From positions 77,872,001-77,936,000 of the forward strand of contig OX597826.1 of the NCBI GenBank assembly GCA_951406725.2: DNA of 64,000 bases. Direction: 5' to 3'. Source of the DNA: Octopus vulgaris (lineage: Eukaryota). The position numbers were made by a program, and so were the translations under genes. Shown in pieces: positions 1-64,000 of the stretch. Under the pieces are notes generated by a model that was not told the DNA's origin, did not search any database, and saw nothing but the letters and a program-made list of their open reading frames with translations. Numbering within the stretch: position 1 is the first letter of the stretch; each line of letters opens with the position of its first letter.

Positions 1-70
1 AAGTTACAGAGTCCAGTGTAAAAGCAGAGGATCGGTAAAATAAAAAAATGAATAAAAGAAATACCTTGCC

Positions 71-350
<280 letters not shown>

Positions 351-582
351 GAAAAACTATAGGAAATAATAATGGTTAGTGATGGATAAAAATGTAGATA
401 ATGGAGACGATAGCGATAGTGGTTTTGGTATCAACGGTCGCCTCGGTGGCGGCGGTGGTGGTGGCAATGGCGGTGGTGGCAACGGCGGTGTTGGCGGCGG
501 CCATTGTGGTGATTTTTTTTTACTGCTACACCTGATATTAGCCGGGGTAATGATAATATTTATCCCTTTCTTTTACTTGTTT

Positions 583-615
<33 letters not shown>

Positions 616-799
616 GCATGTATGAATGTATGTATGTATGTATGTATGTATGTATGTATGTATGTATGTATGTATGTATGTATGTATGTATGTATGCATA
701 CATGTATTGTGTGTGTGTGTGTGTGTAAGTCTTTGTCTTTGATTAGAGCACCAGTCTAGTCAAGGTTCTGTATAATCTGATGATATTGCGGTGGTAACA

Positions 800-937
800 A
801 TCATGCTTTTTACAATTGTCATCATCGTCGCTGCCGTCATCATCTTCATGAACATCATCATCGCCGTCATCATGGTCATCATCGACATCATTGTCATCAC
901 CAGCAACCAGTGCCATCACCAACACCGCCATCACCGC

Positions 938-979
<42 letters not shown>

Positions 980-1095
980 AATCATTACCACCACCACTGC
1001 CATCATCATCATCATCGTCGTCGTGGTCGTCATCATGATCGTCATAGAGGTCGCTGTTGGGATCGTCGTACCTTGCATTATCACCTTCATCAATT
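800..1095. repeat. Degenerate (CAT)n/(CAC)n trinucleotide repeat
   Basis: Runs of catcatcat with cac/cgt variants; source of the poly-H/I/M ORFs. Confidence 0.92.
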
Positions 1096-1214
1096 ATGTA
1101 TGTTTCTAAGTTTGTATGTTTCTATCTCCGCATGCGTACAAAGGTGTGTATGCATGTAGATATGTATGCCTGTATATATGGTTTCTCCATTTTTTTGCCT
1201 TTTGTTTACATATA

Positions 1215-1279
<65 letters not shown>

Positions 1280-1589
1280 GCATATATGTATATGTGTATG
1301 TAGGCAAGCATGTGTGTATTTATATTCGCCTCTCTGACTGATTAGAATAAATCTAGCACTATTATTGGATGCAACCGCTAAGTAGATAATGGTTTTATTT
1401 ATAAAAGTATGTCTGACCTCAGACTTGTCGTATACTAATAAGTTGTTGCGTCTGGATGGAAACAAAGAAGTCCGTAGCTACTGACCGTTGGCGATTTGTG
1501 TGTCAAATGCTTAGAAACGCACATATACAGTGAGAATATATGTACACTGATATATATATATACACCATAGATATTACGAAAACAAGGCA

Positions 1590-1785
1590 ATGTGTGAATT
1601 TCTGTGTTGTCGTGCGGCTTGCTAGACAAAACAGCATAATCTTCCTCAAATCAAAACATGTCGAATTGGGGAAACGAATAGGGGCATTAGGTGATATGGC
1701 ATGATGGCCACTGTTGGAACATCACTGATCGTATGCTTGTTATGTCATGCTGAAACCGACTAAAAAGTCAGCGACACATGGTAGC
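1590..1785 (+). mobile_element. Family C short interspersed repeat, degenerate copy
   Basis: cttgctagacaaaacagcataatcttcctcaaatc ... catgatggccactgttggaacatc...gatcgtatg matches the copies at 3071-3975. Confidence 0.55.
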
Positions 1786-2246
1786 ATATATTTGTACTAA
1801 CCACACAATTATTGAGGCCTAATGCACTCTTATTTGTCGCTTACGCATTCAATGGATCCATCCATCCATCCATCCATCCATCCATCCATCCCTCCCTCCA
1901 TTCTTATTCTCTGCCCATTATTCTGTGGAAATTGTAAGCGTAGAATCCGCAGCAATCTTCTCCACAGAGTCCCACCGGAAGCGCCATTACACTTTCCGGT
2001 TGAATTCCCAAGTGTGACCAACTGAGACAATGGACAGTAGCCAATCGTCTCGTCCCTGGACAAATTCTCGGTCTCTTAGTGGATGGTTCAGCTTGAAGAA
2101 TTGGCCATTCTTCGACATTTTAGTTGGCCATTCTCCGACATTTTAATCACATGATTGTAGTATCGGAGTTGTGACCTCTAAATGCAGAGAAGTAGCAGCT
2201 CCACATTGAGCGATCTCCGAGATACTCAGCCGTCGAGTAAATAATA

Positions 2247-2804
2247 CGAGGTCTGATCAAAAAGCATCGGGACAGTTGCTATAGTAACGGAACTAAAGTA
2301 CGCCGTGTGAACCCGTTTAGCACAGATTGACCTTGAAATCTGTCTCGCATGCACGCTAAGTTATAACGCTCTCGCTCACATCAATTGTTTGCAGCAGTGC
2401 TTTGAAGTAAAGCGTGTAGAGTGTGGTCGCTTGAAAAACACGATGGGGATTCAACTGTGCAAGATCTCCTTGATTGAGTCGAGGATGTCGAAAACTTTGA
2501 AAACGGTCATAACAGATGATGGATCTTAGGTCCATGGCTATGACCGCAAAACCAGGGCAAAAATCAAGCCCCACCTGAATGAAACAAGATGTCAAAACAC
2601 CGAGGAAATCCAAGAGAATGCGACGAGGTACCTGTTCGCTTTCCCCCAAAACGAGTTCCAGGAACGCTTCTATCAAAGAAAATGAGGCCGGTTAAAGTGC
2701 TTAGCTTCAGAAGGAGACGACTTCGGAGGAGATTAAAAGCCAAATTGATGTGTTGTAGTTTTCTTTTTATAACACCAATCACGATATTTTTTAATCAGAC
2801 TTCA
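2247..2804 (+). mobile_element. Internally deleted mariner (Tc1/mariner) transposon
   Basis: Imperfect TIRs cgaggtctgatcaaaaagcatcggga / tcacgatattttttaatcagacttca, each flanked by TA. Remnant peptides KTVITDDGS*VHGYDRKTR (the VITGDETWVYGYD motif) and C-terminal KCLASEGDDFGGD* (the KC...GDYFEGD motif). Confidence 0.85.
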
Positions 2805-3070
2805 TAATAGAATTAGGAAAAAAAAAACCCAAAAAAACAAAAAATAACAACAAAACAAAACATTATTGCACTTATTCGAAGTCTGCATTATTATTACACA
2901 AAAACATTAATGTGAACTCAGCTCCTTCCAATTAGCAATTAAGCTACAAAGAGTAGTTTCTCACTAAAACACTACGCCAGAAGATCAGAAGAGAACGCAT
3001 CCTCATTGCCACCAATATTTCAACCATACGCAGTGAAAGGAAAAAAAACAAGACAAAAAGAAAAAAACAC

Positions 3071-3638
3071 AGAGCTGAGACGAGAGAGCCGCTTCGTGAT
3101 CACTCAGCTTGCTAGAAATAATAGTCAAAATCCCATCAACCCAAAACTTACCATCTTAAAAGGGCAAATCTAAGATGCCCTGAGTAGTGTTATCCCAGAT
3201 ATTTAATATAAGGGGCAAAGACAGGATAGTCATGTATGGAAATCCTTTGACCATAGATCGTACATAAATGAGTCATCGGCTGCTTAAGGATCCGTTCACT
3301 CTTTCTTTAAATACGTCAAACAACGAAGAGCCTATGCATAGTCGCTCGACCTGCTAGAAATGACAGCTAAATGTCCTTCATATCACACACATGCTGTCTT
3401 CAACAATGGAAGCACATTGAATAATGTAGTCCTAGAAGCACCATGCCCGATGACCTTTCTTATTCTGATGCAAGGCCAGCAATTTTGAGGGGAGGGGAAG
3501 TGGAATGCATCGAACCTAACGTTGAATCAGTACTTGTCTTATCGATCTTTAAACGATGAAAGGCTAAGCTGACCTCTGGGACATTTCAGATCAGAACGTA
3601 AAGACGGGTGAGATGGCGCTCAGGATTTTCTATAGCGC

Positions 3639-3690
<52 letters not shown>

Positions 3691-3975
3691 TTTGTTTGTT
3701 ATCGATCTGCTGGTTCAGTGATGATCTGAGGTTAAAAAATCAAGAACCATGACCACGGAACAACGTGGTAATTTCTGTGTAGTTACTTGATCTGCCAGTA
3801 ATAGCAACCAAATCTAATTCATTTCAACTCGTTAACGCATTAAGAAAGGGAAGGACACGTAGGATGATGTAGCACGAGATTAATCATGGTTTAAGTAAGA
3901 AGGAGAAGAAAAAAAGGAAGACTTGATCAGATCAAGCTTGGTCAAAGCTGAATTGTGTAACAACAGCAACAAAAC
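3071..3975 (+). mobile_element. Three head-to-tail family C repeats (about 3071-3290, 3315-3750 interrupted, 3755-3975)
   Basis: Each copy has the block ~aacgagRgagcc..cgtggtcRctcgRcYtgctagaaatagcagcYaaatctccYtc, then ggacacattggataatgtag-like and gatcataggtc-like blocks; the last copy ends in an (AAC)-rich tail. Confidence 0.7.
3468..3645 (-). mobile_element. SINE family A copy nested in family C
   Basis: Degenerate reverse complement of the 63234 copy (atgaaaggc..ag.tgacc..., cagaacgtaaagacgg). Confidence 0.75.
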
Positions 3976-4062
3976 CACGGTCAAAGAGCAACCTGTTTCT
4001 AATTTATTTAGCGAACCAATGAAGTGATTTCGTTTACTATACATACATACATACATACATAA

Positions 4063-4183
<121 letters not shown>

Positions 4184-5072
4184 CATATATATATGAGATG
4201 ATCTTTCTCACAACTTATAAATATACTTTCATTCTTATATTCGTAGAGTACTTTCGCGTATATAATGCATAAAACTAACGTAATGTTATAGAAATATGGG
4301 AAATTTTATAAAAATAATGCGAAGTCTTGGATTTAGTTTCGTTAATTCTGCGGAATCAAGCGACTGTTCTTCAACAGCAAGGTGCACAAAGGTAGATATA
4401 ATTGTGTGGTAATGTAAATGTGTGTATTTATGAATAATTGAATATGTATAGAGGATCTGGAGAGAGGGAAGATCAAGTTCAATGGAAATTAAGAAACAGT
4501 AACAGAGAGAGAAAAATAGAGAGAGAGAGAGAAAGAGAGAGGGAGAGAAAGAGGAGGAGAAGAGAGAGAGAGAGAAACAAGAAAATAATGGTGAGAGAGA
4601 GATACTTGGAAGCTCGGCTATATTACTTCGTAATAATGCTTATTATTAGTGTATACATACATTCATATATATATATATATATATATAAATATATATATAT
4701 AAATATATATATATATTATATATATATAAATATATATATATACATACAAACATACATACACACATACATAGAAACATACATATATACATGTATACATACA
4801 TTCATAAATACATTTATATATATATATGAATACATACATATATATATATATAGATAGATATATATATATATATGTGTATGTATAAATACATATAAATACA
4901 CACATATATATACATAAATGTATCTAGATATATACATACACACACACACACACACACGCAAACACACACACATATATATATATAATTATGTATGTATATA
5001 TATTGTATGTGTGGTGTGTGTATATATATATGCATGCATGTACATATTTACATAACCATATATATGTATAAG

Positions 5073-5137
<65 letters not shown>

Positions 5138-5527
5138 GTATATGTATATATATATATGTTGTGTGTGGGAGGGCAAGAACAAATGTGCCTATCTATATAC
5201 GGAGTTAATGCAATTGATGTGCTTCTGATATAGGACACAAAAGACATGAATTTAGCACTCTGTTGCACATTTGTATACGATCACGGAACTGGCTTTGCAA
5301 TTATGTTATTGTATTGTATTACATTTGTGAAACTAAATGTAACACGTTGTGTATGGCTTAGAAGCGTAATGAGGAGATGGATAGAACGGAGAGAGGTTGG
5401 TAGGTTGGTAGGTTGGTAGGTTGGTAGGTTGGCTGGTGGGTAAGCTAAGCCATCTTGGTAGACACATAAGTGGATAGTTGAACATCTATCTATCTATCTG
5501 TCTATCTATCTATCTATCTATCTATCC

Positions 5528-5576
<49 letters not shown>

Positions 5577-5580
5577 CCCG

Positions 5581-5663
<83 letters not shown>

Positions 5664-6057
5664 ATCTAAGTATCTATTTATCTATCTACATTTTGACCTA
5701 CCATATATATGATATAGATGCAGATTTTAGATATAGATTTAGATGTAGATATATATACACACACACACATATAGGCAGCCAATACATGTTTCAGCCAATA
5801 TCTGTTTACTCACTCTTGTTCATAGCTTGTTTGCTTCGAGATACACTTTTTCAAAATTGGATTTATTCCATGTTCTCTCGAAGTATGTTACACACACACA
5901 CGCGTACACAAACAAACATATTTATATATATACATTATGCGTGTATATATGTATGTATGTATGCATGTATGTATGTATGTATGTATGTATGTATGCATGT
6001 ATGTATGTATGTATGTTTGTATGTATGCATGTATGTATGTATGTATGTGTGTATGTA

Positions 6058-6122
<65 letters not shown>

Positions 6123-6159
6123 ACACAATATAATATAATATTGCATTTGTCGCTCCGCT

Positions 6160-6368
6160 GGCGAGCTAGTAGAAACGTTAACTCGCATGACAAAATGCCT
6201 AGCTGTATTTCGTCCGCCCTTACATACTAGGTACAAATCCCACCGAACTCGACTTTTCTTTTTAGCCACTCGTGGCCGATCAAATAAGTACCAGTTGAGC
6301 ACTGGCGTCGATGTAATCGACTTAGCTTCTTCCTCGAAAATGCTGGTCTTGCGCCAAAATTTGAAACC
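6160..6368 (+). mobile_element. SINE family A (tRNA-derived head, Meta-like central domain)
   Basis: ggcgagctagtagaaacgtta head; aataagtaccagttgagcactggcgtcgatgtaatcgactt core; ...gccaaaatttgaaacc tail. Confidence 0.85.
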
Positions 6369-7230
6369 CTCACCTGAGTCCCGAATCGAATGTGTCGCAG
6401 TATTAGTTATAACAGTTTGTGCTCTGAGATGGAATCTACTCGTGCTTCTTTAACCATTACATATTAGATAAAAGTCACCTCGATGATAGGAAGTTTTAAC
6501 ATCGTGCGATAACACTATATGGGCATAGCAGAAGGCAAATCTAAACATAGATACTACAGTCGTACATTTTCCTTCAGAAATATACAATAGAGGGATGCAA
6601 TAAATTGATTCAGTTACATCCAGTATTTGGAAAAAATATGCTACTGCTTTTGGCATAAGTGACAGTTCTGCTACGTGCTTGAAGATGAGGCATAATTTAA
6701 GGTAGTGTCATTCCCTAAAACTTTTATAAATCTGCAGAATTTTAAATGTCACATTAAAATTCGTCACCAAATACCGCTACGTCAACAAATACCGCTCGAA
6801 ACTGAAATATTACACTAACAGCTGACTAAATAGATCATTATTTAATTATTTTACATAAATAATCTCACTCTCTCAATTTTTCTCCTCACTTTTGACAGAG
6901 ACTGCTAATTCATAATAATTTTAAATTCTCTGACGCTCTTTTAACTAGATTCACATACAATAGGTTATGTCGTCTGCACATTCAAAAACTCAGTATCGTA
7001 AACTCTTCATAAATATAAACAGTATGTTAACCGCCTAATTTCAGAAGAATTTTCAGTTTGTTGCCTGGTAATTGTCTGTCAAAAGATGAACCTGGTATTT
7101 CGACTAATTATATATTACTATAACATTTGCTCATTCACTCTCTCCCCTCTCTCTTCCCCTCTCCCCCCTCTCTCTCTCTATATATATATACATACATACA
7201 AACATAATGCATACACGTATATTAGTATAC

Positions 7231-7282
<52 letters not shown>

Positions 7283-7356
7283 TCCTATACACATACCTAC
7301 TCGCACACATCTGAGTGTGTGCATGTATGCCTGCGTATTATATATATATATTTATG

Positions 7357-7393
<37 letters not shown>

Positions 7394-7614
7394 GGGGTGA
7401 GAATTGCCAAATAGTTGGATAGATTGATAGATTTTTTAATTCCTAATAGACATAAGCGTTATAAATGGTTCTAATATTTGTTGAAATCTTTCTCAACGCT
7501 AAGCCATGAATAATATTTATTATTGCGAGCGGAAAGGGTTAACTATATAGCTCCATGTGATTCAAAATACACACGCAGTTACTCATATGAGCGCACACAT
7601 ACATGCACCCCTGC

Positions 7615-7679
<65 letters not shown>

Positions 7680-8249
7680 TATTTATATATACAATAAGGG
7701 TATATAAATATATATATGTGTGTGTGCATCACCACGCAAACACACAGATATAGATATGTGTGTGTATGGTTATTTGCTGGTATAAATCTTGAGCGTTTTT
7801 CAAGATTTGTGGAATGAGTCAGAAGAATATTACAGATATTGCAGTAAATGCTTTTCTTCTTTTTTTCCTTTTTTTTTTGCTTCTTACAACCGCATCTGTC
7901 CGCTAAGTTAATCCGAACGAAATGAAAATGCGAATCCTCCGATCCTCTGTTTAATATGTGTGCGTATGCGTGCGCGCATGCACACCTGCACCCACTACAC
8001 CGGCACTTACGCACACGCACACACGTACACACACGCGCACACACATGTGTATTCTCATCCAAGATGGAGATGAATACCAATGTTCTCATTTGGCAGGTTT
8101 CATAATTGTTGAGAGACTCCTCACAACAGGAAACCACTGGTAGCCTTTTTGATACATAAATAAAGAATATTTATCCACTAATACAGTGTTGAGTACTCAC
8201 TGTCACTGTTTGATATTAGCATATTATATCTGTGTGTGTGTGTGTGTGT

Positions 8250-8348
<99 letters not shown>

Positions 8349-8599
8349 AAGGACATACACACACATATATTATAAATTACGATTCCCCAGACACCTAGAC
8401 GTATGTATGCATGTTTATTTATATACCTATATACACTCGCAGTCACCCACACACCCATATGTATTCTCATCCAATATGGAGATGAGTGCCGATGTTGGAT
8501 CTGGTCTAGGAGGAACAAAGGCCAACTTCACAAGGCTTAATTTGCCCAAATTAAACGGGTACTTAGCCCTGCTCAGGGTCGCAGCATCGGGGGCATTTG

Positions 8600-8772
8600 T
8601 AAAATTTGTCAACCAGGATTTTGGGCCACAAGCAGACACATTATCATGAATGCTGGGACATTAGGGCCAACTGCCGGATGTGGTTAGCATTTGCAAGGGA
8701 CGTGGTGAACTCATTGGTTGGCGCGACTCAACTCATCCCAGGTGAATGCCGCCGCAAGTACAAGCACGTAAG
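8600..8772 (+). mobile_element. RTE-clade LINE 3' end fragment
   Basis: WLAFARDVVNSLVG followed by ccaggtgaatgccgccgcaagtacaag resembles the C-terminus and tail of RTE (SR2-like) elements; recognition from memory only. Confidence 0.45.
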
Positions 8773-8820
8773 TATATATAAGCACATGTACACACACATA
8801 CACACACACACACACGCACG

Positions 8821-8851
<31 letters not shown>

Positions 8852-9302
8852 ACACATACATGCACACACACACACACACACACACACATGCACACACACA
8901 TACACACACACATACATTCACGTGGCTTTGATCTTTGGTTTGCTCGGTCAGTTTTTGTCTGCGATTAATCAAAATCCGAAAGTGCATTCTGCACCTTCGC
9001 CGTTTTTGCACTCTAAGAAATACAGTGAACTCTATTGATTGACCTGTTCGATTTCTCATTGATATCTAAATATTTGATGAAGCTATTGTTCAACGATATA
9101 TATTTATTAACAAACAAAAAACAAAACAAAAACAAATCAGCTCAATCTGGGCCGCCCATCAGATGTACACATATGCGTGTGTGTATAACGGTATGTATGT
9201 GTACTATATATATGTGTGCGTGTGTATATGTGTGTGTATTCTTATATCTACGCATACATATACACACGACAACTGATTTACGTACACACACACGCATACA
9301 CA

Positions 9303-9353
<51 letters not shown>

Positions 9354-10131
9354 TAATCAACATGGCAGAAAATCAGTTGGTGCCAAATTCCCTCAGTTTG
9401 TATAATTTATTTTGATCCAAAAATAAACAAAACAAATTGAATGTTAGTTGTCTTACAAAGGTACACCAGAGAGTCTGAGGTATGCAAATAGCAGGATCAG
9501 TTCGCAAAGTAGAATAGATTATTGTGTTTTTAATAAAAATAACAAAAAAAAGTGATTTATATTCTGGGTAGAACTTTCCATTAGTGAAACAGATAAAATC
9601 TCTATCAATAAACATCTCCCTCTCTCTCCCTCCCCCCTCTCTCCCTCTCTCTCTCTGACAAACCTTTAGAGTTCTCTCGTACATTAAAGTAATTTATTCC
9701 CCTTGGCCAAGATTTTGTCGATTTTTGCGTGTGTTTAGGTGGACTTGTGCCGTTAAGAAATTCGAATCGCACCCGTTTGGTTGGAGATTTGAGTGTAATA
9801 TACGAAACGCTGAAATAGGAATGTGTTCGATGAATTTGACCAATGGTTATACTATTGACCTTTCTGAAGGATAAAAGCCAAATTCGACCTCAGTCAGATT
9901 CGAACACAAAGCGTGAAGGATCGCGTTGTGCAAGACAGTATAAACCAATTCTACAAAAGAAAATGACAGAAGGAAATGTTACGATTACGATATCCTCTTG
10001 AACCCCAAAAGATCTGAAGAATTTGGACGACTCTCTTGAACAGTTCTGTTACAATGGTTCGTTTGTACTGGTTACAATAGTGTCAGTTCGTGTTCTTATA
10101 CATAGCAAAATGTTTAACTTTTTACTATTTA

Positions 10132-10325
10132 CGTCTTATTTGTCTCAGTTAATGGTCTGCGGCCATGCTGGGGCATCGCTTTGAAGTATTTAATCGATCA
10201 AATCGATCCCGGTATATACTTTCAAGTGGTTTTTATTTTATCGGGTTCTTTTGTCAAAACACTTAGTTACGGAGACGTCAACGAATCAACTCCAATTATC
10301 AAGTGGTGGGTGGTTCGATAAACCC
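10132..10325 (-). mobile_element. SINE family B, 3' half
   Basis: ctgcggccatgctgggg...aaatcgatcccgg...ttacggagacgt matches other family B copies. Confidence 0.75.
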
Positions 10326-10336
10326 GTATACAAGCA

Positions 10337-10394
<58 letters not shown>

Positions 10395-10438
10395 TAAAGA
10401 CAGATAAACTGATACATACACACACATATATTTATGTA

Positions 10439-11260
10439 CGGCCTGCATTCAAAAAGTATCTGATTATTTTTCCCGCCAAAACTAATGCTATGTCAGTTCC
10501 CTGCTGGTATACATTTAGTACACACGTGTAGTACGCGTCCGTCAGATTTTCGTTTTCACCGAACGCATCGACCAGAGATATTGCTTCACATTTTATCAAA
10601 AGCTTGGCGATTTACAAGCTCAAAACTCTCAAAGGATTCAGTAGGCCTTTGGTGATGATGCCATGGGCAAATTTCAAATCAAGGAGGGATAAAACCGCTT
10701 CAGACATGATACATCTTCAGTGGAGAGCGAGACAGGCCCAGGCAAGCCATCCACAAGCCTAAACAAAGAGCTGATTGAGGAAGTTCAGCGAATGATCATG
10801 GAAGACCGTCGTGTAATAATCCAGGTAATAACTCACGAAGTGGGAATAAGCACAGGGTCAGGGCATTCCGTTTTAACGGAGGATTCATGCATGCGGAGAG
10901 TGTTGGCGAACTTCGTCTCCAAAGTGCTAGCAGAGCAGCAGAAGCAGTTCCGTATGGAAATCGCGAGACATTATATTATGCAAACCACAACACAGACTCG
11001 ACGAGGACCGTCATCACGGCTTTATGGTATCTGCTCGATGCATTTCGTCACCTTGCGGGAAAACGAAGATCCAAAGAGCGCGCACTACACGTCTATACTC
11101 TAGGCGTAACAGCCGAGTACTTAAGCATGCGCAGAAAGGGCGGAGAATTTTCACGCATTCGCAGGAAGGGTGATGGCACCTTCCACCCAGAGAATTTTTC
11201 CCACGTGCCATTAGTTTTGGTGGTAAAAAATTAAATCGGATACTTCTTGAACGCACCTAG
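10439..11260 (+). mobile_element. Mariner-derived non-autonomous element with transposase N-terminus
   Basis: TA-flanked TIRs (cggcctgcattcaaaaagtatctgatt / aatcggatacttcttgaacgcacctag). Peptide AFGDDAMG...SVESETGPGKPSTS...EDRRVIIQVITHEVGISTGS...MRRVLANFVSKVL corresponds to the mariner HTH and WVPxxL region, with stops. Confidence 0.9.
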
Positions 11261-11263
11261 TAC

Positions 11264-11344
<81 letters not shown>

Positions 11345-12137
11345 AGTCTATCTATATATTTATCTCTGTCTCTCTGCACCCCCCTCTCATTCTCTCTCTC
11401 TCTGTTTATATACGGCGAGATTCCAAACATTTTCCGCCTTCCAAATACACCCGGAAGGCATTAGTCAATCCGGGGCTACAGGCAAAAGTGGGGTAAGAAC
11501 GGCAACAGGGTGGAACAGGTTGCGTTGTTGAAGCATTTTTCAGACATTAGTTACTTGAAGAAAGCAAAAATAGCTACAAATAAGCTATCAAAGCTTTTAT
11601 CATCGATCTGATTTGGATTCGTGTCTGTAGATTACGCTCTGTGTATGTGTGTATGCGTGTGTGTGTGTGTGTTGGCATGTCAGTGATATGGTTTTACTAT
11701 AATCGCTCTCTTCCAATCGATTAGCTGATTTTCAATAATAAGATTACCATTACATGCTCTAACAAGAGATTATCGCTACTCGGAGGAATTATCGCAATTA
11801 ATTCTCGGTAGGAATTATTCTCAACCTAAAACCTCGCCAGATTTCTTCTAACACAGCACTGACCCACGCCAACCCGCTTTTGATGCTGCCGCAGGCAATA
11901 CCTATTTTAAGTTACCACAACTTACGATTTTTCTCTGAATATCCGTGATGGCAAAATAAATTAATTTCATACTATCAGCTTAGGAGAATATCATAGAGGA
12001 AAAATCTCTGTAATGGCCAACGGAATAGAGGCAATCTACCCTTGTAGATTTAATAAAAGGATCACATTGAAATGCTGAGAAAGGTACTGAATGTGACACG
12101 TGCCTGAAGTTATTGACGCTAGTACCATCAAGATATT

Positions 12138-12643
12138 CTTTTCTATTCCAAGTACAAGGCTCGAAATTTGGGGCTGAAGGCCAGTCGATTAGATCGACCC
12201 CAGTACGCAACTTGTACCACTAAGATATTTATTTCTTTATTGCCCACAGGGGGCTAAACATAGAGGTGACAAACAAGGACAGACAAAGGGATTAAGTCGA
12301 TTGCATTGATCCCAGTGTATAACTGGTACTTATTTAATTGACCCCGAAAGAATGACAGGCAAAGTCGACATTGGCGGAACTTGAACTCCGAACGTAACGG
12401 CAAATAAAACACCTATTTCGTTACTACCCACAAGGGGTTAAACACAGAAGGGACAAACAAGGACAGAAAACGGATTAAGTCGATTATATGGACCCCAGTG
12501 CGTAACTGGTACTTATTTAATCGACCCCAAAAGGATGAAAGGCAAAGTCGACCTCGGCGGAATTTGAACTCAGAACATAGTGGCAAATGAAATACCGCTA
12601 AGCATTTCGCCCGGCGTGCTGACGATTCTGCCAGCTCGCCGCC
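12138..12643 (-). mobile_element. SINE family A: tail fragment (12138-12212) plus dimeric copy (12230-12643)
   Basis: Close reverse complement of 63234-63630. Head ggcggcgagctggcagaatcgtcagcacgccgggcgaaatgcttagcgg; B-box-like gagttcaaattcc. Confidence 0.92.
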
Positions 12644-12719
12644 CTGTACCACCAAAATATTGACACTTCTACATATATCTCAATGTATAATATTGTATTT
12701 ACGACTAGCGACATTGAAA

Positions 12720-12895
12720 CCTACGAAACAGCCTCAACGTTGTCACCGAAACTATTAAGAATATCAGCCAAATGTCCTTCAAGTAACACTCTGATGTTTT
12801 AAAATACGAAACGAAATACCGGATAATGTAGTTGTAGACTGTTCGCGATTGAAACAACGTCTGTCTAGGTTGTGGTTAAACAACACTATTATTAT
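12720..12895 (+). mobile_element. Family C repeat, degenerate
   Basis: agcctcaacgttgtc...tatcagccaaatgtccttc...ggataatgtagt...gttaaacaacac. Confidence 0.55.
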
Positions 12896-13079
12896 TATTA
12901 TTTTGGTTTGGCTCAGGTTCGGTTTTATTCCTGGTAAGATTTATGTGGGTAGCGGGTAGGACGCCCGGATCACATAAAACTGTTTGATTTTCTTTTTCGC
13001 ACGCCTTTATGGGGCATAAATTTGAGAAGAAAACCTTCAAAATTTTTTTGAGAATATTCACCCCACCAAAAAAACCCCC

Positions 13080-15650
13080 ACAATGGCTGATTTTGCAAGT
13101 TCATTGTATGGAGAAGTGAGAGAAAAGTCTGGGAGAAAGTCGCAGCCCATTTCAGCATCTCTCGTTCACACCCTTCACGTGGAAGAGGAGAGGAACATTC
13201 TTCAAGTCCAAAGAACTGTCGCACTGCTGTTAGGGCAGACAGCAGTAGTAGTAACAACAACAAAAATATCGTTCGCAACAGACACAGAAACGTCAGAAGC
13301 AATAAAACCGAAGACGGAATGCGACACGTTGAAGGGGAGGAGAAAATATCAACGTTGAGTGCTCAAAGTTCAACGGATGTAGAAAATGACTACAACGGTT
13401 ACAATTGCAGAGTTCGCAGCAGTAGCAGTGGCAACAACAACAACAACAATGACAGCATCAGTAACAACAACAAAAAACAATAGCAATAACAGGAACAACA
13501 TAAATAAAGTTGACGAGAAACAAAATGATGAGAGAAACTCGACGGACAGGAAATCTTTTGCCGGGAATGGAAGCAAAATCAATGCAATTTGTCTCGCTGT
13601 CACTAAGTGACAAAGACACAAGGCTGACAGGAGTAAAACAATTTGCAAAGATGAATGGCAGGAGAGCACAAGTTGCTATTCCACTTGATATTTTCCCAGT
13701 AACTACCCGATAGACGGTCGCATATAGCTGTGTGCCAACTAAAACCTGATGCTTGGAACTGGCAATACATGTCCAGGTTGAAAAAGCCTTAAAAAAAATC
13801 GATTTACATAGATCATGTGACGAAGGTTAGAGAGTTGGGGAGCGTGGAAGGTCGTCTTCACGAGCGAAGCACTCAATAGCTGCGGTACCTGATGGGTATT
13901 TCAGCCTTGACCCAACCTATTTAGGGAGAAGGATTTGTCGCGTTAAGAAAGTAATAGTTCTACCTGAGTTGGACATCTGCTGGTTGCTAGCGTGTGTCAC
14001 TGTGGAGGGCAGTGAAGCGTCTTGAAATGAAGTGAACGGAAAGGGAGCCTTGGTTAGGGACCACCTTAGAGATACTCATCCAGATCAAATCGGAGAGGAG
14101 CTGCTTGTGTACTGCCCTCGAAAAAAAAAAAAAGCAAGAGGAGACCGTCGCTACTGCTGATAGCTCCATCCCAACAACGGTTGCAGTGTAAAGCAGATGC
14201 AACAATGGGAAGAACAACAACAGCAGTAATATCAAAACTGACAAGGATAGCAACAGAACGAGCAACAACACAGACTGCAGAGATATTACTCTCCGTCCTT
14301 CGCACCCTTTTTGAAACACACACAAAATCATACCTTCTCCTCCATCCCACCCGCATCAGATCCTTCCGATGAGGAAATATCATTATGCGAGGAGGATGTA
14401 AAAAACCTATTAAATCAAAAAAATAAATAATAAATAAATAGAGGGAGATAGAGAGACGCTATAAAAAGACACCACATAATTGCAACAGTCACACCAAACA
14501 TAAAAAGCACAAAAACTACTCCACAACCACCGCCAACAACAACAACAACTTCAACTAAAAGATTATACACAGAAGGTAAGCACCAGCAAACTGGCACAAA
14601 ACACACCAAACGTTGTAGTAGTAAGAAGTATAAAAAAGGGGGAAAAACTGACTGTTTTTCATTGCAGAATACGGGAAGATCGAAATAGATGGAGAAATCT
14701 CCAGCTGCAACAGTTTCAAAGTGTCACAGAACTTGAAAATAATAAAGATAGATGTGGAGATATATCAAAAATTGAAGGAGGATTTTCCCAACGACGTGGG
14801 AAGCTTGAAAGTAAGGAGCAGCAGAAGGATCTTCTTAAAGAACTTCTTAAAGGAAACCCCAAATCCCGCGGAGACCGAGTCACTCGACCTCCGGGATCAC
14901 CATATAAGTATGTAACCTGATTCTTTTACCCTTTGCCTTATGTTCAACGTAGTAACCTCAAGATTGGGTAGCATAAATGTACATAACCTAGGATCAGCCT
15001 AGAATCAGAGCAACCGACTCAATGATCTCGACCGAGGGACCTGAATACTGGAAATTGAATGCGTTTTTCCCGGAGCCCCAAGTTTACAGAGGCCGGATTG
15101 GAGAACTAATTAAGAGGGAGTTATCTGGTGAAATTATTAACAACCGATCATAGTTAACCATGTAAAGAGCTATTGGATTTGAATGGATAAGGTTTATTAA
15201 AGAAAGTGATAGATAATTTTAGACTAATTGATGAACTAGTTAATAACATAAGTGAGGCGTTTAGTAGAGGCATTGCGATTGTCATGCTGGTTACGTGATG
15301 GCACTTAACCGATTCTTCAACGTTAAACTCAAAGGATGCGTTCTTAGGTCAGAGTTAGAACGCATATTCTAAGCCTTGAGGGAGTGAAAATCATTCCAAG
15401 GGCCCAGGTGACAGAGGTGTAACGCAGCAACAAAGTCAAATTTCGGTCTTTGATGGATCAGGTGGAGTGCGTGCCACTCGATTTCAAGCAAATTTGTGTG
15501 GCTTTTCAATGAAACTTTGCTCAACTGTTTAGGGCGAACGGTAGGCTGGAGAGAGGGGTGAACTTTACTGCCTATTTCGACATCCTGACGCTCTCGGATA
15601 AGGACGCAGAGTTTTGTAAAAAGAAATTTACAACCAAGAAGATCTGACAA
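13080..15650 (+). mobile_element. Highly decayed L1/Tx1-type LINE (low-complexity ORF1 region plus ORF2 N-terminal part)
   Basis: At about 14957, LKIG/SINVHNLG (frameshifted) resembles an APE endonuclease start. Later GELIKRELSGEIINN, KLKGCVLRS and TLSDKDAEFCKK resemble the L1/Tx1 ORF2 linker before RT. Many stops; the upstream boundary is uncertain. Confidence 0.5.
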
Positions 15651-16189
15651 TTATCAGTTAAGATCATCAGAACTGTCGATACGACCTATCAGATCAAACC
15701 AAGGCGCACGTGATTGCAAAACGATCTTCTTAACCACGTGGTCCTGTCTCTGACACACTAACACGTGGTCATGCTTAGGAGATGGATTATCGCAATAATC
15801 CTATTATAGAGAGACAATCGAACTATCAGAGTAGAATATATATACTCTGCCTCTCTGAAGGAATTATCGATGTCAATGTTTAGACGAGGAAATTATTACA
15901 ACGAACTCTGATATCGTAAAATGTCTCTAATAGACCGTCTCAGTGAAACTCTCACATCTAAACATATATGGAGCGTGTGGTGAAATATTGGTAGATACAT
16001 AGATATAGATAGATAGAAAGAAAGAGAGAAGCAGACAGACTGACAGACAGACAGACAAATAGATAGAAAATATTTCGTATAGAACGTATTTGTTAATCTT
16101 TATTATAGCTAATCTTCTAGAGACATCATTGTAGTATAACACCAAAAAATTGATTCACTATACACTAAACTACAAAGACTGGAATATTC

Positions 16190-16310
16190 TATCTACTTTA
16201 AGCGTAAGATCGGCCCCAGTACGCAACTGGTACTTAATTTGTCGACCCCGAAAGGATGAAAGGCAAAGTCGACATCGGCGGAATTTGAACTCAGAACGAA
16301 GGAGAGATGA
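16190..16310 (-). mobile_element. SINE family A fragment
   Basis: ccccagtacgcaactggtacttaatttgtcgaccccgaaaggatgaaaggcaaagtcgac. Confidence 0.85.
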
Positions 16311-16544
16311 AATTCATATCATAGCTATATATCCCTGCTGGGTTTGCTGTTGAAGAACACCAAAACAACCTTGCAATTAGCAGACATCTTGTGACCATAG
16401 AATTTTTAAATAAACCCTCGATTTAGGCACGACCAACCCATTTATTTCAGTGACCTCTACCAGTTTGCAAAGATAGGCTAAGGTCACGGAAACTGTCAAT
16501 CAAGCTCTCGTTAATATTCTCCCACCTCTGTCTCTCTCTCTTTG

Positions 16545-16625
<81 letters not shown>

Positions 16626-16636
16626 TGTGTGTGTGT

Positions 16637-16857
16637 TATTCTTTTATTTGTTTCAGCCATTTGACTGCGGCCATGCTGGAGCAACGCCTTTAGTCGAGCG
16701 AATAGACCCCTGGATTTATTCGTTGTAAGCCTAGTACCTATTCTATCGGTCTCTTTTGCCGAGCCGCTAAGATACGGGGACGTAAACACACCAGCATCGG
16801 TTGTCAAGCGATGTTGGGGTGGGGGTGGGGCAAACACAGACACAAACACACTCATAC

Positions 16858-16888
<31 letters not shown>

Positions 16889-16946
16889 TACATACATCAT
16901 ATATATATATATATATATATATACGACGGGCTTCTTTCAGTTTCCG
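16637..16946 (-). mobile_element. SINE family B, head-truncated
   Basis: tttcagccatttgactgcggccatgctggagc ... internal (CA/TA)n ... acgacgggcttctttcagtttccg. Confidence 0.9.
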
Positions 16947-17497
16947 ATCGGTGGATCTCACATTTACACACACACACACGCAAACACATGCACAAACACA
17001 TGCACACACACATACACACACACACACACACACGTGCTTTCCCTTTCCCTTTCATACTTTCTTCTATTATCTAAGTCTTATCTCTCTCCTTTTCGTCTTT
17101 TTCTTTCACCCTATCTCTGGTCGCCTCTCTCTTTCTCCCACTTTTCCCCCCTCTCTCTTTCTCTCCCTATCTCTGTCCCCTTCCTCCTTACTCATCATTG
17201 TCTATATGAATAATTCCACCACCACTCCTGCACACACACTCACACACACACACACACGGGCGCGCCCACACCTACACCCACCCATATACACCGTAGCCAT
17301 TTGTCCAGATGACAACACGGTGACGACATTTTCGGGAGTGTCAACTTAAATTCTGACATTTATGAATTAATGGAGGAATATTTCTCTTGTATGTAGGACG
17401 GCGAACGTGCACGCGCATCTGTGTGGAACTGTATATGTGTAGATTCGTCTATTATGTAGATATATACACACAGATTCATACACACATACATGCACAC

Positions 17498-17546
<49 letters not shown>

Positions 17547-17617
17547 GTTTATATATATATACACACACGTACATATATATGTACACACACACATACATAT
17601 ATGTATATATATATGTA

Positions 17618-17710
<93 letters not shown>

Positions 17711-17771
17711 TCATATACACATAGATGTAGATTGATAAATAGTTACGTAGATACATGCATACATACATATT

Positions 17772-17818
<47 letters not shown>

Positions 17819-18794
17819 CATACATGCATATATACATGCATATATACATATGGTGCATCAACGTCTGTGTGTTTGTGCGTGCGTGTGTGTACGGGCAACC
17901 TCCCACTACGACTGCATCCTCTTTGCGATTGCAGCATCAGCAGCATCGCTCGAGATATGGACGAGAAACCGGTTGCTAGTGTTCCACTCTGCACGACCAG
18001 TGTTGGCCGCCATATGCAGTCATGTCACGCGCAGGAAGGCGCATACATATAACTAAGTTTATAAACACGCAAGCTCTCTGTCTTTCTCTCTTTATCTCCC
18101 TCACTCTCTCTCTCTTCCTTTCTCTTTCTCTCTCACTTTCTATGTCATACGCATACACATGCATAATCACACGCAAGCTATCTCAAACAGACATGCAAAC
18201 ACTCACACACGTGTCAATGTAACTACGAACAGTATCTCTTCTACAGGTAAATACCTCCGGACACACGGTACTTCATTACAAATACATACGTTAACGTATT
18301 CTCTTCCCTTTCATTTGGGTTAGTGTATTTGTTCTTTCTCTATTTCTTCCTCTCCATAGTATAAAGAACTTTTCTTTCAATTTCTAAAAATGCCTATCAA
18401 TTTTTATATCATACTAACGACTACCAACCCAGCAGTTGTGCACTCTCAGTAACTAAATACTTTTACTTAGATTTAAAATTATACTGTCTTTCTCTCTTCT
18501 GTTCTCGCTTTCTCTTTCTCTCCCACTTTCTAACCACACACACACACACATGTATATATATAATATATAGATTAGTTTGAGCATTAATTAGAATCCAGGC
18601 GCACCAACACGTAGGACGCCAGAATTGGTTAGGTACAATGACAAAGGTCTCACAGTGAGGTAAAACAACCATGAAGGTAACATGTGTTGAAAGGGTACTG
18701 TAGCTATGTAACTATGAAATACCAAATCTAATATCAACTGTAAGTCCGACTCGGAGTCTGTTCCAGGCGCGGTGTAGGTATAAAAAAGGAGTCC

Positions 18795-18902
<108 letters not shown>

Positions 18903-18904
18903 AT

Positions 18905-19092
18905 TTGTGTGTCTATGTTTGTCCACCCACCGTCACTTGACAACCGATGCTGGTATGTTTAGATCTCAGTAACCTAGTGGTTCGGTACAAAAGACCGATA
19001 TAAGTACTAGGATTACAAAGAATAAGTTCGACTAAAGGCGGGGCTCCAGCATGGCCACAGTCAAATGACTGAAACAAGTAAAAGAATAAAAG
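18905..19092 (+). mobile_element. SINE family B, 3' half
   Basis: cttgacaaccgatgctggt...ctccagcatggccacagtcaaatgactgaaacaagtaaaagaataaaag. Confidence 0.88.
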
Positions 19093-19604
19093 AATATATA
19101 TACATGTATGTATGCATGTATGTATGTATGTATGTATGTATGTATGTATGTATGTATGTATGTATACGTATGAAATAGGGTTTTAAAGATTTAAATAACA
19201 AAAAGGTGAAACCAAAAAGAGCAATACTCAACGCCAAAATAACATTCTCCACCCCAGAACAAACTAGCAGTCAGGACCCTTCGGTTCTGTTTCTGGCTTT
19301 TAAAACTCATCATTAGCGTTTGGGCTTGCCTCTACAACTGCAACAAGAAGACCGAAGCAGCGACTCGACACGGGCTGATCTATAGTCCATCGAGTCAACT
19401 GTACATTACGACAGACATACTCACACACATACACGCGCGCGTACCCCCCCCCCCCCACACATATATATACTTGTGTAATCTTGCTCTCTGGTTAGCTGTT
19501 TCCGGAGGGCTGTATGCATATATGGCCATCACCGTGTTAGCGTGTCTACGACCAATCGTCTTTCGGTTCTTTCACCTTTCTCATTTCTCCCATAAACCAA
19601 CCAG

Positions 19605-19690
19605 CAGATATTTCAGATTAACATCACCTCTCTGCGCACCAATCTCCAGGCCATAAACTGTCTGCTACAGAAACTTGATAACAGGCGAGT
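19605..19690 (+). mobile_element. Possible LINE endonuclease N-terminal remnant
   Basis: QIFQINITSLRTNLQAINCLLQKL resembles the APE start motif (Q.N..gLr.n...l..ll); short, so weak evidence. Confidence 0.25.
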
Positions 19691-19927
19691 AGGTTTCCCC
19701 CATCACTGCTCTGTTATCTCATTCTTAGTCCGCAGCCAGACAACTGAAGCCCTTTTAACCCCTGTCTCCAAACACACTGATACCGAGACGCGTCCTAATG
19801 TACCAACACCAACCCATCTTCATAAATACATAGAATAAAATTCACTAGTATTTTTTTTTAACCATCACAAAGTCTCCTGGCTGCATACCATCACGATGGC
19901 TGACACTTTAAATCAATTTAAATGAGT

Positions 19928-20096
19928 GTAAGCGTGGCTAAGTGGATAAAAAGTTTGTTTCCCAACCACATGGTTCTGGGCTCTGTCCCACTGCACACAG
20001 TCCCACACTTTAGGAAAGTGTTTTCTACTATAGCTCCAGTCCGATCAAAGCCTTGTCAGTGTATTTGGTCGACAGAGACCGAAAGAAGCCGGCCGT
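19928..20096 (+). mobile_element. SINE family B, 5' half
   Basis: gtggctaagtgg A-box, ccaaccacatggttctgggctctgtcccactgc, aagtgttttctactatagc, gaaagaagcc. Confidence 0.8.
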
Positions 20097-20409
20097 TTAT
20101 ATCTATTTGTTCTGTTAACGGTTAGGCGTTCAGGCGAGTATACTGGCATTGATGTGGCAACATTTTAAATATTGTCCAGGTAAATGCAACTGTTGAAGAC
20201 TGATCTAATTTACGTTGGCAAACGTATTTGAAGAGTCTGAAACCTAGGTCCTGCATTATCCGATTCTGAGTTGTCCATTTATCTAATGTCCTTCCTAGAG
20301 GTAAGAGACATTTTTCATGTTTGTTCCACTCACACGTCTTTGCCAGTATATACGCAGTGAAGCTTTACAATAGAGTCATATTTACATCGATTGCTATTTC
20401 CTGTAAATA

Positions 20410-20622
20410 TTGGTACCTTGTACCACTCATCTGTATTTGATAGATCGGCAGCCACTACACACATTTTTTTCTCTCCTTGTTTTTTTTTTTTCTGTGTCCC
20501 TTTCTGCAGAAGAGCGTAGGCTCGAAACGTAAAAGACTTTTTCTATTCCTGAGCGTTATACTAATACATCTGTATGTTTTGTACACTACCTGTCTTCGTC
20601 TTTTGTTTTTTTCGTAAACCCT

Positions 20623-20686
<64 letters not shown>

Positions 20687-20840
20687 GAAATTTATAGAAA
20701 AACAAAAGACGAAGACTGGTGTATGAACAAACAGCAAGTGTATTCATTGAGAAAGAATTTTACGTTTCGAGCCTATGCTCTTCAACAGGAAGGAATAAGA
20801 GAAGATAGCACAGAGAGAATGAAAAAAAAAACTTGTAGAT
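20410..20840. mobile_element. Inverted pair of related repeat ends around (TA)n, Penelope-like
   Basis: 20500-20612 (gaagagcgtaggctcgaaacgtaaaa...tgtcttcgtcttttgttttt) is mirrored by 20698-20790 (aaaaacaaaagacgaagac...ttttacgtttcgagcctatgctcttc). The Penelope assignment rests on the GAAGAG..CGAAACGT hammerhead-like motif. Confidence 0.55.
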
Positions 20841-20896
20841 TTCAGCAGTCCAGCATGGCAAAATACACAAACACATATGTATGTATGTATGTATGT

Positions 20897-21240
20897 ACGT
20901 GAAAGACCACGCCTTTCTTTTGCTGGGCTCAAATCTCATTTGGGAACCCCTGGAAAACGAACCTCCATCAACTATCCTGCATATATGTATGTGCACACCT
21001 ATCAATGCAGTGTATGCCAGAAGGTTTGTGAATTTAACGGAGGCCTTAAAAGACATTTTAAAATCAACAAGGATCGGAACTTATCTGCAGCTTCTGGTGG
21101 TCCAAATTGGATGTGCAATCGATGTGGGTGTCTTTTCAGAGCATTCTCTGGTTTTAAAAGACACATCAGATGCAATGATGGTGCTAAGGTGTAGGTACAA
21201 GAGGTGGTCAAACTCTGCATAAGGTGTAGACAACCACCAC
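20897..21240 (+). mobile_element. 3' end of a LINE (probably RTE clade) with degenerate tandem C2H2 fingers
   Basis: ..ERPRLSFAGLKSHL, CSVCQKVCEFNGGLKRHF, CNRCGCLFRAFSGFKRHI, then a stop and short tail. Bounded on both sides by (TATG)n; no start codon outside the microsatellite. Confidence 0.6.
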
Positions 21241-21445
21241 GTATGTATGCATGTAAGAAACGATGTAGACGTTGTGGTTTCACTGGTTTTCACAAATGTA
21301 TCCATTTTATAGATTAATCAACGACATCGGAATCGAAATCGTATCGTCGGGTACTTCCGGTGAGCGTAAAATGATTATCAGCCAAGCTTACTAAACTACG
21401 AGAACCTCGCCATGAGAGTCGACTGTCTAAATATGTAGATACATA

Positions 21446-21842
21446 TCTTTATATATAAAAGTGAAGTTGTGTGTCTGTCTCCTACGATTTAGATTCCTAA
21501 CTACTCCCACATTTTGCGGTGCAGTGTAACCAAAACCGGGTATCTTATAGTCGTGATTCATATCGAGCCCTTCTGGGTATTAGCGCGCGTCTACGATGAG
21601 TCTACGATTTTTAAAATAATTTACCATCATTTTTTCCATTTTGATGTATTTTTTCGCTATTATATAAGGGAAGTAACTCTCTAAAAATGTCTACGATGAG
21701 TCAACGATTTAAAAAAAAAATTACCATAATTTTTCTTTCCATTTTTAATGCAGTTTTTTGCTAATTTTTGGCTATAACTCTCTAAAATGCTTATATAGTT
21801 ATTTCCCTTACAAACCCGAGCAACGCCGGGCGATACTGCTAG
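21446..21842 (+). mobile_element. Non-autonomous Helitron (397 bp)
   Basis: Starts TC (tctttatatataaaag) after an A, has a subterminal hairpin cccgagcaacgccggg, ends CTAG before a T, with no TSD: canonical Helitron termini. Confidence 0.85.
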
Positions 21843-22110
21843 TAAGCAATACAAATATTACACACGCTAACATACATACACACGCACGCGCGCACCCATG
21901 GATATGTTTATACATACGTACACGCACAACATCGGGTTCCTCGTGTACACCCAGCAATTCCACATCGTATACATATCTATAGCTACACAAACACATACAC
22001 TACAACCACACAAACACACTTCCATGCATCCGCATTTCGATTATCAACACCACCGCTTGCAACACCACCAACACTATCACAGTCACAATGTCACGTGTGC
22101 CACATATTTG

Positions 22111-22718
22111 TTACATAATGTAAGGGGTATTCCATAATGCCGGAGGTATTCCACAAAACCGAGAGAATTCCATAATGCTGGGATTATTCCATAATTCCTA
22201 GAGAATTTCATAATGCCAGAAGTATTCCATAATTCCGAGAGAATTCCATAATGCCGGGAGTATTCCATAATGCCGGAAGTATTCCATAATGCCGGAAGTA
22301 TTCCATAATGCCGGAAGTATTCCATAATGCCGGAATTATTCCATAATTCCGAAAGAATTCCATAATGCCGGGAGTATTCCATAATTCCGAAAGAATTCCA
22401 TAATACCGGAATTATTCCATAATTCCGAGAGAATTCCATAATGCCGGGAGTATTCCATAATGCCGGGAGTATTCCATAATGCCGGAAGTATTACATAATG
22501 CCGGAATTATTCCATAATTCCGAAAGAATTCCATAATGCCGGGAGTATTCCATAATTCCGAAAGAATTCCATAATGCCGGAATTATTCCATAATTCCGAG
22601 AGAATTCCATAATGCCGGGTGCATTCCATAATGCCGGGTGTATTCCACAATACCGGAAGTATTCCATAATTCTGAAAGAATTTCATAATACCGGGAGTAT
22701 TCCATAATGTCGGAAGTG
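22111..22718. repeat. Minisatellite, 32 x 19 bp (consensus ttccataatgccggaagta)
   Basis: Units start at 22111, 22130 ... 22700; 589 bp = 31 x 19, so no net indels. Confidence 0.97.
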
Positions 22719-22844
22719 TCATAATTTCACGGGTATCACCTACTACCTCCGTATTCACGAGTATATAACTACAGTGCCATAATGTCACGAGTATCACCTA
22801 CGACCCCGTAATCAAGTTAGTCACCACAACTGATTCTTAATCCA

Positions 22845-23260
22845 AGAGTCAAAGAAGGAACCGAAACGCGCTCTCTCGGTTGGCAAAAATTACAACTCAA
22901 TCTCTTGATAATATAAACTCTTACAAGGAAGGACATTTGTATAATGGTGTCAAAATTTGGCACAAGGCCAGCAACTTTCGGATAAATCGTTTACATCGAA
23001 CTTATTTTATCGATCTTGAATTGATGAAAGGCAAAGTCGAACTCACTTAAATTTTTAACTCAGAACGTAAAGCCAGAAGAAATGTTGCGAAGCATTTTGT
23101 TCGCCGCACTAACAATTCTGCCCGTTCGCCGCCTTCAACATATTGCATGATGCGTAAAAGAAAACAAAAATAAAGAAGGCAGGATGGTGTCGGCTGGAAC
23201 GCTTTTAAACATAGATCTCCTCAATCAGAGACGACTCAGTGTTACCAGAAAGAAGAGTAA
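22845..23260 (+). mobile_element. Family C repeat interrupted by SINE A
   Basis: aaggaaggacatttgtataatg before the insertion; caggatggtgtcggctggaacgcttttaaacatagatctcctcaatcagag after it. Confidence 0.55.
22946..23133 (-). mobile_element. SINE family A
   Basis: caaaatttggcacaaggccagc...gatgaaaggcaaagtcga...aattctgcccgttcgccgcc. Confidence 0.85.
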
Positions 23261-24096
23261 TAATCGGAACAAATATGTATTGTAATTTGTAAATAAAGAT
23301 AAGGCTTCACCAAGTGGGATTCGAACTCGAGGAGATTCTGTCAAAAAGAAGTATAATTTTACTCTGTACGGATTGGGGATATAAAATTCATGAACTACAG
23401 TACATAACGGGTGCGTGTCTTACGTACCCCTGGATGAATGTCAAAGTCACCTCTGATGGGATTTGAAACTATCCCGCAAAAAGACGTTACTAACTCGATG
23501 CTGCAAGGAATTTGGCGCGGAGCTTTAAACGCGTCTCCACCTGTCATTCCGCTTTCTTCGGAATAAATGGTAAACGAAGACTTCCGTCTCCCCTTATTTG
23601 TCGTAGAGCTACCATTACTCACATATACAAACTTATACTTAAATACATTCGCTCATACATGCACACATACACAGACATGCACAGATGCACAGATATGCAC
23701 ATACAGACGCTTACACAGACACGATCCTCAGTGTACATACACACACACATACAAACAAAGGTCAGCTTGCACACACAAACATACCTCAATATGCACACAC
23801 ACACACACACACACTTTATATACATACACATCAACATGCAAATAACCATTCATACACACACACATGCACACATGCACACATGCACACACACAAACACATT
23901 CCTTTACATGAACATACTTCAGCAAACATACACACACACACATATACACATACACACATTCTTCTACAAGCGGACATAACATTCTTCAACGCATACAGTC
24001 ACACACACACACACACTCATACACACTAGTACAATAACCACCACATACACGCACACGCATACACACACAATCTTTACCTCTAAGAACTCTCTCTCA

Positions 24097-24127
<31 letters not shown>

Positions 24128-24656
24128 CTGTTTAAATGCCACCACTGCCAACTACCACCGCCCAGACACCCACGCCATCACTACTTACACACACACACTC
24201 GCATCCACTATTATAACCATCCGATCACCACTACGACTACCACCACCACCACCACCACCACCACCACCTTTACCATCACCATCGCCATCACCACTGCCGC
24301 ACCATCACCGTCATCATCACCACGACCACCGGCACTACCTCCAGCATCAACACCACCACCACCACCACCATTAGATGCTCACACAGGCATTAGTTACTAT
24401 TTAACTAACGCATGACATTTTATCAGTTTCCTCGCTTCACTGGTTTCCGCCATCTTCGGTTTCCCACACAAACACACAAACACCCCCACCCTCATCGTTT
24501 TCTCTCTTCGTATCTAACTGATTCCACAACACAACACTACACTCCTCCATTACCCCTCACTCTCTCTCTCTCTCTCTCTCTCACTCTCTCTCTCACTCAC
24601 TCTCTCTCTCTCTCTCACTTTCTTAGTTCGACTCTTCGTAAATTTATTCTACACAA

Positions 24657-24920
24657 CTGCCATTCCGTCAGATTCAACGACGAGGGTTCCAGTGGATCCA
24701 ATCAACGGAACAGCCTGCTCGTGAACTTAACATACAAGTGGCTGAGTACTCCGCAGACAAGCATACCCTTAACATATGGAGATTCAGCGTGATACAGAAT
24801 GTGGCAAAGTTGGCTTCTTTGAATATAGGTACAACTAATTTTTGGACAGCTGAGTAGACTCGAACAAAGTGAGATAAAGTGTCTTGCTGAAGGATTCAAC
24901 GCCCGCCAGGTATCAAAAAC
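24657..24920 (-). mobile_element. Another tRNA-type SINE family, single copy
   Basis: Minus strand reads ...tccttcagcaagacactttatctcac... (CORE/V-like ccttgagcaagacactt block) after a decayed B-box, ending gctgttccgttgattggatccactggaaccctcgtcg. Confidence 0.6.
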
Positions 24921-25903
24921 TTTGTATATGCATATATATTCATATGTATACATATATATATATTTATATATGTATGTGTATATATATATGCTTACATACA
25001 CACGCGCGCACACCACACACACAAACACAGAAACAGCACACATCCGGTCACATGCATAGACGCACATACATATACAATACGTCACAGCATATTTTTATCT
25101 GCAGATGAAGCTATGTTCACATGCATCCTCAATAATATAAGGCGTAAGCTGCTCTCAACAAAAATGGATTTACCGAGAAGGTACATATAATATCCCGAAT
25201 CAAAGGATCGGAATCCTAAAATTTCGTAATATACAGCTGTGAAATATCTGAAGATTTCTTGGCCTGGTTTATCATTTTCCGGGTCAAGTTTATCATTTTC
25301 CGAGTCAAACATTACTACCTCTATTAGAAGTTTCAACGCCAAACAAATTTTTATCGGACAGTTACCCTCTTGATGTTAATTGCCTGCCAAATTCATTAAT
25401 ATACAACTCTAAGATAGTTGAGTGATGATTTTAAACGAAATCTTACGCTGGATTAACTGCACAACATTTTAAGATACGGAATTATCAGCAGAGGCATTCC
25501 TTTGTTAAACCCGAAAGCAACTTTAAAAAGTTTTTGTCGTAGTATATTTATTTCTGAAAGAGGAAAGCAAGCATAATGTAGGTATGAATTTTCCTTGGAT
25601 CAATCTGACACGAACAACCATCGAAGCTATAGATCGATAATTCCTGGTCGAGTCGGCCTATGTGAAACGCTCTTGATATTCTTATGGGATTCTTATCGTT
25701 TGAAATTATAAGCAAAACTGTTACACCCAAGTAAATATGCACCAAAGTACCCTCTGGTCGATTATAAACCTGCTCAGTCGATAACACCAAACTCATTTTG
25801 TCCTGTGTAATGTCAGGCATGTGTGTGTCTGTGTGTCTGTGTGTTTGTGCGCGTGCGCGTGCGCGTATATGTATACACACGCACGAGCTTAAGTATTCAT
25901 ATA

Positions 25904-26129
25904 TTCTTTTATTTGCTTCAGTCATTTGACTGCGGCCATGATGGAGCACAGCCTTTAGTCGAACAAATCGATCCCAGGACTTATTCTTTGTAAGCCCAGT
26001 ACTTATTCTGTCGGTCAGTTTTGCCGAACCGCTAGGTTACAGGGACGTAAACACACCAGCATCGGTTGTCAATTGATGTTACGGAGACAAGCACAGATAC
26101 ACAAACACACACACACACACACACACATA

Positions 26130-26222
<93 letters not shown>

Positions 26223-26381
26223 GACGGACTTCTTTCAGTTTCCGTCTACCAAATCCACTCACAAGGCTTTGGTCGGCCCGAGGCTATAGCAGAAGACACT
26301 TGCCCAGGTTGCCACGCAGTGGGACTGAACCCGGAACCATGTGGTTTGTAAGCAAGCTACTTACCACACAACCATTCCTGC
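25904..26381 (-). mobile_element. SINE family B, full length
   Basis: Reverse complement of 48503-48937 with an internal (CA)n(TA)n tract. Confidence 0.93.
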
Positions 26382-26856
26382 ATACATACCTACATACATG
26401 CAGGCATTACTGTCTTACACGAATTGGTATCAATTAATTTTTGTTTACAATTCAATCACATACATTGTTCATTCGGCATAGTAAAAAGAATGTTCGCCCT
26501 GCACACGAAATTTTCTAGACATTGTCATCATCTGATTCCAGTATTTCAATATTGTACAGTTAACGCTTTTTACACGATTGTATATTCTTTATATCAATTT
26601 TGTTATGCTTTAATCGCGTGCATACTCTATTAAATAAATATCATAAATTATGTGGACTTTATTATGGTAACTTCCATTAACTGGGGCCACCACACACCTG
26701 CCTCACTTGTTTTAATCATTCGATGCATGGAATTGTTTTCAAATTAAGGCCCCAAAGAACGATACCTTACAGATATTTTCAGCACCCAGTCGAAACATTA
26801 CATTTTAAAAATATTTTCTGCATTTTCTCTTTCGCTCCTGTATGTATGCATGTATA

Positions 26857-26887
<31 letters not shown>

Positions 26888-26943
26888 TTCTATACAGAGA
26901 GAGAGAGAAATAGATAGACAGATAAATAGATAGATTGACAGAG

Positions 26944-27006
<63 letters not shown>

Positions 27007-27049
27007 AAGATAGATAGACAGAATATGTGTGTGTGTGTATGTGTGTGAC

Positions 27050-27096
<47 letters not shown>

Positions 27097-27249
27097 TAAT
27101 ATCCCTCGTTGCTTGCTCTAAATTGTTCAAAAATGTTTCGTTTCTCATATTTCCTTTCCAAAGACAGAATTACATCCTGCGGCCTGTGTACATCCGTGTG
27201 TGTATGTAAACGCGTGCGCATATGTTTGTGTGCGTGCACTTATACATAT

Positions 27250-27284
<35 letters not shown>

Positions 27285-27814
27285 CACGCATACCTATATA
27301 CACGCACATATGTATATGTGCATGGCTGTCTGTCTGTCTGTATGTATGTATGTATGTATGTATGTATGTACATATACTGCTTCCCCGTTCTATTCAGCAT
27401 TACCGGCTGAAGATCGGCTGTGAGGAACGATTTGAGAATTTTGGGCTTCTTATAAATATAGCTCTATCTCCTGCATTGAGTACTCTCTTATGTCCTTCTT
27501 GTTAACAACAATTGTGTTCCCCCTCACGCAAACACGTGCAAGCAGATATATATATCATACTTGTGTGTGTGTGTGTATGTATACATATTGGTGTACATGT
27601 CTGTGCTGTGTGCTGCTTCGCACCTGATGGGTATGGACATAAACAACAACAGCAGCATCAACAACATCAACCGATTTAAGTATTTATATTACAAGACGTG
27701 TGTGTGTGTATGTGTGTGTGTGTGTGCGTATGTGTTTGTACCTCTGTGTAAATGTGTATATATTCACTATACGTTTATATGTGGAGACATACATCCACAT
27801 TGATCGTGTATTTA

Positions 27815-28589
27815 CGTTCTCACTCCTTCTCTTCTCTCTTTCATTCCTCCCCATTCTCACTCGTTCTTTCTCTCCTCCTTTTTTCTCTCCTTTCTCACTT
27901 CCTTCTTCTTTTCCTTTCATCCTGACCCTCTTTCCGTGCCTGCTTTGTTTATACTTCTTTCTCCTGGTTCGACCTTTTCACCTCGACTCTCCCCTCCATT
28001 CCTCTCCCTTCCCCTCTCTTTCTTTTCCCCTATTCTTTCTCCCCTCTCCCTTTCCCCTTTGTAACACTTTCTCACTATTACCATTCCCCACCCTATCCAC
28101 TCTTCCTCTTTCCTTCCTCTTCTTTCTTTTCACCTTCTTGTCCTCGTCTTTTCAACCTCTCACCATTTCACTCCTTTTTCTCATTCTCTCCTTCTTTCTC
28201 TACTTTCCACATCACTCACTCATTCCTTCTTTCCTTCCTTCCTTCCTTCCTTCCTTGCTTCCTACTTTCCTTCCCTCATTCATTCATTCGCCCCTTTTCT
28301 CCCCCTTTCACCCATTTCAAATCCCCCCTCCTTCACACCTTTCTCCTAAATCCTTCCTCTCTCATTCGCTCCTCGCACATCCTTGCTTCTTCATCTTTCC
28401 TTCTATCCTTCTCTCTTTCATAATCTCTCTTTCAAGTACTTCTTTCTCTCTCTTTCTCTCTCTCTCTCTGTCTGATTCTTTCCTTCCTACTTCTTCACAA
28501 TAGCCAACTCTTTCTCTCTCTTCCTCCCTCCCTCTCTCTATCTCTATCTCTATCTCTATCTCTATCTCTATATCTATCTCCATTTTCTG

Positions 28590-28658
<69 letters not shown>

Positions 28659-28661
28659 GTA

Positions 28662-28736
<75 letters not shown>

Positions 28737-28932
28737 CAAACTCACACCTCCCAACTCATTCTTTCTCTTTCGCTACCGTTCTTTCTTTCTCCTTCATTCT
28801 TCTCTCCCTCTCCCTTTCTTCTCTTTTTTTCCTTTTATCTTTTTGGTCTCTCCTCCTCTCCTCCTTTCTTCTTTTTTCTTTATCTCCCATCACACTTCTC
28901 TCTCTCCCTCTCTCCCTCCCCCCCTCTCTCCC

Positions 28933-28963
<31 letters not shown>

Positions 28964-29010
28964 TCAGTTTCCCGCTCTGCCTCCTCTCATTTCAGCTTCG
29001 CCTTATTCCC
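27815..29010. repeat. Long polypyrimidine/polypurine low-complexity tract
   Basis: About 1.2 kb strongly C/T-rich on + strand with (TTCC)n, (TC)n and (TCTA)n inserts; similar tracts at 34425-34640 and 41115-41640. Confidence 0.9.
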
Positions 29011-29132
29011 TCTCATAATAATCGACAATCCCGACCCTAACTCAAATCTATTTAATATTATCTTAACCCGATCCACTTAAACTTTTCAACCCCGTTGTTC
29101 CGAGATCGAATCTCCGAGAAAGAACTTTTCCT

Positions 29133-29337
29133 GAGCTGGCGGAAACGTTAGCGGGCGCAGCATTCGTAGCGGCTCCTGAAGTACTGAGTTCAAATCTCGC
29201 TTGTCATTGACTTCCCTCAACTTTGCCTTTCATCCTTTCGGAGTCAATACAAGAAATTATTTATCAAATACTAGAATCCATGATATCAAATATTCTTCGC
29301 CTCTCAAAATTGCTGGTCTTGCGCTTAAATTTGAAAG
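29133..29337 (+). mobile_element. SINE family A
   Basis: gagctggcggaaacgttagc...ctgagttcaaatc...aactttgcctttcatcctttcggagtc...aaatttgaaa. Confidence 0.85.
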
Positions 29338-29790
<453 letters not shown>

Positions 29791-29794
29791 GAAT

Positions 29795-29990
29795 GGCGGC
29801 GAGCGAGCAGAATCGTAAGCACACCGCACCGGAAAATATGCCAAGTGGTATATCGTCCATCTTTACGTTCAAATCATGCCGAGATCGACTTTGCCCTTCA
29901 CCCTTTCGTGGCTCGGTAAAATGACTACGTGTCAAGTCCCGGGGGGTCAAGGCAAACGACTTCCTCCGCTCAAAAACTGCTGTCCCAAAT
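29795..29990 (+). mobile_element. SINE family A
   Basis: ggcggcgagcgagcagaatcgtaagcac...gagatcgactttgcccttcaccctttcg. Confidence 0.82.
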
Positions 29991-30076
29991 CTAATTCTAT
30001 TTCAGTTTTTTTTTACGCCTTCCATGGTGGGAGGTAAATAACAGTCATATATTCGGGGCCCTTGTTGTTCTTAATA

Positions 30077-30490
30077 ACGGTTTCGAATTTTGACACAAGG
30101 CCAGCAATTCTGGGGGAGGGCGCTAGTCGATAACATCGACCGCAGAGCTCAACTCGTACTTGTTTTATCGACCTCCGAAAGGATGAAAGGCAGGGTCGAC
30201 GATTGTTTAGCGCTAGGTCAGTCCTGATTGTGAGGAGGGGGTCTAGCCGATTACATCGACCCCCAGTGTTTCACTGGTTCTTAATTTATCGACCCTGAAA
30301 AGATGAAAGACAAAGTCGACCTCGGCGGAATTTGAACTCAGAACGTAGCGATGGACAAAATATCCGTAAGCAGGGACGTATGTTCGATGACCCTTCATTG
30401 GGGATCATTCCGCCATTTCAGTCGTACGTAGGGCTGCATTGAGATTTAGCTGCTATTTCTTGCGAGTCAAACGACAAAAAGTTAGACGCA
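30077..30490 (-). mobile_element. Nested cluster: SINE A (30077-30200), family C (30203-30490) interrupted by SINE A (30231-30372)
   Basis: Two gatgaaagRca.Rgtcgac cores; family C blocks ttgtttagcgctaggtcagtcctgat and gagatttagctgctatttcttgc. Confidence 0.75.
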
Positions 30491-30643
30491 CCCCCAAGTC
30501 ACCCCACCACCACCACCCCAACCAAGTGACTTCGGTTGTTGCGTTTGTTGTTGTTTCGGTGGTTTTGAGTATTTTTGCGAAAGAACTAAACGGAGAGAAA
30601 AGGTAGGCGTTTAATTAAAAACTGATGTGGACACCCACCAGCG

Positions 30644-30683
30644 GATGATGATGGTGGTGATGACGATGATGATGATGATGATA

Positions 30684-30717
<34 letters not shown>

Positions 30718-30732
30718 CGATGATGATGGTGG

Positions 30733-30775
<43 letters not shown>

Positions 30776-30845
30776 AATGATGACGATGATGATGATGATG
30801 ATGGTGATGATGACGATGATGATGATGATGATGATCATTGTGATA
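30644..30845. repeat. (GAT)n trinucleotide repeat
   Basis: Directly visible; similar arrays at 35482-35630 and 59658-59727. Confidence 0.95.
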
Positions 30846-30854
30846 GATAGACAG

Positions 30855-30929
<75 letters not shown>

Positions 30930-30959
30930 GATAAATAGAGAGAGAGAAAGAGAGAGATG

Positions 30960-31035
<76 letters not shown>

Positions 31036-31290
31036 CATAGATACATAGAGAGAGAGAGAAATAAGGATCGATAGATATAGTGATTAATCGATAAATAGAA
31101 AATGGTGATTATGTTGTAAAGGTATTTTTTTTAATATACCAAACGAAATCATCAGATTCAGTCTAAAGAGGGAATCAAATGATACAAATATATGTATTGT
31201 TGTGTGTGTGTGTGTTTGTACACCTGTATAGATACATACATTTGTGTATATAAGTTCGTACACACAAGCACACACACATGCAGACATACA

Positions 31291-31410
<120 letters not shown>

Positions 31411-31776
31411 CACGCGCACACACACCTGTATAAAACATTGGCTGTCACTCGTGAATAGATAGGATTCGGTCAGGTATATCCTGCTTTAGCTTAATGTATT
31501 AGGCACCTATGCACTTGAAAAGCAGTTGAGGGTACCGTTTCGGCCTCAGCCCTTGAGGAGAGAGAGAAAGGGAGGAGGGGGGAGGAAGAAAGACAGAGAG
31601 AGAGAGAGGGAGAGAGAGAGAGAGAGAGGGAGAAAGTGCCGACCGATACGTGACTGTTGCTCGCTTTCAGTTGAGTAGAATGGAGCAACGTCAAGTGCCT
31701 CTCTCACACACGCGCACACGTACACATACACACACATACATACACACATACACACACAGACACACACACACAGACA

Positions 31777-31912
31777 CGGTTTCAAATCTTCTTGGCACAA
31801 GGCCAGTGATTCCTGGGAAGGCGGTTAATTCGATTACATCGACTCCAGTACGCAACTGGTCCTTATGTTATCGACCCCGAAAAAGATGAAGGGCAAAGTC
31901 GTTCTTGGCGGA
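31777..31912 (-). mobile_element. SINE family A, head-truncated
   Basis: ggtttcaaatc...ggcacaaggccag...ccagtacgcaactgg...tcgaccccgaaaaagatgaagggcaaagtcg. Confidence 0.85.
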
Positions 31913-32216
31913 CATACGCATGAACGATATTAAAGAAATATTTATATGGAAGTAAAAATAAATTTCAGACAGAAAAAAAAAAAAACTAAAGCAAAGAAAA
32001 AAAAACGAAAATAGTGACAGATCGATAAAGAATATTGAGTGAATTCGAACCCCCGTTGCTAATATTTACATGGAACTCTTTGTACCGACTGTACCAAAGC
32101 GAGTGACTGCACGTATTTTGAAGAGAGGAAATGGATGGGCATAGAAACACCCAAGCCGTCCTTGCCAGCATCAGGCCATGCTGCAGCATAACTAGCACCA
32201 AATCTAAGCTAAAGAG

Positions 32217-32400
32217 ACTCACGTTCACCTTCAATATATTCCCCCACAGACACACAGACACACAGACACGAGCAAGGAAAAACAAGGGAGAGAAAGAAAG
32301 AAATCCCTGTAACAAATCATAAAAGGTAAAACTCCCCGGCCTCTGCCGAGAAATCTCAAGGTGGTTGGTCTGGCGCATGCGCACAACGGCTACGGCCCCT
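32217..32400 (-). promoter_or_regulatory. Candidate promoter and non-coding first exon
   Basis: NRF1-type palindrome GCGCATGCGC at 32373-32382 in a unique GC-richer island; minus-strand donor consensus AAC|GTGAGT at 32222-32217. Motif evidence only. Confidence 0.3.
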
Positions 32401-32780
32401 TGTTGACTTTCATTGCTGCACACGGCAGAATGCATTCGTTCTTACGTGTGCACGACACCTGTTGAGGTAGGATGCCCGTTCTAGTGCACTTTTTTGGTGA
32501 CAGCCATTGTAGCGTTGCACGCTTGCAGTTTGCAGCGACGGCAGCAGCAGATGCAGCAGCATCGAAAATGCCAGTAGTAGTAGTGGCGGTGGTGGTGGTG
32601 GTGGTGGTGATGATGGTGGTGTTCGAAAGAATAGCAGAAGTGGTGCTGGTGCTGGTGGCGGTGGCGGTAGCGATGGCGGTATCGGCGGCGTGTGTTATAG
32701 TAGTATGCAATGTCAAAGCAGGACATTCCGTATTTCGATGTGTGTGTGTGTGTGTTTGTGCCAGAGTGTATACATACATG

Positions 32781-32829
<49 letters not shown>

Positions 32830-33072
32830 CATATATATATATTTATATATATATATATATATACATACATATATGTATACATATACATATATATATGTGT
32901 GTATGTATATATATATCTATATGTATACATATACACATATACATAAACATATATAATATGTATTTGTGTGTACCTATCTATCTATCTATCTATATATATA
33001 TATATATATATATATGCATACATATATATATATACATACATATATATATATGTATATATATATGTATGTATA

Positions 33073-33126
<54 letters not shown>

Positions 33127-33714
33127 TATATATACACACACACACACACACACTCTCTCTTGCACACACATATCTCTACACCACGACGATCAACGTGTAC
33201 ATCATCATCACTTTCTTCGTCGCCATCGCCATCGCCATCGCCATCGCCATCGCCGTCGTCGTCTCACCGTTAAACAATTCACTCACTGGAATCTATAATC
33301 CTTATGCACACATTCAAAAACTCACTGGCGCGCGCACACGCACGCAGACATGTACAAAACGCACACACACACACACAAGCACACACAGACACATACAGCG
33401 CTATAAGTACACGCATACACAAACACACACACATAGAGATCTACTTCCATAAATGAACGGAAGCCTCACAAAATACATATTTTATTCGACACAGAAATAA
33501 CAGACCAACCCTAAACAGACATTCTAATGCAATACAGAATGTGTATGTATGATAGCATGTATGTGTTTGTGTGTGTGTATGTTTGTATGTACATATCTTT
33601 ATATTATATACACATATATATATATATAATATATGTATGTGTGTGTGTGTCTATGTATGCATGTATGTATATGCAACTTATATATATATTGTATACATAT
33701 ATTTTATTCTTTTT

Positions 33715-34215
<501 letters not shown>

Positions 34216-34248
34216 TATCTATCTTTTCTCGTTCTCTCCTGTAAAGAG

Positions 34249-34297
<49 letters not shown>

Positions 34298-34500
34298 TAT
34301 GCGTGTGTGTGTGTGTAATGTGTGTTTACAGAACTATACACACACTCTCATAGTTATACATATATGTATACAAAATACACCTATGATAAAATGCAACTTT
34401 GAAATGATCGCGTGCCGTAAAATTTTCTCCTTTTCTCCTTCTCTCTCTCCTGCATTCCCTCTCACTTCCTCCCTCTTTCTCTCTCCCGATCTGTCTCCCA

Positions 34501-34536
<36 letters not shown>

Positions 34537-34893
34537 ATATATATATCTCTCTCTAAATATCTCTCTCTATTTCTCTCTCTGTCTCTCTCTCCTATCTACC
34601 TATTTTTGTCTATCTTTGTCGTTCCTTTTCTCTTTCTCCTATCATTTTCATTATGAAGGCCTTAACTTTCACTTTCACTTTTCATCCAAACATATTCATC
34701 CATCTATCGATACATACATAAAACATACATATTTTAACATACATACACACATACAAACATACATACGTACGTATATACATACATACATGCAGACATACAC
34801 ACATGCAGACATACATACGTGTGTGAGTGCGAGAAAGAAAAGTGAAGGGAATTAAACAGTCGCCTTGACAGAGAAATAAGTCAGAAAGACGGG

Positions 34894-35019
<126 letters not shown>

Positions 35020-35721
35020 GAGATAGATAGATAGATAGAGAGAGATAGATAGATAGATAGGTAGATAGATTGCTATTTAAATTCTTCCTCCCTATACATA
35101 TACACACACATATAACTATCGCAGACAGACGCATTTCACACACGCGCCCTCTGCACATCGTCTCTGTAAACACCCATACACACACAAGCACACACACAAG
35201 CACACACACTCATACACACACACGCACATACACATACACCCACCTGATTTTTAGTTCCTCATGCTGGCCTCCTCCTTAAATCATTAGGTTACTCTTGTTA
35301 TCATTTTCGTACAGCTCGCACACACACACACACACTCACACACACTCACACACTCATGCACACACACTCACGCACACACACACACACTACACACACACAC
35401 ATACACACACACACACACACACAGACTCGCGCACGTTCACGGCGCTTCACACAAACACGCGTTATGCACGCACACATTTACACATCATCATCATCATCAT
35501 CATCATCACAACCATCATCAATATCATCATCATCATCATCATCATCTCCATCATCATCATCATCATCTCCATCATCATCATCATCATCGTCGTCATCGTC
35601 ATCGTCGTCATCGTCATCGTTATAGTCATCGTTCTTGTAAACATTTATTTCGCTGTACAAGGTTCTCTCAAACAAATGTTTTCAATTCTATATGGAAATA
35701 AGACGAGATTTAGTGTATATA

Positions 35722-35819
<98 letters not shown>

Positions 35820-35889
35820 TACATATATATATATATGTATATATATGAGTGTATATATATACATATATATATATACACATATATATACA

Positions 35890-35927
<38 letters not shown>

Positions 35928-36060
35928 TATGTATATATATATACATATACATATGTATGTATAAATATATATGTATATATATGTATATATACATATCATA
36001 TAAATTAGTATCATTTTTATACACATGCATATATATATATGTATATGTATATATAGATGT

Positions 36061-36099
<39 letters not shown>

Positions 36100-36247
36100 G
36101 TATGTGTGTGTGTGTAACAGAAATTCACCTTATTTGTGTCTATGAATATCCTTTTCACATATGTCTGTACGCTGAAAATAACCATAAAATGATTAAAGAT
36201 GCGCGCGCGCCGCGGTGTCTATACGTACAGCCATACACGTATACATT

Positions 36248-36278
<31 letters not shown>

Positions 36279-36606
36279 GCATGTGTGTTTTTGTGTGTCT
36301 GAGTGTATGTCTGTGTGTCTGTGTGTCTCATTGACTCGTTAAAACGTATTGCATTTTATGCTATGCACTATAGTTATACACACACACACACACACACGTA
36401 GAGAGATACAGGCACATCCCTATATACACGTTATGTATGTGTGTGTGTGTGTGTGTGTGTGCTTGCATGTGTGTGTGTGTGTGCTTGCGTGTGTGTGTGT
36501 GTGTGTCTGCCTATCTGTCTGTGTGTATGTGTGTGTCTAGATAGATAAATAGATAGATACATATATGTATACAATCATTTTATATCTGTTTGTATATGTA
36601 TATGCA

Positions 36607-36664
<58 letters not shown>

Positions 36665-36858
36665 CGTATAGAAACGCATTATCAAGGAGTGTATACGCAT
36701 GCAAAGTTATATATAAACACATATAAACATGTACACGATTTACGCACTGTAAATTTCACATAAACACACATACGTACACACGCCACATCCGCACACGTAT
36801 GTATATAAATATATACACATACATACATACACATATATGTATACATACATATATATAT

Positions 36859-36903
<45 letters not shown>

Positions 36904-37768
36904 TATATCATATATATATATATGATATATGATATATCATGCATACATACATGCATATATATACACACAATCACACACACACTCTGTTTTAAACATGTCC
37001 GTTTTCTGTTGCACACGGAAATGCATAAGTTTACTCATTTTGCTATGCATAGAAATGTCACTAATGCATGTGTAGATGCATGTGCGTGCAGTACATGCAT
37101 TTGGGTGTAAATAATGTTTGCATGTGTCTCTGCATAAGTATGTCAGGACTGTATATACGCGTGTTGGTGTGTGTATGTATGTATGTATGAACATTGGCGT
37201 GTGTATGCGTGTCCGTTTATATGTGTGTGAATGTATGCATGTATGAGGACAGGTACCTGAGTCGGCGCACCTGCCTTGAAAGGTATGCCTTCGTGTGTCT
37301 GATTAAGCGCGTAAGTTTAGTACACACGCACACACAAATATATATATACATATGTATGTCTACATGCACACACACAGGCACACATATATATATACATATA
37401 TTTATGTGAACACGGACACCTATACATACATGTGTGTGTGTGAGTGTGTGTGTGAGCATTTGTGCATATTAGACACTGAAGTTTTGTATGTGCGTGCTTG
37501 CGAGTGTATATATTCATATAGGCAACACAAGTTTGAACAAACTGCAATATACATCAAATGACCACGAACCCTTTTTCCGGATGTTATTCCACATCGTCTG
37601 TAATCCAGACTATTTGGACTCACTTCAAGAACAGAACAAAAAAAAAAAAAAAAGAAACAAATTCTTTATTTTCATCATAACCCATCAACCGATTTTTTTT
37701 CCTGTTGTATACCTATGCATTTCATTTTCTTTTTTTTTCTCATTCTTATTTCTGTTGTACATAAGGTA

Positions 37769-37802
<34 letters not shown>

Positions 37803-37927
37803 AGAGTGTGTCCTCGAATATCAGTGTGTATACTTGTATATAAGTGTGTATATGTCTATGTATATATAAATATATATATATATGTTTATATGCGTTTATA
37901 TATATGCATATATATATATATATATAG

Positions 37928-37993
<66 letters not shown>

Positions 37994-37995
37994 GT

Positions 37996-38044
<49 letters not shown>

Positions 38045-39289
38045 AATACACACTTACACACACACACACACACACACACATACACACACATATGTGTATA
38101 TGCATCGGTTCAAGCGTAGGGAAAGAAAAAGTGATATATATAAATGAAGATATGAATATATCTATATATTTATGTACATGTATGTATATTATATATATAC
38201 CTACCTTCCGTTATTTGGCATTCGCAAGTAAATAGAATTTCTGTAGGTAGAATTTAAAGCCCAGAAATCCGGCTGATTTTTGTCCAAGAGATTCACAGAA
38301 CACACGGATTGTTAAAAGCTGGAAGAGAGAAGAGACAGAACAGGTGTGTCCGCGTGGTAGTAAGTACTCCGTGTGTATATGCGTGCTTTTGTATCTGTGT
38401 GTCCGTCACTCTCTCTCGATCAGTGTGTGTTTGTGTACGTGTACGTGTGCGTGTGTGTGTGTGCGTTTGTGTTTGTGTTTGTGTGTGTCTGTATGTGTGC
38501 GCGTGAGATGTGAGAGTATGTATATATGTATGTGTGTGTATTGTGTTTGTGCTTGTGTGTGTATGCGTATGTGTATTTGTGTATTCGCGTTTTTGTCGCT
38601 CTTTCTGCCTGTGTGTATTTAATGTATGTTTGCATGTATCTGTATGTGTGTGGCGTGTGTGTAATTGTTTGTGTGTGTTTGTGCGTGTTTGTGTGTGTTT
38701 GTGTGTGTATGTATGTATGTATGTATGTATGTATGTATGTATGTATGCGCGTGTGTCGTGTGGTGGTCGGTCTGTTATGTATCCGTATAAGTGTACGGTA
38801 GATATGAATGAAGCCAGTCCGTGCTTAGCAGAGATATGCGCAATGAGACTCGATAGAGCTCACAAGCCAACCACACAGAGGCTTTTCGTTACTCCAGCAG
38901 ACGTGATGTACGGATCTCCTCCCGAGCACTGGCAGAAATTTTGCACGGAAAAAATACGCTGCTGCATGTGTAGTGCGCCTGCAAAGAGGAATACTTACTT
39001 GCATAGATATATATATACATCTTGTTATACATACAGATAAACGTTTGTAGGTGTGTGTGTATATACATACATGTATGCATGTTTCTATGTATGTATGTAT
39101 GTATGTATGTATGTACGTGTGTATGTATATATATATATATATACACACATACATATATATATGTATATGCATGTATGTATACATGTATGTATAAATGCAT
39201 AAATATATATATATATATACACGTATAGACATGTATATATGCATATATATTTGTATGTAATCATATAGCTATATATGAGTGTACATACG

Positions 39290-39335
<46 letters not shown>

Positions 39336-39414
39336 CGTGTGTGTGTGTTTGTGTGTATGTTTATACTTACACACACTCACACACAGATGTATATATAGAC
39401 ACAGACAGACAGAC

Positions 39415-39481
<67 letters not shown>

Positions 39482-39582
39482 AGTATTAATTAATTCGGCA
39501 ATATGATGACTTATCTATACACCTGTTTCGTTACCTAGTGTTAAACTTTTATAGGAGATGTATACTCAGACATATCATTCAG

Positions 39583-39676
<94 letters not shown>

Positions 39677-39719
39677 ATCTATGTATGTATGTATGTATGT
39701 ATGTATGTATGTATCTATG

Positions 39720-39826
<107 letters not shown>

Positions 39827-39876
39827 ATACATTATGTATGTATGTATGTATGTATGTATGTATGTATGTATATATG

Positions 39877-39958
<82 letters not shown>

Positions 39959-40425
39959 GGGGAATGCACACATACGTAGACGTGTGTACATATTTGCCTG
40001 TGTGCATGTATATGCGCGTGATTGTATGTTTGGGGGTGCTCGTTGCTTTTCGCATATGAACAGGGTGTATATTGAGACATGCTTGCTTTTGCATGGGCAA
40101 GGGCATTGACCTCTTGAAACGGATTCTACACGTGCCATATGGCTGCAGGTGTACACCTCTTTCGAACAACGTGTTTATGTGTGCACATATGAATATATAT
40201 GTATGGTTATATATGCATAAGCATCGCTCTCTCTATCTCTCTCCTTTCTCTCCCTATCTCTCTCTGTATATATATATACATACATGCATATGCACATACA
40301 TACACACATACATCTATATATATATAATATATATTTATATATATATATATATATATAAATTTTTTCTCCGTGGTTTCTTACGGCTTCGAATGAACCCCAA
40401 GCATATTTGAACTGCATACACATAC

Positions 40426-40492
<67 letters not shown>

Positions 40493-40493
40493 C

Positions 40494-40619
40494 GAGCCTG
40501 ACTTTGCCTTTCATCCTTTCGGAGTCGATAAATTAAGTATGAGTTGCGTACTGGAGGTCGATCTAATCGATTAGGCCCCTCCCCCAAAATTTCGGGCCTT
40601 GTGTGCCTAGAGTAGAAAA
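40494..40619 (+). mobile_element. SINE family A, head-truncated
   Basis: gactttgcctttcatcctttcggagtcgataaattaagta...ccccaaaatttcgggccttgtgtgcctagagtagaaaag. Confidence 0.88.
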
Positions 40620-40627
40620 GTATACAT

Positions 40628-40735
<108 letters not shown>

Positions 40736-40781
40736 GTATATATATACGTATATATATATACATACATATATACATGCATAC

Positions 40782-40828
<47 letters not shown>

Positions 40829-41140
40829 TATATATGTATATATATATATGTATGTATACACGTTCACATATGTATGTATCCATGTTTATATATACATATA
40901 TGTGTGTGTGTGTACATGTGTATGTGTGTGCATTTGTATCTCTATGTGTTTTATTTCGTATGTAGCAGAGAGCGTGCGTGCGCATGTGTGCGTGCGCATG
41001 TGTCAAATGGTGCTTCCAGACTGCAATGATAAATGCTCTCTGCCTAAAAGGGACAAGTCTGGACAGGATTAACCAACCAATCTCAAATTCCACTGGAACC
41101 ATGTTTATCTAGAACTTCCAAGCTCTCTCATTCTCACAAC

Positions 41141-41190
<50 letters not shown>

Positions 41191-41750
41191 GTCTCTTTCC
41201 CTCTCTTCTTTCTCTCTTCCAAGCTCTCTCATTCTCCCAACCATTCTCTCTCTCTCTTCTTTCTCTTCTTTCTCTCAACTACTTTTATTCTATCTCCACT
41301 TTTTTATCTCTCTCTCTCTCTCCCAAGCTTTTCCCCTTCTTTCCACTCTCTCTCTCTCCCTCTCTTCTTTCTCTCTCTCTCCCTCTCTTCTTTCTCTCAA
41401 CTACCTTTATTCTATCTCCACTTTTTTATCTCTCTCTCTCTCTCTCTCTCTCCTTCTAATACATCTACTATCTTTCTGTTTCAGCCATCTCCCCTCTCCT
41501 TCTCCTTCATATCAGTTGCATCCTTAACAAGCACTCACTCCCCTCCCATCCCTCTCACTCCAACCGTTCTTTGCGCTTTGTTCCCCTTCATCTTCTTTTC
41601 TCCTTTCTCTTACTCTCCAGCCATCGTCAGTCTCTCTTTCATTTGTATGATTCAGTGCCGTGCAAAGCGTCACATTAGGCGTCACTCAGCCGATGTATGT
41701 ATAAATACATCGCACACATACCCATGTAAGCAAGCATTTAAACAACCATA

Positions 41751-41786
<36 letters not shown>

Positions 41787-42359
41787 AATATATATATATA
41801 TATATATCTATGGATGGATGGATGTTTGGCTGGATGGATATTATAGACATATATTTATATAATAGTATATAATAAAATGGAAATAAACGCAAACAATAAG
41901 TAACGAAAAAGCACAAGAAAAAATGTTGACATACCCTTCGTCAGTCCCGTTAAATCGAGTACATTACGATTTCTGCATCGAAGTGCGTGATTTTCTTTCT
42001 CTGCCCCACCTCTCTCTCTGTAATGGGCATTCAACTCCACTTAACATTGCAAATATTGAAGTGTCTGGATATTATGCAGTGTATTTTGCACCCTTAACAC
42101 CAAGAGGTATGATAGACTAAAGTGTTCCAACAATATAATGGGATTTATTTATTCCGATTGTGTAATGTATTGCTGTCAAAACCATCAAATTACAATTTAT
42201 TAATATAATTAAATACCACGGACTCGAAGATATAGCGTTTGCTTTTGAACATATCATGTCGTATAAAAAAGAACATCTATGACACTGTTTGATTTGTAGC
42301 TCCCCTGACTTAGAAGGCATGGAAGTCATCACAAAGTTACACACAAATGCATGGACATA

Positions 42360-43210
42360 CACAGGAATTTCAAGGTGGCTTCGTTTAATAAGAGATCGCA
42401 AGTGGAAATCTCACGCAGGCGAAGACTAACCTTGCCCTCGTCGTCCTCCTCAGGCGAAATGTATAGGTAAAGGGGCGAAGCTTTTGTGACCATGAGGCAC
42501 TTGCTGATAATGCTGAAGGGCGCCCTACATTGTGATGGACTTTGAAAGGTTTGTAAAACCTCCGGGATGTTCGTATGGTTTCTGTGTACAACAAAACATC
42601 GGAGATGCTTCTTTTTCCGATCTTTCATTCACCTGGAGTAGAATTCGTAGAATTCATGAGTCTTGGCTTCTAAACCTCCCCGTTTCAAACATCAACAACG
42701 TCGTTTGCTGTCAACTACAGAATTTTATTGGCAAGAACAGTTTTCCTTAGAAAGAAAAAACGGGAGTCAATTTCCATACCAATTAAAATCAAAGTTAAGA
42801 TGTATACAATTCACATTATCCTTTCACTTATGTACGGATTAGATTGTGCCACGTGATTAGCAAAAGAAAAAAAAGAAGAATTGTTGAAGATTTTGAAAAG
42901 TAAGTCACGAGATTAATGATCGGTAAATACTTAACTGACAGAATTAAAATAATAAATCTACGAAATATGACACGACTACTACTAGTTTTTAGCTTATTTA
43001 AAGCAAAAAAACTACTTTGCCATCTAACGGATTTCTTTGTAGTTTTCTAAGATTTGTTGGAGTGGTATGGCTCCTGGAAAGAGAAACCGAGGACTCCTCA
43101 ACGGTAGATGATGAGAATAGACCTTAAAATGGTCTCAAAATCAATCATCAGTAGATCTCAATGCAATGGCACTGACCGCCAGGTGGCTGACACATGTGGA
43201 AGAAATGTAT
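42360..43210 (+). mobile_element. Very decayed RTE-type LINE remnant
   Basis: NFKVASFN (APE start-like), LMYGLDC...DRIKIINLRNMT and GKRNRG (RTE C-terminal LxYGxE, DRIxN and GKRxRGRP motifs). Confidence 0.4.
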
Positions 43211-43327
43211 TCTTCACGTTTCGTATTCTTTTGCACGACAAACCAACGATTAAAAATATGTGTATATTAATGGATGTTCTATATGTATATATATTAATAT
43301 CGTCGGACGGTTTTGGTTGTATATATA

Positions 43328-44266
43328 AGAGGGGTTATCTAAAAGAAACCAGAAATGTTCGCTGTGGGACAAACCCGTTGTAGTTCGGGCTTTTGCCGCT
43401 AGAAGCAACTTGATGCGACCCTCAGGCATCAGTCTGCCAAGTGGCGTCTTCGCACGTGGTCACACTGCCAAGTGTTGTGTCTTTGTTTCGCAGTGCTTCT
43501 CCCCTGTTCGTCGATTTTTGCGATGGCTGAAAGAAGGAGAAGAGTGCTTCTGTGAAATTCTGTTCTCTGCGGGGAAAACGACGACCGAAACAGTTGTCAT
43601 GTTTCAAACAGTTTACAAGAACGCTGCTATGAGCAAAACACAAATTTATGAGTGGTTTTTACGCTTTAGGAATGGTCACTTGTCGCTTAACGACCATCCT
43701 CGTTCAGGGCGACCATCGACCACCCCGAACGAATGAAAACATTATAATTCATGAACTGATCTTGGAGGATTGTCACCGAACAATTCACGAACTTGTTGAT
43801 ATGACTGGTGTGTCTTGGAGCTCTTGCCAACGAATTTTGAGCGAGGAATTGCGAATGAAAAGAGTCACAGCAAAATTTGTTCCTCGCTTGCTTACGGATG
43901 AGCAAAAGCAGTCACGACTGGATGCGTGTCGCATTCAGTCGTGACGGAATGTATATTCTTTCAAATATATATTGAAAGAACAGTAGGAAGTTGGTCTGGA
44001 CCTTTTTTCGAAGGTCCTCACTGGTGACCAGAGCTGGTGCTACGGAATTTGCAGATGTGGAAGAGGTGAAGAATAAAATGACGGAGGCATTAAAAGGCAT
44101 CACTTTGCAAGAGTTCCAATGCTGTTTCGAATAGCGGAAAGCGTGCTTCGACCGATACATTGCTTCAAATGGAGAATGCTTTCAAGGCGATAAAAGTGTA
44201 AACATGTAAAACTAGGTGAATAATATAATAATTGCAAAATTCCGGTTTCTTTTGGGTACCCCTATG
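43328..44266 (+). mobile_element. Internally deleted mariner transposon
   Basis: TA-flanked TIRs (agaggggttatctaaaagaaaccagaaat / attccggtttcttttgggtacccctatg). Peptides GKTTTETVVMFQTVYKNAAMSKTQIYEWFLRF...RSGRPST, MKRVTAKFVPRLLT, VLTGDQSWCYG and FADVEEVK...NGECFQGD. Confidence 0.93.
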
Positions 44267-44289
44267 TATATTTATGAGTGTGTGTGTGT

Positions 44290-44475
44290 ATGAGTTTGTC
44301 CCCCACCAAAATTAACAACTGGTGTTTACATTCTTGTGACTTAGCAGTTCGGCAAAAGAAACAAATAGAATAAGCACCAGGTTTTAAAAAGAAATGGTTT
44401 TGATCGCTCGATTAAAAATTGCTCAAGGCGGTACCCCAGCATGGCCGCAGTCTAATGAGAGAAACAAGTAAAAAT
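44290..44475 (+). mobile_element. SINE family B, 3' half
   Basis: tttgtcccccacc...cttagcagttcggcaaaaga...aaggcggtaccccagcatggccgcagtc. Confidence 0.85.
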
Positions 44476-44541
44476 ATAGTTGATAATAGATTTTATATAA
44501 GAAGAGAGAGAGAGCGAGAATGAGGCAGAGTGAGTGAGGAA

Positions 44542-44576
<35 letters not shown>

Positions 44577-45443
44577 CCGTGTAAAACATGTGAAATTGCT
44601 TGTTTGGCCGCTGCAAGTCCCTTTTTCTGCAAACATAACGAGCAACATATTCCTGCAGCTACCGTCTATAAATAAGAAAGCGTTTAAAGTCGAATAATGT
44701 CTCGCAGACAGAATAAGGCTTCCGATAGGCGACAATTGAAGCCGAATTGAAAGAAAAAGAATGAAGATCGTTATGAATGCACTTATCACATTCTGTAAGA
44801 GGAAAACAGCTTAAGGGAATCCAACTATGTTGTACAAAAATACACAGCAATGTTTAAAATAGAATTTAGACCTATAAATGTTAAATATAACATAAACAAG
44901 GCAGTCAATACTGAAGCAAAAAAAAATAATAATAATCACAAAGTGCTCAATAAATAGTTAACAATAAATTAGAGCTTTGAAAGTAGCAACAATTAAAACG
45001 GTCTTGAATTTATTTTGTGTAATTCTATATACTGTTTGTTGAAATATGTACTGTTGTAGAGGATTTAGAGGTTGCTCCAGCATGGATGCGGTTCAGTGTC
45101 CGAAAGCAGTAAAAGAATGTATTATACATGACACATGCACACACGCACAAGCACACACATACACGATCCTATATCCACCCATCTTTTCATCCATTCATAC
45201 GTACATGCATACAATCGTACATATATATATATATAAATTTAATGGTTATTGCGCTTCAATTGAAACGGCTGTAAGTGAAGATCACCAATTTGCTGTTAAT
45301 AATAAACAATTATTAACCTCCTAATCTCCATTTTCTTTTCTTCTGAATGAATATAAACTATATATATATATATGTATAGATGTGTGTGTGTAAAATATAC
45401 ATTTTTCGCTTGTCTATTCACTCGTAGCCAATATATATATATT

Positions 45444-45522
<79 letters not shown>

Positions 45523-45539
45523 AGGGTAGAATGAACAAG

Positions 45540-46250
45540 AAGTACTCCACCCAATGAGAGATAACTATGAATTTAATACACTACCAAAAGAGCTACTAAT
45601 CGTTTCACGCGTTCCTCGTATCACTGGGAAGATCTTCGACCACTTCTTTGATCTTGGCCGGAATCTCGGCCTTGATGTTGCAAATAGAACGGTTAGTGTC
45701 TCGGGCATACCCCACACATAGTCAACCATGAGATTGCAATTGCGGGAGGACATTAGAAGACCAGATATCGGGGATGATGGAGTTGTAGAGATTCTCCAAC
45801 ATCCGCTTCTGTCTCATTTCGGAGATACGGCAAGGAACCGAAACCGGCCAGGGTTTCCATACAGTCTTCAACAGCTTCACATAGCCGTCTGAATTGAGTT
45901 AATATATACGGGTGAGCAAACGCAGCCAAAACGCCTGCTGTACCCCTTGCTCTTGGCCACGGCTTCGTACTCTCCTTCGTAGCTGCTTCTGTCACGTATT
46001 GCAGCTTGTACGGTACGCACAGATCACCGCGCAGCAGTCATAATGTCGGCATTTCGATACCCGGAACGAATCGTCATGACACAAGTAACGAGTTTTCAAT
46101 ATTCAGATAGATTCTACTCCGCTAAGTCAGCATACGTTTTCTCAACTAAAACTTTAAACTTTATGCTCTCCAACGCTGCTGACTATTCGACAATACGTCA
46201 AGTTGTTCCTGGAAAAAGGAGACATAAAAATCGTCAACTTTAGCCCGAAC
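45540..46250 (-). mobile_element. Decayed Tc1/mariner-superfamily transposon (maT/DD37D-like)
   Basis: Minus strand EYEAVAKSKGYSRRFGCVRSP (N-terminal), LENLYNSIIPDIWSSN..DYVWG (WPPNSPDxNPxDYxVWG motif) and KAEIPAKIKEVVEDLPSDT. TIRs not identified. Confidence 0.6.
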
Positions 46251-46261
46251 TCCTTGGGCAA

Positions 46262-46480
46262 ACATACATACATACGTACGTACATACATACATACATACA
46301 TACATACATACATACATACATACATACATACATACATACATACATACATACATACATACATACATGCATACATACATACATACATTCATACATACATACA
46401 TACATACATACATACATGCATACATTCATACATACGTACATACATACATACATACATACATACATACATACATACATACA
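46262..46480. repeat. (ACAT)n microsatellite
   Basis: Directly visible. Confidence 0.97.
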
Positions 46481-46893
46481 AAAATATCCTGTTGTTGTTG
46501 AAATTCCAATGAAGGATCTAGGTTAGAAACCGGCTCTTTCTCTATTAGCGTGAAATGAAATAAAACTCAACAATGACATACATACATACATACGTGGAAA
46601 TTAGATGTCTAGCGGATGTTAACATAAAGCTGAAGATCAGTGAAAAAGAGAACACCTATGCTGAACTATTGAGAAATCTGCAGTTACTCTATCCGGACTA
46701 CAAGTTCAGGGTTATACCTGTAATTATTGGGGTCCTGAGATATGTAACACACTACCTGAATACCAATCTTCTCAAAACCAGAAAGGAGAAAGCTAATCCG
46801 ATGACTACAGATCCAGTCCCTCACTGGTACTGGAGCATGTCTAGATATGCAACTATATGCATGAGAATATATACATAAAACATACTAATCTGC

Positions 46894-46942
<49 letters not shown>

Positions 46943-47073
46943 CATACAGTCATACATACATACAAAAATACCCTGTTGTTGATGTTGAAATTCTAATAAA
47001 GGGGCCTTGGATCTAGGTTAGAAACCGGTTCTTTCTCTATTGGCAAGAAATATTCAAATAAAACTGAAAAATT
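46481..47073 (+). mobile_element. Two tandem 3' ends of an R4/Dong-like restriction-endonuclease retrotransposon in (ACAT)n
   Basis: 46594-46790 encodes VEIRCLADVNIKLKISEKENTYAELLRNLQLLYPDYKFRVIPVIIGVLRYV (RLE C-terminal K..EK..KY..L...V.P..IG.LG pattern). The same ~100-bp 3' UTR occurs at 46481-46575 and 46964-47073, each followed by (ACAT)n. Confidence 0.75.
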
Positions 47074-47481
47074 ACATACATACATACACACATACTGTCG
47101 ACAAGCTTTCTGTCTTTTCAGTTGGTATGTATACGTTCATGTTAGTAAGTAAGTGTGTATATAGGATATGAATATATATGAAGCATGATCACCAAAAATT
47201 TACATATGAAATGACCAGTGTCTGAAGATTCAGCCAATATCCAATTGGTGCCCATTTAATAATTAGTCTAATATTAATCTTATTTGCATATATCATTCTT
47301 AGTTGCATTCACCTTAGTCTGTATAACTCGCCTTCTCATGTATGGCTCGCTTCTGTATCCATGTATCTATGTCTTTATCTACTCATAGGACTGTCTGATG
47401 TGTAGGATTACCGGTCGGTATATTTGGTAGTTCGTCTGTACATTCAACTGCCACACACACACACATACCACACATATACAC

Positions 47482-47514
<33 letters not shown>

Positions 47515-47714
47515 TGTATGTATATAAGGTGGCTAGACACAATTCAAAGATAAAAAGGAAATAATTCACCATCACTAAAATGTGACGAACGGAGCAGGTA
47601 GAATCAGCGCTGCTAGAAATAAGAGTCAAAGAATTCATTAGCCACAGAAGCTCATTATCTATTTACTGACAGGGGAGAGAACCTCTCCATATATATATAT
47701 ATATATATATATGT

Positions 47715-48200
47715 ATCACCGTGATCATCGTGACCGACCAGGCTATCAGATGTCGCTACACATCACTTCGCATTGTTTCAGCCTTCAATGACGCCACCTC
47801 GCTGGCTAAGCGAGCAGGGTTCTAAAAGCTTGAAGTACCTGCTCATTTTTCAGAGAAGTAATAACGACTTTTCTTCAGTGGACCAATGTAGAACATAATG
47901 CATCGGAGCATCCATAGAGTAATTATACGTTAAGAAGATCTCGATGGCATAAAGGTCAAAATTTCGGTTTGTCTGTTGTACACTTTTTGATTCGCATGAT
48001 TATCTTAGCAATATGACTTACAGACAAGAGCCTATATACTGAAAGCTGAACATCAGGAAAACCGCAAGTTTTGTTGTCGGCGCTAAAGCGCATGCTCTTT
48101 GATATAAAGGGGCGAAAGCTGTTCTATACGTTTCGGTTGCAAAGGTGCGACATAGAAAGACTTAACTGGTCACTAACAAACCACCACGAAGAAGCGATTT
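47715..48200 (-). mobile_element. Decayed RTE-type LINE fragment
   Basis: Minus strand FQYIGSC (FxYLGS motif) and LLYGC (LLYGxETW motif) in the expected order. Confidence 0.4.
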
Positions 48201-48502
48201 TAAGCAAACGTGGGCAGCTTTTCAGTTACAAATAAAACATCTCCGAACAAGGTTAGATTGAGACAAAGTATAAATAGATGGATTTAAATTCTGCAATATA
48301 TTTTGAATATTACTTCATACTTTTATAGATATATATATACATATACATACTATACATATTGCACGGAGACAAAAGGAGGGTTATAAAAAGCTGCCTACCC
48401 ACGTGTTGTAATGGCAAGAAGCTTTTAGCAACTCATATTTTAGTACAGTGTGCATTAAATGATATGTTTACGTACATATATATATATATGTACGTATATA
48501 TA

Positions 48503-48660
48503 GGCGCAGGAGTGGCTGTGTGGTAAGTAGCTTGCTAACCAACCTCATGGTTCCGGGTTCAGTCCCTCTGCGTGGCATCTTGGGCAAGTGTCTTCTGCTA
48601 TAGCCCCGGGCCGACCAATGCCTTGTGAGTGGATTTGGTAGAAACTGAAAGAAGCCTGTC

Positions 48661-48709
<49 letters not shown>

Positions 48710-48937
48710 TATATATATATATGTATGTGTGTGTGTGTCTGTGTTTGTTCCCCTAGCATTGCTTGACAACCAATGCTGGTGTGTTTACGTCCCCGTCACT
48801 TAGCGGTTCGGCAAGTAGAATAAGTACTGGGCTTACAAAGAATAAGTCCCGGGATCGATTTGCTCGACTAAAGGCGGTGCTCCAGCATGGCCGCAGTCAA
48901 ATGACTGAAACAAGTAAAAGAGTAAAAAGAGAAAGAG
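48503..48937 (+). mobile_element. SINE family B, full-length reference copy (tRNA head, CORE-like block)
   Basis: A-box tggctgtgtgg, B-box ggttcagtcc, cttgggcaagtgtctt block, internal (TA)n(TG)n, tail gtaaaagagtaaaaagag. Confidence 0.93.
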
Positions 48938-48971
<34 letters not shown>

Positions 48972-49263
48972 TATCTGTATATAAGAATAGATATTATGTA
49001 TTATGAATGTATATGTATGTGTCTTTCTCTGCTTTTGTGTTTGTGAATAGATTAAAAATATTTCTTATGAACATCTACAGATTTACAGGCAAATCTGCAT
49101 AATGCTTATTGATGTTCAAATTACGCGTATATATTTACACACACGCGCACACACACACGCACACACACACACGCGCACACATATACAAATAACAGCATTC
49201 TTACATAGATAAGTACAGACATATTTGTATATACACATACATATACGTACATATATAAATGTA

Positions 49264-49304
49264 TAAATAATAATAATAATAATAATAACAACAACAACAA
49301 CAAC

Positions 49305-49374
<70 letters not shown>

Positions 49375-49422
49375 TTAATGATGATGATGATGTTGATGAT
49401 GATGATGATGATAATAATAATG

Positions 49423-49471
<49 letters not shown>

Positions 49472-49533
49472 TAACAATAATAATAACAATAACAACAACA
49501 ATAACAACAACAACAACAACAATAATAATAATG

Positions 49534-49591
<58 letters not shown>

Positions 49592-49640
49592 TAACAATAA
49601 TAATAACAATAACAACAACAATAACAACAACAACAACAAC

Positions 49641-49702
<62 letters not shown>

Positions 49703-49751
49703 TAACAATAATAATAACAATAACAACAACAATAACAACAACAACAACAAC

Positions 49752-49810
<59 letters not shown>

Positions 49811-49856
49811 TAACAATAATAATAACAATAACAACAACAACAACAACAACAACAAC

Positions 49857-49918
<62 letters not shown>

Positions 49919-49975
49919 TAATAATAACAACAACAACAACAACAACAACAATAATAATAATAATAATAATAATAT
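49264..49975. repeat. (AAT)/(AAC)/(GAT) trinucleotide array with 108-120 bp higher-order duplication
   Basis: The 60-mers starting at 49441 and 49561 are identical; marker gataacaataataataacaataacaac recurs at about 49470, 49590, 49701 and 49809. Confidence 0.93.
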
Positions 49976-50286
49976 TAATCGTTACAACAACCAGAACAAC
50001 AAAAACGATAATAGGTATCTCACTAATTGCTCCTACCGCAATTAGTAAAAATATATTAACTGTTAACAGTTTTGACCAAAGCATTTTTACCAGCAATTAT
50101 CGACATTTTGTGTGAATAACTTAACGTTTTATTTTTGTTTTCTCAATATTTCGTTGTTTTCTTCTTTTTTTCTTTTTATTAACTTCACTATAAATATGCA
50201 TTAATGTATCTCTCTGTCGGTGTTTTGTTTTTGGTATGTTTTGTTTGGATTTTGTTCGCTTTTTTCTTTTTGTTACCTAGATGGGG

Positions 50287-50342
<56 letters not shown>

Positions 50343-50421
50343 GTTTTTATTTTATTGTTTCTTCCTGCAAAGTTGTGAAAGAATTATAGAGAAGAAAAAT
50401 TCCCGAAGAAACAAGTGCATG

Positions 50422-50477
<56 letters not shown>

Positions 50478-50496
50478 TACACACATATATATATAC

Positions 50497-50527
<31 letters not shown>

Positions 50528-50619
50528 CATATATATATTTATATGTATATATATGTATATTCGTATATATGTATATATATATATATATATATATTTATAT
50601 GTATATGTATGTATATTCG

Positions 50620-50670
<51 letters not shown>

Positions 50671-51079
50671 CTCTTTACTCCCTTACTCTTTTACTTGTTT
50701 CAGTCATTTGACTGCGGCCATGCTGGAGCACCGCCTTTAATCGAGCAACTCGACCCCGGGACTTATTCTTTTGTAAGCCCAGTACTCATTCTATCGGTCT
50801 CTTTTGCCGAACCACTAAGTAATGGGGACATAAACACACCAGCATCGGTTGTCAAGCAATCCTAGGGGGACAAACACACGCACAAACACACACGCGCATA
50901 TATATACATATACATATATACGACGGGCTTCTTTCAGTTTCCGTCTACCAAATCCACTCACAAGGGTTTGGTCGGCCCGAGGCTATAGTAGAAGACACTT
51001 GCCCAAGGTACCACGCAGTGAGACTGAACCCGGAACCATGTGGTTGGTAAACAAGCCACTTACCACACAGCCACTCCTG
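50671..51079 (-). mobile_element. SINE family B, full length
   Basis: Near-consensus reverse complement of 48503-48937. Confidence 0.93.
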
Positions 51080-51289
51080 TCAACGGCAGTGTTCCAGCAT
51101 GAGCGCATTTTAGAGCTGAAACAAGTTAAAGAGCATATTATTGTATGCGTATTTGTATTACTCGTCGATCGTGTGGTAGTCCACTCACTCATTGACCTTT
51201 AGGTGACCATTGACCTTACTGAGCTGCTCCGTTCTTTTCCAGATTTTTGTTCTTTAATTATCAAGATATCCAACAAACCATCCACTTCT

Positions 51290-51590
51290 TTACCAAGCAG
51301 GCTACGCGGAGTTATTAGTCTAATATGACCGACGGCCCTAACATACTACACCTCGTGCTGGGTTACATTTTACAAGAATCATAACAATGACCTGACACGT
51401 AATTGGGATTTAATTGGAAAACTGCAAGTCAGAAAGTGCAACTGTTCGGGCATGTTGCTACTTCAGATTCATCAAAAGCTGGATTTGCACATAGCGAATA
51501 TTTCGGAAGAAAGATAAATACAAGAAGATCAAAAGTAAGTGATTGATTTTGGGGAGGACAAGGGTGAGTTTTCCTGAATTCTCTGGAAGG
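51290..51590 (+). mobile_element. RTE-type LINE C-terminal remnant
   Basis: KVQLFGHVATSDS...GRKINTRRSK resembles the LxWFGHV...GxxxGxRxRGR motif. Confidence 0.4.
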
Positions 51591-51711
51591 TGGTTGTAAT
51601 GTGAAGAGTGCGCAGGACATAAAAAACACTCGAAAAGCTAAGAGAAGCCATTAGGAAGAAGAGGAGGACCAGGAACCTGAGAACTATACACAACCACCAT
51701 GTGTGTGTGGT

Positions 51712-51742
<31 letters not shown>

Positions 51743-52089
51743 GTGTTGTGCATGTTTGTATATTGCGTGTGGGGGTAGTTGTGTGTTGCATGTGTGTGCG
51801 CGGGTATGAGTGTTGTGTGTGTGTGTGTGTCGTGTGTTGCATGTGGGTAGCTGTATGTGCGTGTGTGTACGTGTACGTGTGCATGTGTGTAGGTGTGTGT
51901 GTGTGTGTGCGTGTGCACGTATGTGCGTGTGCATGTCTGTGCGTGTGCATGTGTGCGCGTGTGCATGTGTGTGTGTGTCGTGCGTTGCATGCGGGTAGCT
52001 GTATGTGCGTGTGTATGTGCGTGTGCATGTGTGTGCATGTGCGTGTGCATATGTGTGTGTGTGCATGTGCGTGTGCATGTGTGTGTGTA

Positions 52090-52120
<31 letters not shown>

Positions 52121-52479
52121 GTAGAGTATTTGTGAGCTTAGGTTGGTTGATTGGTTCGCTTTGAAATCTTGAGTCTTCGGGTCTCATTTTGATCAAATGC
52201 CCCTCATTTTGATCAAAGACCGGTAGACCAAAATCCAGCGGTCAGTCTATGACTTGTCATTAAAATTGGGTGGAGAGAAACTGAATGGAAGTCTGTTGGA
52301 TGAATTACACATTTAATTGGAATTCTCAGCTCAAAATATCATAACGCAATTGGTTATCATCTCAGTTGATAATGCAATCCAATCGGTCAATGATGCTAAG
52401 CACTTCCACTGATGTCTATGGGTATGGATGGGGGGAATTGGTGCTCTAGGCTTCTGCTGTTCTTCAGAAAACTTTGGCA

Positions 52480-53930
52480 ATGTGGTAAACTGCTGCAATA
52501 GTACAAAGATACACAGATAGTTATCATTTACTAGTGGAATGATGAACGACAAGACTTTCAAAATTATCAAGAAATTTCCCAAAATTATCAAGGAATTCCG
52601 CAGTGAATTCTCGAAAGCTTGTCAGGATTTCGTAAGTGTTGGAATTCTATCGGTGACAAAATTTTCTCCTTGCGAGAAATTCAAGAAAAGTCTATCAAAC
52701 TGCGAGTCCCCTTTTTCGGCTTATTTGTCGACTGTACGAAGGCTTTCTACATAGTAAGAAGAGAGGGTGGATGTGCCATGCTCATATGGGCCTCCGGACA
52801 AGTTTGTAGATATAATGAAGTAGTTCCAGGAGAGCTTGTCATCCATTCTTTCTGTTAAGAAACTCCAGAAACTCATGCAGTAAAACAGGGCTCTCTACTC
52901 GCTCAAACGTAATTTGCGTTATTTCTGAGTGTTGTGTTTGAAGAAATAGATCCCAAGCTTCCAAGTGAAGTCTATGGCTGCATAAAAAGATGGGGGTTTG
53001 TTGAATTTCTTTAAGCTAAGATTAACTACTATGTGCCGTGATTTGTGATTTCTGAAATTTCTCGTCGATTGTGCCATAGTGCTGGTGACTCGTGTCCCAA
53101 GAGTTATGTCTTGAATGAGAAATGATAGCATCTAGATTATAAATAAATGTAAAAAGGCTGTAGTGTTGTATGAACCTAAAGCCAGAGTTCTTGAACATGA
53201 CTCTCCGACTTTCATGATCCTTTGTGCGCCTGGCAGAATAGTGTGCAAATTGAAATGTCAGCGGAAGAGAATTTCTAATGATACAGATCTCATATGGGTT
53301 TACTTCGCTGCTCAGTCTGCAGTAGTTGCATTTCGGGACGTGCAAGGATGGATTGAGAAAACTTATATATAAAAAGATGTCATCAAAATGTATTAGCTAT
53401 CGAACAGTTTTACCATTCATGTTGAAATATTTTCCTAAAAACTACACACTGCATAGACAGCAAAAACATAGTGAGCTGACATTTGAAGCAACTGCGATCT
53501 ATGATGAACATTCCTTGTCCAGACGACATTTTCAATCTGGGGGCCTTGCAACACACTGATATACCTAGTGTTGAGCCTATCCTGCTGGAATCATAGTTGC
53601 ACCTGTTGAGACGAGGGATCTATATGAGATCATTAGTATCACCAAAAGCTGCCTATCTATAGCGAGATGAAATGTAGAATCACTCGAAAAAGATGCACGA
53701 AAATCAAAATCTAAATGACAGATGAACGATTGCCTGAATGGGCCAACATTGAAGCAGACGACAACAGCGTGTGGGAAGAAGTGAACAGACGATAGGGAGA
53801 AGGCAGAAGGAAAACAGGTAAGAGATAAAAACTAGAGCAAGAACAACTCCGGTTTATCAATGATATTCTGCAATATCTGCTGTCATGGCTGTTGTTACCA
53901 CCTTTAAATGAGAGTCCTTCGAAACAATGA
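52480..53930 (+). mobile_element. Decayed RTE (BovB-like) LINE, RT domain to C-terminus
   Basis: SGFRKCWNSIGDKIFSLREIQEKSIKLRVPFFGLFVDCTKAF (GFR...DxIFSLRQLQEK...FIDLTKAFD motif), AVKQGSLLAQT (GVKQGCVLAPT), and further degenerate downstream motifs; many stops. Confidence 0.8.
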
Positions 53931-54502
53931 AGCATTGGTGAATGCGATTTTCCCGTTATATGAGGGGGAAATATCCTTTTATACCAACATGTCAGTCAAT
54001 TGGGAATCACAATGTATAAATATGTTATATACATCCATATAAGGGTTATGTATGTGTGTGCATGTTAGTGTGTGTGTGTGTGTGTGCTTGTGCGTGTGTG
54101 TGTATATGTGTGCATGCATGAGTGTGTATTTGTGTAGAGAGTAGAGAGAGTTTAAAGAGAGAAAAGTGACAAATATATCATACATGTTTATTGAATAGAT
54201 GCACCTTTATACGCATGCATGCACACACATATACATATCGACACACGCATACACACACATGCATGTATGCATGTATGTAAATACATAATTATGCAATATG
54301 TATTATATATTCTATACAAACACACATGCATACAATGACGTATTTATGTATATGTATATATATGCATATATGCATATATATATGTATACACACATGTATA
54401 TACATATAAAATATTATCTACATATTACACACATATATAGATACATGCATATATATACATACATATATATACATACTTACATATATACACACACGCGTGC
54501 AT

Positions 54503-54550
<48 letters not shown>

Positions 54551-54682
54551 ATGTATTTGTATATGTATATGTATGTGTGTGTATGACTGCGTGGGTGTGT
54601 TCGTGTGTGCTTGTGCGAGTTTTTTTTCTGTGTGTGCATGTGTGTTGGGGATTTGCATATGTGTGTGTCTGTATGTGTGTGT

Positions 54683-54713
<31 letters not shown>

Positions 54714-55017
54714 AGTATGTGTGTGTGTGCACATTTGTAATCAACAGCCAGTCTCACTGACGTCAGCTGGAGCTGTTGCAACTATTTTCGACGATAAGAG
54801 CATTTGTGTTGCATGCCATTATACAGCATTGGATATGATTTTATCAGTAACAGCCAATGTGTTTATGGCTAACTCTACACATGTATCAATCAATGTATGT
54901 ATGTATGTATGTATGTATGTATGTATGTATGTATGTATCATGAATATATATATGTAAATGGAAGTGTGTATAATATGTGTGCACATGCGAAAGTACATAC
55001 ATTAACACTTACATATA

Positions 55018-55069
<52 letters not shown>

Positions 55070-55387
55070 ATGTATATTTATATATACACTCAGATATGCA
55101 TCTGTATATATATAGGTATGCGTATATGCATATATACACATGTATACAATCAAAGCATAAAAATATGATCATAAAAATACAACTGTACTTGTATATGTAG
55201 GTGTGACTGAAGAAATATGTGTACTTGTCATATATATATATATACCCGTCCGTATATATGTGTACATGTAAGTATACGCACACACACACATACATATATA
55301 TATGTATATATATATGTAGATATATATATGTACACATACATATATATACATATATATACATATATGTATGTATATATGTATGTATAT

Positions 55388-55473
<86 letters not shown>

Positions 55474-56448
55474 ATATATATATATGTTGGTAGGTAGAGA
55501 GATGGAAAGAGAACTGGAGATAATGGGGAGGGAAAATTAATAGGAATATATGAAAAAACTAAAGGCAGTAAAGAAGGAAGGTACATGTGCGTATAGGAAA
55601 ATATATGTGTATACTTTTAAACACACGTATAGAGGTTGACGCACGTGCTTAAACACACAAACACACACACACACACACACACTCAGATAGGCTGAGTATA
55701 CGGTTTAAGATTCTTGAGTGTGTATATTCTATGTGTCTCTGGGTTTTGTTGCGTATGCATAGAGATATATTAGGTGTTACACCCCACCACACGCACACAC
55801 ACACAGACATATATATGTGAATATATACATATATACATATAAACATATATGTGTACACGTATACATGCGTGTGTGTGTATGTATATGTCGATATATATAT
55901 ATGTATATATATGTATATATATATTTATATATAAATCTGTTTTTGTGTGTGTGTGTGTCTTGTATGCATTTGTGTATGTAAGTCAGTGTGTAAGTATTTT
56001 TTACACATTAAATACTATTACCGACACACTGGAAACTACTCTCTCCCACATGTGTGTATACGCATGTGTATGCATTTATCGCAAGTGATCTATCTGCAAG
56101 AAAACAATACTGTTTAGCCGCCATATTGTCTTTCTCTTTACCGTGTTATTGTTTCTCAATCAAAACCAGCTTCTTCTTAGACAAGGTATAAATAACGTTA
56201 ACAAAGCTCTTTTGATATATTTATTTCTCTGTTTATTCTTCTTGATGTTGTAGTCATCATTTTATAGCATTGTCATTGTTGTTGTTTTTAGGTTTTGTTG
56301 TTTTGTTGTTTTTTGAGAGGTTTCTTTTTTTTTTTGTTGGCTCTTATTGCAACTAGGTTCAACGGAACCACAGCACGGATCTCTGTGCTGTATCACGTGC
56401 ATACGATAGATTCGTCTAGAAAAGCCAATGAAGACTTTTTTCTATACA

Positions 56449-56650
56449 GGAAATAACGTGGAGCCTTTATTCAAACGAATAAGGCTACGCCTTCTGTAAA
56501 TAGCAGTCGAAACCTCCCTAAATCTTAGCCTTCAGACTTCACAAAATGACACAGAAGAAATTAGATATCTAGACATATTATGATGGAAAAGTATAAAAAA
56601 AAAAGTGGGGATTCATCACAGGTGTTGTGCATCTGAAATGAGTCTGGAAA
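56449..56650 (+). mobile_element. Family C repeat, degenerate
   Basis: aacgtggagcc...aaatagcagtcgaaacctccctaaatc. Confidence 0.4.
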
Positions 56651-57459
56651 AAACTACTTCGGGTCTTTCAGCTAACTTAAGGAGCATCTACACCGTTACT
56701 TGCTCCGTTAGAAAAAAATAATAAAACTCACCCTCATCCTCTCTCTATTTCTCTCTCTCTCTTTTTCTCTCTCTCCCTCTTTCTCTCTCTTTCTCTTTCA
56801 AATCACATTGAAGAAGGTGGATGTAGATACATTTGCAAAAAGACTCAAAGAAATGTAAGTTGAACGAACGGCGAAGAAACATTCACGTTGGATGGCCACA
56901 TCAAAGTTACGTTGCATCTGATAAGACTGCATCCGAGAAAGAACTGCTAAACCAATTATTTTGTAAAAGATAATTTTTCATAGAAATTTTTGTGAGACGC
57001 AAAACTAACGGAGTTTCGGCAAATGGAAACCCCACCATTACATTTTCACGAAAACGTCTTCAGATTTCTGTTTTCAACAGAATTGCAATTACTTTAAACA
57101 AATAATTAGAAGCATGCATAAAAATTAATAGTTGATATTTCTAACATTCGCATCTAATTGAAAAGATACTCTTTAAATAAAATAAAAAATCATATTAAAT
57201 TACAATGATTTGCTCTCAAACTGTGTTCGACTTTCGGAAAATTATATTTAACATTTTAGGAAGCTGTATGCGGCATTAATATGTTTCCACAACATCTGAT
57301 GAGAAGCCGTCTGTTAAATGTCTGCTCGATAATCACTGTGTGGGGCTTAATAACAACCCCTAATACAAACGTGTTCCCTGTAAAATTAAGTTATAAATAG
57401 TAATTAGAAAGTTTTGTCTGAGTCGATCAAAATCAGAGCAGATGTGAACCACTAAAATA

Positions 57460-57670
57460 TAGTTGTTGATCTTATGTAGTCTCAGCTCAGCTCTGATAAT
57501 TCAGACTCATATGAAAGGCTTTCCAAATTTGACGTTCCTGTCTTTTTAGTGCGTGAATTTAATGTGTTCTTTCGTTATGTGAGAAGCAGAAGGTGTGGTT
57601 TGAGAGATGTTTTGGCTTTTATTCCAACGATTCAAATGACCACACAGAGCATCCTCTAAGGATTCGTCGG
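57460..57670 (-). mobile_element. Family C repeat, degenerate
   Basis: gttgttg...cagctctgat...ggctttcca...tcctgtcttttt...ggtgtggtttgagagatgttttggct...gaccacacagagc. Confidence 0.55.
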
Positions 57671-57867
57671 GATAGAGTTTTTGTTGTTGTTTGATCCAAG
57701 TCAGTTTTGCTGGATCAGATCCACGAGGAAAGACGCAGGATTATATTGTTCAAGGTACTCTTTTATTAAAGACGGAAGAGTATGGATGAGGAAGCCACCA
57801 GGAAGCCACCAGACGCCAGTGACGATTAGAGACCGTCAGCATTTGGATGTTGCTTTACGTAAGATAG

Positions 57868-58056
57868 CTTTTATCTTTCACTGGTCCCAGCCATTTGACT
57901 GCAGCTATGCTGGGACACCGCCTTGTAGTGTTTATTCTATCGGTCCCTTTTGCTGAACTGCTACTTTATGGGAACGTAACCACACCAACACGGGTTGTCA
58001 AGCGGTTATGGTAGACAAACACAGACACATAGACATACATAAACACAAGACAGACA

Positions 58057-58092
<36 letters not shown>

Positions 58093-58251
58093 CGATGAGC
58101 TTCTTTCAGTTTCCGTCTACAAAATCCACTCGCAAGGCTTTGATCCGAAGTTATAGTAGAGGACACTTGCCCAAGATCCCACGCAGTGGGACTGAACCCG
58201 GAACCATGTGGTTGGGAAGCAAGCTTCTTACCCCACAGCACCGTCAGCGCC
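57868..58251 (-). mobile_element. SINE family B, full length
   Basis: Both halves present with an internal (CA)n tract. Confidence 0.9.
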
Positions 58252-58469
58252 TATATCTCTGGCATTCTAGCATAAGTATATTATTCTCTCATAATTCAAA
58301 TATATGCCTGTATTCAGTAAGAACTGACGCTGTGCAGGCATCTATTTGTTAACATACATGTTACAATATGGAATATAGTAAGTGATTAAGCAGAAAAAAA
58401 CCATGAAAGATGTTAAAAGCGACGTCTTTTAGTGTCATTACAAGCTTGAGCACTTATTTCATTTCTATG

Positions 58470-59420
58470 CCCCATTATCAGGTCTTCATTTGAAATGAAT
58501 CATATATATATGTGTTCATTATTATTTTCGTGTAACCAGGCAAGCCCTGATGCTGTCCATAGAGTGCAGATTTTGCTACAGTCCATTGATCAAAGTTTGA
58601 TGGATTTAGATCCAACGGGCAAGGTAGACCTGTTTGATGTGTGGGTAGTAACCCCGTCCTATAATAATCATCAATCATTGATTACTGTAGGTATTGGATT
58701 GATGAAGAGTGGAACAATCACGGATAATTTTATTCGTTGTTTTTTTTTGTGTTTGTAAAGAAAGTCGATTAAAAAATGTGATGTCTGGAATTCGCAATTC
58801 GGTCTCCAACTTTTTGATCATGTAAGGTTGTTTCGAGATCAAATAACCACACGCTAATCTAAGAGATGGCACCATGATTCGTCTGTAAAGAAAGTGACCC
58901 CCAACACAATAGCAGTATCTTCTTCGATAAATCCGTTAAACACCGTTGTTTTAAATAATGGTTTCTTTTCATGATCAGTTGATTTTAGTCCTCCTATCAT
59001 CATTATTTTGTATGGGAAGAAATGAAATTCCGTTCCGATGGCCACATGAACGATTACAAGATCAATATGACCACATGACCGATTACAAGATCAATATCTT
59101 GCTGTTGTTGCTGTTGCCCTAACTTTCCTATTGATTTTGTTGGAGCATGAAGTTAGAAATGTCCACCGACTTTCGCTCGGTTAGCTTTGACGATCTTCCA
59201 AAACGTTCACCGTCTTCTAGTGATGGACCCCTTTTCACAGAATTTTGCGACGTGGAACAATTGTAGGGAGAAATTTATCAGCAGACTACTGTCAAACTAA
59301 ATCTGTTTGGCGACGACTTCTCGAAACACGAATTCGACCAGAAAAATGCATCCTCGATTATCGAAACTATGTCTTCGCCGTAAGCAAATCTGAAATACAA
59401 ATAAACAGCGATTCTAAAAG
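58470..59420 (-). mobile_element. Decayed Tc1/mariner-superfamily transposase remnant
   Basis: Minus strand ERFGRSSKLT, FPYKI...LKSTDHEK, FFTDESWCHL (first catalytic D) and PLDLNPSNFDQWTVAKSALY (SPDLNPxDFFLWGxLKxxVY motif). Confidence 0.75.
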
Positions 59421-60108
59421 TGCACACGAACTGAGATATGAATTCCGCTTATAAAACTGAAATACAAATGGATTCCGATTGTAAAAGTGCGCAGCCATTT
59501 ACGAATAAATTTTCTTAATAAAAATTGAAATTAAAATACATTTTGATTATAAAAATAAGCAGCGTCTTTACGATCAGTTTGTAAATACAAGCATCAACAG
59601 TTCAAACAGCACATTCAACATATATAAAATCTGTGTCTCTTGTATAGACAGATTCGTATGATGATGATGATGATGATGATGGTGGTGGTGATGGTGATGA
59701 TGATGATGATGATAATGATGATGATGGTAAACATTGTTATGTGTTTGAAATTTTGCTTCTAATTGGATTACTTTTTAGTTTTCCACACATCGCTAAAAGT
59801 AAACAACAATGGCATTTAATCCGGTTTGAAGCTATAAGTCGTCCAATCTCAATATGGATTGTTATATGAAGGCTTTGACTCCACCCCTATCTCTTTAAAC
59901 TTCCCTCATTCGTGTACACGGACGACTATTGCAATTAGATTTCTACCCAATTAAATAAAAATACAATTATAGAAATAGTAATACAGATCCACTCCCATCC
60001 CCGTAATACATGCTCCAGCTCTAAATAGAGTAACTATGTTGCTTGTTCCATCTCGAGGCACGCCTGGCTCATAAGGGCCGGTTTCCTGGTTTCATTGGTG
60101 TATAGGTA

Positions 60109-60504
60109 TTGGTCAGTCAAAGACGAGTTCAGCATGACATTGCCTCAACACACACTACCAATGTGACCATTTACAATCTGGAGGAGTTTGAGGCCCTGAA
60201 AGGGTTGGGTCACTCTGCCTACAATCCAGACGTAGCTCCGTCAGATTACCACCTTTTCCAATTCATGGTTCATTTCTTGCACCGAAGGTTCAGCAACGTG
60301 AATGAAATTGAAAACGGGTGTGAGGTGTATATTCCCTCTAAACCAGCCAATTAATATAAAAGTGGAACTGATCTTCTGGTACAACGTTGGCAACAGACAA
60401 TAGAATATGATAGGATATATATTATGAGAAGTAAACGCTTCTCGTATGTAATTTGTTTAAACAATTAGAGCTTGAAATACGAAAACTCCTTTGACTCAAC
60501 CTGG
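60109..60504 (+). mobile_element. Mariner 3' fragment (catalytic C-terminus plus right TIR)
   Basis: QHDIASTH (HDNARPH motif), HSAYNPDVAPSDYHLF (YSPDLAPSDY), LVQRWQQTIE; TIR-like cgaaaactcctttgactcaacctgg followed by TA. Confidence 0.88.
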
Positions 60505-60563
60505 TAAACTCCTAATATATAGGTGACAATAGCAAATAAATACAACAATAAAACGCCACCCTA

Positions 60564-60616
<53 letters not shown>

Positions 60617-60959
60617 TCTCTCTCACACACACACATCTCTATTTATGGAAGACTCTACACTTCTCTAACCCTCCGATCGTTATATAAATACGACTCTATC
60701 CGTTAATGCTATTATAGAGAGGATTATAGCAGCTATATTTCGACACCCCGTTCTAAATAAAGATGAAAATAACAATTTATCTCCAAATGTCTTGTGATGT
60801 AAGCTATGAATAAGTAAATATAGAAAGAAAACCTGCGTATTCACGCTAAAAGGAAATTCATCAGAATTGGCGGGTGACAGAATCAGTGATGCGGTGGACT
60901 GAAGAACTACCACGGTGCACTTCAGTTGGCCGATTATAATATTGTCCAGCAAAATACCC

Positions 60960-61070
60960 AACGGGTTAACTTTGCCTTCCAGTATTCTAGGATCGATAAA
61001 ATAAAGGACTAGTCAAGTAGTGGGGTGGATTTCATCGATTAAACCCCTCCTCTCAGATTTCAGACCTTCA
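60960..61070 (+). mobile_element. SINE family A core, degenerate
   Basis: ggttaactttgccttccagtattctaggatcgataaaataaagg. Confidence 0.55.
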
Positions 61071-62019
61071 GCTATGCATATAAGTATATTAATATATATA
61101 CTCCTCTTCAGCTATGCATATAAGTATATTTATATATATAAGTATGATTGTTACTACACTTCATATTTGCAAATAGGCGAAAGATCTAACAGAGAAAATC
61201 AAGACGTATTTTCTTAAAGTACTTTGTGATGGTTGCTCTGTATCACACTCTATTCGCTCCCGGAGTAGTAAATGACTTCGTGGAAATCTGTACCTAACGA
61301 CACTCCTGTTCACTAACGAGGATATGAAATAAACCAGAAAAATTAAATTTCATTCGGCAAGTGCCGTAAATATAAGTGCTTAATAGGGATTGAGTCGTCT
61401 GATGATGATCGGAGATGAAACGGCTGAAAGCGAAGTGAAAATGTAAATATTAACAAAACAAGAATTTCGTTCAATAAAGGCAAGGTAAATAGTTCCGTAT
61501 TATGAAGAACAAATAATCTCAGACATTTAGGTCTTTCATATGAACTTAAGACAATATAAAAGATGTCTTTTAAGCTTACAAATGGTTAACCACATTTACA
61601 CATTAATGAACACTCGCTTATAAGTTCTCTTCACACCATTCGCAGCGGGAGGGCTTCAAATCTAATAATATATAACCAAGTCTATTTCTCTATTTGACAA
61701 AAAGATATATTACAATGTTTGGCTATGAAACATCGGATATTTTGATTGGTGTTGTATTTTTTATAACGAAAAACACGGCTTCGGTACACTAAGACATTTA
61801 CTGAGTTCATTATGAGAGTTTTTGTCCTCTCTGCCCCACGAAACAAACGATTATTATAATTGAAGTTAGATTTTAGGTAACGCGACGAATTGACGGGCTT
61901 TTGGATAAATTTCTTAGCAACATTCATTCTGGTTCTGTGTGCGTTGAGTTCAAATGCTATCGTGGTCAACAGCAACTTCATTTTCAACACTCAGAAGTTA
62001 ATAAGTAAGGCCCTACACA

Positions 62020-62620
62020 AATACTGCCATTGGTTCTTATTTTAGCGTCATTTTGGTGTAAGCTTCGTTGCAGTGTTAGAAGGGTCGCGGAAGATTAACC
62101 GTAGTGTCCTTTCTCGTGAAACGGACAAGGTTTGAACGATAAACAAGCAAACTGTTGTCGTAGAAAAAAAAAAAAAAGAAATTGGTGTGCTATTGGAACC
62201 GTCCAGCAATTTATCGATGTGCAATACAGTACGGAAGGATAAAAACAAGATAAAGAAAAGATATTTCCACTGAGATGACTGCTAGACAGAAGTCGACATC
62301 GTCACCAAAGTGTTTCTTCCCAAATTCTGTGGAACCTGTTTATGGTCGGCATTTCTTGCTATTTGTCCTTGGGTTTTCGCACCACCCTCGTTTTTGAAGA
62401 TCATATATAATGCTAAATGCTCTCTCATTTTCAACGAAAAGCACAACACTTAAAATGCCTGTCAAGGCTGACACCAATTCAAGCACGGATGGGATTAGAA
62501 CACTCGTTGTAAATTTCATGAGAGAGTGCTACCTCTGTAATTACTTGGAAAATTCTGGCCCCGATCAGGTTTATAATTTCTTGAGAGAATGTTTTATAAT
62601 GGAGTGTTTTGCTGTCGGAC
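62020..62620 (-). mobile_element. Decayed RTE-clade RT fragment
   Basis: Minus strand FPSNYRGSTL...IYNECSNPIRA (NYRGITL...KIYN.LL.NRIR motif), followed by weak matches to later RT motifs. Confidence 0.4.
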
Positions 62621-63233
62621 TAGCAAAAGCCAGTTTATTTTTATCCGTAGTTGCACGCGAAAAGATACGCGCATGCGTATTAATGCTGTTGTTGTTGTCA
62701 ATAGGATTTCGATTTAGTCGAGTTAAAATGACGAGGTTTTCTTTCTTTTCGAGCCTTTTGTGAATATCTGATGTTGTAATTGTATTAGCATCTTGTTTTC
62801 TGTTTGTTTTCTGCTTGTGGAATGTAATATTTTCTTTAAATATATAGCAGAAACCATATCTTTTCTTTAATCAAACACTCTAAAAGAAAGCTCTGAGCTG
62901 CTTGAAGTTATTTGTAGGTGAGTAATTTTGGCTTTAAAAAAACCCTTTCATCTAAAAAAATCTTTCGCTTCGAAGAAAGATTTGCAAAAATATTTCTACT
63001 TCATCAGCATTGAATACTGATGCAGATGCTGGTGATGGTCATGTTGGTCCTGATGGTGACTATGATGATCATGATGGTAGAAATATACCCTTAGCTCAGT
63101 TTCTTTTGTATCTTGCTTTACTAACACTGATCCCTTTGTTGGTTAAAATAAAGAAAACAGAGGAAGGATATCCACTGGGAAACATAGGGCAAAAAGGAAC
63201 CGTCCCCAGTTTATGGACAACATACAGCTTTAA

Positions 63234-63630
63234 GGCGGCGAGCTGGCAGAAACATTAGCACACCGGACGAAATGCTTAGCGGTATTTCGTCTGCCGTTAA
63301 GTTCTGAGTTCAAACTCTGCCGAAATCGACTTTGCCTTTCATCCTTTCGGGGTCGATTAAATAAGTACCAGTTACGCACTGGGGTTGATGTAATCGACTT
63401 AATCCGTTTGTCTGTCTTTGTTTGTTCTCTCTGTGTTTAGCCCCTTGTTGGTAGTAAAGAAATTGGAATTTAGTCTGTCTTTACGTTCTGAGTTCAAATT
63501 CCGCCGAGATTGACTTTACCATTCATCCTTTCGGGGTCGATAAATTAAATACCAGTTGTGCACTGGGGTCGGTCTAATCGACTGGCCTCCTTCCCCAAAA
63601 TTTCGGGCCTTGTGCCTAAAGTAGAAAAAA
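63234..63630 (+). mobile_element. SINE family A, dimeric reference copy
   Basis: tRNA-like head (gagctggcagaaac..., gagttcaaactc) and core gactttgcctttcatcctttcggggtcgat.aa.taagtaccag twice, each followed by a different tail. Confidence 0.93.
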
Positions 63631-64000
63631 AAAAGAAAAATATATCTTTACAGCAAAGACAAGAATTAAATGGATTCCTTATTTGAAGCCGTCAATATAT
63701 TTCGTCGTGACATTGAGATCACGTTTGGAATCACGAAATGAGTTAGGATGGAGATGAAGCAAGCAAAACGAAAATCATAAAAAGTACTGGAATAGAGGAT
63801 GTATATAATGATGGCAAATATGAAATTCTTAAATGTAGGAGACGTATATATGAATCTTGGATTACTGGAAACGGATTAAAACAATCAAAAGTATAGAAGT
63901 TAGAGAAATACTCAGGAAAGATTATTTTCATGGAATGAAGATTTAAAATCCGAAATTGAATGCGACTCGTAAATAGAGATTCTATTCTAAGAGTGACACT

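Follow-up and report, generated by a model that had tools for sequence, protein, structure and literature searches.

A decayed, high-copy retroposon family of Octopus vulgaris with a predicted HDV-like ribozyme head

A 64,000-nt stretch of the Octopus vulgaris genome (contig OX597826.1, C13 in our numbering; hereafter the window) carries copies of a decayed, high-copy, non-autonomous non-LTR retroposon, as its short length, lack of coding capacity, simple-repeat tail, 5′ truncation and target-site duplications (TSDs) show. The element is ~220 bp long: a 65-nt head is followed by an A-rich middle region, and the 3′ part terminates in (CAA)n. Its head very probably descends from an HDV-like ribozyme, counting together the readings in which that ribozyme was active and in which it was a relic. 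We lean towards an extinct retroposon of the NARTc/SIDE type, in which the predicted HDV-like head released the RNA and a LINE copied it in trans, and we consider this somewhat better than an even proposition. The element would have been transcribed by Pol II read-through within host transcripts, and the predicted ribozyme in the 5′ 65 bases would have cut just 5′ of C1, freeing the element RNA. The freed RNA would next have been copied in trans by a LINE reverse transcriptase, with target-primed reverse transcription starting at the (CAA)n tail and insertion likely at CAA/TAA-rich sites. Present copies, the three members of the trimer in the window included, are predicted to be inactive.

Abundance was measured in 100 unselected 10-kb stretches, taken at round coordinates on 30 contigs, with a profile built from 50 near-full-length copies elsewhere in the genome, outside the window. 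This search gave 97 matches per Mb covering 11,432 bases (~1.1% of the sampled bases), and the same stretches reversed gave none. Extrapolation to the 2.80-Gb, 227-contig genome yields roughly 270,000 fragments. Most copies are solitary, with a single match in 26 of the 49 positive stretches, and 5′ truncation is frequent. Local pile-ups of the family were seen at L186 and L099 (14 and 8 matches in 10 kb, both orientations). The median non-CpG divergence from the consensus was 0.277, i.e. ~28% (75 sampled copies), and the least diverged copy, L006, stood at 0.126. At 0.0036 substitutions per My, the rate used in PMC13282606, divergence places the family very roughly at 65–150 My. Genome-wide searches for exact matches returned 0 for a 34-base head pattern, 4 for a 21-base and 2 for a 24-base pattern, with no intact young copies among them.

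Traces of insertion were scored in 57 near-full-length copies. The 11-mer ending at the 5′ boundary matched the 3′ flank with a mean score of 7.16 vs 6.52 after permutation (P<5e-5), and TSD-like matches of at least 9 of 11 were found in 9 of the 57 (P=1.5e-4). At a position 12 nt farther upstream the mean score was somewhat higher too (P=0.001), but strong matches, at 3 of 57, were not in excess (P=0.46). Of 135 heads, 31 had YAAYAA in the 30 nt before them, vs 5% of control stretches. TSDs, tail and YAA preference are the hallmarks of a retroposon that integrates by target-primed reverse transcription.

No LINE sharing the head or tail of the family was found among 30 reverse transcriptase (RT) loci, 107 RT-like regions and 32 endonuclease/5′ loci, a small sample for a partner that would be as decayed as the family itself. 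The sequence upstream of 30 endonuclease loci, with two extensions, contained no match to the head or to an HDV descriptor, many of these loci probably being 5′-truncated. The top RT matches, which by our own reading belong to a young CR1-like family and three RTE-like families, were rejected as partners on their differing tails. RT fragments adjoining family copies were likewise rejected, and on inspection of L092 and L099 are nested insertions. The best RT matches are dominated by a very young family of CR1-like LINEs (L106–L134), which has a 949-aa open frame and ends in (TTA)n. Candidate clades for the partner, suggested by the elements described in PMC5786205, are RTE, R4/Dong and Ingi/Vingi.

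The head was reconstructed from 137 dispersed copies, aligned from 386 matches after seven array loci and one duplicate had been dropped. Most of these heads came from loci selected by similarity; the 28 from unselected stretches gave the same pattern, noisier at CpG and 5′ positions. Five CpG sites were restored and the tied column at nt 4 was set to G. The result is close to the consensus drawn by eye in the preliminary description of the window. P1 (nt 1–5/30–34) has 5 bp, with an unpaired C29 opposite C6; the 5′ strand of P2 occupies nt 10–15; and the 3-bp P3 (nt 16–18/26–28) is closed by a 7-nt L3 (nt 19–25) of the U-Y-N-N-C-G-Y type. The L3 motif of HDV-like ribozymes includes U20, C24 and G25, as the Rfam CPEB3 model agrees, and their equivalents are all kept in the head. 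A 2-nt J1/4, a 6-bp P4 with a GNRA loop and a J4/2 (nt 53–57) with C-N-R-A follow. The order P1, P2, P3, 7-nt L3, P3′, P1′, P4, CNRA and P2′, from which an HDV-like head had been proposed, thus stands in the 137-copy reconstruction far beyond chance.

Columns upstream of C1, the first base of P1, were at background in the 137 heads. With nothing conserved there, the element starts on base 1 of P1, as a cleavage product would, and a tRNA or 5S head upstream, named earlier as what would speak against a ribozyme, is absent. The consensus contains no match to a Pol III A or B box (the best A box has 3 mismatches), ARAGORN found no tRNA, and no Rfam family reached threshold for the head. A Pol III SINE with a tRNA, 5S or 7SL head was rejected on these grounds, together with the lack of conserved sequence upstream of C1.

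A strict HDV descriptor, with a C-G pair in P1.1, fails on the reconstructed head. A relaxed descriptor, which tolerates a mismatch at the top of P1, accepts any single P1.1 pair and asks for 5 of 6 pairs in P2, was composed after the consensus was known and is uncalibrated on known ribozymes; it fitted the consensus at position 0 and none of 200,000 dinucleotide shuffles. Its one match in 1.45 Mb, both strands searched, was a family copy, L006. The pairings alone, free of sequence constraints, were absent from 20,000 dinucleotide shuffles and arose in 24 of 200,000 mononucleotide ones. The Rfam CPEB3 model aligned to L006 in the same register (10.8 bits vs a threshold of 35, E 5.9); CPEB3 was one of four Rfam families with E up to 10 on this copy, and this sub-threshold alignment is a hint only.

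Contigs from three studies cover the stretch around L006, which is on the strand opposite to an atlastin exon and ~4 kb downstream of it. Contigs from runs that we guess to be RNA bridge the heads of L006 and of copy 1 in the window. They say nothing on cleavage, because neither strand nor ends are shown and because L006 is opposite to the atlastin strand. Beside the atlastin locus, G000:C1:204,887,900-204,896,000 (L290) holds a tandem array >8 kb in length, both strands of which contain long open frames.

Several features of the fold depart from the HDV-like norm. The short P1 that had been listed as a weak point is real, with 5 bp and a terminal C·C mismatch; HDV-like P1 helices usually have 6–7 bp (PMC4908430), and a P1 C-C mismatch has been proposed as the cause of inactivity in a mosquito HDV-like RNA (PMC3774820). 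P1.1 is one U21-A35 pair and has no C-G, a single pair being also what the L1Tc ribozyme works with. From P3′ to P4 the head counts one base fewer than the CPEB3 model. The extra base in J4/2, a second concern, seems minor, as the catalytic C could be the second C. C54 fits as the catalytic base if P2′ starts at nt 58, where P2 has 5 of 6 pairs and the fold with P3 and P4 scores −10.2 kcal/mol. A perfect P2 slipped by 2 nt, with P2′ from nt 60, scores −18.3 kcal/mol, ~8 more stable in a nested evaluation; with P2′ at nt 60 the catalytic C is therefore misplaced. The nested minimum-energy fold (z −2.4) has P2 and P4 plus an alternative hairpin instead of P1 and P3, a competing hairpin at nt 26–37 being present in it.

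The main rival reading is a head catalytically dead already in the master copy. Such a head would have come from a LINE's HDV-like ribozyme, and an internal Pol II promoter or a protein-binding site within those 65 bases would have determined where the element begins. The short P1 with its C·C, the single P1.1 pair, the better slipped P2 and the shortened P3′-to-P4 stretch all suit a relic of this kind; misfolded SIDER consensus heads occur in trypanosomes (PMC3383444), and Pr77 of L1Tc also serves as a promoter. Against it, five pairing elements, the L3 motif and C-N-R-A are all present together in the reconstructed master, with P1 running from base 1, and there is no Pol III promoter as another route to the 5′ end. 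We regard death in the master copy as less likely than not.

Covariation between paired positions, which had been suggested as a check, did not appear: the mean log odds were 0.29 for pairs vs 0.17 for non-pairs (P=0.23, 137 copies), with only two P4 pairs nominally significant. A score from 41 heads had suggested covariation (4/500 shuffles), but we discard it: CpG decay by itself changes C-G to U-A on both sides, and the 137 heads gave a null transition-association test. Absent covariation is expected because the copies decay neutrally from one master. The test is of little use on such copies, and the fold is left without that support.

It is very unlikely that the head came from another structured small RNA, or is a multi-hairpin sequence that fits the HDV grammar by coincidence. 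A nested fold that favours P2, P4 and the alternative hairpin over P1 and P3, the null covariation and the lack of an Rfam family at threshold would agree with such an origin. It is opposed by the rarity of the pairings alone (24/200,000 shuffles) and of the full pattern (0/200,000), and neither a tRNA nor any other Rfam family accounts for the head.

The preferred reading, an extinct ribozyme-headed retroposon, has counterparts elsewhere. Non-autonomous retroposons with HDV-like heads are known as NARTc, SIDER and R2 SIDE (PMC3383444, PMC3185411, PMC4035085, PMC6765202, PMC3414825). NARTc, RIME and SIDER resemble the family in being short non-coding retroposons of similar size whose first ~70 nt form, or are predicted to form, an HDV-like fold, in having C as first base and in occurring in tandem. 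NARTc is described as 263 nt long, with a ribozyme that cuts at +1 and a single-pair P1.1 (PMC3383444, PMC3185411), and trypanosomatid HDV-like ribozymes as starting at C1 (PMC4035085). Unlike these elements, the family has an animal host, ~10^5 copies, (CAA)n in place of poly(A), a shorter P1, no partner LINE found and a cleavage that is predicted only. With L1Tc it shares the predicted single-pair P1.1 and, judging from L1Tc primers, the lack of GG after P1′. The R2 and R2/R1 SIDEs of Drosophila combine a 5′ HDV-like ribozyme with a LINE-type 3′ end and are mobilised in trans (PMC3414825); they are rare and rDNA-specific, whereas the family is dispersed, favours CAA/TAA repeats and accounts for ~1.1% of the bases sampled.

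Bipartite RTE/Ingi/Vingi derivatives (PMC5786205) and RTE-related SINEs with microsatellite tails (PMC6007223) are like the family in having no small-RNA head, a microsatellite tail, variable TSDs and 5′ truncation. They differ in that neither end of the family was matched to a LINE of the same genome in the loci sampled. Three 10-letter motifs of the family were absent from the PMC5786205 supplement. With CPEB3/HDV (Rfam RF00622) the head shares the order and nearly equal spacing of P1, P2, P3, L3, P4 and J4/2, and it differs in its 10.8 bits vs 35, the 5-bp P1, the U-A rather than C-G in P1.1 and the ambiguous P2 register. Metazoan non-LTR retrozymes are characterized by 150–300 bp units, type I hammerheads, tandem arrays and circular RNA (PMC7761336). 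Both they and the family are non-coding, have a ribozyme-like motif and are sometimes in tandem, but in the family a hammerhead core is absent, most copies are solitary and the ends are of SINE type.

Known ribozyme-headed non-autonomous retroposons are those of trypanosomes and Drosophila rDNA, and by comparison this family appears notable for its scale and its non-canonical P1 and P1.1. In the literature consulted, no HDV-like head was reported in a cephalopod repeat, and no ribozyme is mentioned in the portions of PMC9115989 and PMC13282606 that were available; Repbase, Dfam and the Zenodo library of PMC13282606 may already contain the family. It is conceivable, at a likelihood we put short of even, that a compact HDV variant, its P1 reduced to 5 bp and its P1.1 to one U-A pair, would cleave, and that it released from host transcripts an animal family that spread on the scale of SINEs without a Pol III promoter. 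If so, a resurrected head would cleave and widen the known HDV fold space, and a ribozyme could replace the tRNA head of a major SINE. A cleaving head would mean that a major cephalopod repeat spread by a ribozyme route, not by Pol III, with a fold missed by a strict descriptor. Other ‘unclassified SINEs’ may then conceal similar heads; PMC13282606 leaves 893 of the 900 octopus SINE families with recent activity unclassified. The head offers a cheap test of minimal P1 length and P1.1 strength. Should it not cleave, it would be a well-preserved fossil of a lost LINE's ribozyme, of modest interest.

Copies in the window were located with the profile built from copies elsewhere (Table 1); the reversed window gave no match. 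Of nine copies listed in the preliminary description, seven are clear. The one at 22845 has a weak head (E 0.91 in the window-wide search) and a clear 3′ part, and the one at 56449 is unsupported window-wide, reaching E 0.002–0.007 only in a 340-bp local search. One further copy, a 5′-truncated one at 57674-57784 on the minus strand, was added. An Rfam scan of 3000-4010 found nothing relevant, and among the 150 listed of 521 matches in a scan of the whole window all were microsatellite-driven and below threshold.

Table 1. Family copies in the window with associated repeats, and the best-preserved copy elsewhere in the genome. Positions are those of the window except in the last row.
Feature	Position	Strand	Evidence
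Dispersed copy, internally deleted, 37% diverged	1580-1747	+	profile
Copy 1; head ~3073-3137, decayed 3′ end to ~3295	3073-3259	+	profile match 3079-3259, positions 16-192, E 5e-24
Copy 2, 5′ two-thirds	3316-3450	+	profile match from 3319, positions 13-146, E 8e-30
Other abundant short repeat, ~190 bp, inserted in copy 2	3450-3640	-	141 BLAST matches (fetched genomic loci + window)
(TAA)16 microsatellite at insertion in copy 2	3641-3688	+	
Copy 2, 3′ end	3699-3740	+	profile positions 184-225, E 0.002 window-wide
Copy 3, full length, CAA-type tail	3756-3977	+	profile match 3752-3977
Dispersed copy, 33% diverged	12716-12844	+	profile match 12719-12844
Dispersed copy interrupted by another repeat; head (weak) 22840-22947, 3′ part (clear) 23173-23244	22840-23244	+	
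Dispersed copy interrupted by another repeat; part of head at 30441-30476, tail at 30202-30230	30202-30476	-	
Head-to-tail pair; 5′-truncated 57674-57784, then full-length copy 57458-57667	57458-57784	-	
L006, best-preserved copy, 12.6% diverged; sole copy matching the relaxed descriptor	L006:1405-1631; G000:C1:204,885,840-204,886,070	-	

The three copies between 3073 and 3977 had been described as a head-to-tail trimer of ~250-nt units. They do lie head to tail, but the trimer is not a clean one, copy 2 being split by a 190-bp minus-strand repeat, which by its likeness may be a tRNA-type SINE, and by (TAA)16. As had been noted, no copy is intact: none of the three heads (3073, 3316, 3756) retains the fold. 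Copy 1 has 33% non-CpG divergence, with P1 and L3 broken. Copy 2 has lost P1 and has a mutated L3; its 21% is biased low because this copy seeded the first search. Copy 3 (32%) has a 7-bp direct repeat on either side (3752-3758 and 3974-3980), possibly a TSD of its own; a match as long occurred in 4 of 165 other tail flanks. The members are 45–60% identical pairwise and share 3–6 derived changes, the same as unrelated pairs, so the three neighbours are no closer to one another than to distant copies. We infer three old insertions, stacked because the element prefers sequence resembling its own tail.

The earlier suggestion that such tandem copies are cut into ~250-nt monomers, as in retrozymes, extended here to monomers that circularise and re-insert as multimers, is already largely refuted, and we hold it to be the least probable of the readings. 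Among the 97 matches, 13 neighbour pairs lie within 100 bp (8 separate same-strand, 3 opposite, 2 colinear). The 8 same-strand pairs exceed the ~1 of any kind expected by chance, as a retrozyme would predict, yet 5 of the 8 fall in one 10-kb stretch and over half of the positive stretches hold one match. Against retrozymes also stand the unlikeness of the trimer members and the fixed, unpermuted ends, with a constant head, a (CAA)n tail, 5′ truncation and TSDs. The hammerhead core CUGANGA is absent from both strands of the consensus.

Young arrays derived from the family bear on the same question. A 107-bp unit from the 5′ half, with 539 exact 24-mer matches on at least 15 contigs, is dispersed singly and in tandem or inverted arrays (L200, L203, L214, L224 and L269–L288, e.g. 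G000:C29:33,369,800-33,370,830 and C28:13,932,860-13,935,720). Such young, head-derived tandem arrays would suit a retrozyme, but they have lost the G of L3 and carry mismatches in P1 and P4, folding as a plain long hairpin, and by visual count they are embedded in a longer, unrelated shared repeat at ~11 of 20 retrieved loci. This longer repeat presumably has Helitron-like ends. The 3′ half, which is free of the ribozyme, also forms arrays and does so equally well; arrays therefore do not need the ribozyme. Its young tandem arrays have 126–145-bp units ending in the CAA tail and lie on the smallest chromosomes, C28–C30 (L039, L042, L045, L048, L053, L056, L057, L059 and L263–L266).

Other repeats in the window include a decayed, DNA-transposon-like coding fragment at 1960-2760, which we assume to be of mariner type, a 19-bp tandem array of 31 copies at 22127-22717 and a 100-bp dimer at 21589-21787.
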